Shown: positions 1 to 42,897, numbered from the stretch's first letter. The stretch: DNA of 42,897 nt from a virus (IMGVR_UViG_3300036713_000542:1-42897); one strand, 5' to 3'. A program made the numbers and translations. The notes: a model not told the origin generated them from the letters alone.

Positions 1-251
1 GACCCAGGGGCGGACCGGGAGGCGACCCAGGGGCGGACCGGGAGGCGACCCAGGGGCGACCCAGGGGCGCACCGGGTGGCGAACCAGGGGCGACCCAGGG
101 GCGACCCAGGCGCGGTCCCAGGGGCGACCCAGGAGCGGACCCAGGGGCGACCCAGGGGCGGACCGGGAGGCGATCCAGGGGCGGACCCAGGGGCGGACCC
201 AGGGGCGGACCGGGAGGCGACCCAGGGGCGACCCAGGGGCGACCCAGGGGC
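1..251. repeat. Tandem array of ~22 imperfect 11-12 bp units (GACCCAGGGGC / GGACCGGGAGGC)
   Basis: Directly visible. The window starts inside the array. Confidence 0.95.
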
Positions 252-254
252 AGG

Positions 255-437
255 GGCCTAACTTCAATCGGAGGCCTGGCCTAACTTGGGGCCTAACTTC
301 AAGTGGAGGCCGGGCCTAACTTGGGGCCTAACTTCAAGTGGAGGCCGGGCCTAACTTGGGGCCTAACTCGGGGCCTAACTTCAAGTGGAGGCCGGGCCTA
401 ACTTGGGGCCTAACTTCAAGTGGAGGCCGGGCCTAAA
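255..437. repeat. Tandem array of 11 GGCCTAA(CTT) cores arranged in a ~35 bp higher-order unit (GGCCTAACTTGG + GGCCTAACTTCAAGTGGAGGCCG)
   Basis: Cores at about 255, 278, 290, 313, 325, 348, 360, 372, 395, 407 and 430. Confidence 0.95.
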
Positions 438-603
438 TCAGACCGGCCAACCACAGAGGAGATGCCCACCCCTGCCTTCTCCCACACCCGCCGCAATCAT
501 AGTCCGCGTCAGGCTCTACCCTCGACCCTTCCCCACACGCCGGACAAGTGACGTCCGCGAACCCCTGGTCCATAATCCTCTGCATCTCTTCGAGAGTTTC
601 CAT
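433..603 (-). CDS. Small Zn-ribbon protein (CPAC...CGGC), 56 aa
   Basis: Two CxxC pairs. Start moved to ATG 603 (METLEEM...), which has a G-rich upstream sequence. Confidence 0.7.
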   Translation of the reverse strand: METLEEMQRIMDQGFADVTCPACGEGSRVEPDADYDCGGCGRRQGWASPLWLAGLI

Positions 604-614
604 TACCCGTCCCC

Positions 615-845
615 CTAAACCAAAGTCCTCATGCATCGAAGCAACCATTCCAACACGTCGTCGTGACCCCGGAAGCAGTATCGCCCCCCCTCGAAGCGAA
701 ACTCCCAATCCTCCCCATACCCCTCCCTGATCTGCTCATGCACCAGACGCAGCAGCTCTTCGCGCTCAGCCTTAGAAAACGCTCGGAGGTTTCTTCGGCC
801 ACAGGCCAAGGTCGGCATTCCGACAGGAGTTTTGTACCTAGCCAT
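615..845 (-). CDS. Hypothetical protein, 76 aa
   Basis: GGAGG-type RBS upstream. Tightly packed between its neighbours. Confidence 0.7.
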   Translation of the reverse strand: MARYKTPVGMPTLACGRRNLRAFSKAEREELLRLVHEQIREGYGEDWEFRFEGGRYCFRGHDDVLEWLLRCMRTLV

Positions 846-857
846 AACTCTTCCTCC

Positions 858-1079
858 CTACTCAGACGAGGGCAGCAGCATGGAGGGGGCCACCTCCAGA
901 GCTCTGGCCAGAACCAGAACAGTCGACAGACGGGGGTCGGGGATCCTCCCGGCCTCGATCTGCCACACACGCCCACACCACTTCTTCCCCGACAGCTCCG
1001 CGCATGCGCGGTCCAGCTGTCGGGAGCCCATCTCCTTCATGATCCGGCACGCCCGGACCTTCTCACCAAACGTAGCCAT
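858..1079 (-). CDS. Cro/CI (XRE)-type HTH regulator
   Basis: MATFGEKVRACR...WQIEAGRIPDPRLSTVLVLARALEV is a typical XRE pattern. AAGGAGG RBS precedes ATG 1079. Confidence 0.85.
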   Translation of the reverse strand: MATFGEKVRACRIMKEMGSRQLDRACAELSGKKWCGRVWQIEAGRIPDPRLSTVLVLARALEVAPSMLLPSSE

Positions 1080-1105
1080 GGTAGTCCTCCTTCTGGCTAC
1101 CCACA

Positions 1106-1134
1106 AGGCTAGTCGAATCTTCCTCGCAATACAA
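1106..1134 (-). promoter_or_regulatory. Putative sigma70-like promoter for the HTH operon
   Basis: TTGTAT-N17-TAGCCT on the minus strand, with an AT-rich tract upstream. Confidence 0.45.
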
Positions 1135-1458
1135 CCCCCTTCCCAAAATAAAAAACAGATAACTAATCCGCCACTCCTGATACCAAGAGCCGGACCGCCC
1201 AGATCCCTCAAATGCAGACAAAAGTACTACAGAAGGAGGCCTTTCTAAATTTTCGACCGCCCCACACCAAAAACACTCGAGACCTGTCGCCAACTCTCGC
1301 ATTTTTAGCTGACTCAAAAGAATGTTACCGTCCCCCAAGTCGACCATTTTTCATTTGCAGACGGTCGTCTGTCACGACATGCTGCGGTTGCGGTCCAGAG
1401 GTATCAATCTACCGACATGCGTCTGCTTATCAGCCAAAAACGCACCTCATCCGTGCAC

Positions 1459-1737
1459 GTTTTTGCACAGCGGCTAACTCCTTTACCCACAAGGCCTTTC
1501 GCAGAAAATGTGAGGAAAGTGCAGAAACTTCCCCTCTTTCCCCTCTGCATCTCATCTGCTGTATTCCACATTCTGCTCTCCTCATCCCTCTTTTGTAGCT
1601 ACTGTCTGCTACGTTCTGCCTCTTTTCCTGTAGTAGTAGTACTTCAATTATGGATGGAAGATGGGGATGTTTCTACACTTTCGACACTTTCTGAAGTAAC
1701 ACAGCTTGTTGTAAGGGTTTAGATGCGGTGCAAAAAC
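1459..1737. other. Long imperfect inverted repeat (arms ~1459-1534 and ~1663-1737); candidate replication origin
   Basis: GTTTTTGCAC..CTAA..ACAAG..AGAAA..GAAAGTGCAGAAACTTCCCC is mirrored on the opposite strand. The region is non-coding, AT-richer and directly downstream of the primase-helicase. Confidence 0.6.
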
Positions 1738-1814
1738 TCACATCGCCCGACACACCTCCAAAAAATAAAGACTCCGAAGAGCCTTTTTTGCTTATGCCGT
1801 TGTGGGTAGCTACC

Positions 1815-4295
1815 TCAGGCCGAGGCTAGGCCAATCCCGTGGAAGACTAGTCCTTTGTTGTCCCGCCTTTTGACAACCCCGTCCTTGCCCTCTATTCTGC
1901 TGTAGAAGGCCTTCTTCCCGAGCTGCTTCTGCCTCTCTCCGCTGCTGTAGGAGTAGGAGGTGTAGGAGGTCCACAGCTCCTTTGCCGGGACTTTAGCATC
2001 CTTGGCCAGGTGACACCTCTCCTCCAGGAAAAAGCATAAGGGATCCTCCTCGGTCTTGTACCGCTCCGTTTCCCACCTCAGCTTCTCTGGTATCTGCAGC
2101 CCCACGCTGTGGTATTCCATGGCCCCCTGTATCAGATAGTTCAGGATCCCCGCAGACTCCCCGACGAGCTTGTATTTTAGCCTGGGGTCGGTGCCGGGAG
2201 CTCCCTCGAGGAACTGCTGCTGGAACGGGATCAGGCAGATGCGCTCCCAGATCGCCCGATCCTGCCCGAAGATCCTGGGCTTGTGGTTTGTGGCCATGAT
2301 CAGAAGGCCTCGTGGCTCGAGGAGGAAGGGATCCTTCCTCAGGAACCGCGCCTGGATCTTCTCTCCTCCCGTGTACTGCTTCACCAGGGACTCGTCCAGC
2401 CGCTTCCCTATGTTGGTCTCCTCAGCTACCGCGAACCTCCTCCCGCTCAGGGCGGCGAGGTCGCAGCGGATCCCCTCGTGCTGCTTTTCGAGGAAGGTGT
2501 CCGACCCTACCTGGTAGTAGTACTCCCCCACGATCTGGGAGAGGACGTGGATTAGGGTCGTCTTCCCGTTGCGCCCCCCTCCCCACAGGATGGGGAGCTT
2601 GTGTTCTATGTTGAGGCCACACAGGCCGTAGCCGAGCAACCTCAGCAGAAACGACCTCGTCTCCGGATCCGGCATGACCTCCCGAAAGAACTTGTCGAAC
2701 AGGGGCGAGGTGGCGTCCGGGTCGAACTCCACAGGGGATTCCACGGTCGGGTATCTCAGGGGGTCGTGTGGGAGGAGGTCCCCGGTCCTCAGGTCCAGCA
2801 CTCCGTTCTTCACCACCAGGAGATTCTCCAGGTGGTTTCCCTGGAACGGGTCGTCCCCCACGTCGAGCTTCCCTCTGGCAAGAAACTCCATAGCAACCAG
2901 CGCCCCTCGAGATTGGGACCTTGTGGCGCAGCCTCGCCAGAACTTCCTCGAGTCGTCGTCCCCTGCTGCTGTGGCTTCGGCGTGGAGCTGCTGCCCTACC
3001 GCTTCGGCTCGGAGGATCACGGACGGCTCAGAAATGGGCTTCCATATTCTCCCAGTCCATCTCATCCAATCCCTCTCCCGGCACCAGCACAGGGAGTCGC
3101 AGTAGATCCTGGCGAACCTCTGGCTGTTGCCGACGTCGGTGCCCTCCTGCCACCGCTCCGGCAAAGGCACCTCTCCCCCCTTCTCCTCGTCCACCTGTCC
3201 TGCTGCCTGCCCTGCTGCCCTTTCGAGCTTCGACCACGAGCCCTCGAGCCAGCACTTCCCCTGCTCGGCGTGGTGGTCCACGTACCAAACAGCCGCAGCG
3301 GTCTTCTCCAAGAGCCACTCGGAGGTGATGGGGCAGCCGAGCCACAGGGCGTAGATGTCGTTTCGGCAGGAGAACAGGGACATTTCTTTCCCGATGCAGC
3401 CCAACAGGAAGGCCGTTTGGGACCGGTCGGGCTTGCCTGGGGACCCCTCGTTCCAAATTTTCATCTGGTCGGCAGACGCCTGTGCTAAAAATGCCTTGCG
3501 CACAGAGGGCTCGCGGTCCACAATATCGTCGATGTCCAGGTCATCGACATCTCCGCTCTGCCGATCTTCTCCGATGAGGTGCTGCGAGGTTCCCCCACCA
3601 TTCCCCTCAATCCCCTTTAGGAGAGATCGGCAGAGCTCTTCTCTCCCATATACCCTCCCCTCATCTACCCACAGAACCTTGCACCGCAGCGGCTCGCTGG
3701 GGTCCTTTCTGTGGGTGGAGCCCGGTATCCTCAGCACTCTGGAGACATCCGAGGTGTTGTCCCCTCCCACAGCTCTAGAGAGGGCTTTCATGAGGGATTC
3801 TGCTTCGGGCAGGTCGTTGCCTTCGTAGGGCTCCTCGAGCTTCCAGTAGGCATGCAGGCCTCGTCCTGAGGAGACCAGGGCAGAAGGTTGGAACCGCACG
3901 GAGTCCAGGGAGACTTTGGCGGCTGCGGCTGCCTGCTTCCGTGCCTCTTCGGAGGCGTTGCGCCAGGCGGTCTCCTTGTCGGTTTTCTTCGCTGCGGACC
4001 GCAGCGGCTCGAAGTCCAGGTAGTCTATGTCGAGCCAGAGCATGCAGATTCTGGACACGTCGGATTTCTTCCCGCGTCCCCTGGCAGGCAGCTTCGAGAG
4101 ATTCCCCAGGCCGAAAAAGACGCCTTGCGTGTCCGGAGTGTCGTACTCCTCAAGGACGTTGATGGCTTCTTCGGCAGACGAAACGAAAGTGTGCCTTCGG
4201 AGAGGGTCGAACTTGCATATTGAAAATAGGCACGAGGTACTGGGCGGGTGGATCATGCGGAGCAGAGACAGATTGAGCACGGTCTCTTCGGTCAT
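1815..4295 (-). CDS. Primase-helicase: N-terminal AEP/RepB-like primase plus D5/P4-family SF3 helicase
   Basis: LWLDIDY, SSGRGLHAYW and RVLRIPGS primase motifs; TDVGNSQRF and KNGVLDLRTG D5_N-like motifs; Walker A GGGRNGKTT; TGGEKIQARFL; ATNHKP. Confidence 0.92.
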   Translation of the reverse strand: MTEETVLNLSLLRMIHPPSTSCLFSICKFDPLRRHTFVSSAEEAINVLEEYDTPDTQGVFFGLGNLSKLPARGRGKKSDVSRICMLWLDIDYLDFEPLRSAAKKTDKETAWRNASEEARKQAAAAAKVSLDSVRFQPSALVSSGRGLHAYWKLEEPYEGNDLPEAESLMKALSRAVGGDNTSDVSRVLRIPGSTHRKDPSEPLRCKVLWVDEGRVYGREELCRSLLKGIEGNGGGTSQHLIGEDRQSGDVDDLDIDDIVDREPSVRKAFLAQASADQMKIWNEGSPGKPDRSQTAFLLGCIGKEMSLFSCRNDIYALWLGCPITSEWLLEKTAAAVWYVDHHAEQGKCWLEGSWSKLERAAGQAAGQVDEEKGGEVPLPERWQEGTDVGNSQRFARIYCDSLCWCRERDWMRWTGRIWKPISEPSVILRAEAVGQQLHAEATAAGDDDSRKFWRGCATRSQSRGALVAMEFLARGKLDVGDDPFQGNHLENLLVVKNGVLDLRTGDLLPHDPLRYPTVESPVEFDPDATSPLFDKFFREVMPDPETRSFLLRLLGYGLCGLNIEHKLPILWGGGRNGKTTLIHVLSQIVGEYYYQVGSDTFLEKQHEGIRCDLAALSGRRFAVAEETNIGKRLDESLVKQYTGGEKIQARFLRKDPFLLEPRGLLIMATNHKPRIFGQDRAIWERICLIPFQQQFLEGAPGTDPRLKYKLVGESAGILNYLIQGAMEYHSVGLQIPEKLRWETERYKTEEDPLCFFLEERCHLAKDAKVPAKELWTSYTSYSYSSGERQKQLGKKAFYSRIEGKDGVVKRRDNKGLVFHGIGLASA

Positions 4296-4369
4296 CGAGA
4301 GATCTCCTGTGGATGAGGTTTCCGGATTGTCTAGGGTACTCGATGCCGAGGTCTGGCGGGAGGGGCATT

Positions 4370-4398
4370 TTGAAAAAATGTAGGTTTTTGCCTACACA
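4370..4398 (+). promoter_or_regulatory. Putative rightward early promoter with an overlapping palindromic operator
   Basis: TTGAAA-N17-TACACA. Palindrome TGTAGG-N6-CCTACA at 4379-4396. Lies in the divergent intergenic gap. Confidence 0.45.
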
Positions 4399-4439
4399 CG
4401 CTCGGTCGCATCTGCTAGGCTTGGAGGTCAGTGTGACGA

Positions 4440-4479
4440 GGACGGCAAAGGACGGAAAAGGACGGCAAAGGACGGAAAT
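4440..4479 (+). repeat. Four 10-bp direct repeats GGACGG(C/A)AA(A/T)
   Basis: Directly visible just upstream of the pentapeptide gene. Confidence 0.85.
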
Positions 4480-4491
4480 GGGAAAGAAGCG

Positions 4492-4941
4492 ATGAACGTG
4501 AACGGATACGAGATCGGACCCGGCGCGAGTCTGTGCGACGCGAACCTGCGCAGAGCGGACCTGCAATACGCGAACCTGAGCGACGCGAACCTGCGCAGAG
4601 CGGACCTGTACGGCGCGAACCTGAGCTGCGCAAACCTGAACGGCGCAAACCTGAGCGACGCGAACCTGCGCAGAGCGGACCTGCAATACGCGAACCTGAG
4701 CGACGCGAACCTGCGCAGAGCGGACCTGTACGGCGCGGACCTGAGCTGCGCAAAACTGAACGGCGCAAACCTGAGCGACGCGAACCTGCGCGGCGCGAAC
4801 CTGCAATACGCGAACCTGAGCGGCACCACCCTCTGTGGCGCGAACATGGACGGTGCGGATCTCGGTCCAGACGCAACCCAGGGTCCGGGCAGGTACGTCT
4901 GGATACTGACCTTGGCGGAAGCCAGGTGGTTCGGGGGATGA
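4492..4941 (+). CDS. Pentapeptide-repeat protein
   Basis: Continuous A(N/D)Lxx repeats with an internal 120-bp (40-aa) duplication. Confidence 0.93.
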   Translation: MNVNGYEIGPGASLCDANLRRADLQYANLSDANLRRADLYGANLSCANLNGANLSDANLRRADLQYANLSDANLRRADLYGADLSCAKLNGANLSDANLRGANLQYANLSGTTLCGANMDGADLGPDATQGPGRYVWILTLAEARWFGG

Positions 4942-4975
4942 GGGGTGAGTAGACAGCCCGGAGAGACGGGCACTA

Positions 4976-5078
4976 GCTCGCTGGGGTGGCCTGGGATGCC
5001 GCGACTGGCAATGGTAGCCTACTGCGGGGAATGGCGCTGTCACGTCTCCCAGACCCGGTTCGAATCCGGGAGCGCGCA
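4976..5078 (+). ncRNA. tRNA-like RNA unit 1
   Basis: Acceptor GCTCGCT/AGCGCGC (one mismatch) + A; T-arm CCCGG-TTCGAAT-CCGGG; D-like arm GTGGC-CTGGGAT-GCCGC; 71-nt interior. Confidence 0.8.
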
Positions 5079-5213
5079 TGAGATCCAGGGGAATCCCCGG
5101 TAACGGGTAGCACGGATTGGCGGGGCGAGCGAACCCCATACCCCCGTCCGAACAGCAGGCGTGGCATCTCGGCGTACCACCCGTCGCAGGCCTGCAGGTG
5201 GGAGATCGGGCCG

Positions 5214-5291
5214 AGCGGTATAGCTCAGCCAGGTAGAGCAGCCAGCATTCCGGAGTGCTGGTGGTCGCTGGTCCAAATCCAGCTGCCGCGA
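5214..5291 (+). tRNA. Atypical tRNA with an over-long anticodon arm; identity not assignable
   Basis: GCGGTA/TGCCGC acceptor with a 1:72 mismatch; canonical D-arm TAGCTCAGCCAGGTAGAGC; T-arm GCTGG-TCCAAAT-CCAGC; 22-nt anticodon arm GCCAGCATTCCGGAGTGCTGGT. Confidence 0.75.
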
Positions 5292-5330
5292 AGCTCGATC
5301 TATACAGCCCGGAAAGACGGGCACTAGGAG

Positions 5331-5534
5331 ATGACCGTGCGGATACCGTTCATTCGGATTGCGCTGAAAAATAGGGTGGTCAGGATCAACGTCTACGCTG
5401 AATACCTGTATTCGGTAGCTAGTTATCGATGGTTCTGCACTGTGCTATGGACGGTCATTTTCCGTTGCCGAGACCTGTCCGCAGCAATAATTGATTTGAT
5501 AACAATGCTTTTAGAAGTGGAGATACGTGATTAG
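5331..5534 (+). CDS. Small AT-rich hydrophobic protein (GTG at 5337 is an alternative start)
   Basis: Directly follows repeat copy 2, whose end forms AGGAG. Visibly lower GC than its flanks. Confidence 0.5.
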   Translation: MTVRIPFIRIALKNRVVRINVYAEYLYSVASYRWFCTVLWTVIFRCRDLSAAIIDLITMLLEVEIRD

Positions 5535-5608
5535 CCGACCGGGACCCGCCTGGACGCTGTTCAGGGAGGTAAAAGCAGGAGGCTGACAGCCCGGAAAGAC
5601 GGGCACTG

Positions 5609-5702
5609 GCGCGCCGTGGCGATGTGGAATCGCATATGGAGAAACCCGAACCTGGCGGACACGAAAATCCAGGTCGTTCCGGTTCGAATCCGGAGGTGCG
5701 CA
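5609..5702 (+). ncRNA. tRNA-like RNA unit 2
   Basis: Acceptor GCGCGCC/GGTGCGC + A; T-arm TCCGG-TTCGAAT-CCGGA; D-like arm GCGAT-GTGGA-ATCGC; arm ACCTGG/CCAGGT; 62-nt interior. Confidence 0.82.
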
Positions 5703-5827
5703 TCGGCGAAAGCTGGCGACGGGAGTAGACGTTGTGAGGGCGGCGTATCCGACCCGTACTACTCGTGAAGACGACGGAAGTGGGGGCAGGTCCCACATGT
5801 CGAGACAGCCCGGAAAGACGGGCACTA

Positions 5828-5937
5828 GCGCGCTCGAGAATCTGTCTGTGATAGTTGCTGTACAGCGAGTCATGGCAGGGGACGGATCGCACCTTGGTAC
5901 AGCCTCGGTGTTCCCGGTTCGAATCCGGGGGCGCGCA
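5828..5937 (+). ncRNA. tRNA-like RNA unit 3
   Basis: Acceptor GCGCGCT/GGCGCGC + A; T-arm CCCGG-TTCGAAT-CCGGG; 78-nt interior with two long hairpins. Confidence 0.82.
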
Positions 5938-6244
5938 TGAGTGAGGTCGCCGGCGGACAGGTGCAGCCGGGAGGGGGTAAGCCGCCCCAGGGCAGTATGC
6001 GGAGAGCCTCGGACCGGGGCTCCACGGAAACGGAAGCGGCCAAAACGGCCAACGGGTGTCGGAAGCAGGGATGCATCGGGGGTCGAGAGCGAGGGAAGAC
6101 AATGGATTCTTGAGTGAGACAGCCCGGAAAGACGGGCACTAGAAAGGGATGCCAGGTATGACTATGGGATAGTAGAGCATTCCCGCCGCAGGGGAAACTG
6201 ACGCCTGGCGATAACCTGCTGACAGCCCGGAAAGACGGGCACTA

Positions 6245-6326
6245 GCGCGTCAAGGCGAAGGAAGCCAGCCTGATAGGTGAGCCGTGGCCACGGCATCTTT
6301 TCCCGGTCCGATTCCGGGGACGCGCA
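6245..6326 (+). ncRNA. tRNA-like RNA unit 4
   Basis: Acceptor GCGCGTC/GACGCGC + A; T-arm CCCGG-TCCGATT-CCGGG; D-like GGC-GAAGGAA-GCC; stub arm GCCT-GAT-AGGT; arm GCCGTG/CACGGC; 50-nt interior. Confidence 0.82.
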
Positions 6327-6475
6327 TGTTCCCAGGCAGGCCAGTTGAAAAACTGCGTATGGTTTCGAGCGCCGATCTGCCCGGTTCTCGGCGAGCAGCG
6401 AGGAGTGGATAACTGCGGTCGGCCACCTGACCAAAGCCTCGTGTAGTGGTTGACAGCCCGGAAAGACGGGCACTA

Positions 6476-6567
6476 GCGCGTCAGAGCAGCCTGGTGGCTG
6501 CCGTCTTCCCACAGGCGACAGATAGGGTGGGACTATCTCAGGCTGGGTTCGATTCCCAGGACGCGCA
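6476..6567 (+). ncRNA. tRNA-like RNA unit 5
   Basis: Acceptor GCGCGTC/GACGCGC + A; T-arm CTGGG-TTCGATT-CCCAG; D-arm GCAGCC-TGGT-GGCTGC; arms CGTCT-TCCCAC-AGGCG and AGATAG-GGTGGGA-CTATCT. Confidence 0.85.
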
Positions 6568-6592
6568 TAGCTCGAGGGTGGTCCTCGAGCGC

Positions 6593-6650
6593 AACGGTCG
6601 GCGCTGCTCGTCGTGGTGGCGAGTGGCAGCGGTTTTAGCCGACCGTTTTT
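6593..6650 (+). terminator. Long hairpin followed by a T-tract closing the RNA array (possible terminator or attenuator)
   Basis: AACGGTCGGC...GCCGACCGTT forms a 10-bp closing stem followed by TTT. Confidence 0.45.
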
Positions 6651-6668
6651 CCACAAGAGAGGTGTAGA

Positions 6669-8366
6669 GTGATACTGTCTGCCAGCCAATTGCAGCTATT
6701 CCGGGATTGCCCCAGGAAGTGGTTCCTCAAATACGTCTCCAGGCTCCCAGAGACGCCTTCCGCGAATCGCATCCCTGGGAGCGTGGCGCATGCCTGCGCG
6801 GCTGCGATCCTCGAGGGGAAGGACCCCTACAGGGATGGGTGGCAGATCTGCCGCAATCCCTTCCGTCCGTCCGAGATCCAGGGGCAAATCAACGTGCTCC
6901 AGGCGCAGCAGATCCAGACCCTCCTGACCCTGGCGAAGAAGAACGGGATGTTGGTCCGGCACCGGGACCTGAAGACCGAGTGGAAATTCCAGGAGCTGGT
7001 GCCGGGATACCCCAACCCGCAATTCCCCGAGACCATCAAGTTTATGGGGTCTGTGGACTCGGCGAGGTTCTCTTCCGCGACCACCGTCCCGGAAATCACC
7101 GATCACAAATTTACTAAGAATATCAAATATGCGTTGTCGCCCAAGGCGCTGGCCTCGGATGCGCAGATGGCCACCTACGCACACTTCCTCCCTGGAGACT
7201 GGGAGAGCTGCCTGCTGATCCACAACTACTATCAGTGGGATCCGGCAGAGGTGCGGCGGGTGGAGGCGCTGGTCCACAGGGGGTTTGTGGACGAGGTTTG
7301 GCGGGAGCAGATGGTCCCTCAGATAGGCGCGATGGCGGATATGCGGACGTTGTTCGCGGGTCGCTGGGATCCAGCCAAGCCCTTGGAGTCCTTGTCGGAG
7401 ATGCCATCTCCGGTCAAAGGCGCGTGTCAACAGTACGGGGGCTGCCCCTTCCAGCCGATCTGCTCTGGAGTGGAGGGCTGCGAGGCCTACAGGACGAGGG
7501 TAGCAGCCCTAATGAAGAGAGCCGAGCGGGTGGCCGCCGGTCTGCCGGAGATGACCAACGATGAAAAAAAGGAGCTCATGGTGGGATTTCGAGACAAGCT
7601 CAGGAAGATGCAGTCTGCAATCGCGGGAAAGGAAGCGGAGCCGACCGTTCCGTCCTCCGAGGCACAGGCTCCGGCACCTGCGGGTGATCCGGCTCCGAAA
7701 GCAGCGGAGAAAGTCAAAGAGGCTGTGGCAAGCGGCCCGCCCTGGGCGGATCAAAATTGCCGTGCCTGCGAGGGGAAGGGTTTCAACACCGAGGGGACTC
7801 CCTGCCCTATCTGCGTTTTCACCGCTCGTCGCGCTCGACGAGGTCCGCTGCCTGCCGAACTGAAGGACGCGGAGATAGACGCCTGGAGGCAGGCTGTCAT
7901 CGGCGAAGGGTCTGCCCAGAAGGACCGGTCGACGGTGGTTGCGAAGCCCGAGCCGAAGCCCGAGCCGAAGCCCGAGCCGAAGCCCGAGCCGGTGCCTCTG
8001 ACCTACGAGCCCGCCTCCGTGGAGGTAACGTGGACCAGCTCCTCCGAGGAGCCCCGAGACAGGGCTCCTTGGACGGTCTTCGCGATCGACTGTTGCGTGG
8101 AGAACTGGGACGGTCACTGCTCCCTGGACTCGATCCTGCAGCCCCTGAGGGAGAGCATGGCGGCTGCGGCGGGCATGAGCTTCTTCGCAATCGACTTCTT
8201 CAAACGGAAGGACGCGCTGCTGGAGCATTCTGAAAAAATCGCCGACAGGATGGAGGGGCTCGTGGTGTCGGTGACCCGGACGCGGGAGAACGACGAAATG
8301 GTCCTGGAGCTCTCCCGGATCCTGCAGCTGCGGGGAGCTTTGGTGGTGAGGGGGATGCCCCGGTGA
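6669..8366 (+). CDS. PD-(D/E)XK (RecB/Cas4-like) exonuclease with a C-terminal Zn finger and KPEP linker
   Basis: LSASQL..F.DCPRKW, G...H, G.VD, ITDHKF, Q...Y and C..YGGCPF..IC (Fe-S-type Cys pattern); CRACEGKG..CPIC. Confidence 0.88.
   Translation: MILSASQLQLFRDCPRKWFLKYVSRLPETPSANRIPGSVAHACAAAILEGKDPYRDGWQICRNPFRPSEIQGQINVLQAQQIQTLLTLAKKNGMLVRHRDLKTEWKFQELVPGYPNPQFPETIKFMGSVDSARFSSATTVPEITDHKFTKNIKYALSPKALASDAQMATYAHFLPGDWESCLLIHNYYQWDPAEVRRVEALVHRGFVDEVWREQMVPQIGAMADMRTLFAGRWDPAKPLESLSEMPSPVKGACQQYGGCPFQPICSGVEGCEAYRTRVAALMKRAERVAAGLPEMTNDEKKELMVGFRDKLRKMQSAIAGKEAEPTVPSSEAQAPAPAGDPAPKAAEKVKEAVASGPPWADQNCRACEGKGFNTEGTPCPICVFTARRARRGPLPAELKDAEIDAWRQAVIGEGSAQKDRSTVVAKPEPKPEPKPEPKPEPVPLTYEPASVEVTWTSSSEEPRDRAPWTVFAIDCCVENWDGHCSLDSILQPLRESMAAAAGMSFFAIDFFKRKDALLEHSEKIADRMEGLVVSVTRTRENDEMVLELSRILQLRGALVVRGMPR
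7942..7991 (+). repeat. 12-bp coding tandem repeat (KPEP x4)
   Basis: CGAAGCCCGAGC repeated. Confidence 0.9.
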
Positions 8367-10273
8367 TCGATCCTGAAGTCCAGAGGATCCTGAACCTCCC
8401 CAGCTTCCGTCCGATCTCCGAGACGGAGGCAGAGGCTCTGAGCTGCCACCTCGTGCGCCCTGAGGCACGGGAGGAGGGTTTCTCCCTGAGACCTATCCAA
8501 GCAGAGGCTGTGGTGGCGTTCGCCTCCTACCGGGGTCTGCTGGCTCCCATAGGCGTGGGGCAGGGGAAGACTCTGATCTCCCTGCTTGTGGCCCATGTCG
8601 CCATGCAGTCGCCGGGCAACGTCTCCAAGGCGCTGCTGCTGGTGCCCGCCTCCCTGCTGCCGCAGCTCTTGCTTGCGGACATCCCCCAGGCCCGGCAGTG
8701 GTGCGACCTCGAGTACAGGGTCCACGTCCTCTCCGGGATCCCCAAGGCGAAGCGCCTGGAGCTGGCAGCCTCCGGCAAGGCGGGTTTGTACGTGGCGAGC
8801 CACGATGTACTGTCGACGCAGGACGGGGAGCAGCTCCTCGAGGACGTCTGCCCTGGTCTGGTGATCGTGGACGAGTGCCACGCGTTCGCCCGCTTCTCTG
8901 CAGCGAGGACCAAACGCCTGGCGCGGTTCGTCAGGAAGAACCAGCCGCAATTCGCCGCGCTCTCTGGGACCATCACCTCCCGGTCGATCCGAGACTACTG
9001 GCACCTCGCGAAGTGGGCTCTGGGCTCTGGGAGCCCGCTCCCCCTGTGCTCCTCTGATGTAAACTCCCTCGCATGCCTGCTAGATCCGGACGGAGAATGG
9101 GGCACTAGAGAGGTATGTCAGTGGAGCCCCTTGTGGGAGCGGTCGGGGCAGATATTCGCGGTAGACGCAGAGACACCCGACAAGGCCCGAGCAGCTTTCC
9201 GGGACCGGCTCCGATCCGCTCCAGGAGTGGTGTGCTCCGCTGTCGACGACCTGGGCTGCAGCCTGCGCGTGGAGAATCTGAAGATCCGGTCGCCGAACGA
9301 GACGGTGCGGGCTATGGAGCAAAGGCTCCGGACGGCTTGGACTGCCCCGGACGGCAGGGAGCTGAGCTACATCCTGGAGGCCCACAGGTACTTCGAGCAG
9401 CTGTCGGCAGGCTTCTACTACCGGGAGGTCCCTCCCCCCACGGCCAGTTCCGAGCAGATCCTGCTAATGAACGAGAGGAAGCACTTCAGAAACCAGTACT
9501 TCTCCTCGATGAGAAAGTACCTGCAGATCCATGGCAGGAAGGGCCAGGACACGCCCGCCCTGGTGGAGCGGCTCTTCGTGGTGGACGAGGACGAAGAGAC
9601 TCGAAAGCTGACTCCAGAGCAGCAGGAGCTCCTCGAGCTGTGGCAGCTCCTTCACTCGGATAGATTCCGGGATCTCCCAGAGTTTCTGCGGGTGGGCACG
9701 CCGGTGGACAGCTTCAAGGTTTCGGCGGCGATGGCCCTTGCGGCCCGGCTGACTGCTCGAGGAAAGTCGGTGCTGGTCTGGTACAAGCACCGGCTGGTGG
9801 GAGAGTGGCTCCAGAGCATCTCCCCCTCCCCGGAGGCTGCCAAGTTCGGAGGCTTTCGGACCGCTTACGTGGAAGCCGGTCAAGACGAGGACGCGGCTCG
9901 GGTCAATGCTCTCGCGCTGGAGGGGAAGCCGGTGCTGGCGGTGATTTCCGTTGCGCACCGCGAGGGGAAGAACCTGCAGGGCTTCCACCATTCGGTGGTA
10001 GTGGAGTGGCCCCGGTCGGCTCGTGCTGCGGAGCAGTTGATAGGCCGCACCCACAGGATGGGCCAGAAAGCAGATACCGTCCACATCTACAGCTGCCTCC
10101 AGTCGGAGTGGGATTTCGCGAAGCAGGCAGCCTGCCTGGCAGACGCGGCCTACGTCCAAGAGACTACCGGGGTGCAGCAGAAATTGTTGTTTTGTGATTT
10201 CGTGAATCCTCCGGCCAAATTGGATCCGAGGATCGCCAAACAGTATGGATTTGATATCGACAAAGGGGAATGA
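8363..10273 (+). CDS. SF2 (SNF2-like) helicase
   Basis: LRPIQ, GVGQGKT, VIVDECH, ALSGT, EGKNLQ and QLIGRTHRMGQ motifs. Confidence 0.9.
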   Translation: MIDPEVQRILNLPSFRPISETEAEALSCHLVRPEAREEGFSLRPIQAEAVVAFASYRGLLAPIGVGQGKTLISLLVAHVAMQSPGNVSKALLLVPASLLPQLLLADIPQARQWCDLEYRVHVLSGIPKAKRLELAASGKAGLYVASHDVLSTQDGEQLLEDVCPGLVIVDECHAFARFSAARTKRLARFVRKNQPQFAALSGTITSRSIRDYWHLAKWALGSGSPLPLCSSDVNSLACLLDPDGEWGTREVCQWSPLWERSGQIFAVDAETPDKARAAFRDRLRSAPGVVCSAVDDLGCSLRVENLKIRSPNETVRAMEQRLRTAWTAPDGRELSYILEAHRYFEQLSAGFYYREVPPPTASSEQILLMNERKHFRNQYFSSMRKYLQIHGRKGQDTPALVERLFVVDEDEETRKLTPEQQELLELWQLLHSDRFRDLPEFLRVGTPVDSFKVSAAMALAARLTARGKSVLVWYKHRLVGEWLQSISPSPEAAKFGGFRTAYVEAGQDEDAARVNALALEGKPVLAVISVAHREGKNLQGFHHSVVVEWPRSARAAEQLIGRTHRMGQKADTVHIYSCLQSEWDFAKQAACLADAAYVQETTGVQQKLLFCDFVNPPAKLDPRIAKQYGFDIDKGE

Positions 10274-10274
10274 A

Positions 10275-10775
10275 ATGCCTGTGAATCCTTTCGCCAAGCA
10301 AATTTTCGCCGGAATGAAGGATGCCGAGGTCAGGGCCGGACGGGACCGCCCCGGCAGGTACTGGCAGCGGATCGACCAGATGAAGGTCGGCATGTCTCAC
10401 AACGGACGTGCTTTCTTCAGCGTGGAAAAGACCACTGTGCGGGTGCTCGAGGGCTCCATGACGGTGGGCCTGGGTTCGGTTCAGGTCTACTCGAAGGCCT
10501 CCTATACCTTCTTCGAGGACGTGAAGGGGCTCCTGGGGATCCTCACGGACACGCCCGCAGTGGAGATCTCCGAGGACGATGCGCTCGCTGTGGTGGACGA
10601 CGCTCAGCCCCTGCGGTATCAGACCCTGGAGCTGATCGTGGAGGCCAGCGACAACCCGAAGTATCCGAACGTCGTGCCGCTTCGGCGGGTGCCTGCCGCA
10701 GAGTTGCGGAAAGAACTCCCTGCGGACGTGATCAATAAGTACTACCCCGATAGCATTCTGGACCGGATGGAGTAG
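10275..10775 (+). CDS. Hypothetical protein, possibly ssDNA-binding
   Basis: Sits between helicase and polymerase. AAGGGG RBS before ATG 10275. Function inferred from position only. Confidence 0.6.
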   Translation: MPVNPFAKQIFAGMKDAEVRAGRDRPGRYWQRIDQMKVGMSHNGRAFFSVEKTTVRVLEGSMTVGLGSVQVYSKASYTFFEDVKGLLGILTDTPAVEISEDDALAVVDDAQPLRYQTLELIVEASDNPKYPNVVPLRRVPAAELRKELPADVINKYYPDSILDRME

Positions 10776-10777
10776 AC

Positions 10778-13558
10778 GTGGAGGACATCAACAATTGCGC
10801 AGTCGAGACGATTTCCGTGGGCGGGTGCTGCGCTCTGCTGGGAGGGGGGACCTCTGCCGCGAGCCAGTGCTCGACATCGGCAAAATTCCGCATCCGCTCC
10901 GAGTGGGCATGCTTCTTTCTGTGCCCGAGCTGCTTCGAGCGTTGGAAGGAGGATGGCCGGGAGAGCAAGTCGACCATCAGTTACCTGGAGGACGAGGTGG
11001 CGGCAGCCGAGAGGAGGGAGGAGGAAGCCTCGGACGCGCTGCACTTCGCTGAGGACAAAATCTCGGATCTGGAAGCGGAGATATCCGGTCTCCAGGGACG
11101 GGAAGAGGACTTGATTTCGGAGCGGGACGACCTTCAAATTCAAGTGATAGATCTTCGGACAGAACTGGATAAGGAGCGAGACCAGTGGAAGAGCCCCTGT
11201 TCGCCGACCAGCCCTCCAGAGCAGCAGGATACCCCGTCTGCAAGTGTGGAGGAGACAGATTCCAAGCTGTCGGAGTCCGGATCCCTCCCCGAGGTTGTGT
11301 CCGATCCTGGAGACCTGGACCCCAGCCCATGCTCGAGTGCGTCCGATGTTTCCGAGTCCGATACTACTACAGCGCGGGGAAGGTCCAATACAACCCCCTC
11401 ATCGGAGACGATGGGAGATTCGACTTCTGAGCCCCGCTACGACGCTCCGGAGGATCGCACGGACGCTCTGCGGGGAGGTGTTGTGTGCTTCGACACAGAG
11501 ACCCGCCCCATCGGACCGGGAGCTGTGGTCCCTGAGCTGGTGTGCGCGTCGTTCTGTGGTAGCGACGGCTACGCCTTTGTGACCTCCCACCCAGAGGAGA
11601 TCCGCTCCGTGTTGGAAGACCTGCTGAAGCGCCCCGACGTGAAGATCCTGGGGCATTCGCTGGCGTTCGACCTCTCGGTTATCCTCCAGGCCTTTCCCGA
11701 CCTCCAGGACCTCGTCCTCGCCGGGCTGGATTCGGAGAGATTCTTGGATACCAAAATCCGGGAGATGCTCCTGAACCTCGCGGAACACGGACAAATCTCG
11801 GAGATCGACAACCCGGACGGCACCCAGACCAGGATCAAATACACGCTGGCCGCCCTGGTGAAAAAATACCTCCACCGGGACATTTCCGGGACCAAGGAGC
11901 AGGGATCCTGGCGCGTGAACTACGACCTGCTCGCGCATATCCCTGTGTCCGAGTGGCCCCCCGCTGCCGTGGAGTATGCGGAAGACGACGTGCGTCTCCC
12001 CCTGTCGGTCTACGCGGAGCAGGAAGGGAGGAGGGAGAAGGTCCTCCATGCCATCGGCTGCGACCCTCTGGATACGCAGGATTTCCGGGTGGCTGTGGAC
12101 TTCTGCCTCTATCAGATGGGGGCGCGGGGGCTGGCGGTCGATCCGGAAGCCAAGGCGGGTATCGCGGAGAAGCTCGAGGCAGAGCTGGCTCCCGAGAAAC
12201 TCTCCAACCTGATCGCTTCCGGGATTCTCCGTCCAGCCGCCCCTTCGCAGCCCTACAAAGGAGGGCAGATCGACCATGAGGAAGGCTGTCCCCAGATCGG
12301 AAAAAAAGGCAGAAAGACCTGCGAGTGCCCGCCCAAAATGAAGAAGGCAAAGAAGGAGTCGGTAGACTCCAAGAGGCTCCGGGCTCTGGTGGAGGAGGTC
12401 TGCTCGCAACATGGGATCCCTGTCAGGAAGACTCCCAAGGGGAAGACCTCCACGGACGCGCAGTTTTTCGAGGACCACGGGCATCTGCACCCGGTACTTC
12501 AAGAGTACCAGCACCGGCAGAAGCTCCAGAAGGTCGCGACTACGGAGCTCCCCCGGCTCGAGTGGCCGAAGGGCTCCGGGCAAACCGCCGAGCGGGTCCA
12601 CCCGAACTTCCTGCCGCTGAAGGAAACCGGTCGCATCTCGAGCTTCGGGGGCAGCCTCTATCCGAGCTTAAATATCCAAAACGTCGACCCTCGTGTGAGG
12701 GGCTGCCTGGTCGCGTCACCCGGCTACCGGCTCTGGTCTTGGGACTACTCTCAGATCGAGCTATGTACGCTGGCGCAGCGGGTCATAGACCTTTGCGCGG
12801 ACAGCAAGCTTGCCCGTCTTATCAACGCCGGAGTGGATGTCCACGCATACCTGGGAGCGCAGATCGCTAAGCGGAAGTGCGAGGAATTCCAGAAGGATCT
12901 GCGGGCGGAAGTCCGGCCTGGGTGGGGGGCGATGGAGGATTATGAGCTGTTTCTGAGCTGGAAGGAGCGGAACACGGCGAAGCAGGAGAGGTATGCCTAC
13001 TACCGAAAGGCCGCCAAGCCTGTGGGCCTGGGTCTGCCTGGAGGCATGGGCATCAAAGGTCTAGTCAAGTATGCTCACGGGTACGGCATCGACATCTCCG
13101 AGGAAGGTGCCAAGGAGCTGGTCGATATCTGGCACCAGACTTTTCCGGAGATGTCCACCTACTTCGATCTGGTCAGGAATACCATGGTAGATCCTCTGCA
13201 CTTCGACGACCGGGGGCCGAGGTTCCGCTACCTGTCGGACCTGGGGATGTACAGGTCTAACATGCGGTATACCGCATGCTGCAACGGCTTCGCGCTGCAG
13301 ACCACGGCAGCCGAGGGGGCTCTCCTGGCTTTGGTCGACTTGCAGAAGCGGATGATGGACCAGGGGGACCTCCTGGGTGGGGGGAACCTGAGGCTGGTCG
13401 CTATGATCCACGACGAGTTTCTGGGGGAGATCCGGGAGGGCGTGGTGCAGGAAGCGGTCTCTGCTCAGGTCGTGGAGGAGATGGTTCGGGGGATGGCACA
13501 GTTTGTGCCTGACGTGAAGATCCGCGTGAAGGCGAAGAGCCTCGAGAGGTGGGAGTAG
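10778..13558 (+). CDS. polA: Family A DNA polymerase with 3'-5' exonuclease and a long N-terminal extension
   Basis: ExoI CFDTET, ExoII GHSLAFD, ExoIII YAEDD; ETGRISS, NIQN; motif A DYSQIEL; motif C IHDE. True start is uncertain. Confidence 0.92.
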   Translation: MEDINNCAVETISVGGCCALLGGGTSAASQCSTSAKFRIRSEWACFFLCPSCFERWKEDGRESKSTISYLEDEVAAAERREEEASDALHFAEDKISDLEAEISGLQGREEDLISERDDLQIQVIDLRTELDKERDQWKSPCSPTSPPEQQDTPSASVEETDSKLSESGSLPEVVSDPGDLDPSPCSSASDVSESDTTTARGRSNTTPSSETMGDSTSEPRYDAPEDRTDALRGGVVCFDTETRPIGPGAVVPELVCASFCGSDGYAFVTSHPEEIRSVLEDLLKRPDVKILGHSLAFDLSVILQAFPDLQDLVLAGLDSERFLDTKIREMLLNLAEHGQISEIDNPDGTQTRIKYTLAALVKKYLHRDISGTKEQGSWRVNYDLLAHIPVSEWPPAAVEYAEDDVRLPLSVYAEQEGRREKVLHAIGCDPLDTQDFRVAVDFCLYQMGARGLAVDPEAKAGIAEKLEAELAPEKLSNLIASGILRPAAPSQPYKGGQIDHEEGCPQIGKKGRKTCECPPKMKKAKKESVDSKRLRALVEEVCSQHGIPVRKTPKGKTSTDAQFFEDHGHLHPVLQEYQHRQKLQKVATTELPRLEWPKGSGQTAERVHPNFLPLKETGRISSFGGSLYPSLNIQNVDPRVRGCLVASPGYRLWSWDYSQIELCTLAQRVIDLCADSKLARLINAGVDVHAYLGAQIAKRKCEEFQKDLRAEVRPGWGAMEDYELFLSWKERNTAKQERYAYYRKAAKPVGLGLPGGMGIKGLVKYAHGYGIDISEEGAKELVDIWHQTFPEMSTYFDLVRNTMVDPLHFDDRGPRFRYLSDLGMYRSNMRYTACCNGFALQTTAAEGALLALVDLQKRMMDQGDLLGGGNLRLVAMIHDEFLGEIREGVVQEAVSAQVVEEMVRGMAQFVPDVKIRVKAKSLERWE
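11185..11430 (+). CDS. Small Cys-rich (CKC...CVRC) protein nested out of frame in the polymerase ORF
   Basis: AAGGAG RBS at ~11171, 8 nt before the GTG. Coincides with a low-complexity Ser/Pro stretch in the polymerase frame. Confidence 0.6.
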   Translation: MEEPLFADQPSRAAGYPVCKCGGDRFQAVGVRIPPRGCVRSWRPGPQPMLECVRCFRVRYYYSAGKVQYNPLIGDDGRFDF

Positions 13559-13559
13559 C

Positions 13560-14375
13560 GTGAAAAAGGGGGCTGAAGGGAGGGTTCCTGTGACCTTTCA
13601 GACTCTACTCCTTTGGAAGGGAGTGGACCTGGACGAGAAGGTATCCATAGCTCTGGAGACAATCCGACAATATGCTCCCAAGGAGGGGTACTACGGGTGT
13701 TTTTCCGGAGGCAAGGACAGCGTGGTGGTAAAAGATCTCGTCACGAGAGCAGGAGTGGGAGCGAGCTGGAGCTATAACGTAACCACTATCGACCCTCCAG
13801 AATTGTGCAGAAGCATCCGCAGGCACCACCCGGAGGTGGTATGGCAGAAGCCCAAAAAAAGTCTATGGAAAGCTGTGGCAACTAATGGTCTTCCCACTCG
13901 AAGATTGCGGTGGTGTTGCAAATTGTACAAAGAGAGATGGGGAACCGGAAGAGTAAAGCTGACGGGGATAAGGGCCGCTGAGTCCTCCAATCGAAAAGCC
14001 TCGTGGTCCACTATCACCAAATCCCGAAAGGGAGGATGGTTCGTAAACCCTATTCTATTTTGGACAGACGAGGATGTGTGGGAATACATCGAGAGAGAAA
14101 GGCTCCCTGTTTGCGGTCTGTATTCCGAGGGATGGAAGAGGCTGGGGTGCATCGGGTGCCCCTTCAATTCTCGACGAATAGAGCAGTTTAAAAGGTGGCC
14201 CCTGTTTGAGAAGGGGTGGAGAAAGGCTGCCCAGTCTCGATGGGACCGAATGATAGAGAGGAAGCTGAACAACAGAACCTTGAGGACTTTTCGGGATTCT
14301 GGGGAGTGGTTCGAGTGGTGGCTCTCGAACAAAAGCATGCCCGCAGATCCTGGATGTCTTTCGTCTTTTGTCTAA
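13560..14375 (+). CDS. PAPS-reductase-family (PP-loop) protein
   Basis: FSGGKDS, RWCC..YKE, TGIRAAES..R, NPILFWT..DVW.YI and RLGCIGCP motifs. Confidence 0.9.
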   Translation: MKKGAEGRVPVTFQTLLLWKGVDLDEKVSIALETIRQYAPKEGYYGCFSGGKDSVVVKDLVTRAGVGASWSYNVTTIDPPELCRSIRRHHPEVVWQKPKKSLWKAVATNGLPTRRLRWCCKLYKERWGTGRVKLTGIRAAESSNRKASWSTITKSRKGGWFVNPILFWTDEDVWEYIERERLPVCGLYSEGWKRLGCIGCPFNSRRIEQFKRWPLFEKGWRKAAQSRWDRMIERKLNNRTLRTFRDSGEWFEWWLSNKSMPADPGCLSSFV

Positions 14376-14381
14376 GGAGAG

Positions 14382-14732
14382 GTGGGAGTGATGAGACCGC
14401 TCGAAGAGAAGTACGAGAGGGAGAAGATAGAGTCCTTGGAGCGGAAAGCGGAGAGATCCCGCCGCGAGGTTATCAAGCTTTCCGCAGGCAGGGCTCAGCT
14501 GGAGCTGTTCCGCACCCGGATCCTCGAGGCCCGGAATCTGCTGCCGAGGGAGTCTCTGGCTTTCTGCAGCGTGGCTCGGAGCTACGCGGAGCTGGTGCGC
14601 ATCGTGGAGGTATCTGCCGCAGAGAGCTTCGTTCGAGAGGAGGAGATTCTTGCTCAGATAGCTGAGACCTCTCATGAAATCCAGCAGATTCGACAAGCCT
14701 TAGGGCTGGAAGAGGAGCCCGACCATGACTGA
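14382..14732 (+). CDS. Coiled-coil hypothetical protein
   Basis: AAGGAG RBS, operon packing, charged helical composition. Confidence 0.7.
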   Translation: MGVMRPLEEKYEREKIESLERKAERSRREVIKLSAGRAQLELFRTRILEARNLLPRESLAFCSVARSYAELVRIVEVSAAESFVREEEILAQIAETSHEIQQIRQALGLEEEPDHD

Positions 14733-15273
14733 CATCTACCTGGGCTGCGACCCTGATCTCCGGCACACTGCCATCGCTCTGCTGTTTTCGGATCCGAACG
14801 AAACGCCGATCCTGTACCAGTGCGACGTCCCCAAAAAGCTCCGGGGAGCCGACGCCTGCAGAGCCTCCATGGTGGCTGTGAGGGACTTTTTCCTTTCCCT
14901 CCGTCCTCCGGCTTGGGCAGGAGTGAAAGCCGCTGCCGTGGAGTCCCAGGAGCTGTACAGCACCGGGCCGAAGGCCGCGCACCGGATCGCCCCTCAGCCC
15001 ATGATCTGGCTCGCCCAGATCTGCGGCAACGTCCTGGGCCACTGTCAGCAGCTGCACAGAAACGTGAAGTTGTACTGCCCCGCCCCGAAGGAGTGGAAGG
15101 GACAGGTGCCGAAAGGAGTCTTCCACGAAAGGATCCGCAGCCGCCTCCACAAGGTCGAGAGAGACGCTGTGGCGAAGTTTTCGAAGAGCCGGAGGTCCCA
15201 TGTGCTCGACGCCTGCGGCCTCGCTTTGTGGGCGCGGAAAATGCACGAGGACGAGATGCGGAGGGGAGGATGA
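14725..15273 (+). CDS. RuvC-like Holliday junction resolvase
   Basis: YLGCDPD, AVESQ, P.EWKG and HVLDACGLA acidic-residue pattern of the RuvC fold. Confidence 0.78.
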   Translation: MTDIYLGCDPDLRHTAIALLFSDPNETPILYQCDVPKKLRGADACRASMVAVRDFFLSLRPPAWAGVKAAAVESQELYSTGPKAAHRIAPQPMIWLAQICGNVLGHCQQLHRNVKLYCPAPKEWKGQVPKGVFHERIRSRLHKVERDAVAKFSKSRRSHVLDACGLALWARKMHEDEMRRGG

Positions 15274-15276
15274 CCC

Positions 15277-15501
15277 GTGGCACTGTCGGATAATCTGCGG
15301 AGGTGTCGGGAGCGGCTGCAGCTCTCCATCACCGCTATTTCTGGTGACTGGGCCAGGAAGCACGGACACGGAAAGGACGCCTGCCGCGTCCGGTGGCATC
15401 AATACGAATCGGGAAGGACTCTCCCCTCTGTGGAGACTCTGCTGGAGCTGGCGGAGGTGCTGGGAGTGGAACCGGGGGAACTATTGGGAGATCGAAAATG
15501 A
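15277..15501 (+). CDS. XRE-type HTH protein
   Basis: LSDNLRRCRERLQLS...YESGRTLPSVETLLELAEVLGVEPGELL. Confidence 0.88.
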   Translation: MALSDNLRRCRERLQLSITAISGDWARKHGHGKDACRVRWHQYESGRTLPSVETLLELAEVLGVEPGELLGDRK

Positions 15502-15680
15502 AGAGCAAAGAACTGTGGGAGATCCACGAGACACTGAAACAGGTGGTGCGGGACCTGATCGACCTGGACCATCGAGGGACTGTGGAGCTGGCGGTATGCG
15601 CCGCGCATCTGGCCTACAAAGTCAAGGACCTCGCCGGGTGCTTCGACCTTTCGGAGGAACTGGAGAAGGAGCTGCGTTGA
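15498..15680 (+). CDS. Hypothetical protein, 60 aa
   Basis: GGAG RBS and ATGA overlap with the upstream gene. Confidence 0.65.
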   Translation: MKSKELWEIHETLKQVVRDLIDLDHRGTVELAVCAAHLAYKVKDLAGCFDLSEELEKELR

Positions 15681-15682
15681 AA

Positions 15683-15991
15683 ATGGTGGAAAAAAAGGCG
15701 GAGGAGTTCGATCGACAAGTGGCATGGGTGCTCATGGTGGGCCTGCTGCTGTTCGGTCTGCTGGCTACAGGGAGCATGCTGGCTTCGGAAAATTCGACTA
15801 AAGGCGAGGAGCCCTGTTCTCAGTGCCAGGAGCTGCAGCGCCAGCTGGACAGGCTCATGGACGTCCACGAAGACCTGCTGCGCACCACTCCGGAAACGCT
15901 CTGGATGCCGTACTGCCCGCACCAGTGCGTCTACTGCGACCAGGCCGTGTGGGAGGACGCCATGGAGCTGGCCAGGAGGTGGGAGCGTTGA
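15683..15991 (+). CDS. Membrane-anchored Cys-rich protein
   Basis: AAGGAG RBS; hydrophobic VAWVLMVGLLLFGLLA segment; CxxC motifs. Confidence 0.65.
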   Translation: MVEKKAEEFDRQVAWVLMVGLLLFGLLATGSMLASENSTKGEEPCSQCQELQRQLDRLMDVHEDLLRTTPETLWMPYCPHQCVYCDQAVWEDAMELARRWER

Positions 15992-16034
15992 ACCTCGCCG
16001 ACCGAATCCGCCCCCTCGGAAAGGAGATCGAAGC

Positions 16035-16202
16035 ATGAGCAACACCAACATCTACGTGACCTTCGCGTGGCGTCGGGCTGACGCTTACACCATCCCCCGC
16101 ACCATTGTAGGGGATCTGCACGCTTACGGGGCGTGCGTACATCCTTGCCCCCTTTGCGCCCGTACCGGGAGATACGACGGGAAGTACATGCCAGGGTGCT
16201 GA
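16035..16202 (+). CDS. Small Cys-rich protein, 55 aa (below the ORF-track cut-off)
   Basis: AAGGAG at 16021. Hand translation gives MSNTNIYVTFAW...CVHPCPLCARTG...PGC*. Confidence 0.55.
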   Translation: MSNTNIYVTFAWRRADAYTIPRTIVGDLHAYGACVHPCPLCARTGRYDGKYMPGC

Positions 16203-16224
16203 TCCGCCACATGGATCGGCAGCC

Positions 16225-19200
16225 CTACCGATAAGAGACCGACAGGGAGTAAACGTGGAGTTTCTCGCCCGCCTCCCCCCAAGTCACGGTCACATACCCC
16301 TGGTCGCCCGCCGCTAAACTGCCCGTCACAGCCGTGACGTCCAGCTCCACAAACTGATCCTGCGTCAGGTTTTCGGAGTTGAGCGCCGTGCTGCTGCTGT
16401 GTTGATTTACGTTTTCGCCTATGCCCCCGTAGCTCGCATAGTACTGGACATCTGCCGACGCATTCGTGGTATCGGGGATCGCCCGGACAACCACCGAAAG
16501 GATTGTCTTCGCCTCGGCGGGCACCCTCAGGGGCATCCTGCACACCTCGGTGTCCTCGAGCTCCTGATAGACCTGCCCCGACTCTAGCGCGGTGGGGACC
16601 GTGACAACTTCGCGCACCGCGTAATCGGATCCGGCCAGGCCTGCAGGCGTGACTACCCTGGTGGAGTCGGTCCCGGTAGTCGTCTCTGCTGTGGTGGCGA
16701 GCTCTACCACGCCCACTGCGGTGGTGCTCGCGGCAGGAAAAAACAGATTGCTGAGCCGACCAGTCCCATCGGCTTTTGGGATCACATTTGGACCTGCTGT
16801 AGCCGACGCCACCTCGTCTGCGCCGCCGTGCTGGTGTCTGCTCGCGTGGGTCGCTCCGGGATACGTACCGGTATTCGGCGTGAGGTCTACGTCCTGATTT
16901 GGCACGGTCAGTACCCGCACCGTAGACGCAGCCACGGCTCCCACGTCGATCCTCATCTGCTTGGTGTTGTCGGCTGGATCCCGGACGATGCTGGTAGTGT
17001 CATCCGCTGGCAGGGTCGATCCTGCTCCCGACGCAGCAAAATCCCCCGTCCCTGGTGTCATGTCCAGGTCCTGATCCGGCCAGGTCATCGTGCGGGTGGT
17101 CGCGGTGGTGTACGCGGAAACGTCGTGCGCTTGCTTTTTTGTCGTGTCGGTAGGGTCGAGCAGACGGAACTCGTCGGTGGTAAATTCCTTGATCGGAGAC
17201 GGTCCGGTGTAAGAGATGCTGGCAGAGGATATCGAGGTGTCATAGATCGCCGCGACGGCCTGGATTCGCGAGTTTCCAGGGTCGGTATAGGTGGACCGGC
17301 GCTGAAAAGTGATCCGGTACAGAGGCTGAATGCCGTCAGCCAGCTGGTAGCTGCCCCAGCGCAGAGCCTGAATGGACTCGCTCTCAGCTTCTTCCAGCGT
17401 AGAATACTCGGCCTGCCCCATCAGCAGGTAGTGATATGGGGCCGCGAGTGCCTGCACAGCCACCATAAAGTAGTTCACGTAGTACAGGTTTGAGACCGTA
17501 GTCAGGCCCCAGGTGCCGCCAGACAGCTCATTCCAGTAGATATCCCCACCAACCCCAGAGTTGATCTGAGGATCGGCCAGGGAGCCCTGTCCGAGCCACT
17601 CGCCATTCGCGTCGGCGTTTACCCGGTAGACGCAGGTGTACGACCCGGCAGACAGCGCAGGGACTGAGTCGATGAGGCCACCGTTTACGAATTTTCCCGA
17701 CGCCACAGCGACTTGCTGGGCTGCGGAACCGTTGGTGTCTAAAGTATAGCCCGATATTGCGAAGCCGCTGTCATAGCGGGCACCCTGCAGATAAAGCTGA
17801 AGGTGGCTGTATGGCGAAATATCGTCCTGGTGGAGCGCGCCGAAACCCACGCCGAAGCCATCGGTTGCGTTGTAATAGCAGGTAGCCAGCAGGGCCTTTG
17901 TGGTCGATGTGATGATTTCATTCGTCCATACCTCTACTCCGAGGCTGCCATCCGCCTCGAGATAAAGAACGTAGCTTTCGGTTGTGTTCGCGTGGGCAGA
18001 AGTGACCTCGGCGGCGAAAGTGAAATGGAGGTGCACCCCGAGGAAATCAGCCTCAGCATCGGTCGCGGTAACAGTAAACTGCCGGGTCGCCGGGTTGTAG
18101 GTGATGGTCCAGTCGCTGGCGTGCTCGATTCGGCAGCCCTTGAACAGCCTGTACTTTCGGGGTTCGCCGCTGGAGTTGAGGCTGTACAGCCTGCTGCCGT
18201 CAATATACAGAGCATCGTACCCGGCATCGGGACTGGACGGAGTGGCCCCTTGGTCCTTGATCCACAGGGGGAGCTCTGCCTGGAGACTCGCCTTGGTGGT
18301 GATGCTGCTGATATGCGCGGCTGCTCCGGCAGAGTCCAGGTACTGGACCCGGAGCTCGCTCGAGCTGGGCAGGTACTGACGGAAGCCGGAGACGGTCTTC
18401 GCCAAGGTGGGATCCCAGGTGCCGTGCTCCACCCCCTGGGAGATCCCCGGCAGGACCAAGCCGAACTCCGACGAAGATACTCCCTCCGGCTGGTAGTCGG
18501 TGTCGTAGTCCTCAGGTCCCACTTCTGGCGGCAGGAGGAGGGCTCGCCCGTCCAGGCAGCCTCCCTTCCCAGGAGCCGACCGCATGCGGCTGCCCTGCAC
18601 GGGAGCCGGGTGCTCCGTGGTCTCGTCTCGGACGAAGTGGATTCCGCCCACGAGAGGCCTCTCCCGCGCCTGCTGAATCTCCTCCTCGGTCGCTGCTCCG
18701 GATCGAATATCCCGGATATTCTCAAGGGTGACGGGCTGCGGTCTGCCCATGATCGCCGGGACGGACAGGTCGTTCCAGGTCGTCAGAGTCCCCCGACCCT
18801 CCAGGACCTTTGGGTTGACGAGCTTCGGAGGCTGGTAGTTTTCTTCTCCCCTCCACTCGTCCTCCGGGAGGTCTGGTCCCAGGGGCAGGAACATGAACCA
18901 CCGCTGGAGCTTCGGGGCGCTCTCCCCGTCCGGGGAGACGTGCTTCGCGTCCGCGTCCACTCTGCAATAGACTCGGTACGGGATGCCCAGAGGGGTGAAG
19001 ACCTTCAGCGGCTCGTCTACGGGCTGGATATCCAGGCCGTGGTCGATCCCGTCCCCGTACAGGAGGAAGCGATAGTGGAGGTGGAGAGCCTGGATATCCT
19101 CTCCGTCCTCTGTGGAGCCTCTGCGGTGTGCGCATTCGCTCCCCACCTCGAGGGGACCTCCTGCTCGTGCGGATGCGCAACCGATCCGCAGCGGAGCAGC

Positions 19201-20157
19201 AGGGGCTGTGTCGACCGTAGTGGTGGAGTCAGGTTCTTCGAAGGAGGCTTCAGGGAGCCCCCGCTCCTGCGTCTGCTCGTAGTCCACATCCGGGTCTGGA
19301 TCGGCCAGCGGCTGGGAAGCTCCCCCGGCCTCCGGCTGCACCACCAGACCGTAACCTGCTACGGTATCTCCGGCCTCAGACGGTCCCAGCTGCCATGCAA
19401 GGGCGTTGTCGGTTCCCGAGGAGCTCCAGGGGACGTGGGTGGCCTCCCTGGGCCGGACCACTCTCCATGCGCTCTGGAGGCGAGCCCAGTACTGGATCCC
19501 GTCTTTTTTGTCGACCTCGTAAACACGGCTTCCAAGGTCGAAATACCCCTGGTTGGCGGCGACAAGACCGAGAGCGGACGGCAGCCATAGATCCTCCTGG
19601 GAGTGCTCCTCCGAGCCCGATATGGCGGTCCCTGTCCAGCCTTTCGGGTAGCGACCCGCGAACTCCGGCAGGGCGGGGAGCTTCTTCTGGAATCGCTTGT
19701 CGGCCTTGTGGTCTCGTTGAAGGATCGGCAGGATTGCCACCCACCCGTCCGAGGGCTCTTCCTCCTCCTCTTCCTCTTCTGCGGTGATAGTGCTTTCGTC
19801 CGGGTCGGGAAGCGGGCTCAGGTCAGAGATTTCCGATGCCATTTTGACTACAGCATCTACCACCGAGGGCCATGCGAAGCTCCACGCGGAGAACTTCCGC
19901 ACCCCAGAGTCCTGGTTCTGCGTCTGGTCAGAGCTGATCGCAGAGCCTGCTCCTGCTCGGTTGTTTTTCCACCAGGTGGCCCCCAGCAAGTCCCCCTCGG
20001 TCCCATCCACAAGACGGATGTGCGGGTCCGGTCTGTCAGCGGTCGTGGTGAGTTCGGCCCTGCCGCACCAGATCACCCTGCGGTAGTCCAGATCGTGGTC
20101 GAGGTCGTGCATGCGGAGCGGCAGGATCCCCAGGACCACTTTTTCGGCAATTCTCAT
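16225..20157 (-). CDS. Large virion protein with tail-fibre-like C-terminal half, 1310 aa
   Basis: End of the structural operon. Contains the fibre motif ASTTAVGVVELATTAET..GTD..RVVTP and two DP.D.TK...T.P.QD.D.TP.TG repeats. Confidence 0.75.
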   Translation of the reverse strand: MRIAEKVVLGILPLRMHDLDHDLDYRRVIWCGRAELTTTADRPDPHIRLVDGTEGDLLGATWWKNNRAGAGSAISSDQTQNQDSGVRKFSAWSFAWPSVVDAVVKMASEISDLSPLPDPDESTITAEEEEEEEEPSDGWVAILPILQRDHKADKRFQKKLPALPEFAGRYPKGWTGTAISGSEEHSQEDLWLPSALGLVAANQGYFDLGSRVYEVDKKDGIQYWARLQSAWRVVRPREATHVPWSSSGTDNALAWQLGPSEAGDTVAGYGLVVQPEAGGASQPLADPDPDVDYEQTQERGLPEASFEEPDSTTTVDTAPAAPLRIGCASARAGGPLEVGSECAHRRGSTEDGEDIQALHLHYRFLLYGDGIDHGLDIQPVDEPLKVFTPLGIPYRVYCRVDADAKHVSPDGESAPKLQRWFMFLPLGPDLPEDEWRGEENYQPPKLVNPKVLEGRGTLTTWNDLSVPAIMGRPQPVTLENIRDIRSGAATEEEIQQARERPLVGGIHFVRDETTEHPAPVQGSRMRSAPGKGGCLDGRALLLPPEVGPEDYDTDYQPEGVSSSEFGLVLPGISQGVEHGTWDPTLAKTVSGFRQYLPSSSELRVQYLDSAGAAAHISSITTKASLQAELPLWIKDQGATPSSPDAGYDALYIDGSRLYSLNSSGEPRKYRLFKGCRIEHASDWTITYNPATRQFTVTATDAEADFLGVHLHFTFAAEVTSAHANTTESYVLYLEADGSLGVEVWTNEIITSTTKALLATCYYNATDGFGVGFGALHQDDISPYSHLQLYLQGARYDSGFAISGYTLDTNGSAAQQVAVASGKFVNGGLIDSVPALSAGSYTCVYRVNADANGEWLGQGSLADPQINSGVGGDIYWNELSGGTWGLTTVSNLYYVNYFMVAVQALAAPYHYLLMGQAEYSTLEEAESESIQALRWGSYQLADGIQPLYRITFQRRSTYTDPGNSRIQAVAAIYDTSISSASISYTGPSPIKEFTTDEFRLLDPTDTTKKQAHDVSAYTTATTRTMTWPDQDLDMTPGTGDFAASGAGSTLPADDTTSIVRDPADNTKQMRIDVGAVAASTVRVLTVPNQDVDLTPNTGTYPGATHASRHQHGGADEVASATAGPNVIPKADGTGRLSNLFFPAASTTAVGVVELATTAETTTGTDSTRVVTPAGLAGSDYAVREVVTVPTALESGQVYQELEDTEVCRMPLRVPAEAKTILSVVVRAIPDTTNASADVQYYASYGGIGENVNQHSSSTALNSENLTQDQFVELDVTAVTGSLAAGDQGYVTVTWGEAGEKLHVYSLSVSYR

Positions 20158-22301
20158 CGTTGCAAGTCCCCTAGCACGAGCCCTAGCTTCCGTAGAGTAC
20201 CTTCAGGAAGGAGCGGGAGGATTTTCACGGAAGGAGGAGTGGTCCGGAATCCTGCGGTCGTGGTCCGCATTCCAGAAAGGTTTATCGACCACTCCACTGA
20301 TCCCATATTTCCAGCGGGCCTGAGAGTGGCGGCGTGGATAGGCGTGGTGATAGTACCCTCCGCCCGGTCCAGAAGCTCCACATAGGAATGTGCGGCGACC
20401 GCTTTGGCGACCGCATGAATATGCTCCCTGTCCACAAGGAGGTTTTCAGCCATGGCCAGCGTAGGTCCGGGGGAGTCCAGATCGTTCCCACCCCATCCAA
20501 ATGCTGCTTTTATGTCATCGGAAAAATCGTCGTGCCATGCAAATCTTGCAGTGGCTATCTGAGGATCTATCCTAACCTCCAGAGGAGGCCCCCTGCACTC
20601 TCCAAGATCCCTGTCTATAACCTGCTTCACAGACAGGGCTCCTACCGTAGGATTGATCCTGACCCGGTAAAGACCTTGAGTCCCCTGGGGACTTCCGGGA
20701 GTGAATGTCGCAACAAACGCCATCTTCATATCGTTCTGCAGAGCGATGTCGTATTCGATGATGGTGTTGATTCCCGACACTTCTAGGTTGGGGTTCAGGG
20801 CGTCCACCACCCGTCTAGGGAACACCGTGGCGATGAACCCCCAGTACTTCTCCTTGTGGACGACCTTGAAGATGCCCAGATCGTGGGAGAGGACCTGCAC
20901 TCGAGCAGGAGCTGGGCGGGTGTTGACGTGGTCTAGACGCTCTCCCCATCCTCGAATATTCAAGACATTGTCGGAGACCTCCCCTGGGTGGCGTGCCAGG
21001 AGGTTGAAGTTGTACTTTACGGCAAAATCCTGGAACACCTGAGCAACGCCCCTTTCCCCTGTGGCGTTGTCCAGGATGGCAGCCCGAAGGGGTCTCCATG
21101 CCACGACCCGATCCATCCAGTTTCTTCGGATTCGGAATGTCTGCGAGTAGTTTTCGTAGATGGCCAGAACCGCTCTCATTCTGTCAGGATCTGCCTCCAC
21201 GCCTCCGAAGGGCGCGGCGAAATTTACGGCAAGCTGGCCGTAGGGGAAGTCGCTTTGGACCGATTCGTGGTTGAAGAAGCGGGAACCAGACACAGAGGTG
21301 TACCCTTTTCTGGTCCATGCGCCGAAAATCTGGTCAAACGTCACCCACGTCCCATATGCGGTTTCCTCGTCCCCATCTCCGTCGATGTCGCAGAGCTTGT
21401 CGGTTGTAGGAACGACCATGTCCAAGCGGAGATCATCATCCGCATTCCCCACGTCCACCTCGGAGTCCGTCTCCAGGTAGTCGTGCCTCAGCTCGTACTC
21501 GCAGGTGAAATACACGTCAACGTGCCGGGGCCTCAGGTTGCCTCGGAAAGGCACGTTGGCGACAGAGGTGTTCCAGATAATGGGTCCGGGGAATTTGCCA
21601 TCGGGATTAGGTCCGTGCTCGATGTAGTCCAGATCGTCTCCTGATATCGTGTCGACAACCACGATATCCCCGTCCGCGTCTATGTAGAGGTTGACTCCGG
21701 TGAAGTACTGGAGGGCTTTGGCAACTGCTGAGTGCCCCGCAGTGTCGATAAGAAGCCCGTCCACAGGAACTGAACGAGCGGTAGCAGTGGGGTCGAAGGG
21801 CATTTTGTAGCTGAACTGCTGGATACTTCTCAGCTTCTCGCTAAGGGTCCTGAGGACCCTTCCCAGAACGTGAATCGCTTCCCATCTCGACCCCCCCTCC
21901 CGAGTGGACCACCTTGCGTACTCATATTGGTCCACGATTTGCTGGACATCCACCAGCTGCTCGTCGAGCCACCGCCTATCTCCGGTTTTCCTTCGCCAGT
22001 TAAATCGCCATGGGCCGATGTGGACATACGGCCACATCCACCTTTGGTCAGCCACCGTTACGGTGGCTGCGTCAGGATGGTCAATGGGCGTAGAGCCTAT
22101 GACGTAGAGGTTCCTAACTTCAATGTCGTCCAGCTGCAGAGTGACTGTATTCAGACCTCTGCCCATCTCTATGATTTGGTTGGCAACATCTCGAGGAAAA
22201 GTGAAGGTGTTTGTGTAGGGAAATACCCCTATTTTCAGCCTCCACCGCAAGTTCTCCGTCCACAAGATGTCAAACCCTGCTAACTTGGCCTGGGCTGTCA
22301 C
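20154..22301 (-). CDS. Putative tail tip/hub protein, 715 aa
   Basis: Long ORF translationally coupled in the tail block. N-terminus resembles late-control/hub proteins (inference). Confidence 0.55.
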   Translation of the reverse strand: MTAQAKLAGFDILWTENLRWRLKIGVFPYTNTFTFPRDVANQIIEMGRGLNTVTLQLDDIEVRNLYVIGSTPIDHPDAATVTVADQRWMWPYVHIGPWRFNWRRKTGDRRWLDEQLVDVQQIVDQYEYARWSTREGGSRWEAIHVLGRVLRTLSEKLRSIQQFSYKMPFDPTATARSVPVDGLLIDTAGHSAVAKALQYFTGVNLYIDADGDIVVVDTISGDDLDYIEHGPNPDGKFPGPIIWNTSVANVPFRGNLRPRHVDVYFTCEYELRHDYLETDSEVDVGNADDDLRLDMVVPTTDKLCDIDGDGDEETAYGTWVTFDQIFGAWTRKGYTSVSGSRFFNHESVQSDFPYGQLAVNFAAPFGGVEADPDRMRAVLAIYENYSQTFRIRRNWMDRVVAWRPLRAAILDNATGERGVAQVFQDFAVKYNFNLLARHPGEVSDNVLNIRGWGERLDHVNTRPAPARVQVLSHDLGIFKVVHKEKYWGFIATVFPRRVVDALNPNLEVSGINTIIEYDIALQNDMKMAFVATFTPGSPQGTQGLYRVRINPTVGALSVKQVIDRDLGECRGPPLEVRIDPQIATARFAWHDDFSDDIKAAFGWGGNDLDSPGPTLAMAENLLVDREHIHAVAKAVAAHSYVELLDRAEGTITTPIHAATLRPAGNMGSVEWSINLSGMRTTTAGFRTTPPSVKILPLLPEGTLRKLGLVLGDLQR

Positions 22302-23848
22302 GGATACCCCCCTCCTGGTCCGGGGGTCGGCTGGGTGGAGTCCCCTCCTGCTCCTGGGTCCTCGTTTTCTGCGGGCAGATCTAGAGGCTCGCTCTCCTCA
22401 AGCTTCGCATACTCTGCTCTGGAAATCATTCTCCAGACTCGAGTTATGGTTTCGCTCGTCGCCTCCAGAGTGTGCCCGGAGTCAGGAATTCCTAGAGTTT
22501 CCGGGCTGGTTGCGTGGTTCTCCCTGATCAGAACAGGGATCAGTCCCCCAGAGTAGTTTCCGGGACCGGCAGGCACCTCCCCCTCCTCTGAATTTCCTGC
22601 CTCGTACCCGAAACTTATCCCCCCTGCCCCCACGCTTCCCAAAGCCCCTTTGGAGAAGGCGGAGTTCTCTCCTACATAGATGCCTCCGAACAACGAAGAG
22701 AATTGCCCGTCGTCGGAGGGTCCTACGAATCTTCTCCGGACCATCTCCGTAACCACAACTCTTCCCGGCCCTCTGGCCTCCACTACCGAGTAGGGGTCCG
22801 CTGACACCACTGGAATGAAGGCTTTCCCCTTTTCGTCGTTCCAGACTCTTCGGTAGCTTTGCTCCACTGTTCCGGATCCGTCCATGACAAGAAAAAACAA
22901 TCTTCCCCGGATGCGGTTGTTTACCCAGTCGATTTCTGGTTCCGATGTCATCAGGGCTACCTGAGAAGAGGTGCCGAAAGCCGACAGGACTTCAGAGATA
23001 GCCGCAGGCTCTATAGTCCCGCTCCAGATGGAGTCCTCGTCGGTAGTGCTGTTGACGTCGATCCCGGCCTGCACGTAGGCGTTTACAGAAATGAACCTCT
23101 TCGGACCTTCTCCAAAATTCCGAAAGTCCCCCGGCCCCGCCTTGTTTCTGTTGATAGTGAAGGTCAGGTTGCGGATCTCACTCCGGTCGAAGAGGCTGGA
23201 CTTCTCTTTGGTGTGCTGCTCTCGATATACCTGGGTCGCCTCCACCGTTTTGGTTTGGTCATCAGCGGGTCCTATGGTTTCTCGGAGAAGCTTCCAAGCG
23301 GAGATGGATAAAGCTGACTGCACCGCTGACGCGTATGCCGTAATAGCCGCAGAATACTGAGCCCGAGCGTCGTTGGAAGCCAACGCTGTGTAGACGGTCT
23401 GGAGAGTGACCGTCCGCAGCCGGGAGTCCTGATACTGCACCGAAACGGAGGATGTCCTCCTGCCCGAATACTGGACCGAGGGGAGGTCTCCTTGTACGGA
23501 GAAGTCGTACACCGAAGAAATCCCCGTGTCCATCTCGTGCCCAGATTTCGACATAGTGGCTCTGGTGTTCAAGCCGGTGTTGGTCGAGGGCTTGCAAGTA
23601 ATCAGCTCTCGAGAATTCACCGTCAGGGAAAAGTCCTGATCCCGCTTATTCACTTCCGTGACCAGAGCATCTAGACGGGTCTCCAGCCCGGTATGCGTGG
23701 AGTCCCTCACCAGTATCTGACAGGAGAACTCAAAATCCTTGAAGCTTCGTTGATAGGTGTACTTTTCTACCGGGATGTAGTACTGGCTGGATCCGCCTAT
23801 CGTGAGAGCTCCGTAGGTGAAAGAGATCTCCCTGGTGAGTATGGTCAT
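22298..23848 (-). CDS. Putative tail structural protein, 516 aa
   Basis: Beta-rich ORF coupled in the tail block. Confidence 0.55.
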   Translation of the reverse strand: MTILTREISFTYGALTIGGSSQYYIPVEKYTYQRSFKDFEFSCQILVRDSTHTGLETRLDALVTEVNKRDQDFSLTVNSRELITCKPSTNTGLNTRATMSKSGHEMDTGISSVYDFSVQGDLPSVQYSGRRTSSVSVQYQDSRLRTVTLQTVYTALASNDARAQYSAAITAYASAVQSALSISAWKLLRETIGPADDQTKTVEATQVYREQHTKEKSSLFDRSEIRNLTFTINRNKAGPGDFRNFGEGPKRFISVNAYVQAGIDVNSTTDEDSIWSGTIEPAAISEVLSAFGTSSQVALMTSEPEIDWVNNRIRGRLFFLVMDGSGTVEQSYRRVWNDEKGKAFIPVVSADPYSVVEARGPGRVVVTEMVRRRFVGPSDDGQFSSLFGGIYVGENSAFSKGALGSVGAGGISFGYEAGNSEEGEVPAGPGNYSGGLIPVLIRENHATSPETLGIPDSGHTLEATSETITRVWRMISRAEYAKLEESEPLDLPAENEDPGAGGDSTQPTPGPGGGYP

Positions 23849-23851
23849 GCC

Positions 23852-24499
23852 TCACTCCCACAGGTTTCCGGAGGATCGGAAAGGCCCCATGAAGGCGTCC
23901 CGCGCCATGTCTCGCATCTGCTCGATCATCATCCTCCCGCCCCGCTTGGCCTTCTCTCTCTCCGACATGGCCGCATCGAATTGAACTCCGGCCCTTTCCC
24001 CCCTCAGAAGTACTTCACTGCTTCGATCCACCCACTCCTTCAGCTTTTCGTTGGAGGCGAGGTTGCCTCCCCTGGCTATTCGCATGTAGTAGTCCTTGAC
24101 TGCCTGCTCCGCCCCTCCCTCGGCAGCAGCTCTCGCCGACATATCCAGAGCAGCCCCTCCCGTCAGATTGTTGATGCCCTGCTGCACATCTCGAGCCCAT
24201 ACATTGAAGCTCCGATCAGCGACCCCTGGAGCCGCGAAGTCCATGGCCTTTTTCGCACCAGAGATGAGACTGAATACAGAGGACAGGCTTTTCTCAAAGC
24301 CCTTGAAGCTTTGCTTCTGAGCTTTCGCCAGCTGCCCCACCTGTGCCGCGTTCTTGTTCGAAGATTGTGTATGGGAGGAATAGGCATCCAGCAGAGCCCT
24401 TGTGGCTTTCTGGGCTGCGCTCTGCGCCATGCCCAGCAAAGCATTGAAGCTCCCCAGAGACCCTCCTCCAATACCCGACCGGGAAAATCCAGACGCCAT
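23852..24499 (-). CDS. Short Ala/Gly-rich helical protein in the tape-measure position, 215 aa
   Basis: Composition and synteny. GGAGG RBS. Confidence 0.5.
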   Translation of the reverse strand: MASGFSRSGIGGGSLGSFNALLGMAQSAAQKATRALLDAYSSHTQSSNKNAAQVGQLAKAQKQSFKGFEKSLSSVFSLISGAKKAMDFAAPGVADRSFNVWARDVQQGINNLTGGAALDMSARAAAEGGAEQAVKDYYMRIARGGNLASNEKLKEWVDRSSEVLLRGERAGVQFDAAMSEREKAKRGGRMMIEQMRDMARDAFMGPFRSSGNLWE

Positions 24500-24500
24500 G

Positions 24501-24788
24501 TCACCTCCTCCAGCTGGGATCCGCAGCGGCTTTCGCTGCTGCCTCGTGAAGACCTTCTTCGATCCGGTCCTCCTCCCTCCTCAGAACTCCGAAAATGGCG
24601 TCCGCTTCTGCAGGTCCTCGAAGAGCCGCGCACACAGTCATGAGAGAAGACCTAAGCAAGCCGGATCCAGCATCCGTCAGTGCCTGCCGGGAGCCCTCGT
24701 CCAGATCCATCCACTCCGACAGGGTAGGGCGCATGCCTCCCAGCAGTGCTGCTTCCGCGCTCTCTATCGAGAATCCGGGGGATTTCAT
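24501..24788 (-). CDS. Putative tail assembly chaperone
   Basis: Small acidic ORF between tube-like and tape-measure-like genes. Confidence 0.45.
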   Translation of the reverse strand: MKSPGFSIESAEAALLGGMRPTLSEWMDLDEGSRQALTDAGSGLLRSSLMTVCAALRGPAEADAIFGVLRREEDRIEEGLHEAAAKAAADPSWRR

Positions 24789-25339
24789 ACCGTGAAGTCC
24801 TCCAGAAGACCGTATTCCACGGTGTTTCCGCTGGTCGGGGGGATCGCCATGAACATGGCCGGGATCACATGCTCTGTCCGGAGCTGCAGGGCCAGCCTGG
24901 CAGTGGGCTCCAGGAGAGGCACGCAGCGCCGGAAATAGAGCGAAGGGTGGCTCAGAGGGTTATCGGCCACGAAGGCTATCGCGATCTCCCTGGAGGTGCC
25001 CAGCTGCCCTGCTCGGTACGTGTCCGGGTCGTGCTTGACCAGGACCTTGCCCGAGGAGCTCCCCGTCGCCGTGTGAGGGAAGAGAGCCGCCAGGGCATCG
25101 TCGTCCCACGTCCGCAGCGCACAGGAGAACACCCACCGCTCCCCGGTGTAGAACGTCTCCACCACCGTGCCGAACTCCTCCGCGACGATGGGGACCTCTC
25201 CGTAGGAGACCACGACCGCAGAGGATTGGACCTCCCCCAGCTCCGTCCCTCCGTGGGGAAAAGCGGCGGAAAAATCCGAGACATCCTGCACGAGACGCCC
25301 GGATACGCGAAGAATGCCTTGTGGAAAACGCGTCGCCAC
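24785..25339 (-). CDS. Putative tail tube protein
   Basis: GTG 25339 overlaps the upstream TAG. Call rests on size and synteny. Confidence 0.5.
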   Translation of the reverse strand: MATRFPQGILRVSGRLVQDVSDFSAAFPHGGTELGEVQSSAVVVSYGEVPIVAEEFGTVVETFYTGERWVFSCALRTWDDDALAALFPHTATGSSSGKVLVKHDPDTYRAGQLGTSREIAIAFVADNPLSHPSLYFRRCVPLLEPTARLALQLRTEHVIPAMFMAIPPTSGNTVEYGLLEDFTV

Positions 25340-26601
25340 TACACATCCGCCCACGTGGGAGTAGAGCCCGCAGGCAGGTAGAGCCCGTAAACCCTCTGGA
25401 TCCAGTACTGAAGTTTGGCCTCGCTCGGGATGGAGTCCGACCAGGTGAACTGGTCCCGAAGCAGGCTCGGGGTCGACCCTCCGATAATCGTGTACCACTG
25501 CCCGCGAAAAGGAGTGAACGGGGTCAGGATTACGTCGTCGATCAGGAGACCGGTGCCGCCCGTCTCGCTCCATTCGATGGAGATGTCGAGGTCATCCTCC
25601 TTGAAGCCCTTCCACCAGCAGTTTGCAGCGGTGATTGGGATGAAGAGGATCTGCCAGCCGGTCTGGGCGGCTGCCACGACGTTGGTATTGGCGGCTCCCA
25701 GCCGGATGGTCAGAGTCCCGGTGGCGCTGCCCACCTGACGATTCCACGCGACCTGCAGGTAGTAGGGGAGGTTGGGGGATAGCCGGATCCCCGTGGTGGC
25801 TATCTTCTGTTGGATCGACACCGAGGCTTCCAGCTTCAGGGCGGTTGCCGTGTCTCTTGGTCCTGCAGATCGATAATAGTTGGTGGTGTCCTTGGAGGTG
25901 TCGGAAGCCGCGCCCGCTGTGAAGGTCCAGTTGGTCACGGAGGTAGCGGACGTGCCGTTCGTGAAGCTTGCGTTAGAAAGCAAGCTGTTGTTCGCGGAGA
26001 CCGCTGTCATGCTGCCGGTGAGGCCCGTGCCGAGCTTCTCCAGTCCGTCCTTGGACGCGTCTGCGCTCCTGACGCTCCATCGTTCCGAGTGGAGGTCTGC
26101 GGTGCCCTGGTCCGCGACACACTCCGCGACGAAGCTCTCCGCGAGACCCACCTCCATCTCGTACCCGTCAGCGTCGAGATACAGTCGACGCATGAGAGCA
26201 TTTCCCACATTGGAGCCGCCAGCTGAGGGGCTTCCCCAGGTAAAGTTGCGCTCCTGTATATCGTATGTGTTGTCCACGAAATGCCTGTAGACTCTGGCTA
26301 TAATCGATTCCACGGATCCTCGAGTAGCTTCAGGGACCCCCAAAGCCTCCCCGTAGTGCCTCCACAGAGGATCCCACCGAGCCCGGATCGCGGTGCGTGC
26401 CAACACCGCAGCCTTCCTGGCTCGGAAAGATGCCACCGAAGACATCGCCCGGCCCACGTACTGGCCCTTCATGGAGGTTCCCAGCTGCTCGAAGGAGTCC
26501 TGAGCCGATATAAAAGCGGCTGCCGTGGCAAACTCCGTATCCAATTCCGTAATCAGGGCATCTATCTGGGACCGTGCATTCGCTTCCGATGGAGTGCTCA
26601 T
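25339..26601 (-). CDS. Virion structural protein, 420 aa
   Basis: Clean ORF in the operon with a beta-rich Ser/Thr/Gly C-terminal half. Confidence 0.6.
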   Translation of the reverse strand: MSTPSEANARSQIDALITELDTEFATAAAFISAQDSFEQLGTSMKGQYVGRAMSSVASFRARKAAVLARTAIRARWDPLWRHYGEALGVPEATRGSVESIIARVYRHFVDNTYDIQERNFTWGSPSAGGSNVGNALMRRLYLDADGYEMEVGLAESFVAECVADQGTADLHSERWSVRSADASKDGLEKLGTGLTGSMTAVSANNSLLSNASFTNGTSATSVTNWTFTAGAASDTSKDTTNYYRSAGPRDTATALKLEASVSIQQKIATTGIRLSPNLPYYLQVAWNRQVGSATGTLTIRLGAANTNVVAAAQTGWQILFIPITAANCWWKGFKEDDLDISIEWSETGGTGLLIDDVILTPFTPFRGQWYTIIGGSTPSLLRDQFTWSDSIPSEAKLQYWIQRVYGLYLPAGSTPTWADV

Positions 26602-26610
26602 TTGAAAATC

Positions 26611-27417
26611 CTAAGCAAGGGTAACTGTGACCGTGGTCCTGGAGGAGTAGGAGTCTTGAGAGTCGGAGGGCCAGTCCTTGTCATAGGCACCGAACAGTGA
26701 GAAGCTCCACTGCCCGGACCCCAGAGTTTCCGTGGTCGTGGTGTCCGAAGCAGACAGAGGGATGTTGGTCCCCGCGCTCTCGTCCGCAGGAGGGGTGGCC
26801 CCAGACGCATACCGGAGCCAGGGCTTCACCCAGTCGTGTCTCTGCGCAGGATTGGTCCACGTCAAGGTCACCTGCCCCCCGCCTGCGTCGGAAGCGGAGA
26901 GTCTGCTGCAGGGCGGGTAGTAGGGGCTTTGAGTGATCAGCGCCTGAAACAGCACCTCCCGATAGGCTCCTCGGAGAGTAGGGGAGGGAGGATTCGCAGC
27001 GGTGCTCGCTACCTGCATCGAGAACTCGCTGTCCGTGCCCAGCTTTCGCAAGCTGTTCTCCACCAGCTCCGCGACGTGCAGAACCCCAGGCAGCTGAGTG
27101 GCGTCCCGATAGGCTACGTAGGGGTACTCCCCCTGCGGGTCGTTGTCGATATCTTCCACATGGTAGCAGTTGATACCTACCACCACCTGCTGCATGATGA
27201 TGTCCGGATTCTCCAGGTCTGCCGTATAGGGTCCCAGCCACGCTGCTCCGTGGATGTAGCTCTCGTTCCCCATGGCTTTGGGCTGCGCCAGCTGGAGAGC
27301 TCTCCTCCCGACCCAGAACTGGCTCCCGTCGTCCCCGAAGACGTAGGTTGCCGTCTCCGCGAACTGGAGAGCTCTCATCCTAGATCGAATCTCGAGCAAC
27401 AGCGTCCGAGGTCCCAC
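26611..27417 (-). CDS. Putative neck/tail-terminator protein with an FN3-like C-terminus
   Basis: GGAG RBS; VTLTWTNP...W.FSLF FN3-like pattern. Confidence 0.5.
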   Translation of the reverse strand: MGPRTLLLEIRSRMRALQFAETATYVFGDDGSQFWVGRRALQLAQPKAMGNESYIHGAAWLGPYTADLENPDIIMQQVVVGINCYHVEDIDNDPQGEYPYVAYRDATQLPGVLHVAELVENSLRKLGTDSEFSMQVASTAANPPSPTLRGAYREVLFQALITQSPYYPPCSRLSASDAGGGQVTLTWTNPAQRHDWVKPWLRYASGATPPADESAGTNIPLSASDTTTTETLGSGQWSFSLFGAYDKDWPSDSQDSYSSRTTVTVTLA

Positions 27418-27426
27418 GAGATCCTC

Positions 27427-27786
27427 CTACAGGAGCCGATACCAGATCGGCCCGGCTACCTGCACGCCAGCCGAGATGGCCAGCTGGAGAGCCTCGCCCT
27501 CTGCGGTGCGGATATTGGATCCAGAGTGGATGTCGAAATAGTAGTATCCTGCGGAGCCGAAAGGCTCGCTGGTGCCGCCCACAATCGCAGACGTCCCCGA
27601 ATACCACGTGATGGTGCAGGCCCCGGCAATCCTGAGCCTGGCTCGGACCAGCTGGATTTTCCGGCCCGTGACAGCAGCCAAGACCTCGTGAGTCGCAGCA
27701 GTGTTTTCGTCGAAGTCCACCGCACCCGTGGCCACAATCAGCGGTCCCGGAGGAAAATGCAGCAGATCCGGAGTGTGAGTAGCCAT
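27427..27786 (-). CDS. Hypothetical virion-associated protein
   Basis: Operon packing with GGAG RBS. Confidence 0.6.
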   Translation of the reverse strand: MATHTPDLLHFPPGPLIVATGAVDFDENTAATHEVLAAVTGRKIQLVRARLRIAGACTITWYSGTSAIVGGTSEPFGSAGYYYFDIHSGSNIRTAEGEALQLAISAGVQVAGPIWYRLL

Positions 27787-28415
27787 TATACGCTCCCTGT
27801 TATCGGTAGTGCTCTAGGCGATCTGCAGTCCCAGACCAGACAATCGGCTCTGTCTCCTGCTCCCACCCAAACCCCTCCCAGGAACTCTAGCTCATCTCTG
27901 CGCCAGAGCTTCCGGTGGGCCTCATGAGGATTCCCGAACAACTCTCCCTGGGGGACCCAGTACATTATGCCCTTCTTCACTCTCACCAAAGGAGTGGAGA
28001 CTATCACAGCTCGAGCCGCTACCCTCCTGGACTGCTCCAGAGCTGCCTCCCCTTCCTCTCCCGTAACATGCTCCAGAGAATCCCCGAAGATTACGAAATC
28101 AAAGGCATTATCCGCCACCGTGGGCAGATAGCTTCGGAAATCCCCCATATCTCCCAGGATCAGAGAATCATACAGATCGTGGCGCAAAGGGCCGAAGTTG
28201 TTTCTTTGATACTCCCTGAGATCCTCATCGAGCAGATACTTGGCGTATATTTCCAATCCAACTATGCGGGCCTGGGGGCAGTACTCCCGAATGACGTAGG
28301 CAGTCTCTCCCCCTCCCATACCTAAGTCCAGGCACCGAATCTTCTCAGTAGGAGACGCGTGCCTCTGGAGTGCCTCCTTGATGTACTTGTGGGCTGTCTT
28401 ATCCGAGGTTGGCAT
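27786..28415 (-). CDS. Class I SAM-dependent methyltransferase
   Basis: CLDLGMGGG, GLEIY and FDFVIFGDSLEH motifs. Confidence 0.88.
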   Translation of the reverse strand: MPTSDKTAHKYIKEALQRHASPTEKIRCLDLGMGGGETAYVIREYCPQARIVGLEIYAKYLLDEDLREYQRNNFGPLRHDLYDSLILGDMGDFRSYLPTVADNAFDFVIFGDSLEHVTGEEGEAALEQSRRVAARAVIVSTPLVRVKKGIMYWVPQGELFGNPHEAHRKLWRRDELEFLGGVWVGAGDRADCLVWDCRSPRALPITGSV

Positions 28416-29478
28416 GGACCGCCTCCCTCCCCAGAGCCGTATCGTAAATATCCTGCATCCTCCCTCCGAAAATTCGGAGAGAGAACCTCTCGAGGGGGAA
28501 TTCTGCCATGCTGGGCCTGGGAGTCTCCAGAGCCTCCTTGATAGCTTCGGCGAAGCTCTCCAGGTCCCGAGACCTGCCCGTGAACGGCGTGTACCTGCAC
28601 CCGTCCCCCGCCACCACAGGAGTCCCGCAGGCCATGGCCTCCATCAGGCAGCGAGTGGCTATCGCATGGGGAGTCACCAGGAGATCCATGGCACGGTAAC
28701 CCTCGCAGATAGACTCCTTCCGGGCGTGGATTTCCCCGAGGCACCCGGCCCGGTCTGCCCCGGCCAGGAGCTGCTGCCAACAGGAAGCCTTCAAAAGATC
28801 CTCTTCAGCACCCCAGATGTGGACTTTCAGCCCCGGAAGGGAGCGAGACGCCAAGATGCACGCATTGAAGACCTCGAAGATGTCCTCGTCCTCCCGCCAG
28901 GAGTCGCACAGGAGCACATTGAACTCCCCTCGCTTCTCTTTTGGGATCTCGTACACCTTCCCCGAGCTCCGGTAGCGGTCCTGATCCAGAGGAGGATCCT
29001 CCGTGCAGAAGAGTTTTTCCTCCGGCACGACATTTGCCCAGTAGGGGAGATGCTCCCTCCAGAAGGTCACCAGACCCTTCACCCTGGGCCAGCTGGCCAG
29101 CTCTGGGATCAGGGAATACCCGTTCCGGGAAGGGCTCCTCTGCTCCGGACGGAAGCACGCGGAAGGCCTGCCATGCACCATCCACAGCAGCGGAGCCTGG
29201 CACTTGGCCAAATAGGAGTCGGAGACCCCGTCGTGGCAGATCCACAGATCCGCGTCCAGAGCCTCCCTCCAATCGGACGTGACCAGAGGCCATCCCCCCC
29301 TCGGATCCAAAGCCCCTACTCGAGGCTCCTCCCTCTCCCCTCCATCTCTCGCCACCAACCCGGTGTCACAAAATAGTACCTCGTGCCCCAAGAGAGTATC
29401 CGAGCGGACACAGTCTCGAGCAGCCTCGTAGAGCCCGCAACGAAAAGGGGAAAAAGGTGCCCAGTGTACGATCTTCAT
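28399..29478 (-). CDS. GT-B glycosyltransferase (GT4-like)
   Basis: MKIVH...LGHEV N-terminus; DLLVTP...LMEAMACGTPVV signature. Confidence 0.9.
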   Translation of the reverse strand: MKIVHWAPFSPFRCGLYEAARDCVRSDTLLGHEVLFCDTGLVARDGGEREEPRVGALDPRGGWPLVTSDWREALDADLWICHDGVSDSYLAKCQAPLLWMVHGRPSACFRPEQRSPSRNGYSLIPELASWPRVKGLVTFWREHLPYWANVVPEEKLFCTEDPPLDQDRYRSSGKVYEIPKEKRGEFNVLLCDSWREDEDIFEVFNACILASRSLPGLKVHIWGAEEDLLKASCWQQLLAGADRAGCLGEIHARKESICEGYRAMDLLVTPHAIATRCLMEAMACGTPVVAGDGCRYTPFTGRSRDLESFAEAIKEALETPRPSMAEFPLERFSLRIFGGRMQDIYDTALGREAVHANLG

Positions 29479-29517
29479 GGTTTCCAGTCCTTTTAGATCT
29501 TCAAAAACTCACACGCA

Positions 29518-29582
29518 CAGAGAGAGGAGGATTCGAACCTCCCGCAGGAAAATGCTCGGCCCCTGCGCTACCTTGTCCCTCT
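29518..29582 (-). ncRNA. Minimal tRNA-like element lacking a D-stem
   Basis: Minus strand reads AGAGGGA-CAAGGTAG-CGCAGG..CCTGCG-GGAGG-TTCGAAT-CCTCC-TCTCTCT-G: 7-bp acceptor and perfect T-arm, intergenic. Confidence 0.7.
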
Positions 29583-29606
29583 ACCTTCCCCAGGCGACTG
29601 GAGAAC

Positions 29607-31469
29607 CTAGGAAATACTCGCTCCGGCAGTCAGAGCCCTACCCACAATGGAATACGCCACCGACCCGCCGCTGGAGCCCGCTGCGTCGTCTCCCTGGAGG
29701 TAGATCTTCTCTCCGTTCATCAGCACGAACCGCTCCATGGCGGTGCCTGCCGCCTTGGTAGCTTGGTTGTTCTTGTTCGCGGCAAGGCTGGCGAGGTTGT
29801 CCACAGCCACAGGACCGTTCACTCCAGTCAGCCCGTAGGCAGCGTCCGTGGTCAATTCCCAATTGGTAGGACCCGCCAAGTTGGTCCCGTCCTTCGCGAG
29901 AATGATTTCCTCGATCAGAACGGTTCCGGAAGCCGTGCAGATGGTATTCCCTGCCCCCTGGGTGTTGTTGTCGATTGCGTTGTCCGCAATCAGCCCCGTG
30001 AGACCTACCGCGATGGGAGATCCGACCCCCACAGCCAAGGTCCCGACAGAGACCACCGCAGAGAGGCTGGAGCTGTTGGCCGTCGAGCCTGCAGTCCCGT
30101 AGCTGACCACCGCAGAGAGGCTGGAGCTGTTGGCGGTCGAGCCCGCAACACCGTAGCTGACCACCGCAGAGAGGCTGGAGCTGTTGGCCGTCGAGCCCGC
30201 AACCCCGTAGCTGACCACTGCAGAGAGGCTGGAGCTGTTGGCCGTCGAGCCTGCAGTCCCATAGCTCTGCGTGGCACTCAGCCCCGAGGAGCAGATAGTG
30301 CCGGTGGAGACCACCGCAGAAAGGCTGGAGCTGTTGGCCGTCGAACCTGCCACCCCGTAAGAGACGGTGGCCGACAGGCCCGAACTCAGAGACGCAGTGT
30401 ACGCCGACCCCACCGACACCACAGCAGACAGCGAGGAGCTGTTGGCCGTCGAGCCTGCGGTCCCGTAGCTCTGCGTGGCAGAGATGGCGCTGGAGACCAG
30501 GGTCCCTACGCTGGTAACCGCCGCAGACGTGTCAGAACCCGTCCCGGTGGCGTTCGACGCGAAGTCCCCAGCCGCTCCGGCATTCACCTTGCCGAGGGTC
30601 TCGAAAGCCTGCCCTCGGGCTTCGTAGGCACGGCAATTGGTGACCAGGAACTGGTCCACCGCAGCGGGGAACTCGAAAGTCCCCTGGGTAGCGTCGGTGT
30701 TGTCCGAGCCGTCCCAGGCCGCCGTGGCAGCCGATCCGTCCCCGTCTGCCTCCACTATGGTCAAGCCCTCGACCACCAGTCCGACCACTGCCCCCGTTCC
30801 CGCCAAGGCGGCTCCGACAGCGAAAGCATTGGCTTGACCCACGTAGGCCAACCCGCCTATCACCTTCGGTCGGGTGCAGGTCGTGCCGGTCGCACAGACC
30901 AGCTTGACTCCGTAGAGACAATCCAGAAACTCGCAACCCTCCACCAGCAGATCGGAGGAGTTGTTTACGGTCTCCACGCCGAAGCCGGTGAAGTTCGTTA
31001 CGATCGCCGAATCGTCGAACCGGCAGCGCCGGATAGTCGCTCCCGACACTCCAGCGGCCACCTGGATACCGGCAGCGGAGCTCGTGGCTCCCGTGTGTGC
31101 GAAGAGCACACCTTCCACAGTGCAGTCGTCAGCGGAAAGGGTCAGGAGGTCCAGCGTCCCCGCTCCCGTCAAGGTGAAGCCCTGAGAGGGGTCAGAGACC
31201 GGACACAGGATCTTGATTCCAGCGGACGCTACCGACAGCCCGGCAGTGATCGTCTCCGACCCTCCAGGGTTCAAGAGGATCAAATCCCCCGCTCCGGCCA
31301 GAGCCAGAGCCCGCGTCAGCGTCAGTACAGCATGCTCCGGGGACTCGCCCCGTCGCCCGTCGATCCCGCTCGAGGAATCCACGTAGATGATGTTCCCGGT
31401 CGCCGGGGCGAGAGCCGCAGCCCCCATCCCCGACTGCCGAATCTTCTCACCAGCACTTCTAAAAGACAT
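29607..31469 (-). CDS. Beta-helix-like head-associated fibre/decoration protein with 18-aa tandem repeats
   Basis: AAGGAGG before ATG 31469. IIYVDS..G.DG..G.SP..A..TL..AL.....GD.I.L.PG pectate-lyase-like start; six YG(T/V)AGSTANSSSLSAVVS units. Confidence 0.75.
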   Translation of the reverse strand: MSFRSAGEKIRQSGMGAAALAPATGNIIYVDSSSGIDGRRGESPEHAVLTLTRALALAGAGDLILLNPGGSETITAGLSVASAGIKILCPVSDPSQGFTLTGAGTLDLLTLSADDCTVEGVLFAHTGATSSAAGIQVAAGVSGATIRRCRFDDSAIVTNFTGFGVETVNNSSDLLVEGCEFLDCLYGVKLVCATGTTCTRPKVIGGLAYVGQANAFAVGAALAGTGAVVGLVVEGLTIVEADGDGSAATAAWDGSDNTDATQGTFEFPAAVDQFLVTNCRAYEARGQAFETLGKVNAGAAGDFASNATGTGSDTSAAVTSVGTLVSSAISATQSYGTAGSTANSSSLSAVVSVGSAYTASLSSGLSATVSYGVAGSTANSSSLSAVVSTGTICSSGLSATQSYGTAGSTANSSSLSAVVSYGVAGSTANSSSLSAVVSYGVAGSTANSSSLSAVVSYGTAGSTANSSSLSAVVSVGTLAVGVGSPIAVGLTGLIADNAIDNNTQGAGNTICTASGTVLIEEIILAKDGTNLAGPTNWELTTDAAYGLTGVNGPVAVDNLASLAANKNNQATKAAGTAMERFVLMNGEKIYLQGDDAAGSSGGSVAYSIVGRALTAGASIS

Positions 31470-31498
31470 TACATATCCTCCTTTGTCTCTACTCAGGC

Positions 31499-32722
31499 CT
31501 AGGCACTGGGAGGAGTGGTGGAAGATAGGTTTTGAATAACAAATGTATAGTCGGTGGCCCCGATTTCGAAGTCCCAACTGAGCCTGAAGAGCGCCGCAAT
31601 ACGGCTTTTTACCCAGCTCTCCGGAGGATCCATGAGGGAGGCGTTCTCGAAATCGAGCTTCACCTTCATGGTGAACTGCCGCTGGAAGTCCCCATAGTAC
31701 CACGCGGAGGTGCTCAGGTCGTCCAGGTACGGAGTGGTGATCACCTTCGGCTGCCAGCCCCTGGTGCCCCAGGGGTTCAGCTCGTTGAAGACGCCCGGCA
31801 CGAACTCGGAGCCCAGGATCCTCTTCGCGGTGCTCAGCAGCGCGTCGGGGACCAGGATAGACACCCGCTCCATGGGAATGTAGATCCGCTCCCCATGGTA
31901 GTTCCGGTTGGAGTTGAGCCGCTCGCGGCAGTTGTCCAACGAGGTCGTGTCCACCAGGGCGTTGTTCGTGTACCGGTTGCCCGAGGTGTTGAGACGGGTC
32001 AACGGATCGTTGTCGGTCTGATAGAGACTGACCCCGGTCCCGTTCAAGGTCAGGGCGTAGGGAGGCGTGGGGCTGGAGCCCGAGCCATCGATGTCACAGA
32101 CGCGCCGGAGAACCTGGTTCTCCCGCTTCTCGGCAGCCAGCTCCCCCAAGCCCATCGAAAGACGCTCCAGGGTCGGAACGTCGTTCTCCTCGATCATTTC
32201 GCGGGTGACCTTGAACATGCGGCCATTCCGCTTGTGTCCGATGGTGTACCGCTCCTCGATCGCGCCGATTTCCGGGAATTCCTTCCCTTCTCGAACCACG
32301 TCAGGGTCGTCCTTGTCCAGAACGCCCACACCCACAACGTGCGTGAACTTCTTGTTGTCGTCCAGCCGCCTGGTGAGCTGGTCCGCAACTGCCGGAACGG
32401 CCTGATAGGCGTCGTTGATTCCAGCGATCGTCAGCTCTCCGGCCAACGCCGGAAACAGATCCGTGTCAATCGCACGAGTGGTCGACGCGATACCCGGAAC
32501 CCTAACCGTGGTCTGGATTCCGTCCAGGGCTCGGTAGAAGTCCCGCAAGGTGTTGTGGAAGGTGCCCCAGCGGAGCTTTCCTTCCTCTACCGACCGGACG
32601 AACTTCTCACAGAAAGCAGGAGCGTCAGCGAGAGCTGCCGTCCGCATATCGTAGATACCCAGTCCCTGGGTGCCTCGAAACTGCAACCCGCTCTTGAAAG
32701 GGGTTTTCTTCTCATTACTCAC
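31499..32722 (-). CDS. Major capsid protein (HK97 fold, Mu gpT-like)
   Basis: 407 aa, downstream of protease and decoration genes. V.EG.EFPE, G....VTREMIEEND, ILVP..L and S.SAWY motifs; strong RBS. Confidence 0.85.
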   Translation of the reverse strand: MSNEKKTPFKSGLQFRGTQGLGIYDMRTAALADAPAFCEKFVRSVEEGKLRWGTFHNTLRDFYRALDGIQTTVRVPGIASTTRAIDTDLFPALAGELTIAGINDAYQAVPAVADQLTRRLDDNKKFTHVVGVGVLDKDDPDVVREGKEFPEIGAIEERYTIGHKRNGRMFKVTREMIEENDVPTLERLSMGLGELAAEKRENQVLRRVCDIDGSGSSPTPPYALTLNGTGVSLYQTDNDPLTRLNTSGNRYTNNALVDTTSLDNCRERLNSNRNYHGERIYIPMERVSILVPDALLSTAKRILGSEFVPGVFNELNPWGTRGWQPKVITTPYLDDLSTSAWYYGDFQRQFTMKVKLDFENASLMDPPESWVKSRIAALFRLSWDFEIGATDYTFVIQNLSSTTPPSA

Positions 32723-32738
32723 GATATCACCTCCTTTC

Positions 32739-33263
32739 TTACGCGGTGAACAGCAGAGAGTAGTACGAATTCGACGCCTGAAAGCTCATGATCACATCGC
32801 TCTGGTAGCGGAGAGTCGTCCCGGCATCCGGGGATCCGTCCACCGACAAGTGGCCTTGCTCCGGATAGTGGGCATCTCCCGCCACGTTTCCGATGACGTT
32901 GGTGCCTGCGGTGTCCGTGACCTGCTCTCCCACAGTCCCGTAGGGGTAGAGAGCGGTCCCCAGCGCGAGGTCGTCCGACGCGTCCAGCTGGAACCTCCAG
33001 AGGTCACCCGGACGGGGCACGAGGATCGGATAGTATCCGGCCCGGTCGCCGTCCTCGATCTTCGTGGCGGCGATAGCCCCCACTCCAGCGGAAAGGTCCC
33101 GGTCGCCCGCGAGGGGGATCCAGTTGCCGCCCGACAGCTCGATTATTTGACCGTCCTTGATTGCCTGGGTGCCTCCGGCCTGGAAGTGCCCCAGGACCTT
33201 GAGGGGCTCCACAGAGCCGGAGATGACGTTGCGGACGAATCTCCAATGAGAACTTGCAGCCAT
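32739..33263 (-). CDS. Putative head decoration/cement protein
   Basis: Between protease and capsid; AIKDGQII.L.GG pattern. Confidence 0.6.
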   Translation of the reverse strand: MAASSHWRFVRNVISGSVEPLKVLGHFQAGGTQAIKDGQIIELSGGNWIPLAGDRDLSAGVGAIAATKIEDGDRAGYYPILVPRPGDLWRFQLDASDDLALGTALYPYGTVGEQVTDTAGTNVIGNVAGDAHYPEQGHLSVDGSPDAGTTLRYQSDVIMSFQASNSYYSLLFTA

Positions 33264-33300
33264 TTCAAAGCCCTCCAGCTAAATGGCGGTGATCCGGCAC

Positions 33301-34317
33301 TTAGCCGGGGAAACCCCCCAGACGGCTAAACGCCTGGGAGAACTCGTCGCTCGAAAGCTGATCCAGCTTCCTCGCGGCAGGGGTTTTGGTTTCGGAAATG
33401 CTGGGCTCCCGGCTTCCTACCGAGGCGCACCGCTCCCGCAGAGCCGCCTTGAAGGCTTTGCGAGCACGGGCCACCGAAGCTCGATCGAGGACCAGCCGGT
33501 CGGCAAGGGCTCGCATGCCCTTCGGAGCTATCCCCCGAATCTCGGAGTCCACAGCTGCTCGAGAATATCCTCGAGAGCCCTTCTCCGCGTCAGATGGGGC
33601 GTCTTCCTCTTCGTCGTCCTTGGGTGCGTCTTCCTCCCCCTCTGCCCTGTAGTCGGGGTCCTTCTCCTGTTCCAGACGCTTCCGCTCCTCTTCCTCTTCC
33701 TCGGCCCGCTTCCGCTCTTCTTCCTCGTCCTCGTCCTCGGCCCGCTCTTCCTTCTCTTCCTCATCCATTCGCTTCTCTTCGTCGCAAGGCATTGCCCGCT
33801 CCTCCCAATCAAAACCTCGAGCTAGCGCAAATTGGTCCGCAGGTACGCCCACGACGGACACCTCTAGCAGTTGCCACTCGGTCACGACCCGAGCCGGGCC
33901 GTCTACGGCCAGGCCCCCGAACATCTCCCGCTTCCCAGCGGGGACGAAAACCACAGAGCTGTCGTCCACAGGGATCCACCCCACGGACACCGCTCGGAGA
34001 AATCCTCGGTCCACCTTCCCGGCCACTCGAGCGGACCTTTCGTCTGCCTCGTCGAACTCGACCTCCAGAAGGAGCTGATCTCCTGCCACGGAAGGAGTCC
34101 CTCGCCCTACCACGGTCTCCGCGACAGACCCTCCGTAGGAGTGGTTGTCTAGGATTACGGGATTCCTGAGATACCGGGATAGATCCGCTCCGGACATCAA
34201 GAGGATTTCCGGACCTTCCGCAGTCTCCACAGGAGCCTGGGTAGCAGCCACGAAACCGAAAGTCCCGGACTCCGACCGTCCCCTGTACCTGCACCCCTGA
34301 TACACCCGGCGTTTCAT
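33301..34317 (-). CDS. HK97-type prohead protease with acidic scaffold-like C-terminus
   Basis: YLRNPVILDNH, GFLRAVSVG and LLEVSVVGVPAD motifs. Confidence 0.9.
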   Translation of the reverse strand: MKRRVYQGCRYRGRSESGTFGFVAATQAPVETAEGPEILLMSGADLSRYLRNPVILDNHSYGGSVAETVVGRGTPSVAGDQLLLEVEFDEADERSARVAGKVDRGFLRAVSVGWIPVDDSSVVFVPAGKREMFGGLAVDGPARVVTEWQLLEVSVVGVPADQFALARGFDWEERAMPCDEEKRMDEEEKEERAEDEDEEEERKRAEEEEEERKRLEQEKDPDYRAEGEEDAPKDDEEEDAPSDAEKGSRGYSRAAVDSEIRGIAPKGMRALADRLVLDRASVARARKAFKAALRERCASVGSREPSISETKTPAARKLDQLSSDEFSQAFSRLGGFPG

Positions 34318-35957
34318 GCCGCGCTCCTCCCTGGAAATCTCCGCACGTCACTCCGGTCGATGTCCACGTCCTCGAGAGGCCTGCCCGAAGGCGACAGGGC
34401 AACGTCGGGCATGGGCGGCAAGCCCAGCTCGATCCGGCTATCCCTCTGGAACTTCTCCTCCAGAGACTTCTGGTAGATCAGGTCTTCCCAGTCCTTGCCC
34501 TCGCCAGCCGCCTCATCTCGGATAGTCGTCAGACCCGAGAGAAGCTTCAGCTCGGCAGCCCTGGCCTCCCGCTGGGGATCCACCCACGGCCACCCAGGAG
34601 GCTGCCACCGCACGGAGGCGAGATCCTCGTCCGAGCAGTCCCGGAGCTCCGGAAGCCCGTCTATATCCCTCGCGTGCATCAGAACCTGGAAACGCTCCCA
34701 GCCCAGGCAGTAGTCGATGAACCACCTCTGCCAGCTGCGATAGGTGAGCCGGTCCCCCAGGAGGTCTGTTCGGGCGCTGGAGTAGTTGGAGGCAGAGTAG
34801 TCTCTTAGGATCGTCTGCCAGGAAAGGCCCAGCCCCGACCCTATTCGACGAGCCAAAGCAATGATAAAGTCGAGCAAGGGTGTCGTGGGGAAGTTGGGAT
34901 TTAGGGTGGTGATAGTCTCTCCAGGGTACAGCTTCCACATCGCACCCGGCTCGAGCTGTTGGTTCATCTTGTAGCCGTACTTTTCGGCGGTGATATCCAC
35001 AAACTGGTCCAGGGGGAGGTCGGACGTGATAAACGCCGACAAGCACGCCGCCACCTGCGTCCGCTTCAGGGACGCGATAATCAACAGATCGAGGTCCCTA
35101 AGATCTTGCATCACGGAATGGAACCAAGGAACTCCCCTGGTCTGTCCTGGCCTTTGGATCCGTCGAAGGTGGCGAACATCCTCCGGATCCATGCTAAGGA
35201 AATCCGCTATGGAGCCGCCTGCGAACGAGCTGTAGGTGGCCACCGCTGCACCCACCCCGCCGAAAATCCCTCCCAGGATCTCCCCTGGGTGGTGCTTCAG
35301 AAACCAGTACTTCTCCCGGATCCCCTCTGGAGTCCTCTGCACACCATCACGGATCTCGTGACCTTCAGGGAGGTACGTAGACCCCGACAGGCCTCCTGGA
35401 TGGCGGCACCGGTCCGCTTCGATGATCTGAAACCGCAACCCATCAAGCCCTTTAGGGAAGAACTTCGCCACGAAGACATCCCCATCCTCGAGGGTCTTCC
35501 TGAACTTCAACCGCTGCGCCTCGGAGTAGGTGATCTCCTCCTGCGGGTGCAGCGTGTCCTTGATCCGGTCCCAGACCGCTTCAATCCGGTTGTCTTTCTT
35601 TTTGCTGCCGGTGCGAGCCTGGGCGAGGATGCCCGGCCCGATGCACTGGTCCACCATAGTCCCTATCACGCCGGAGGCGATGGGGTCGTCGCGGCAGAGT
35701 TCCCTGGACCTCTCTCGGATCCGAGGCAGCTCGAAGAGGATATGGCCGTCCGCAGACCTGCCCCAGTTTCCCGACACCCACGGAGAGCGGGTATCGTCCG
35801 TCCCTGCGGCACGGTAGCCCCTCGAGCGGACCGCAGCGAGGACGGACTCCCGGTAGTCCGGGTCTGACTCCATCTGCCTCCAGTGCCTGCGGAGTGCCGC
35901 CCTGCGGGGAGAAAAAACTCCCACAAGGCGGTCCACTGTACGAACAGCCCACCCCAT
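34314..35957 (-). CDS. Lambda-family portal protein
   Basis: RERSRELCRDDP, DGDVF, RPGQTRGVP, NYSSAR and WVDPQRE motifs. Confidence 0.93.
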   Translation of the reverse strand: MGWAVRTVDRLVGVFSPRRAALRRHWRQMESDPDYRESVLAAVRSRGYRAAGTDDTRSPWVSGNWGRSADGHILFELPRIRERSRELCRDDPIASGVIGTMVDQCIGPGILAQARTGSKKKDNRIEAVWDRIKDTLHPQEEITYSEAQRLKFRKTLEDGDVFVAKFFPKGLDGLRFQIIEADRCRHPGGLSGSTYLPEGHEIRDGVQRTPEGIREKYWFLKHHPGEILGGIFGGVGAAVATYSSFAGGSIADFLSMDPEDVRHLRRIQRPGQTRGVPWFHSVMQDLRDLDLLIIASLKRTQVAACLSAFITSDLPLDQFVDITAEKYGYKMNQQLEPGAMWKLYPGETITTLNPNFPTTPLLDFIIALARRIGSGLGLSWQTILRDYSASNYSSARTDLLGDRLTYRSWQRWFIDYCLGWERFQVLMHARDIDGLPELRDCSDEDLASVRWQPPGWPWVDPQREARAAELKLLSGLTTIRDEAAGEGKDWEDLIYQKSLEEKFQRDSRIELGLPPMPDVALSPSGRPLEDVDIDRSDVRRFPGRSAA

Positions 35958-36259
35958 CAGTACCTGCCCCCGTAATATCGGTAAGCCTGGCCGAAGCGGG
36001 TCTTCATGGTGCGGTTTCTGTCCGAGTGCTTCTGGGCGGAAACCGCCGAATCTATGCGGTCCCCCAAAGCCTTCAGGTCTGCCCGGTACACCGTAACATT
36101 CCCTGCAGCTCCGGTAGTGGAGCGAGGGAAAGAAGACAGCACGGCTTCAGCTGCCGCCAGCTTGGTATATGCAGTCGACCAATCCTTCGCAGCTATGGCG
36201 TCTGCGCACTCTGCAAGGAGTAGTTTGTATGCTGTTTCTGTGGTTTCTTGGTCTGCCAT
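35957..36259 (-). CDS. Putative head completion protein (gpW position)
   Basis: Small ORF immediately before the portal; G.VTVYRADLKAL resembles gpW. Confidence 0.55.
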   Translation of the reverse strand: MADQETTETAYKLLLAECADAIAAKDWSTAYTKLAAAEAVLSSFPRSTTGAAGNVTVYRADLKALGDRIDSAVSAQKHSDRNRTMKTRFGQAYRYYGGRY

Positions 36260-36268
36260 GACAGGAAT

Positions 36269-36298
36269 ATCATGGCACAGAGGGGAGGGAAGTGTCAA
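36269..36298 (-). promoter_or_regulatory. Putative sigma70 promoter for head genes
   Basis: TTGACA-N18-CATGAT with extended -10 TG. Ends 9 nt before ATG 36259, which has no clear RBS. Confidence 0.55.
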
Positions 36299-36331
36299 AG
36301 AGGGCTTACATACTTTTTAGATCTGTAAAAA

Positions 36332-36667
36332 TCACCTCCTCTTCACTGGAAGGGAGAAGCAGTGCCCGCACCGGCACCGGAAGTAGGCTCGGTCGACGAC
36401 CCTCTGCCCCGTCTCGTCCTCCGGGTCTCGCACCTTCCCTACAGACGCTAGGACCACCGCTTGCCTCCCGTCTATCAGAACTGCCCTGCACTTGGGGCAA
36501 GGGTGGGCAGAGGGCTTCCGGTACGCGTCGGGGAGGGGCTCGTCTTCCGGCCAGGACCCGGAGGACCTCACGGAGTCGTCCACTCGAGCCCAGTTTATCT
36601 GCGGTGCTCGGTGTACCGGCTCTGCCTTGTTCTTCCTGGGCCTTCCTCGTTTCCTTGGCTTCTCCAT
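36332..36667 (-). CDS. AT-hook-like and Zn-ribbon protein
   Basis: KPRKRGRPRK; CPKC...CRCGHC; GGAGG RBS. Confidence 0.7.
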   Translation of the reverse strand: MEKPRKRGRPRKNKAEPVHRAPQINWARVDDSVRSSGSWPEDEPLPDAYRKPSAHPCPKCRAVLIDGRQAVVLASVGKVRDPEDETGQRVVDRAYFRCRCGHCFSLPVKRR

Positions 36668-36669
36668 CA

Positions 36670-38640
36670 CTACCTCCCTATTTTCCATCCTCGACCTCCC
36701 CGGAGCTCTGGATTCTCCACTGTACTCCAGTTTCGCACGAGGGGATTTGCCCCTCGAATCTTCCGCCGATCCCCGTCTCGAAAGCCCGCGAAAGCCGCAG
36801 CTGCCCGAGACAAGTACAACGCGTCAAGGTAGTGGTTGTCCTTCCGGACCCGCCTCCACCACCGCTTGAGCTGACCTGCATGCCGCTTCTCCTCCTCGCG
36901 CTCCGCTGTCACCTGGAGAGCGAAAGTCTTATGAGTCCCCCGCGAAGCCTGAAAAAGCTCTATGGTCCTCTCGTCGTCCAGCCCGGCTGCCAGCGCCAGC
37001 TGCACCTCGCGCTTCCATCTGTTGGTGTCTACCATCAACAGTTTTGTCCCGAAGTGCCTGTCCCGCTTCGTGTACCACCCGTCCCCCGCCACAACGCCTT
37101 TGGTGCCCGGCGCTGGGAGCTGGAAATTCTTCCGCTCCTGCCCAGCTCCGCAGCCCTTGGCCGGGAGCACCTTCTCCTTGTCGCACCGGACGCACCAATT
37201 CCGAACTTCGTCTGTCGCGTACCCGCTGTCTATCACGATCCGATCAGGAGGTATCAGCTCCCCGCTGGAGCCCGTCCTCTTCCACCCGTGCGCCAGGACA
37301 GACTCCCACAGAGAGTCCAGAGCCGCTCCAATCGCATCCATGCCGTGCCCGGAATCGGGAACTTCGAACTCCCCGTAGTTTAGCACGTGCCCCCTCCCAG
37401 GGGGCGTCCAAGCGCAGGCCACCCAGTGGATGACATGCGCTCCCACGTCGATGCCTACCGTCAGAAGCTCCGCCTTCAAAGGCAGGTGGCCTCGAGGGAT
37501 CGCTCCGATTTTCTTCATGACGATGGTGCGCTCGAGGCCAGCTATCCTCTCGTCGATCCAATCGTCCTCGGTCGGCAGCGCCCATACCTGCTGCCGCACG
37601 TTCCTCAGCTGCAGGCCAGTGTCGTCCTGGGAGGCTCTCCACTCCTTCTCCGCAAGGCTGGCGTAGTCGATCAGCGGCGAGTGGAACGCCGTCCACCGCA
37701 TCCCCAAGGTGGTAGTCGAGGGCTCCGGGCCTATGACCCGGCCTTTCTGGTCCAGACGCTGGTCCTTCGGCACCAGCCTCGGCTTCCTCAAAGCGTCCTC
37801 CCGGTCGGACTCCGACAAAACCACCCCACAAGCCGGGCAGACGAACGTCGCCTTCCTCACAGCATCCTCGAGATCAGGCACATCCCAGCCCTTGAAGTGC
37901 TCCCGCTCGTGTTTCACCCACTGAGCGCAGTGAGGGCACCTCACCTGGACGGAGTGCCCGCTGCCCCACTCCTGGGTCTCTCTCCAGATCCTGCCATGCA
38001 CGGTCGTAGTCGTACACTCCGCATACAGCAGCGCCTGCCTCCCGAAGCTCTGGGACCGGTTCTCGAACTGGTCGATGGGAGAACCTTCCTCGGAGGTTTC
38101 CAGAGGATTTTCCATCCGGTCCACCTCGGTCAGGACCACCACTCGAGCGGTATGCGAGGACTTCTGAGCGTCCCCTCCCTGAGCCCCCATGAGGCGCAGG
38201 GAGGATCCGTTGGTGAAGTAGACCACGTCAGGAGTCCCGCCTCTGGACCCTGCTCCGGAAGTAGGGAGATATTTCACGAAGCGGGACTTTTCAATGACGG
38301 GAAGTATCTTGTCTTTGTAGACAGCCGCAGCCAAGTCAAGAGAGGGGGCTCCGAGGATAACGTGCTCCCCTATCTCAAACAAGTGGTACAGCGCAGGGAA
38401 CACGCAAAAAAGCAGCGTTTTCCCAGACTGGGCGCTGCCCGTCCCCCACATGCGCCTCCACCTGCCCGAGCCCATCTCGTCGAGGAGGAGGCCTGTCCAG
38501 GGAGCGGTCTTGGTCTTGAACTTGAACCCGGCGTGGATCCCGGTAGAAAGGACTATCTCCTGCTCGCAGAACTCCCGCAGAGAGCGTATCTGCGGAGGTT
38601 TTGCGGTCTCGAAAAAGGCCTTGAAGTGGTTTTCTTTCAC
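36670..38640 (-). CDS. terL: Terminase large subunit, lambda GpA family
   Basis: SAQSGKT, LTEVD, CPHC/CPAC, TVGIDVG, IDSGY and NHYLD motifs. Confidence 0.93.
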   Translation of the reverse strand: MKENHFKAFFETAKPPQIRSLREFCEQEIVLSTGIHAGFKFKTKTAPWTGLLLDEMGSGRWRRMWGTGSAQSGKTLLFCVFPALYHLFEIGEHVILGAPSLDLAAAVYKDKILPVIEKSRFVKYLPTSGAGSRGGTPDVVYFTNGSSLRLMGAQGGDAQKSSHTARVVVLTEVDRMENPLETSEEGSPIDQFENRSQSFGRQALLYAECTTTTVHGRIWRETQEWGSGHSVQVRCPHCAQWVKHEREHFKGWDVPDLEDAVRKATFVCPACGVVLSESDREDALRKPRLVPKDQRLDQKGRVIGPEPSTTTLGMRWTAFHSPLIDYASLAEKEWRASQDDTGLQLRNVRQQVWALPTEDDWIDERIAGLERTIVMKKIGAIPRGHLPLKAELLTVGIDVGAHVIHWVACAWTPPGRGHVLNYGEFEVPDSGHGMDAIGAALDSLWESVLAHGWKRTGSSGELIPPDRIVIDSGYATDEVRNWCVRCDKEKVLPAKGCGAGQERKNFQLPAPGTKGVVAGDGWYTKRDRHFGTKLLMVDTNRWKREVQLALAAGLDDERTIELFQASRGTHKTFALQVTAEREEEKRHAGQLKRWWRRVRKDNHYLDALYLSRAAAAFAGFRDGDRRKIRGANPLVRNWSTVENPELRGGRGWKIGR

Positions 38641-38658
38641 GAGAGGGAGGCCTTCATT

Positions 38659-39033
38659 CTAAGTGGACGTCCTCCGCTGATGCCACGGAACCTGGTTCTT
38701 TGAGAAGTCCAGCCACTGCAAGAGCCCCTCCCAGTCCCCTTCGAACCGAAACCCCCGGTCGTCCACATACACCCTAGCCAAAGGCTTCTCCTGCACGACA
38801 TCCGAAACCACGTCAGACAATCCGTGCCCCCGAAGCCACTCCCAGATAGCGGCCCTGCCCTGCTCGGTCGAGCATCTGCAGCTGTGGACCACCAACCGAA
38901 AATCGTCCGACAACCACTCCAGAGCCTCGCGAGTCCCAGGGAGAGGCGGGTCTGGCAGGCTCTCCGGGCCTTCCCATCTACCGGTGTACAGCACACCGTC
39001 GAAATCCAAACATATCGTGGGCTCGACGCTCAT
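38659..39033 (-). CDS. HAD-superfamily phosphatase
   Basis: CLDFDGVL and KP....YVDDRG motifs. Confidence 0.85.
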   Translation of the reverse strand: MSVEPTICLDFDGVLYTGRWEGPESLPDPPLPGTREALEWLSDDFRLVVHSCRCSTEQGRAAIWEWLRGHGLSDVVSDVVQEKPLARVYVDDRGFRFEGDWEGLLQWLDFSKNQVPWHQRRTST

Positions 39034-39518
39034 TTCAGAAACCCTTGCAAGTCCTCCTGCACTTGGTCGAGGAGCTCCCGGAGGTCGTCCCCGACCTCGT
39101 CCCCGTACTTCCGCTGGAGGCTCTCTCCTCTCGTCCGAAACCGGATGCCAATGAAGCGGGCCTGGTCGTCCACCTCGGCCCGCAGCGCCAGCTTCTGCTC
39201 CCTGAGGTCGTTTTCCATTTTCAGCTTTCTAGCAGCTTCGTACCTCTGCTTCGCCAGCTCCGAGCCCGCGTCCAGCTCTGCCTCTCCTGTGGCCTCCTCG
39301 AGCCTCCCCACGGCCTTCCCGGCCTTCACGCCCCGGTCATACTCCCGCTGCTTGAGAAACTCTATCACCTTTCGGATGGCATAGACGTTTGCTCTCCCCT
39401 CCTTCCTGACCTCCAGCCCGTCTCGCTTCCACCGGGATGCCGTCCGGTTATCTATTCCGAGAGCCCTGCACAGCTCCGAGGAATTGAGAGTAAGACCTTC
39501 TTTCTTGTCCAGATTCAC
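39030..39518 (-). CDS. terS: Terminase small subunit (Nu1-like winged HTH plus coiled coil)
   Basis: LNSSELCRALGIDNRTASRWKRDGL...Y....V..F followed by a coiled coil. GTGA overlap at 39515-39518. Confidence 0.8.
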   Translation of the reverse strand: MNLDKKEGLTLNSSELCRALGIDNRTASRWKRDGLEVRKEGRANVYAIRKVIEFLKQREYDRGVKAGKAVGRLEEATGEAELDAGSELAKQRYEAARKLKMENDLREQKLALRAEVDDQARFIGIRFRTRGESLQRKYGDEVGDDLRELLDQVQEDLQGFLK

Positions 39519-39832
39519 GGCAGGAGAAGCCTCACGGCTGCCAGATCCTCTGCGCTCAGGTTGCCTCGGTCGATCAGCCCCAGCGCGGCATCCAGGTCGG
39601 CCTGCGCATCGAGCCTCTCGCGCTCTTCTTCGACCAGGATCCGGGCACGATCCAGCGCCACCAGCTCGGCATGCGCAGCCAGTGCCTGCGCCGCCAGGAT
39701 CAGAGGCCCCCTGTACCGGTAGATCTGCCGATTCAGGAGGATCGTCCGACCGTCCCACCGATCCACGAGGGGGGCGGTGATCGGCCCTTGGATGTAGGAG
39801 GCACCACATCGTCGCAATGCTCGTGAATACAT
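39515..39832 (-). CDS. Small protein following collagen fibre B (possible fibre chaperone)
   Basis: GGAG RBS; helical C-terminus; synteny. Confidence 0.55.
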   Translation of the reverse strand: MYSRALRRCGASYIQGPITAPLVDRWDGRTILLNRQIYRYRGPLILAAQALAAHAELVALDRARILVEEERERLDAQADLDAALGLIDRGNLSAEDLAAVRLLLP

Positions 39833-39843
39833 GTCTCGACTCC

Positions 39844-40509
39844 CTACAGGTAGCACTCAGCGGTAAACAGAGACTCGTCGGCTGCAGCATTGTCATACGT
39901 GACGTCGCAATTGGCGTGATTGCTTTTTATGGTCAGTGTATACGTCTTCGCGCTGGTTGTGGCGGGCGTGTCCTCCCACATGAACATACTCGGCCCGAGG
40001 CTCGGAGCCGTGGACGAAGATGCAGCAATCAGATTTCGCCCGATGAATCGCGCGCCGAGTGCCGTACCATTCGGGGGATTCCCAGCACCGCCGGTTGAAT
40101 CCCGGTGGCAATTCACCGCGCCAGCCCGGACGTTCAAACTCGCGCCGTCCCCAGTGGGTTTGAGCGTCCCACTCCAGAGGATCCGCACTTTGTGGCTCGA
40201 CGTCGGCGGCGTGATCGATATCTGATGCGTGGTTTCCACCTCGGTAGTGCCTGCAATCGTCTCGTCACCTCCCCCCGTGCCGGGCTGTGTGACGATTGTC
40301 GAGATGACGCCTGCAGCGCCGGTTGCGCCCGTGGCTCCGGTCGCTCCGGTCGCTCCGGTCGCTCCGGTTGCCCCTGCAGCTCCAGCTGCTCCGGTCGCTC
40401 CGTCTGCTCCCGTCGCTCCGGTCGCGCCGGTCGCGCCGGTCGCGCCTGTCGCTCCGGTCGCGCCTGTCGCTCCGGTCGCACCTGGGATGTCAGGGGAGAA
40501 ACCTCTCAT
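39844..40509 (-). CDS. Collagen-like fibre protein B
   Basis: About 19 Gly-Ala-Thr/Asp/Ala triplets followed by a beta-rich globular domain. Confidence 0.85.
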
Positions 40510-40769
40510 CGCTCTACCTCCAATTCAGCCACCGCCCGGCCCGCCTCTTGAACTTCTGACGGCATAAACACTCCAATACGCCCACCCTCAAAAGCCACCT
40601 CGTAGCACAAGCCATGGGAGTCGTGATGCGTAACCACCACTCCGTACAATCCCCACAGCCCCTTTCGGTCCTCTATCGTCTCAGGAGTGAATTCTCGCCG
40701 CTCATCAGGGTGAGGTTGCGTCGTCCTCACACAGGTCCCATTTTTGACAGGTGGCCATGAGTCCCTCAT
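40506..40769 (-). CDS. Hypothetical protein, 87 aa (SH3-like pattern)
   Basis: GGAGG RBS; ATGA overlaps at both ends. Confidence 0.65.
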
Positions 40770-41056
40770 CGCTCTACCTCCAGCTCAGCTACTGCTCGGT
40801 CCGCTTCGTACTGTGCGGTCTCTCGCGCCGCTCTGATTTCAGCGACCTTGGCCTGGATCGCCCTCTCTCGAGCCCCGGCCAGGTCGCCCACGGCCTCAGT
40901 GCCGACCTGGCGAAAGGGCGCAATCCCCAGCGGCGGCCCGGACAGTGCGACAAGAGCGCAGCCACGGGGGCGAACGGGTAGCGTGCCGCCCTGCGCGTCG
41001 TGATCGATCACGGTGTCAATCCGCCCATCAGGCCAAACGTAGGCACTCCAGCTCAT
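40766..41056 (-). CDS. Small protein following collagen fibre A (possible fibre chaperone)
   Basis: ATGA overlap at 41053-41056; helical C-terminus. Confidence 0.6.
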
Positions 41057-41754
41057 GCTTTCGCCCTCAGGTATGTGGTGATGATCGTGCCGACACCCAG
41101 GCCCCCCGCGTGAGCCGCCGCTATCCTGACAGCCGTAATCGTCGAGATAGAAGCCCCTGGTTTGCACCCGTCGCAATAAAATGTGGTGCGGTCGGCTGGA
41201 TCCGCGCTCTCGATCCCCCTCAAATACTCGCCGACGAGGCAAACTCGCTCACCTGCAATGCTGATACGGACAAAACCGGAAGCCAACCCGCTCTGAAGAC
41301 AACTGAGAAGCTTTATGTCGTTCGCAGCCGTTATGATATTCATCGTACCGGTATTGTGGTAGTGATAGTAGCCACCCCTGTAGTAGTTCGAATCGGTGTA
41401 GTCGGCCTGCACATACGCGGAATACGATTCCGTCCCGGCGTAGTCGTTTACGATGTCAACCGATATCTCCAGCCTTTCCCCCTCGCTCATTGACACGCCA
41501 GGGATATCATAGGTCTGTATCGCTGACCCGGCCACCTCGTAGGAATCGACCAAGGTGAGTGCTCCAGCCGCCCCGGTTGCGCCGGTCGCTCCGGTCGCGC
41601 CGGTCGCTCCGGTCGCTCCGTCTGCTCCAGTCGCCCCGGTCGCTCCGTCTGCTCCAGTCGCCCCGGTCGCTCCGTCTGCTCCAGTCGCCCCGGTCGCTCC
41701 GTCTGCTCCAGTCGCCCCGGTCGCGCCCGGTATGTCAGGAGAGAAACCTCTCAC
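41053..41754 (-). CDS. Collagen-like fibre protein A
   Basis: About 18 GAT/GAD triplets. Same N-terminus ([10 protein letters not shown]) as fibre B but a different C-terminal domain. Confidence 0.85.
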
Positions 41755-41888
41755 AACCCCGCCTCCACCTCTGCCGCCCTCTTCAGCAGCTCCCTACGAC
41801 GTAGAGCCTTGGCCGCTGCTCTCTTCAACGCAACCAGCTTTCCGTTCTTCAAAGCCGCCACCACATCTTTCTTCAGCTGATCATCCAT
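41751..41888 (-). CDS. Small basic protein, 45 aa (below the ORF-track cut-off)
   Basis: Hand translation [17 protein letters not shown]...RAAEVEAGL*; fills the gap with overlaps on both sides. Confidence 0.55.
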
Positions 41889-42099
41889 CCCTAACGTCCC
41901 TCAGCAGCTGCAGGAGCTCTGAATTCAATGAGCGGATTTCCTCCGCATGCTGGGCTGCGCACTGCACACACCGCTTCTCCGACGCGTCCAATCTCTCCCA
42001 CATCTTGTTCCACACCGTCCGGATCCCGATTGCGCAACCCACCGCCACGATTCCGGCCACTCCCAGAGAAGGGAGGAATTCAGCCCATACCTCACCCAC
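41881..42099 (-). CDS. Holin-like single-TM protein with coiled coil
   Basis: GGAG before GTG 42099; LGVAGIVAVGCAIGI TM segment followed by a coiled coil. Confidence 0.5.
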   Translation of the reverse strand: MGEVWAEFLPSLGVAGIVAVGCAIGIRTVWNKMWERLDASEKRCVQCAAQHAEEIRSLNSELLQLLRDVRDG

Positions 42100-42110
42100 G
42101 GCACTCCCAC

Positions 42111-42395
42111 CTATCCCAGGAGCAGAGACCTCACGACCCGCGCCCCAAACTCTAAAATAGATCCGAACACCCTCTGGGACCACGAAGACAGCCTCACCCT
42201 TAGAATCCCTCGCACGACCTTCGCCTGACCGAGAAGCTCCTCGAACAGCGCATCGTCGGGCTCCCTCACGAGAGCAGCAAAGTCCTCCGCGATCTCCTCC
42301 ACGTACTCCGACACCGAGTCGGCGTGCTCGGAAGAGACCTCCCGCAGCAACGCCTTCATTTCCTCGAGGAAGCTCTCCAGCTGGAAATCCGGCAC
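42111..42395 (-). CDS. Acidic helical hypothetical protein
   Basis: GGAGG RBS; TAGTG overlap with the upstream gene. Confidence 0.65.
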   Translation of the reverse strand: MPDFQLESFLEEMKALLREVSSEHADSVSEYVEEIAEDFAALVREPDDALFEELLGQAKVVRGILRVRLSSWSQRVFGSILEFGARVVRSLLLG

Positions 42396-42667
42396 TACTC
42401 TGCCTCCTCGATTGCGGTCCGGACAATGGCTCTAAGGAGCTCAGTGGAGCGGAGGTAGACATCCCTCTGGATCTCGACCAGAGAGGAGTCAGAAGCCACG
42501 TACACGTCGTGCCTGTCACACACCAGCTGCACGACCTCCTGCACGTCCACAGCCGCTATCTGCCCCTTACCCACACACCCAGGAGTGCATAGGATAGAGA
42601 CCGTGATCGCGGTCAGTATCAGCACGAGAGCCGCCCACTCCAGTAGAGATGGCTGCGCCTTACGCAA
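42395..42667 (-). CDS. Putative lipoprotein
   Basis: TTG 42667 with a purine-rich RBS; basic N-terminus, hydrophobic stretch and lipobox-like TPGC. Confidence 0.55.
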   Translation of the reverse strand: MRKAQPSLLEWAALVLILTAITVSILCTPGCVGKGQIAAVDVQEVVQLVCDRHDVYVASDSSLVEIQRDVYLRSTELLRAIVRTAIEEAE

Positions 42668-42701
42668 AGGTCTCCCCCCTTCCTCGATAGGGCTACACCC
42701 T

Positions 42702-42730
42702 ACTGTATACCGGATGCGACACGACGTCAA
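42702..42730 (-). promoter_or_regulatory. Putative promoter heading the late arm
   Basis: TTGACG-N17-TACAGT on the minus strand. Confidence 0.55.
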
Positions 42731-42897
42731 GATTCTGAGACATGCCTCCGTCGCCCTACCTCCGGGAAGGTTTTTGAACACCCGTTCATTAACAGGAGTA
42801 GTGAACTACAGATACGGCCCGGCAGGCGGCTGGACAGGCAAGACATGGTATCGAAAATCATTTATGGGAGGGAATCTCCCGAAGATTTGCCGGGCGT

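Follow-up and report, generated by a model that had tools for sequence, protein, structure and literature searches.

What role does a short hairpin play that recurs seven times, at irregular intervals, along a mostly untranslated stretch of a phage genome? The locus lies in the virus record IMGVR_UViG_3300036713_000542, a linear sequence of 42,897 bases (about 69% complete) that was analysed over its whole length and is referred to below as the window. The preliminary description of this locus saw in it a 24-nt, boxB-like repeat that served as the leader of exchangeable cassettes, and it named an antitermination site, an endoribonuclease site and a recombination handle as possible functions.

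An array of hairpins and tRNA-shaped units

Profile scans of 44 open reading frames (ORFs), picked from the 192 listed, and of a small ORF in the array found a lambda-family portal and terminase together with a primase, an exonuclease, a helicase and DNA polymerase A. The array occupies 1.7 kb of the + strand between a pentapeptide-repeat gene and the exonuclease gene (Table 1), ahead of the replication genes. A promoter scan of 4250-6800 returned 0 sites. The phage is present in two DNA runs only, both from one sediment sample; the sequencing runs that hold it include no RNA run, which has no bearing on expression. The search for relatives gave 0 of 5 candidates through the exonuclease and one weak locus, at 27%, through the primase. 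The array sequence had no match among phages and only weak matches of 31-37 nt among plasmids, and a pattern joining the motif to the acceptor of the window array found two viral loci and, in metagenomes, 0 and 2 loci, with no relative among them.

Several other features of this genome deserve mention in their own right. Three to four tandem 10-nt repeats at 4439-4478, in the divergent intergenic region between the primase and pentapeptide genes, could be an origin or an operator. A 12-nt tandem repeat within the exonuclease gene (7942-8001) encodes a Lys-Pro-Glu-Pro linker, and a PAPS-reductase-family gene lies inside the replication block (13560-14375). Methyltransferase and glycosyltransferase genes are found amid the structural genes (27786-29478), and two small proteins carry N-terminal collagen-like repeats (39844-40509 and 41053-41754).

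The 21-nt core of the repeat lies on the + strand at 4953, 5304, 5586, 5805, 6119, 6222 and 6453, with start-to-start spacings of 351, 282, 219, 314, 103 and 231. It is exact in six of the seven copies, copy 1 differing by its loop, GAGAGA, and its chance expectation is 0.00 (100 shuffles); no eighth copy occurs anywhere in the window at up to three mismatches. The near-identical and irregularly spaced copies of the preliminary description are thus confirmed. Each copy consists, from 5' to 3', of a tail (5 nt), a hairpin (5-bp stem, 6-nt loop) and a linker (4 nt), the identity among copies spans 22-25 nt, and one stem sequence is common to all of them; all are oriented with the flanking genes. 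The hairpin of copy 1 folds with z = -4.3 against shuffles. The tail reads AGACA in three copies, TGACA in three and ATACA in one, its first base being variable in the window. As for the extent of the repeat, a repeat had been rightly recognised, but its ends had to be moved: the element reaches 5' as far as the 5-nt tail, and the G that closes the 24-mer already belongs to the tRNA-like unit, as its base 1.

Copies 1, 3, 4, 6 and 7 are each followed, after exactly 4 nt, by a tRNA-like unit of 82-110 nt, in agreement with the five led units counted beforehand; a sixth unit (5214-5291), without a repeat ahead, was not in that count. The five have acceptor and T-arm sequence in common (repeat family D3; alignment), and all have the T arm and the 4-nt leader, with a normal D arm clear in only some. 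Their middles differ, and none has a regular anticodon arm. It had been stated that everything between the copies diverges, which holds for the middles but not for the shared acceptor and T-arm sequence. Across the acceptor and T stems, 98.8% of 85 cells are paired and five pairs are changed on both sides; the score was reached by 1-2 of 500 shuffles, a figure that comes from five related sequences and is hence not a probability.

Treated as canonical tRNAs, the units pass in their acceptor and T arms and fail in the anticodon arm. The folds contain no canonical 5-bp anticodon stem with a 7-nt loop: in unit 1b a 9-bp stem with a 4-nt loop stands in its place, and unit 7 has a 6-bp D stem, a long extra arm and a 6-nt loop at the anticodon position. 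CCA is encoded in none of the five motif-led units. An Rfam search of the whole window at gathering thresholds gave 0 hits; in a narrow Rfam search only unit 1b rose above the tRNA cut-off, and unit 7 scored 33.5 bits for tRNA-Sec, under the 47-bit cut-off. ARAGORN made two doubtful calls on the window. The "Cys" call of this program at 5865-5937, in unit 4, uses a different, unlikely 5' end.

The remaining two copies lead other cargo. Copy 2 precedes a small ORF, as had been noted, for which a homologue search found only the ORF itself and no usable Atlas match. Copy 5 does lead a different segment, of 78 nt, but the adjective "structured" that had been attached to it does not hold, as its fold is not above shuffles (z = -0.76). 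The same is true of all four array spacers tested (z +1.68, -0.53, -0.76 and +0.18), which are also without homologues.

Table 1. Features of the array and of its neighbours in the window.
Feature	Position	Strand	Remarks
Pentapeptide-repeat gene	4492..4941	+	Upstream neighbour, heads the array; ORF scans
Motif copy 1	4951..4975	+	Tail 4951-4955, hairpin 4956-4971, loop GAGAGA, 4-nt linker; 9 nt past pentapeptide stop
tRNA-like unit 1	4976..5078	+	103 nt; acceptor with 1 mismatch, T arm, long irregular middle, A73, no CCA; weakest fold, z +0.28
tRNA-like unit 1b	5214..5291	+	No motif ahead; Rfam tRNA 42 bits; normal D and T arms
Motif copy 2	5302..5326	+	Degenerate tail ATACA; 10 nt past unit 1b; leads small ORF
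Small ORF	5331..5534	+	67 aa; GC 0.46 vs 0.63 in remaining array; putative coding
Motif copy 3	5584..5608	+	Core search
tRNA-like unit 3	5609..5702	+	94 nt; irregular middle, no CCA; z -1.99
Motif copy 4	5803..5827	+	Core search
tRNA-like unit 4	5828..5937	+	110 nt; two long arms between acceptor and T arm, no CCA; z -2.40
Motif copy 5	6117..6141	+	Core search; assembly bubble departs from window sequence after 6144
Segment between copies 5 and 6	6142..6219	+	78 nt; not tRNA-like; fold z -0.76, not above shuffles
Motif copy 6	6220..6244	+	Core search
tRNA-like unit 6	6245..6326	+	82 nt; shrunken anticodon arm, no CCA; z -2.68
Motif copy 7	6451..6475	+	Core search
tRNA-like unit 7	6476..6567	+	92 nt; tRNA-Sec-like, no CCA; z -2.93
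Two strong hairpins	6570..6668	+	Between array and exonuclease gene; fold of 6570-6680, z -3.53
PD-(D/E)XK exonuclease gene	6669..8366	+	Downstream neighbour, first gene of helicase/DNA polymerase A block; ORF scans

A covarying hairpin between RNA modules

The window copies belong to a motif family with the consensus of a UGRCR tail, a 5-bp stem and a GAAAGA loop. About 140 viral stretches contain the 21-mer in its exact form and, with the two inner stem pairs left free, some 3,200 contain the motif (estimated from 3/64 parts); about 650 stretches of species genomes hold it, under record titles that span many phyla. A loose pattern was matched in 105 of 401 genomes of one phylum, at counts of about the level of the reversed control (as read from the table, not summed); separately, the transposon-bearing genome G004 has 35 loose-pattern matches. 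No family of Rfam 15 overlaps the motif in the window or in the 55 loci scanned, and a description of it was not found in the literature, where supplements of candidate-RNA catalogues (e.g. PMC8040213) could hold it unnamed. The family thus appears to be uncatalogued.

Complementarity is retained by both variable pairs at 118 of 124 distinct viral sites and at 110 of 121 distinct genome sites, as compared with shuffled means of 42 and 44 and maxima of 60 and 58, respectively. G-U outnumbers C-A at these pairs by 13:2 in viruses and 13:6 in genomes, which indicates that the motif acts on the sense strand as RNA. The sequence TGRCR adjoins the stem in 31 of 41 GAAAGA hairpins that had not been selected by the queries, and so the tail belongs to the hairpin. 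Covariation and tail together bear out the earlier proposal of an RNA-level hairpin with a conserved loop and 5' flank. Among the fetched loci the loop is GAAAGA in 275 (a count inflated by the queries), GAGAGA in 6 and GAACAGA in 4, and none of the permuted loop sequences is present more than five times. GA is kept at both loop ends, and this would be compatible with tandem sheared G-A pairs.

Cultured phages, among them phages of harmless hosts such as mEp390, BS-TP2 and Vibrio lentus phages, bear the motif as well, mostly in intergenic positions, and it is single in most sampled loci within the DNA fetched. One copy lies downstream of the Q gene of phage phiEt88. In phage mEp390, a long hairpin-rich leftward leader (L436:3000-3780) contains two copies, one of which is overlapped by an annotated 80-aa gene that may not be a real gene. 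Phage HK022 carries a longer-stem variant downstream of its lysis genes (L437:17863), with a UGGCG tail, an 8-bp stem and a GAAAGA loop, and a jumbo phage (L133:650-1390) has five copies, four of them at a 78-nt period, followed by a terminator-like hairpin.

The flanks were surveyed at 365 sites, 8 of 373 having been dropped for short flanks, by a downstream classifier that is crude and makes some false tRNA-like calls (e.g. L279, L345) as well as misses. A tRNA-like unit begins within 15 nt at 98 of the 365 sites; the controls gave 15 such units at 1004 random positions and none at 358 positions on the opposite strand. The spacer between hairpin and unit is 3-7 nt in 87 of the 98, with a mode of 4-5. 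ARAGORN detects 35 of these units and misses 63; CCA is encoded by 32, and many of the remaining units keep D and T arms around a long insert. Units in which tRNA acceptor, D and T arms surround a long variable insert, missed by ARAGORN, are seen at L123, L145, L152, L183, L296, L323 and other loci. An ORF with a ribosome-binding site follows at 47/365 sites (80/1004 controls) and a terminator just downstream at 28/365 (28/1004 controls). The survey of downstream cargo that had been recommended was thus rewarding for tRNA-like units, but at 192 of the 365 sites it found none of the listed cargo types.

The bases just 5' of the tail pair upstream at 0.39-0.45 against a baseline of about 0.32, and G makes up only 6-12% of the four bases 3' of the stem. 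Taken with the flank survey, the upstream pairing shows that the motif tends to separate two RNAs, with the closing helix of the first on its 5' side and the opening helix of the second on its 3' side. Sequence complementary to the motif was observed downstream 9 times, with 16.6 expected, and antisense pairing between cargo and motif is rejected on this basis; a complementary 7-mer in unit 1 is taken as chance.

The motif also marks places where similarity between loci breaks off. When loci with 40 nt in common on one side of the motif are clustered, similarity stops at the motif in 26 clusters (16 shared upstream, 10 downstream) and continues in 16; eight control offsets gave 1-10 one-sided and 7-22 two-sided clusters. 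One locus, L378, has a 370-nt cassette of motif and tRNA-like unit, bounded by motif copies, that is absent from L151. For the window itself, one contig of run X1 matches 6115-6144 and 6566-6595 over 30 bases each, thereby forming a bubble that spans 6144-6566 and begins 2-3 nt past copy 5. Its depth of 5.4 and that of the window path, 12.5, add up to about the flanking 17-18. A second contig of the run, of 527 nt, matches 6384-6436 only. These observations, in which a gap of the run at 4806-6100 was not counted and about 75% of the run was read, suggest sister array variants with other cargo, although they come from one sample and the short matches may stem from other organisms. The idea of a cassette junction is therefore upheld, in that cargo differs between relatives exactly at the motif and array variants seem to exist in the population, with the proviso that selection alone can also leave junctions at module boundaries. 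The term "cassette leader" captures half of the pattern: a downstream tie exists (10 clusters), but the tie to the upstream RNA is at least as frequent (16 clusters, and omega RNA).

An upstream tie is also seen in transposons. In IS200/IS605 elements the motif lies 18-52 nt past the match to HEARO (omega RNA), at the position where iscB otherwise begins; at six loci the Rfam HEARO match ends 25-52 nt before the motif, and the last hairpin of the omega RNA abuts the motif tail. From the best HEARO matches of motif-bearing genomes and of 61 other sampled genomes, 50 loci were fetched out of all matches, and 10 were dropped for short flanks. The 40 left comprise 22 with the motif only, 11 with an iscB start only, none with both and 7 with neither, the 22 being copies that are not independent and that come from four genomes chosen for carrying the motif. 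Whole iscB elements have the motif in 0 of 4 cases. In genome G002 one element family exists in both forms with like ends (iscB in L389 and L412, motif in L385). Protein-less omega RNA elements with the motif at the iscB start position are found among L381-L434 (G001-G004, G007, G017, G040, G042). Such elements hold no tRNA, no operon to read through and, as far as was examined, no phage context, which suggests a functional RNA in need of a 3' end.

A boundary element or a signal?

We put at about even odds the explanation that the repeat is the local copy of a widespread phage and transposon RNA hairpin motif serving as a boundary element, with an RNase P cut on one side and a protected 3' end on the other. 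A single transcript would extend from the pentapeptide gene across the array and on into the replication genes, and host RNase P would generate the 5' ends of the tRNA-shaped units by cutting 4 bases past the hairpin. Six tRNA mimics would thereby be freed, each keeping the acceptor/T half and having lost a working anticodon arm, while the upstream piece would keep the hairpin and a short tail as its protected 3' end. The tail left after the hairpin would be too short for 3'-5' exonucleases to load; in addition, the UGRCR tail and GA-NN-GA loop may form a compact fold or bind a host protein, either of which would block 3'-5' decay. At sites without a tRNA, the end could be made by another host cut in the G-poor linker or by a terminator. 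Recombination between copies probably adds, removes and reorders cassettes as a by-product, since the copies are identical over 22-25 nt.

Three features are explained in this way: the spacer, the helix upstream of the motif and the setting in omega RNA elements. The 3-7-nt range of the spacer argues for a cutter that is guided by the shape of the tRNA and not by the hairpin, and RNase P is known to recognise the D/T elbow, its holoenzyme gaining affinity as the leader grows from 2 to 5 nt (as reported in PMC4919922). Against it, no RNase P substrate follows copies 2 and 5, 267 of the 365 sampled sites lack a tRNA-like unit by the crude classifier, and the four tested spacers that would be "capped" in the window give no sign of being functional RNAs. 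Just before a terminator a second 3' cap would be redundant, and the motif is missing from one ORF-less omega RNA element (L415) whose genome was sampled independently, the positive elements having come from genomes picked for it. Moreover, a plain decay barrier would need less sequence conservation; the strictness of tail and loop calls for a partner or a tertiary fold, which goes beyond this account. It is because of the strict tail and loop, the pre-terminator copies and the window spacers that we rate a boundary element no higher.

The motif might instead be a processing signal in itself, with cleavage at the UGRCR tail or 5' of it, either by a sequence-specific endonuclease or by the RNA unaided, so that the upstream RNA is freed right after its last helix and the hairpin stays near the 5' end of the downstream RNA. 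We regard this as rather unlikely. Such a signal would work at sites without a tRNA, and it fits with the upstream helix that tends to end at the tail and with the omega RNA hairpin that abuts it. A 5' tail with a 5-bp stem and a purine loop resembles Cas6f substrates. To our knowledge, about 22 nt is far below the size of natural ribozymes, which speaks against a self-cutting motif, and the tail is not constant at its first position in the window. With a spacer of 3-7 nt, cleavage 3' of the stem could not yield mature tRNA 5' ends. The Cas6-type cutter of the preliminary description finds no backing: there is no Cas6 among the 44 ORFs scanned of a record that is about 69% complete, and the range of the spacer is unsuited to a ruler-type nuclease. 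The array has in common with CRISPR repeats that short identical hairpin repeats separate variable sequence; it was rejected as a CRISPR array on its irregular spacing of 103-351 nt, its tRNA-shaped cargo and the absence of a cas gene in the 44 ORFs. The fusion of self-processing RNAs to tRNA ends in phages, as described for theta ribozymes (PMC10879173), lends a processing signal some precedent.

A boundary element also has to be set against a transcription signal, boxB- or put-like, that would recruit a host or phage factor to RNA polymerase for read-through; we consider this improbable. The excess of adjoining terminators over controls points in this direction, as do the copies in the mEp390 leader and past the phiEt88 Q gene and the position of a long, mostly untranslated array ahead of replication genes. 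Like lambda boxB, the motif has a 5-bp stem and a purine-rich loop starting with G-A, and lies in untranslated sense-strand phage RNA. A nut site consists of boxA, a spacer and boxB, and is bound by N and Nus factors (as set out in PMC3177189), whereas the motif comes without boxA, has a 6-7-nt loop, a conserved 5' tail and many copies per array, and occurs in phages with hosts in many phyla. By the boxA consensus, boxA-like sequence was found at 5/370 positions upstream and 4/372 downstream (controls 2/357 and 5/365), which is no enrichment, and there is no boxA in 4300-6700. The motif loops do not form the GNRA-like pentaloop of boxB, and the motif is present in 0 of 5 reference genomes (lambda, phi80, Gifsy-1, K-12 and Sakai). 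The N family is absent among the 44 ORFs of the 69% complete record, where 11 arginine-rich candidates look off-frame. The put antiterminator RNA has two long stems that bind the beta' zinc domain (according to PMC9378689), and the motif is one 16-nt hairpin. The density of the copies (seven within 1.5 kb), the constant gap to the 5' ends of tRNA-like units and the location at the 3' end of a 300-nt transposon RNA are also hard to reconcile with a processive antiterminator. The nut/boxB reading advanced earlier is consequently abandoned, as it fails the boxA, pentaloop and lambdoid-presence tests.

There is likewise only a small chance that the repeat persists chiefly as a DNA-level handle for cassette exchange by recombination, with the RNA fold acting only as a folding insulator. 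Mosaic junctions do cluster at the motif, a cassette indel is bounded by its copies, the assembly bubble starts directly after copy 5, and this genome uses one stem sequence for all its copies. Across phages, however, the stem varies with compensation and G-U pairs, a pattern that lowers DNA homology and keeps the RNA fold; most sampled loci have a single copy within the DNA fetched, and the window copies all face the direction of the flanking genes. Mimicry of 23S rRNA, by which the motif would act on a host protein connected with the ribosome, as a decoy or as a docking site, is highly improbable: a stretch inside a bacterial 23S gene (L435:2389-2405, G425:C1), presumably the A2058 region, matches tail, 4-nt gap and loop exactly, but it is unable to form the stem, the bases of the A2058 region belong to a different helix in the ribosome, and the match was noticed after the fact.

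It is possible, though we hold it to be doubtful, that a 22-nt RNA end-cap common to phages of many bacterial phyla and to protein-less OMEGA transposons combines with anticodon-less tRNA scaffolds into a plug-in system by which small RNAs are made and shuffled. Such a system would be the bacterial analogue of MALAT1/mascRNA processing, its phage tRNA mimics would be a large class so far overlooked, and its reader would be an unrecognised universal host protein, unless the motif folds or cuts by itself. The presence of the motif across phages with hosts in many phyla and in transposons lacking the nuclease gene suggests that hosts share a general process of RNA maturation or decay which has yet to be linked to this signal. 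The tRNA-shaped phage RNAs that standard tRNA finders miss would be candidate decoys or carriers in phage-host conflict, and a portable 3' cap would help guide-RNA design.

Comparison with known systems

Several known systems share parts of this arrangement. Irregular tRNA and allo-tRNA polycistrons (Mukai et al., PMC5389517) resemble it in being arrays of tRNA shapes, some of them Sec-like, and some such tRNAs are described there as chargeable yet not used in translation; the set includes 8/4 and 9/3 forms, whereas the window units are 7/5 with replaced middles, and the word "repeat" is absent from the main text of that paper. Theta ribozymes (Kienbeck et al., PMC10879173) are likewise small phage RNA modules fused to tRNA genes and proposed as processors. 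These are HDV-like and sit at the tRNA 3' end, while the motif is a single hairpin on the 5' side; a theta or HDV-like ribozyme was rejected for the array, which has no double pseudoknot 3' of the tRNA and no Rfam ribozyme match. Protein-less IS200/IS605 elements with omega RNA are known as PATEs (Meers et al., bioRxiv 10.1101/2023.03.14.532601), a class to which the motif-bearing HEARO elements belong; the passages of that preprint that were consulted make no mention of a hairpin standing in for iscB. The C4 antisense RNA of P1 and P7, as reported in PMC11143913, provides the example of a phage non-coding RNA matured by host RNase P. A C4-type antisense RNA was rejected for the array itself, where there is no Rfam C4 match and no enriched complementarity.

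In MALAT1 and MEN-beta, a stabilising element, a triple helix, lies just upstream of a tRNA-like structure. RNase P cuts this tRNA-like structure, which sets the upstream 3' end and frees a small tRNA mimic, mascRNA or menRNA (PMC4919922, for MALAT1 in particular). MALAT1 and MEN-beta are eukaryotic and have a single unit, whereas the motif is a 22-nt hairpin in phage arrays, and the comparison is one of working and not of homology. By this analogy the processing mechanism would be a variant of a known logic, working most like punctuation by tRNA mimics with a 3' stabiliser.
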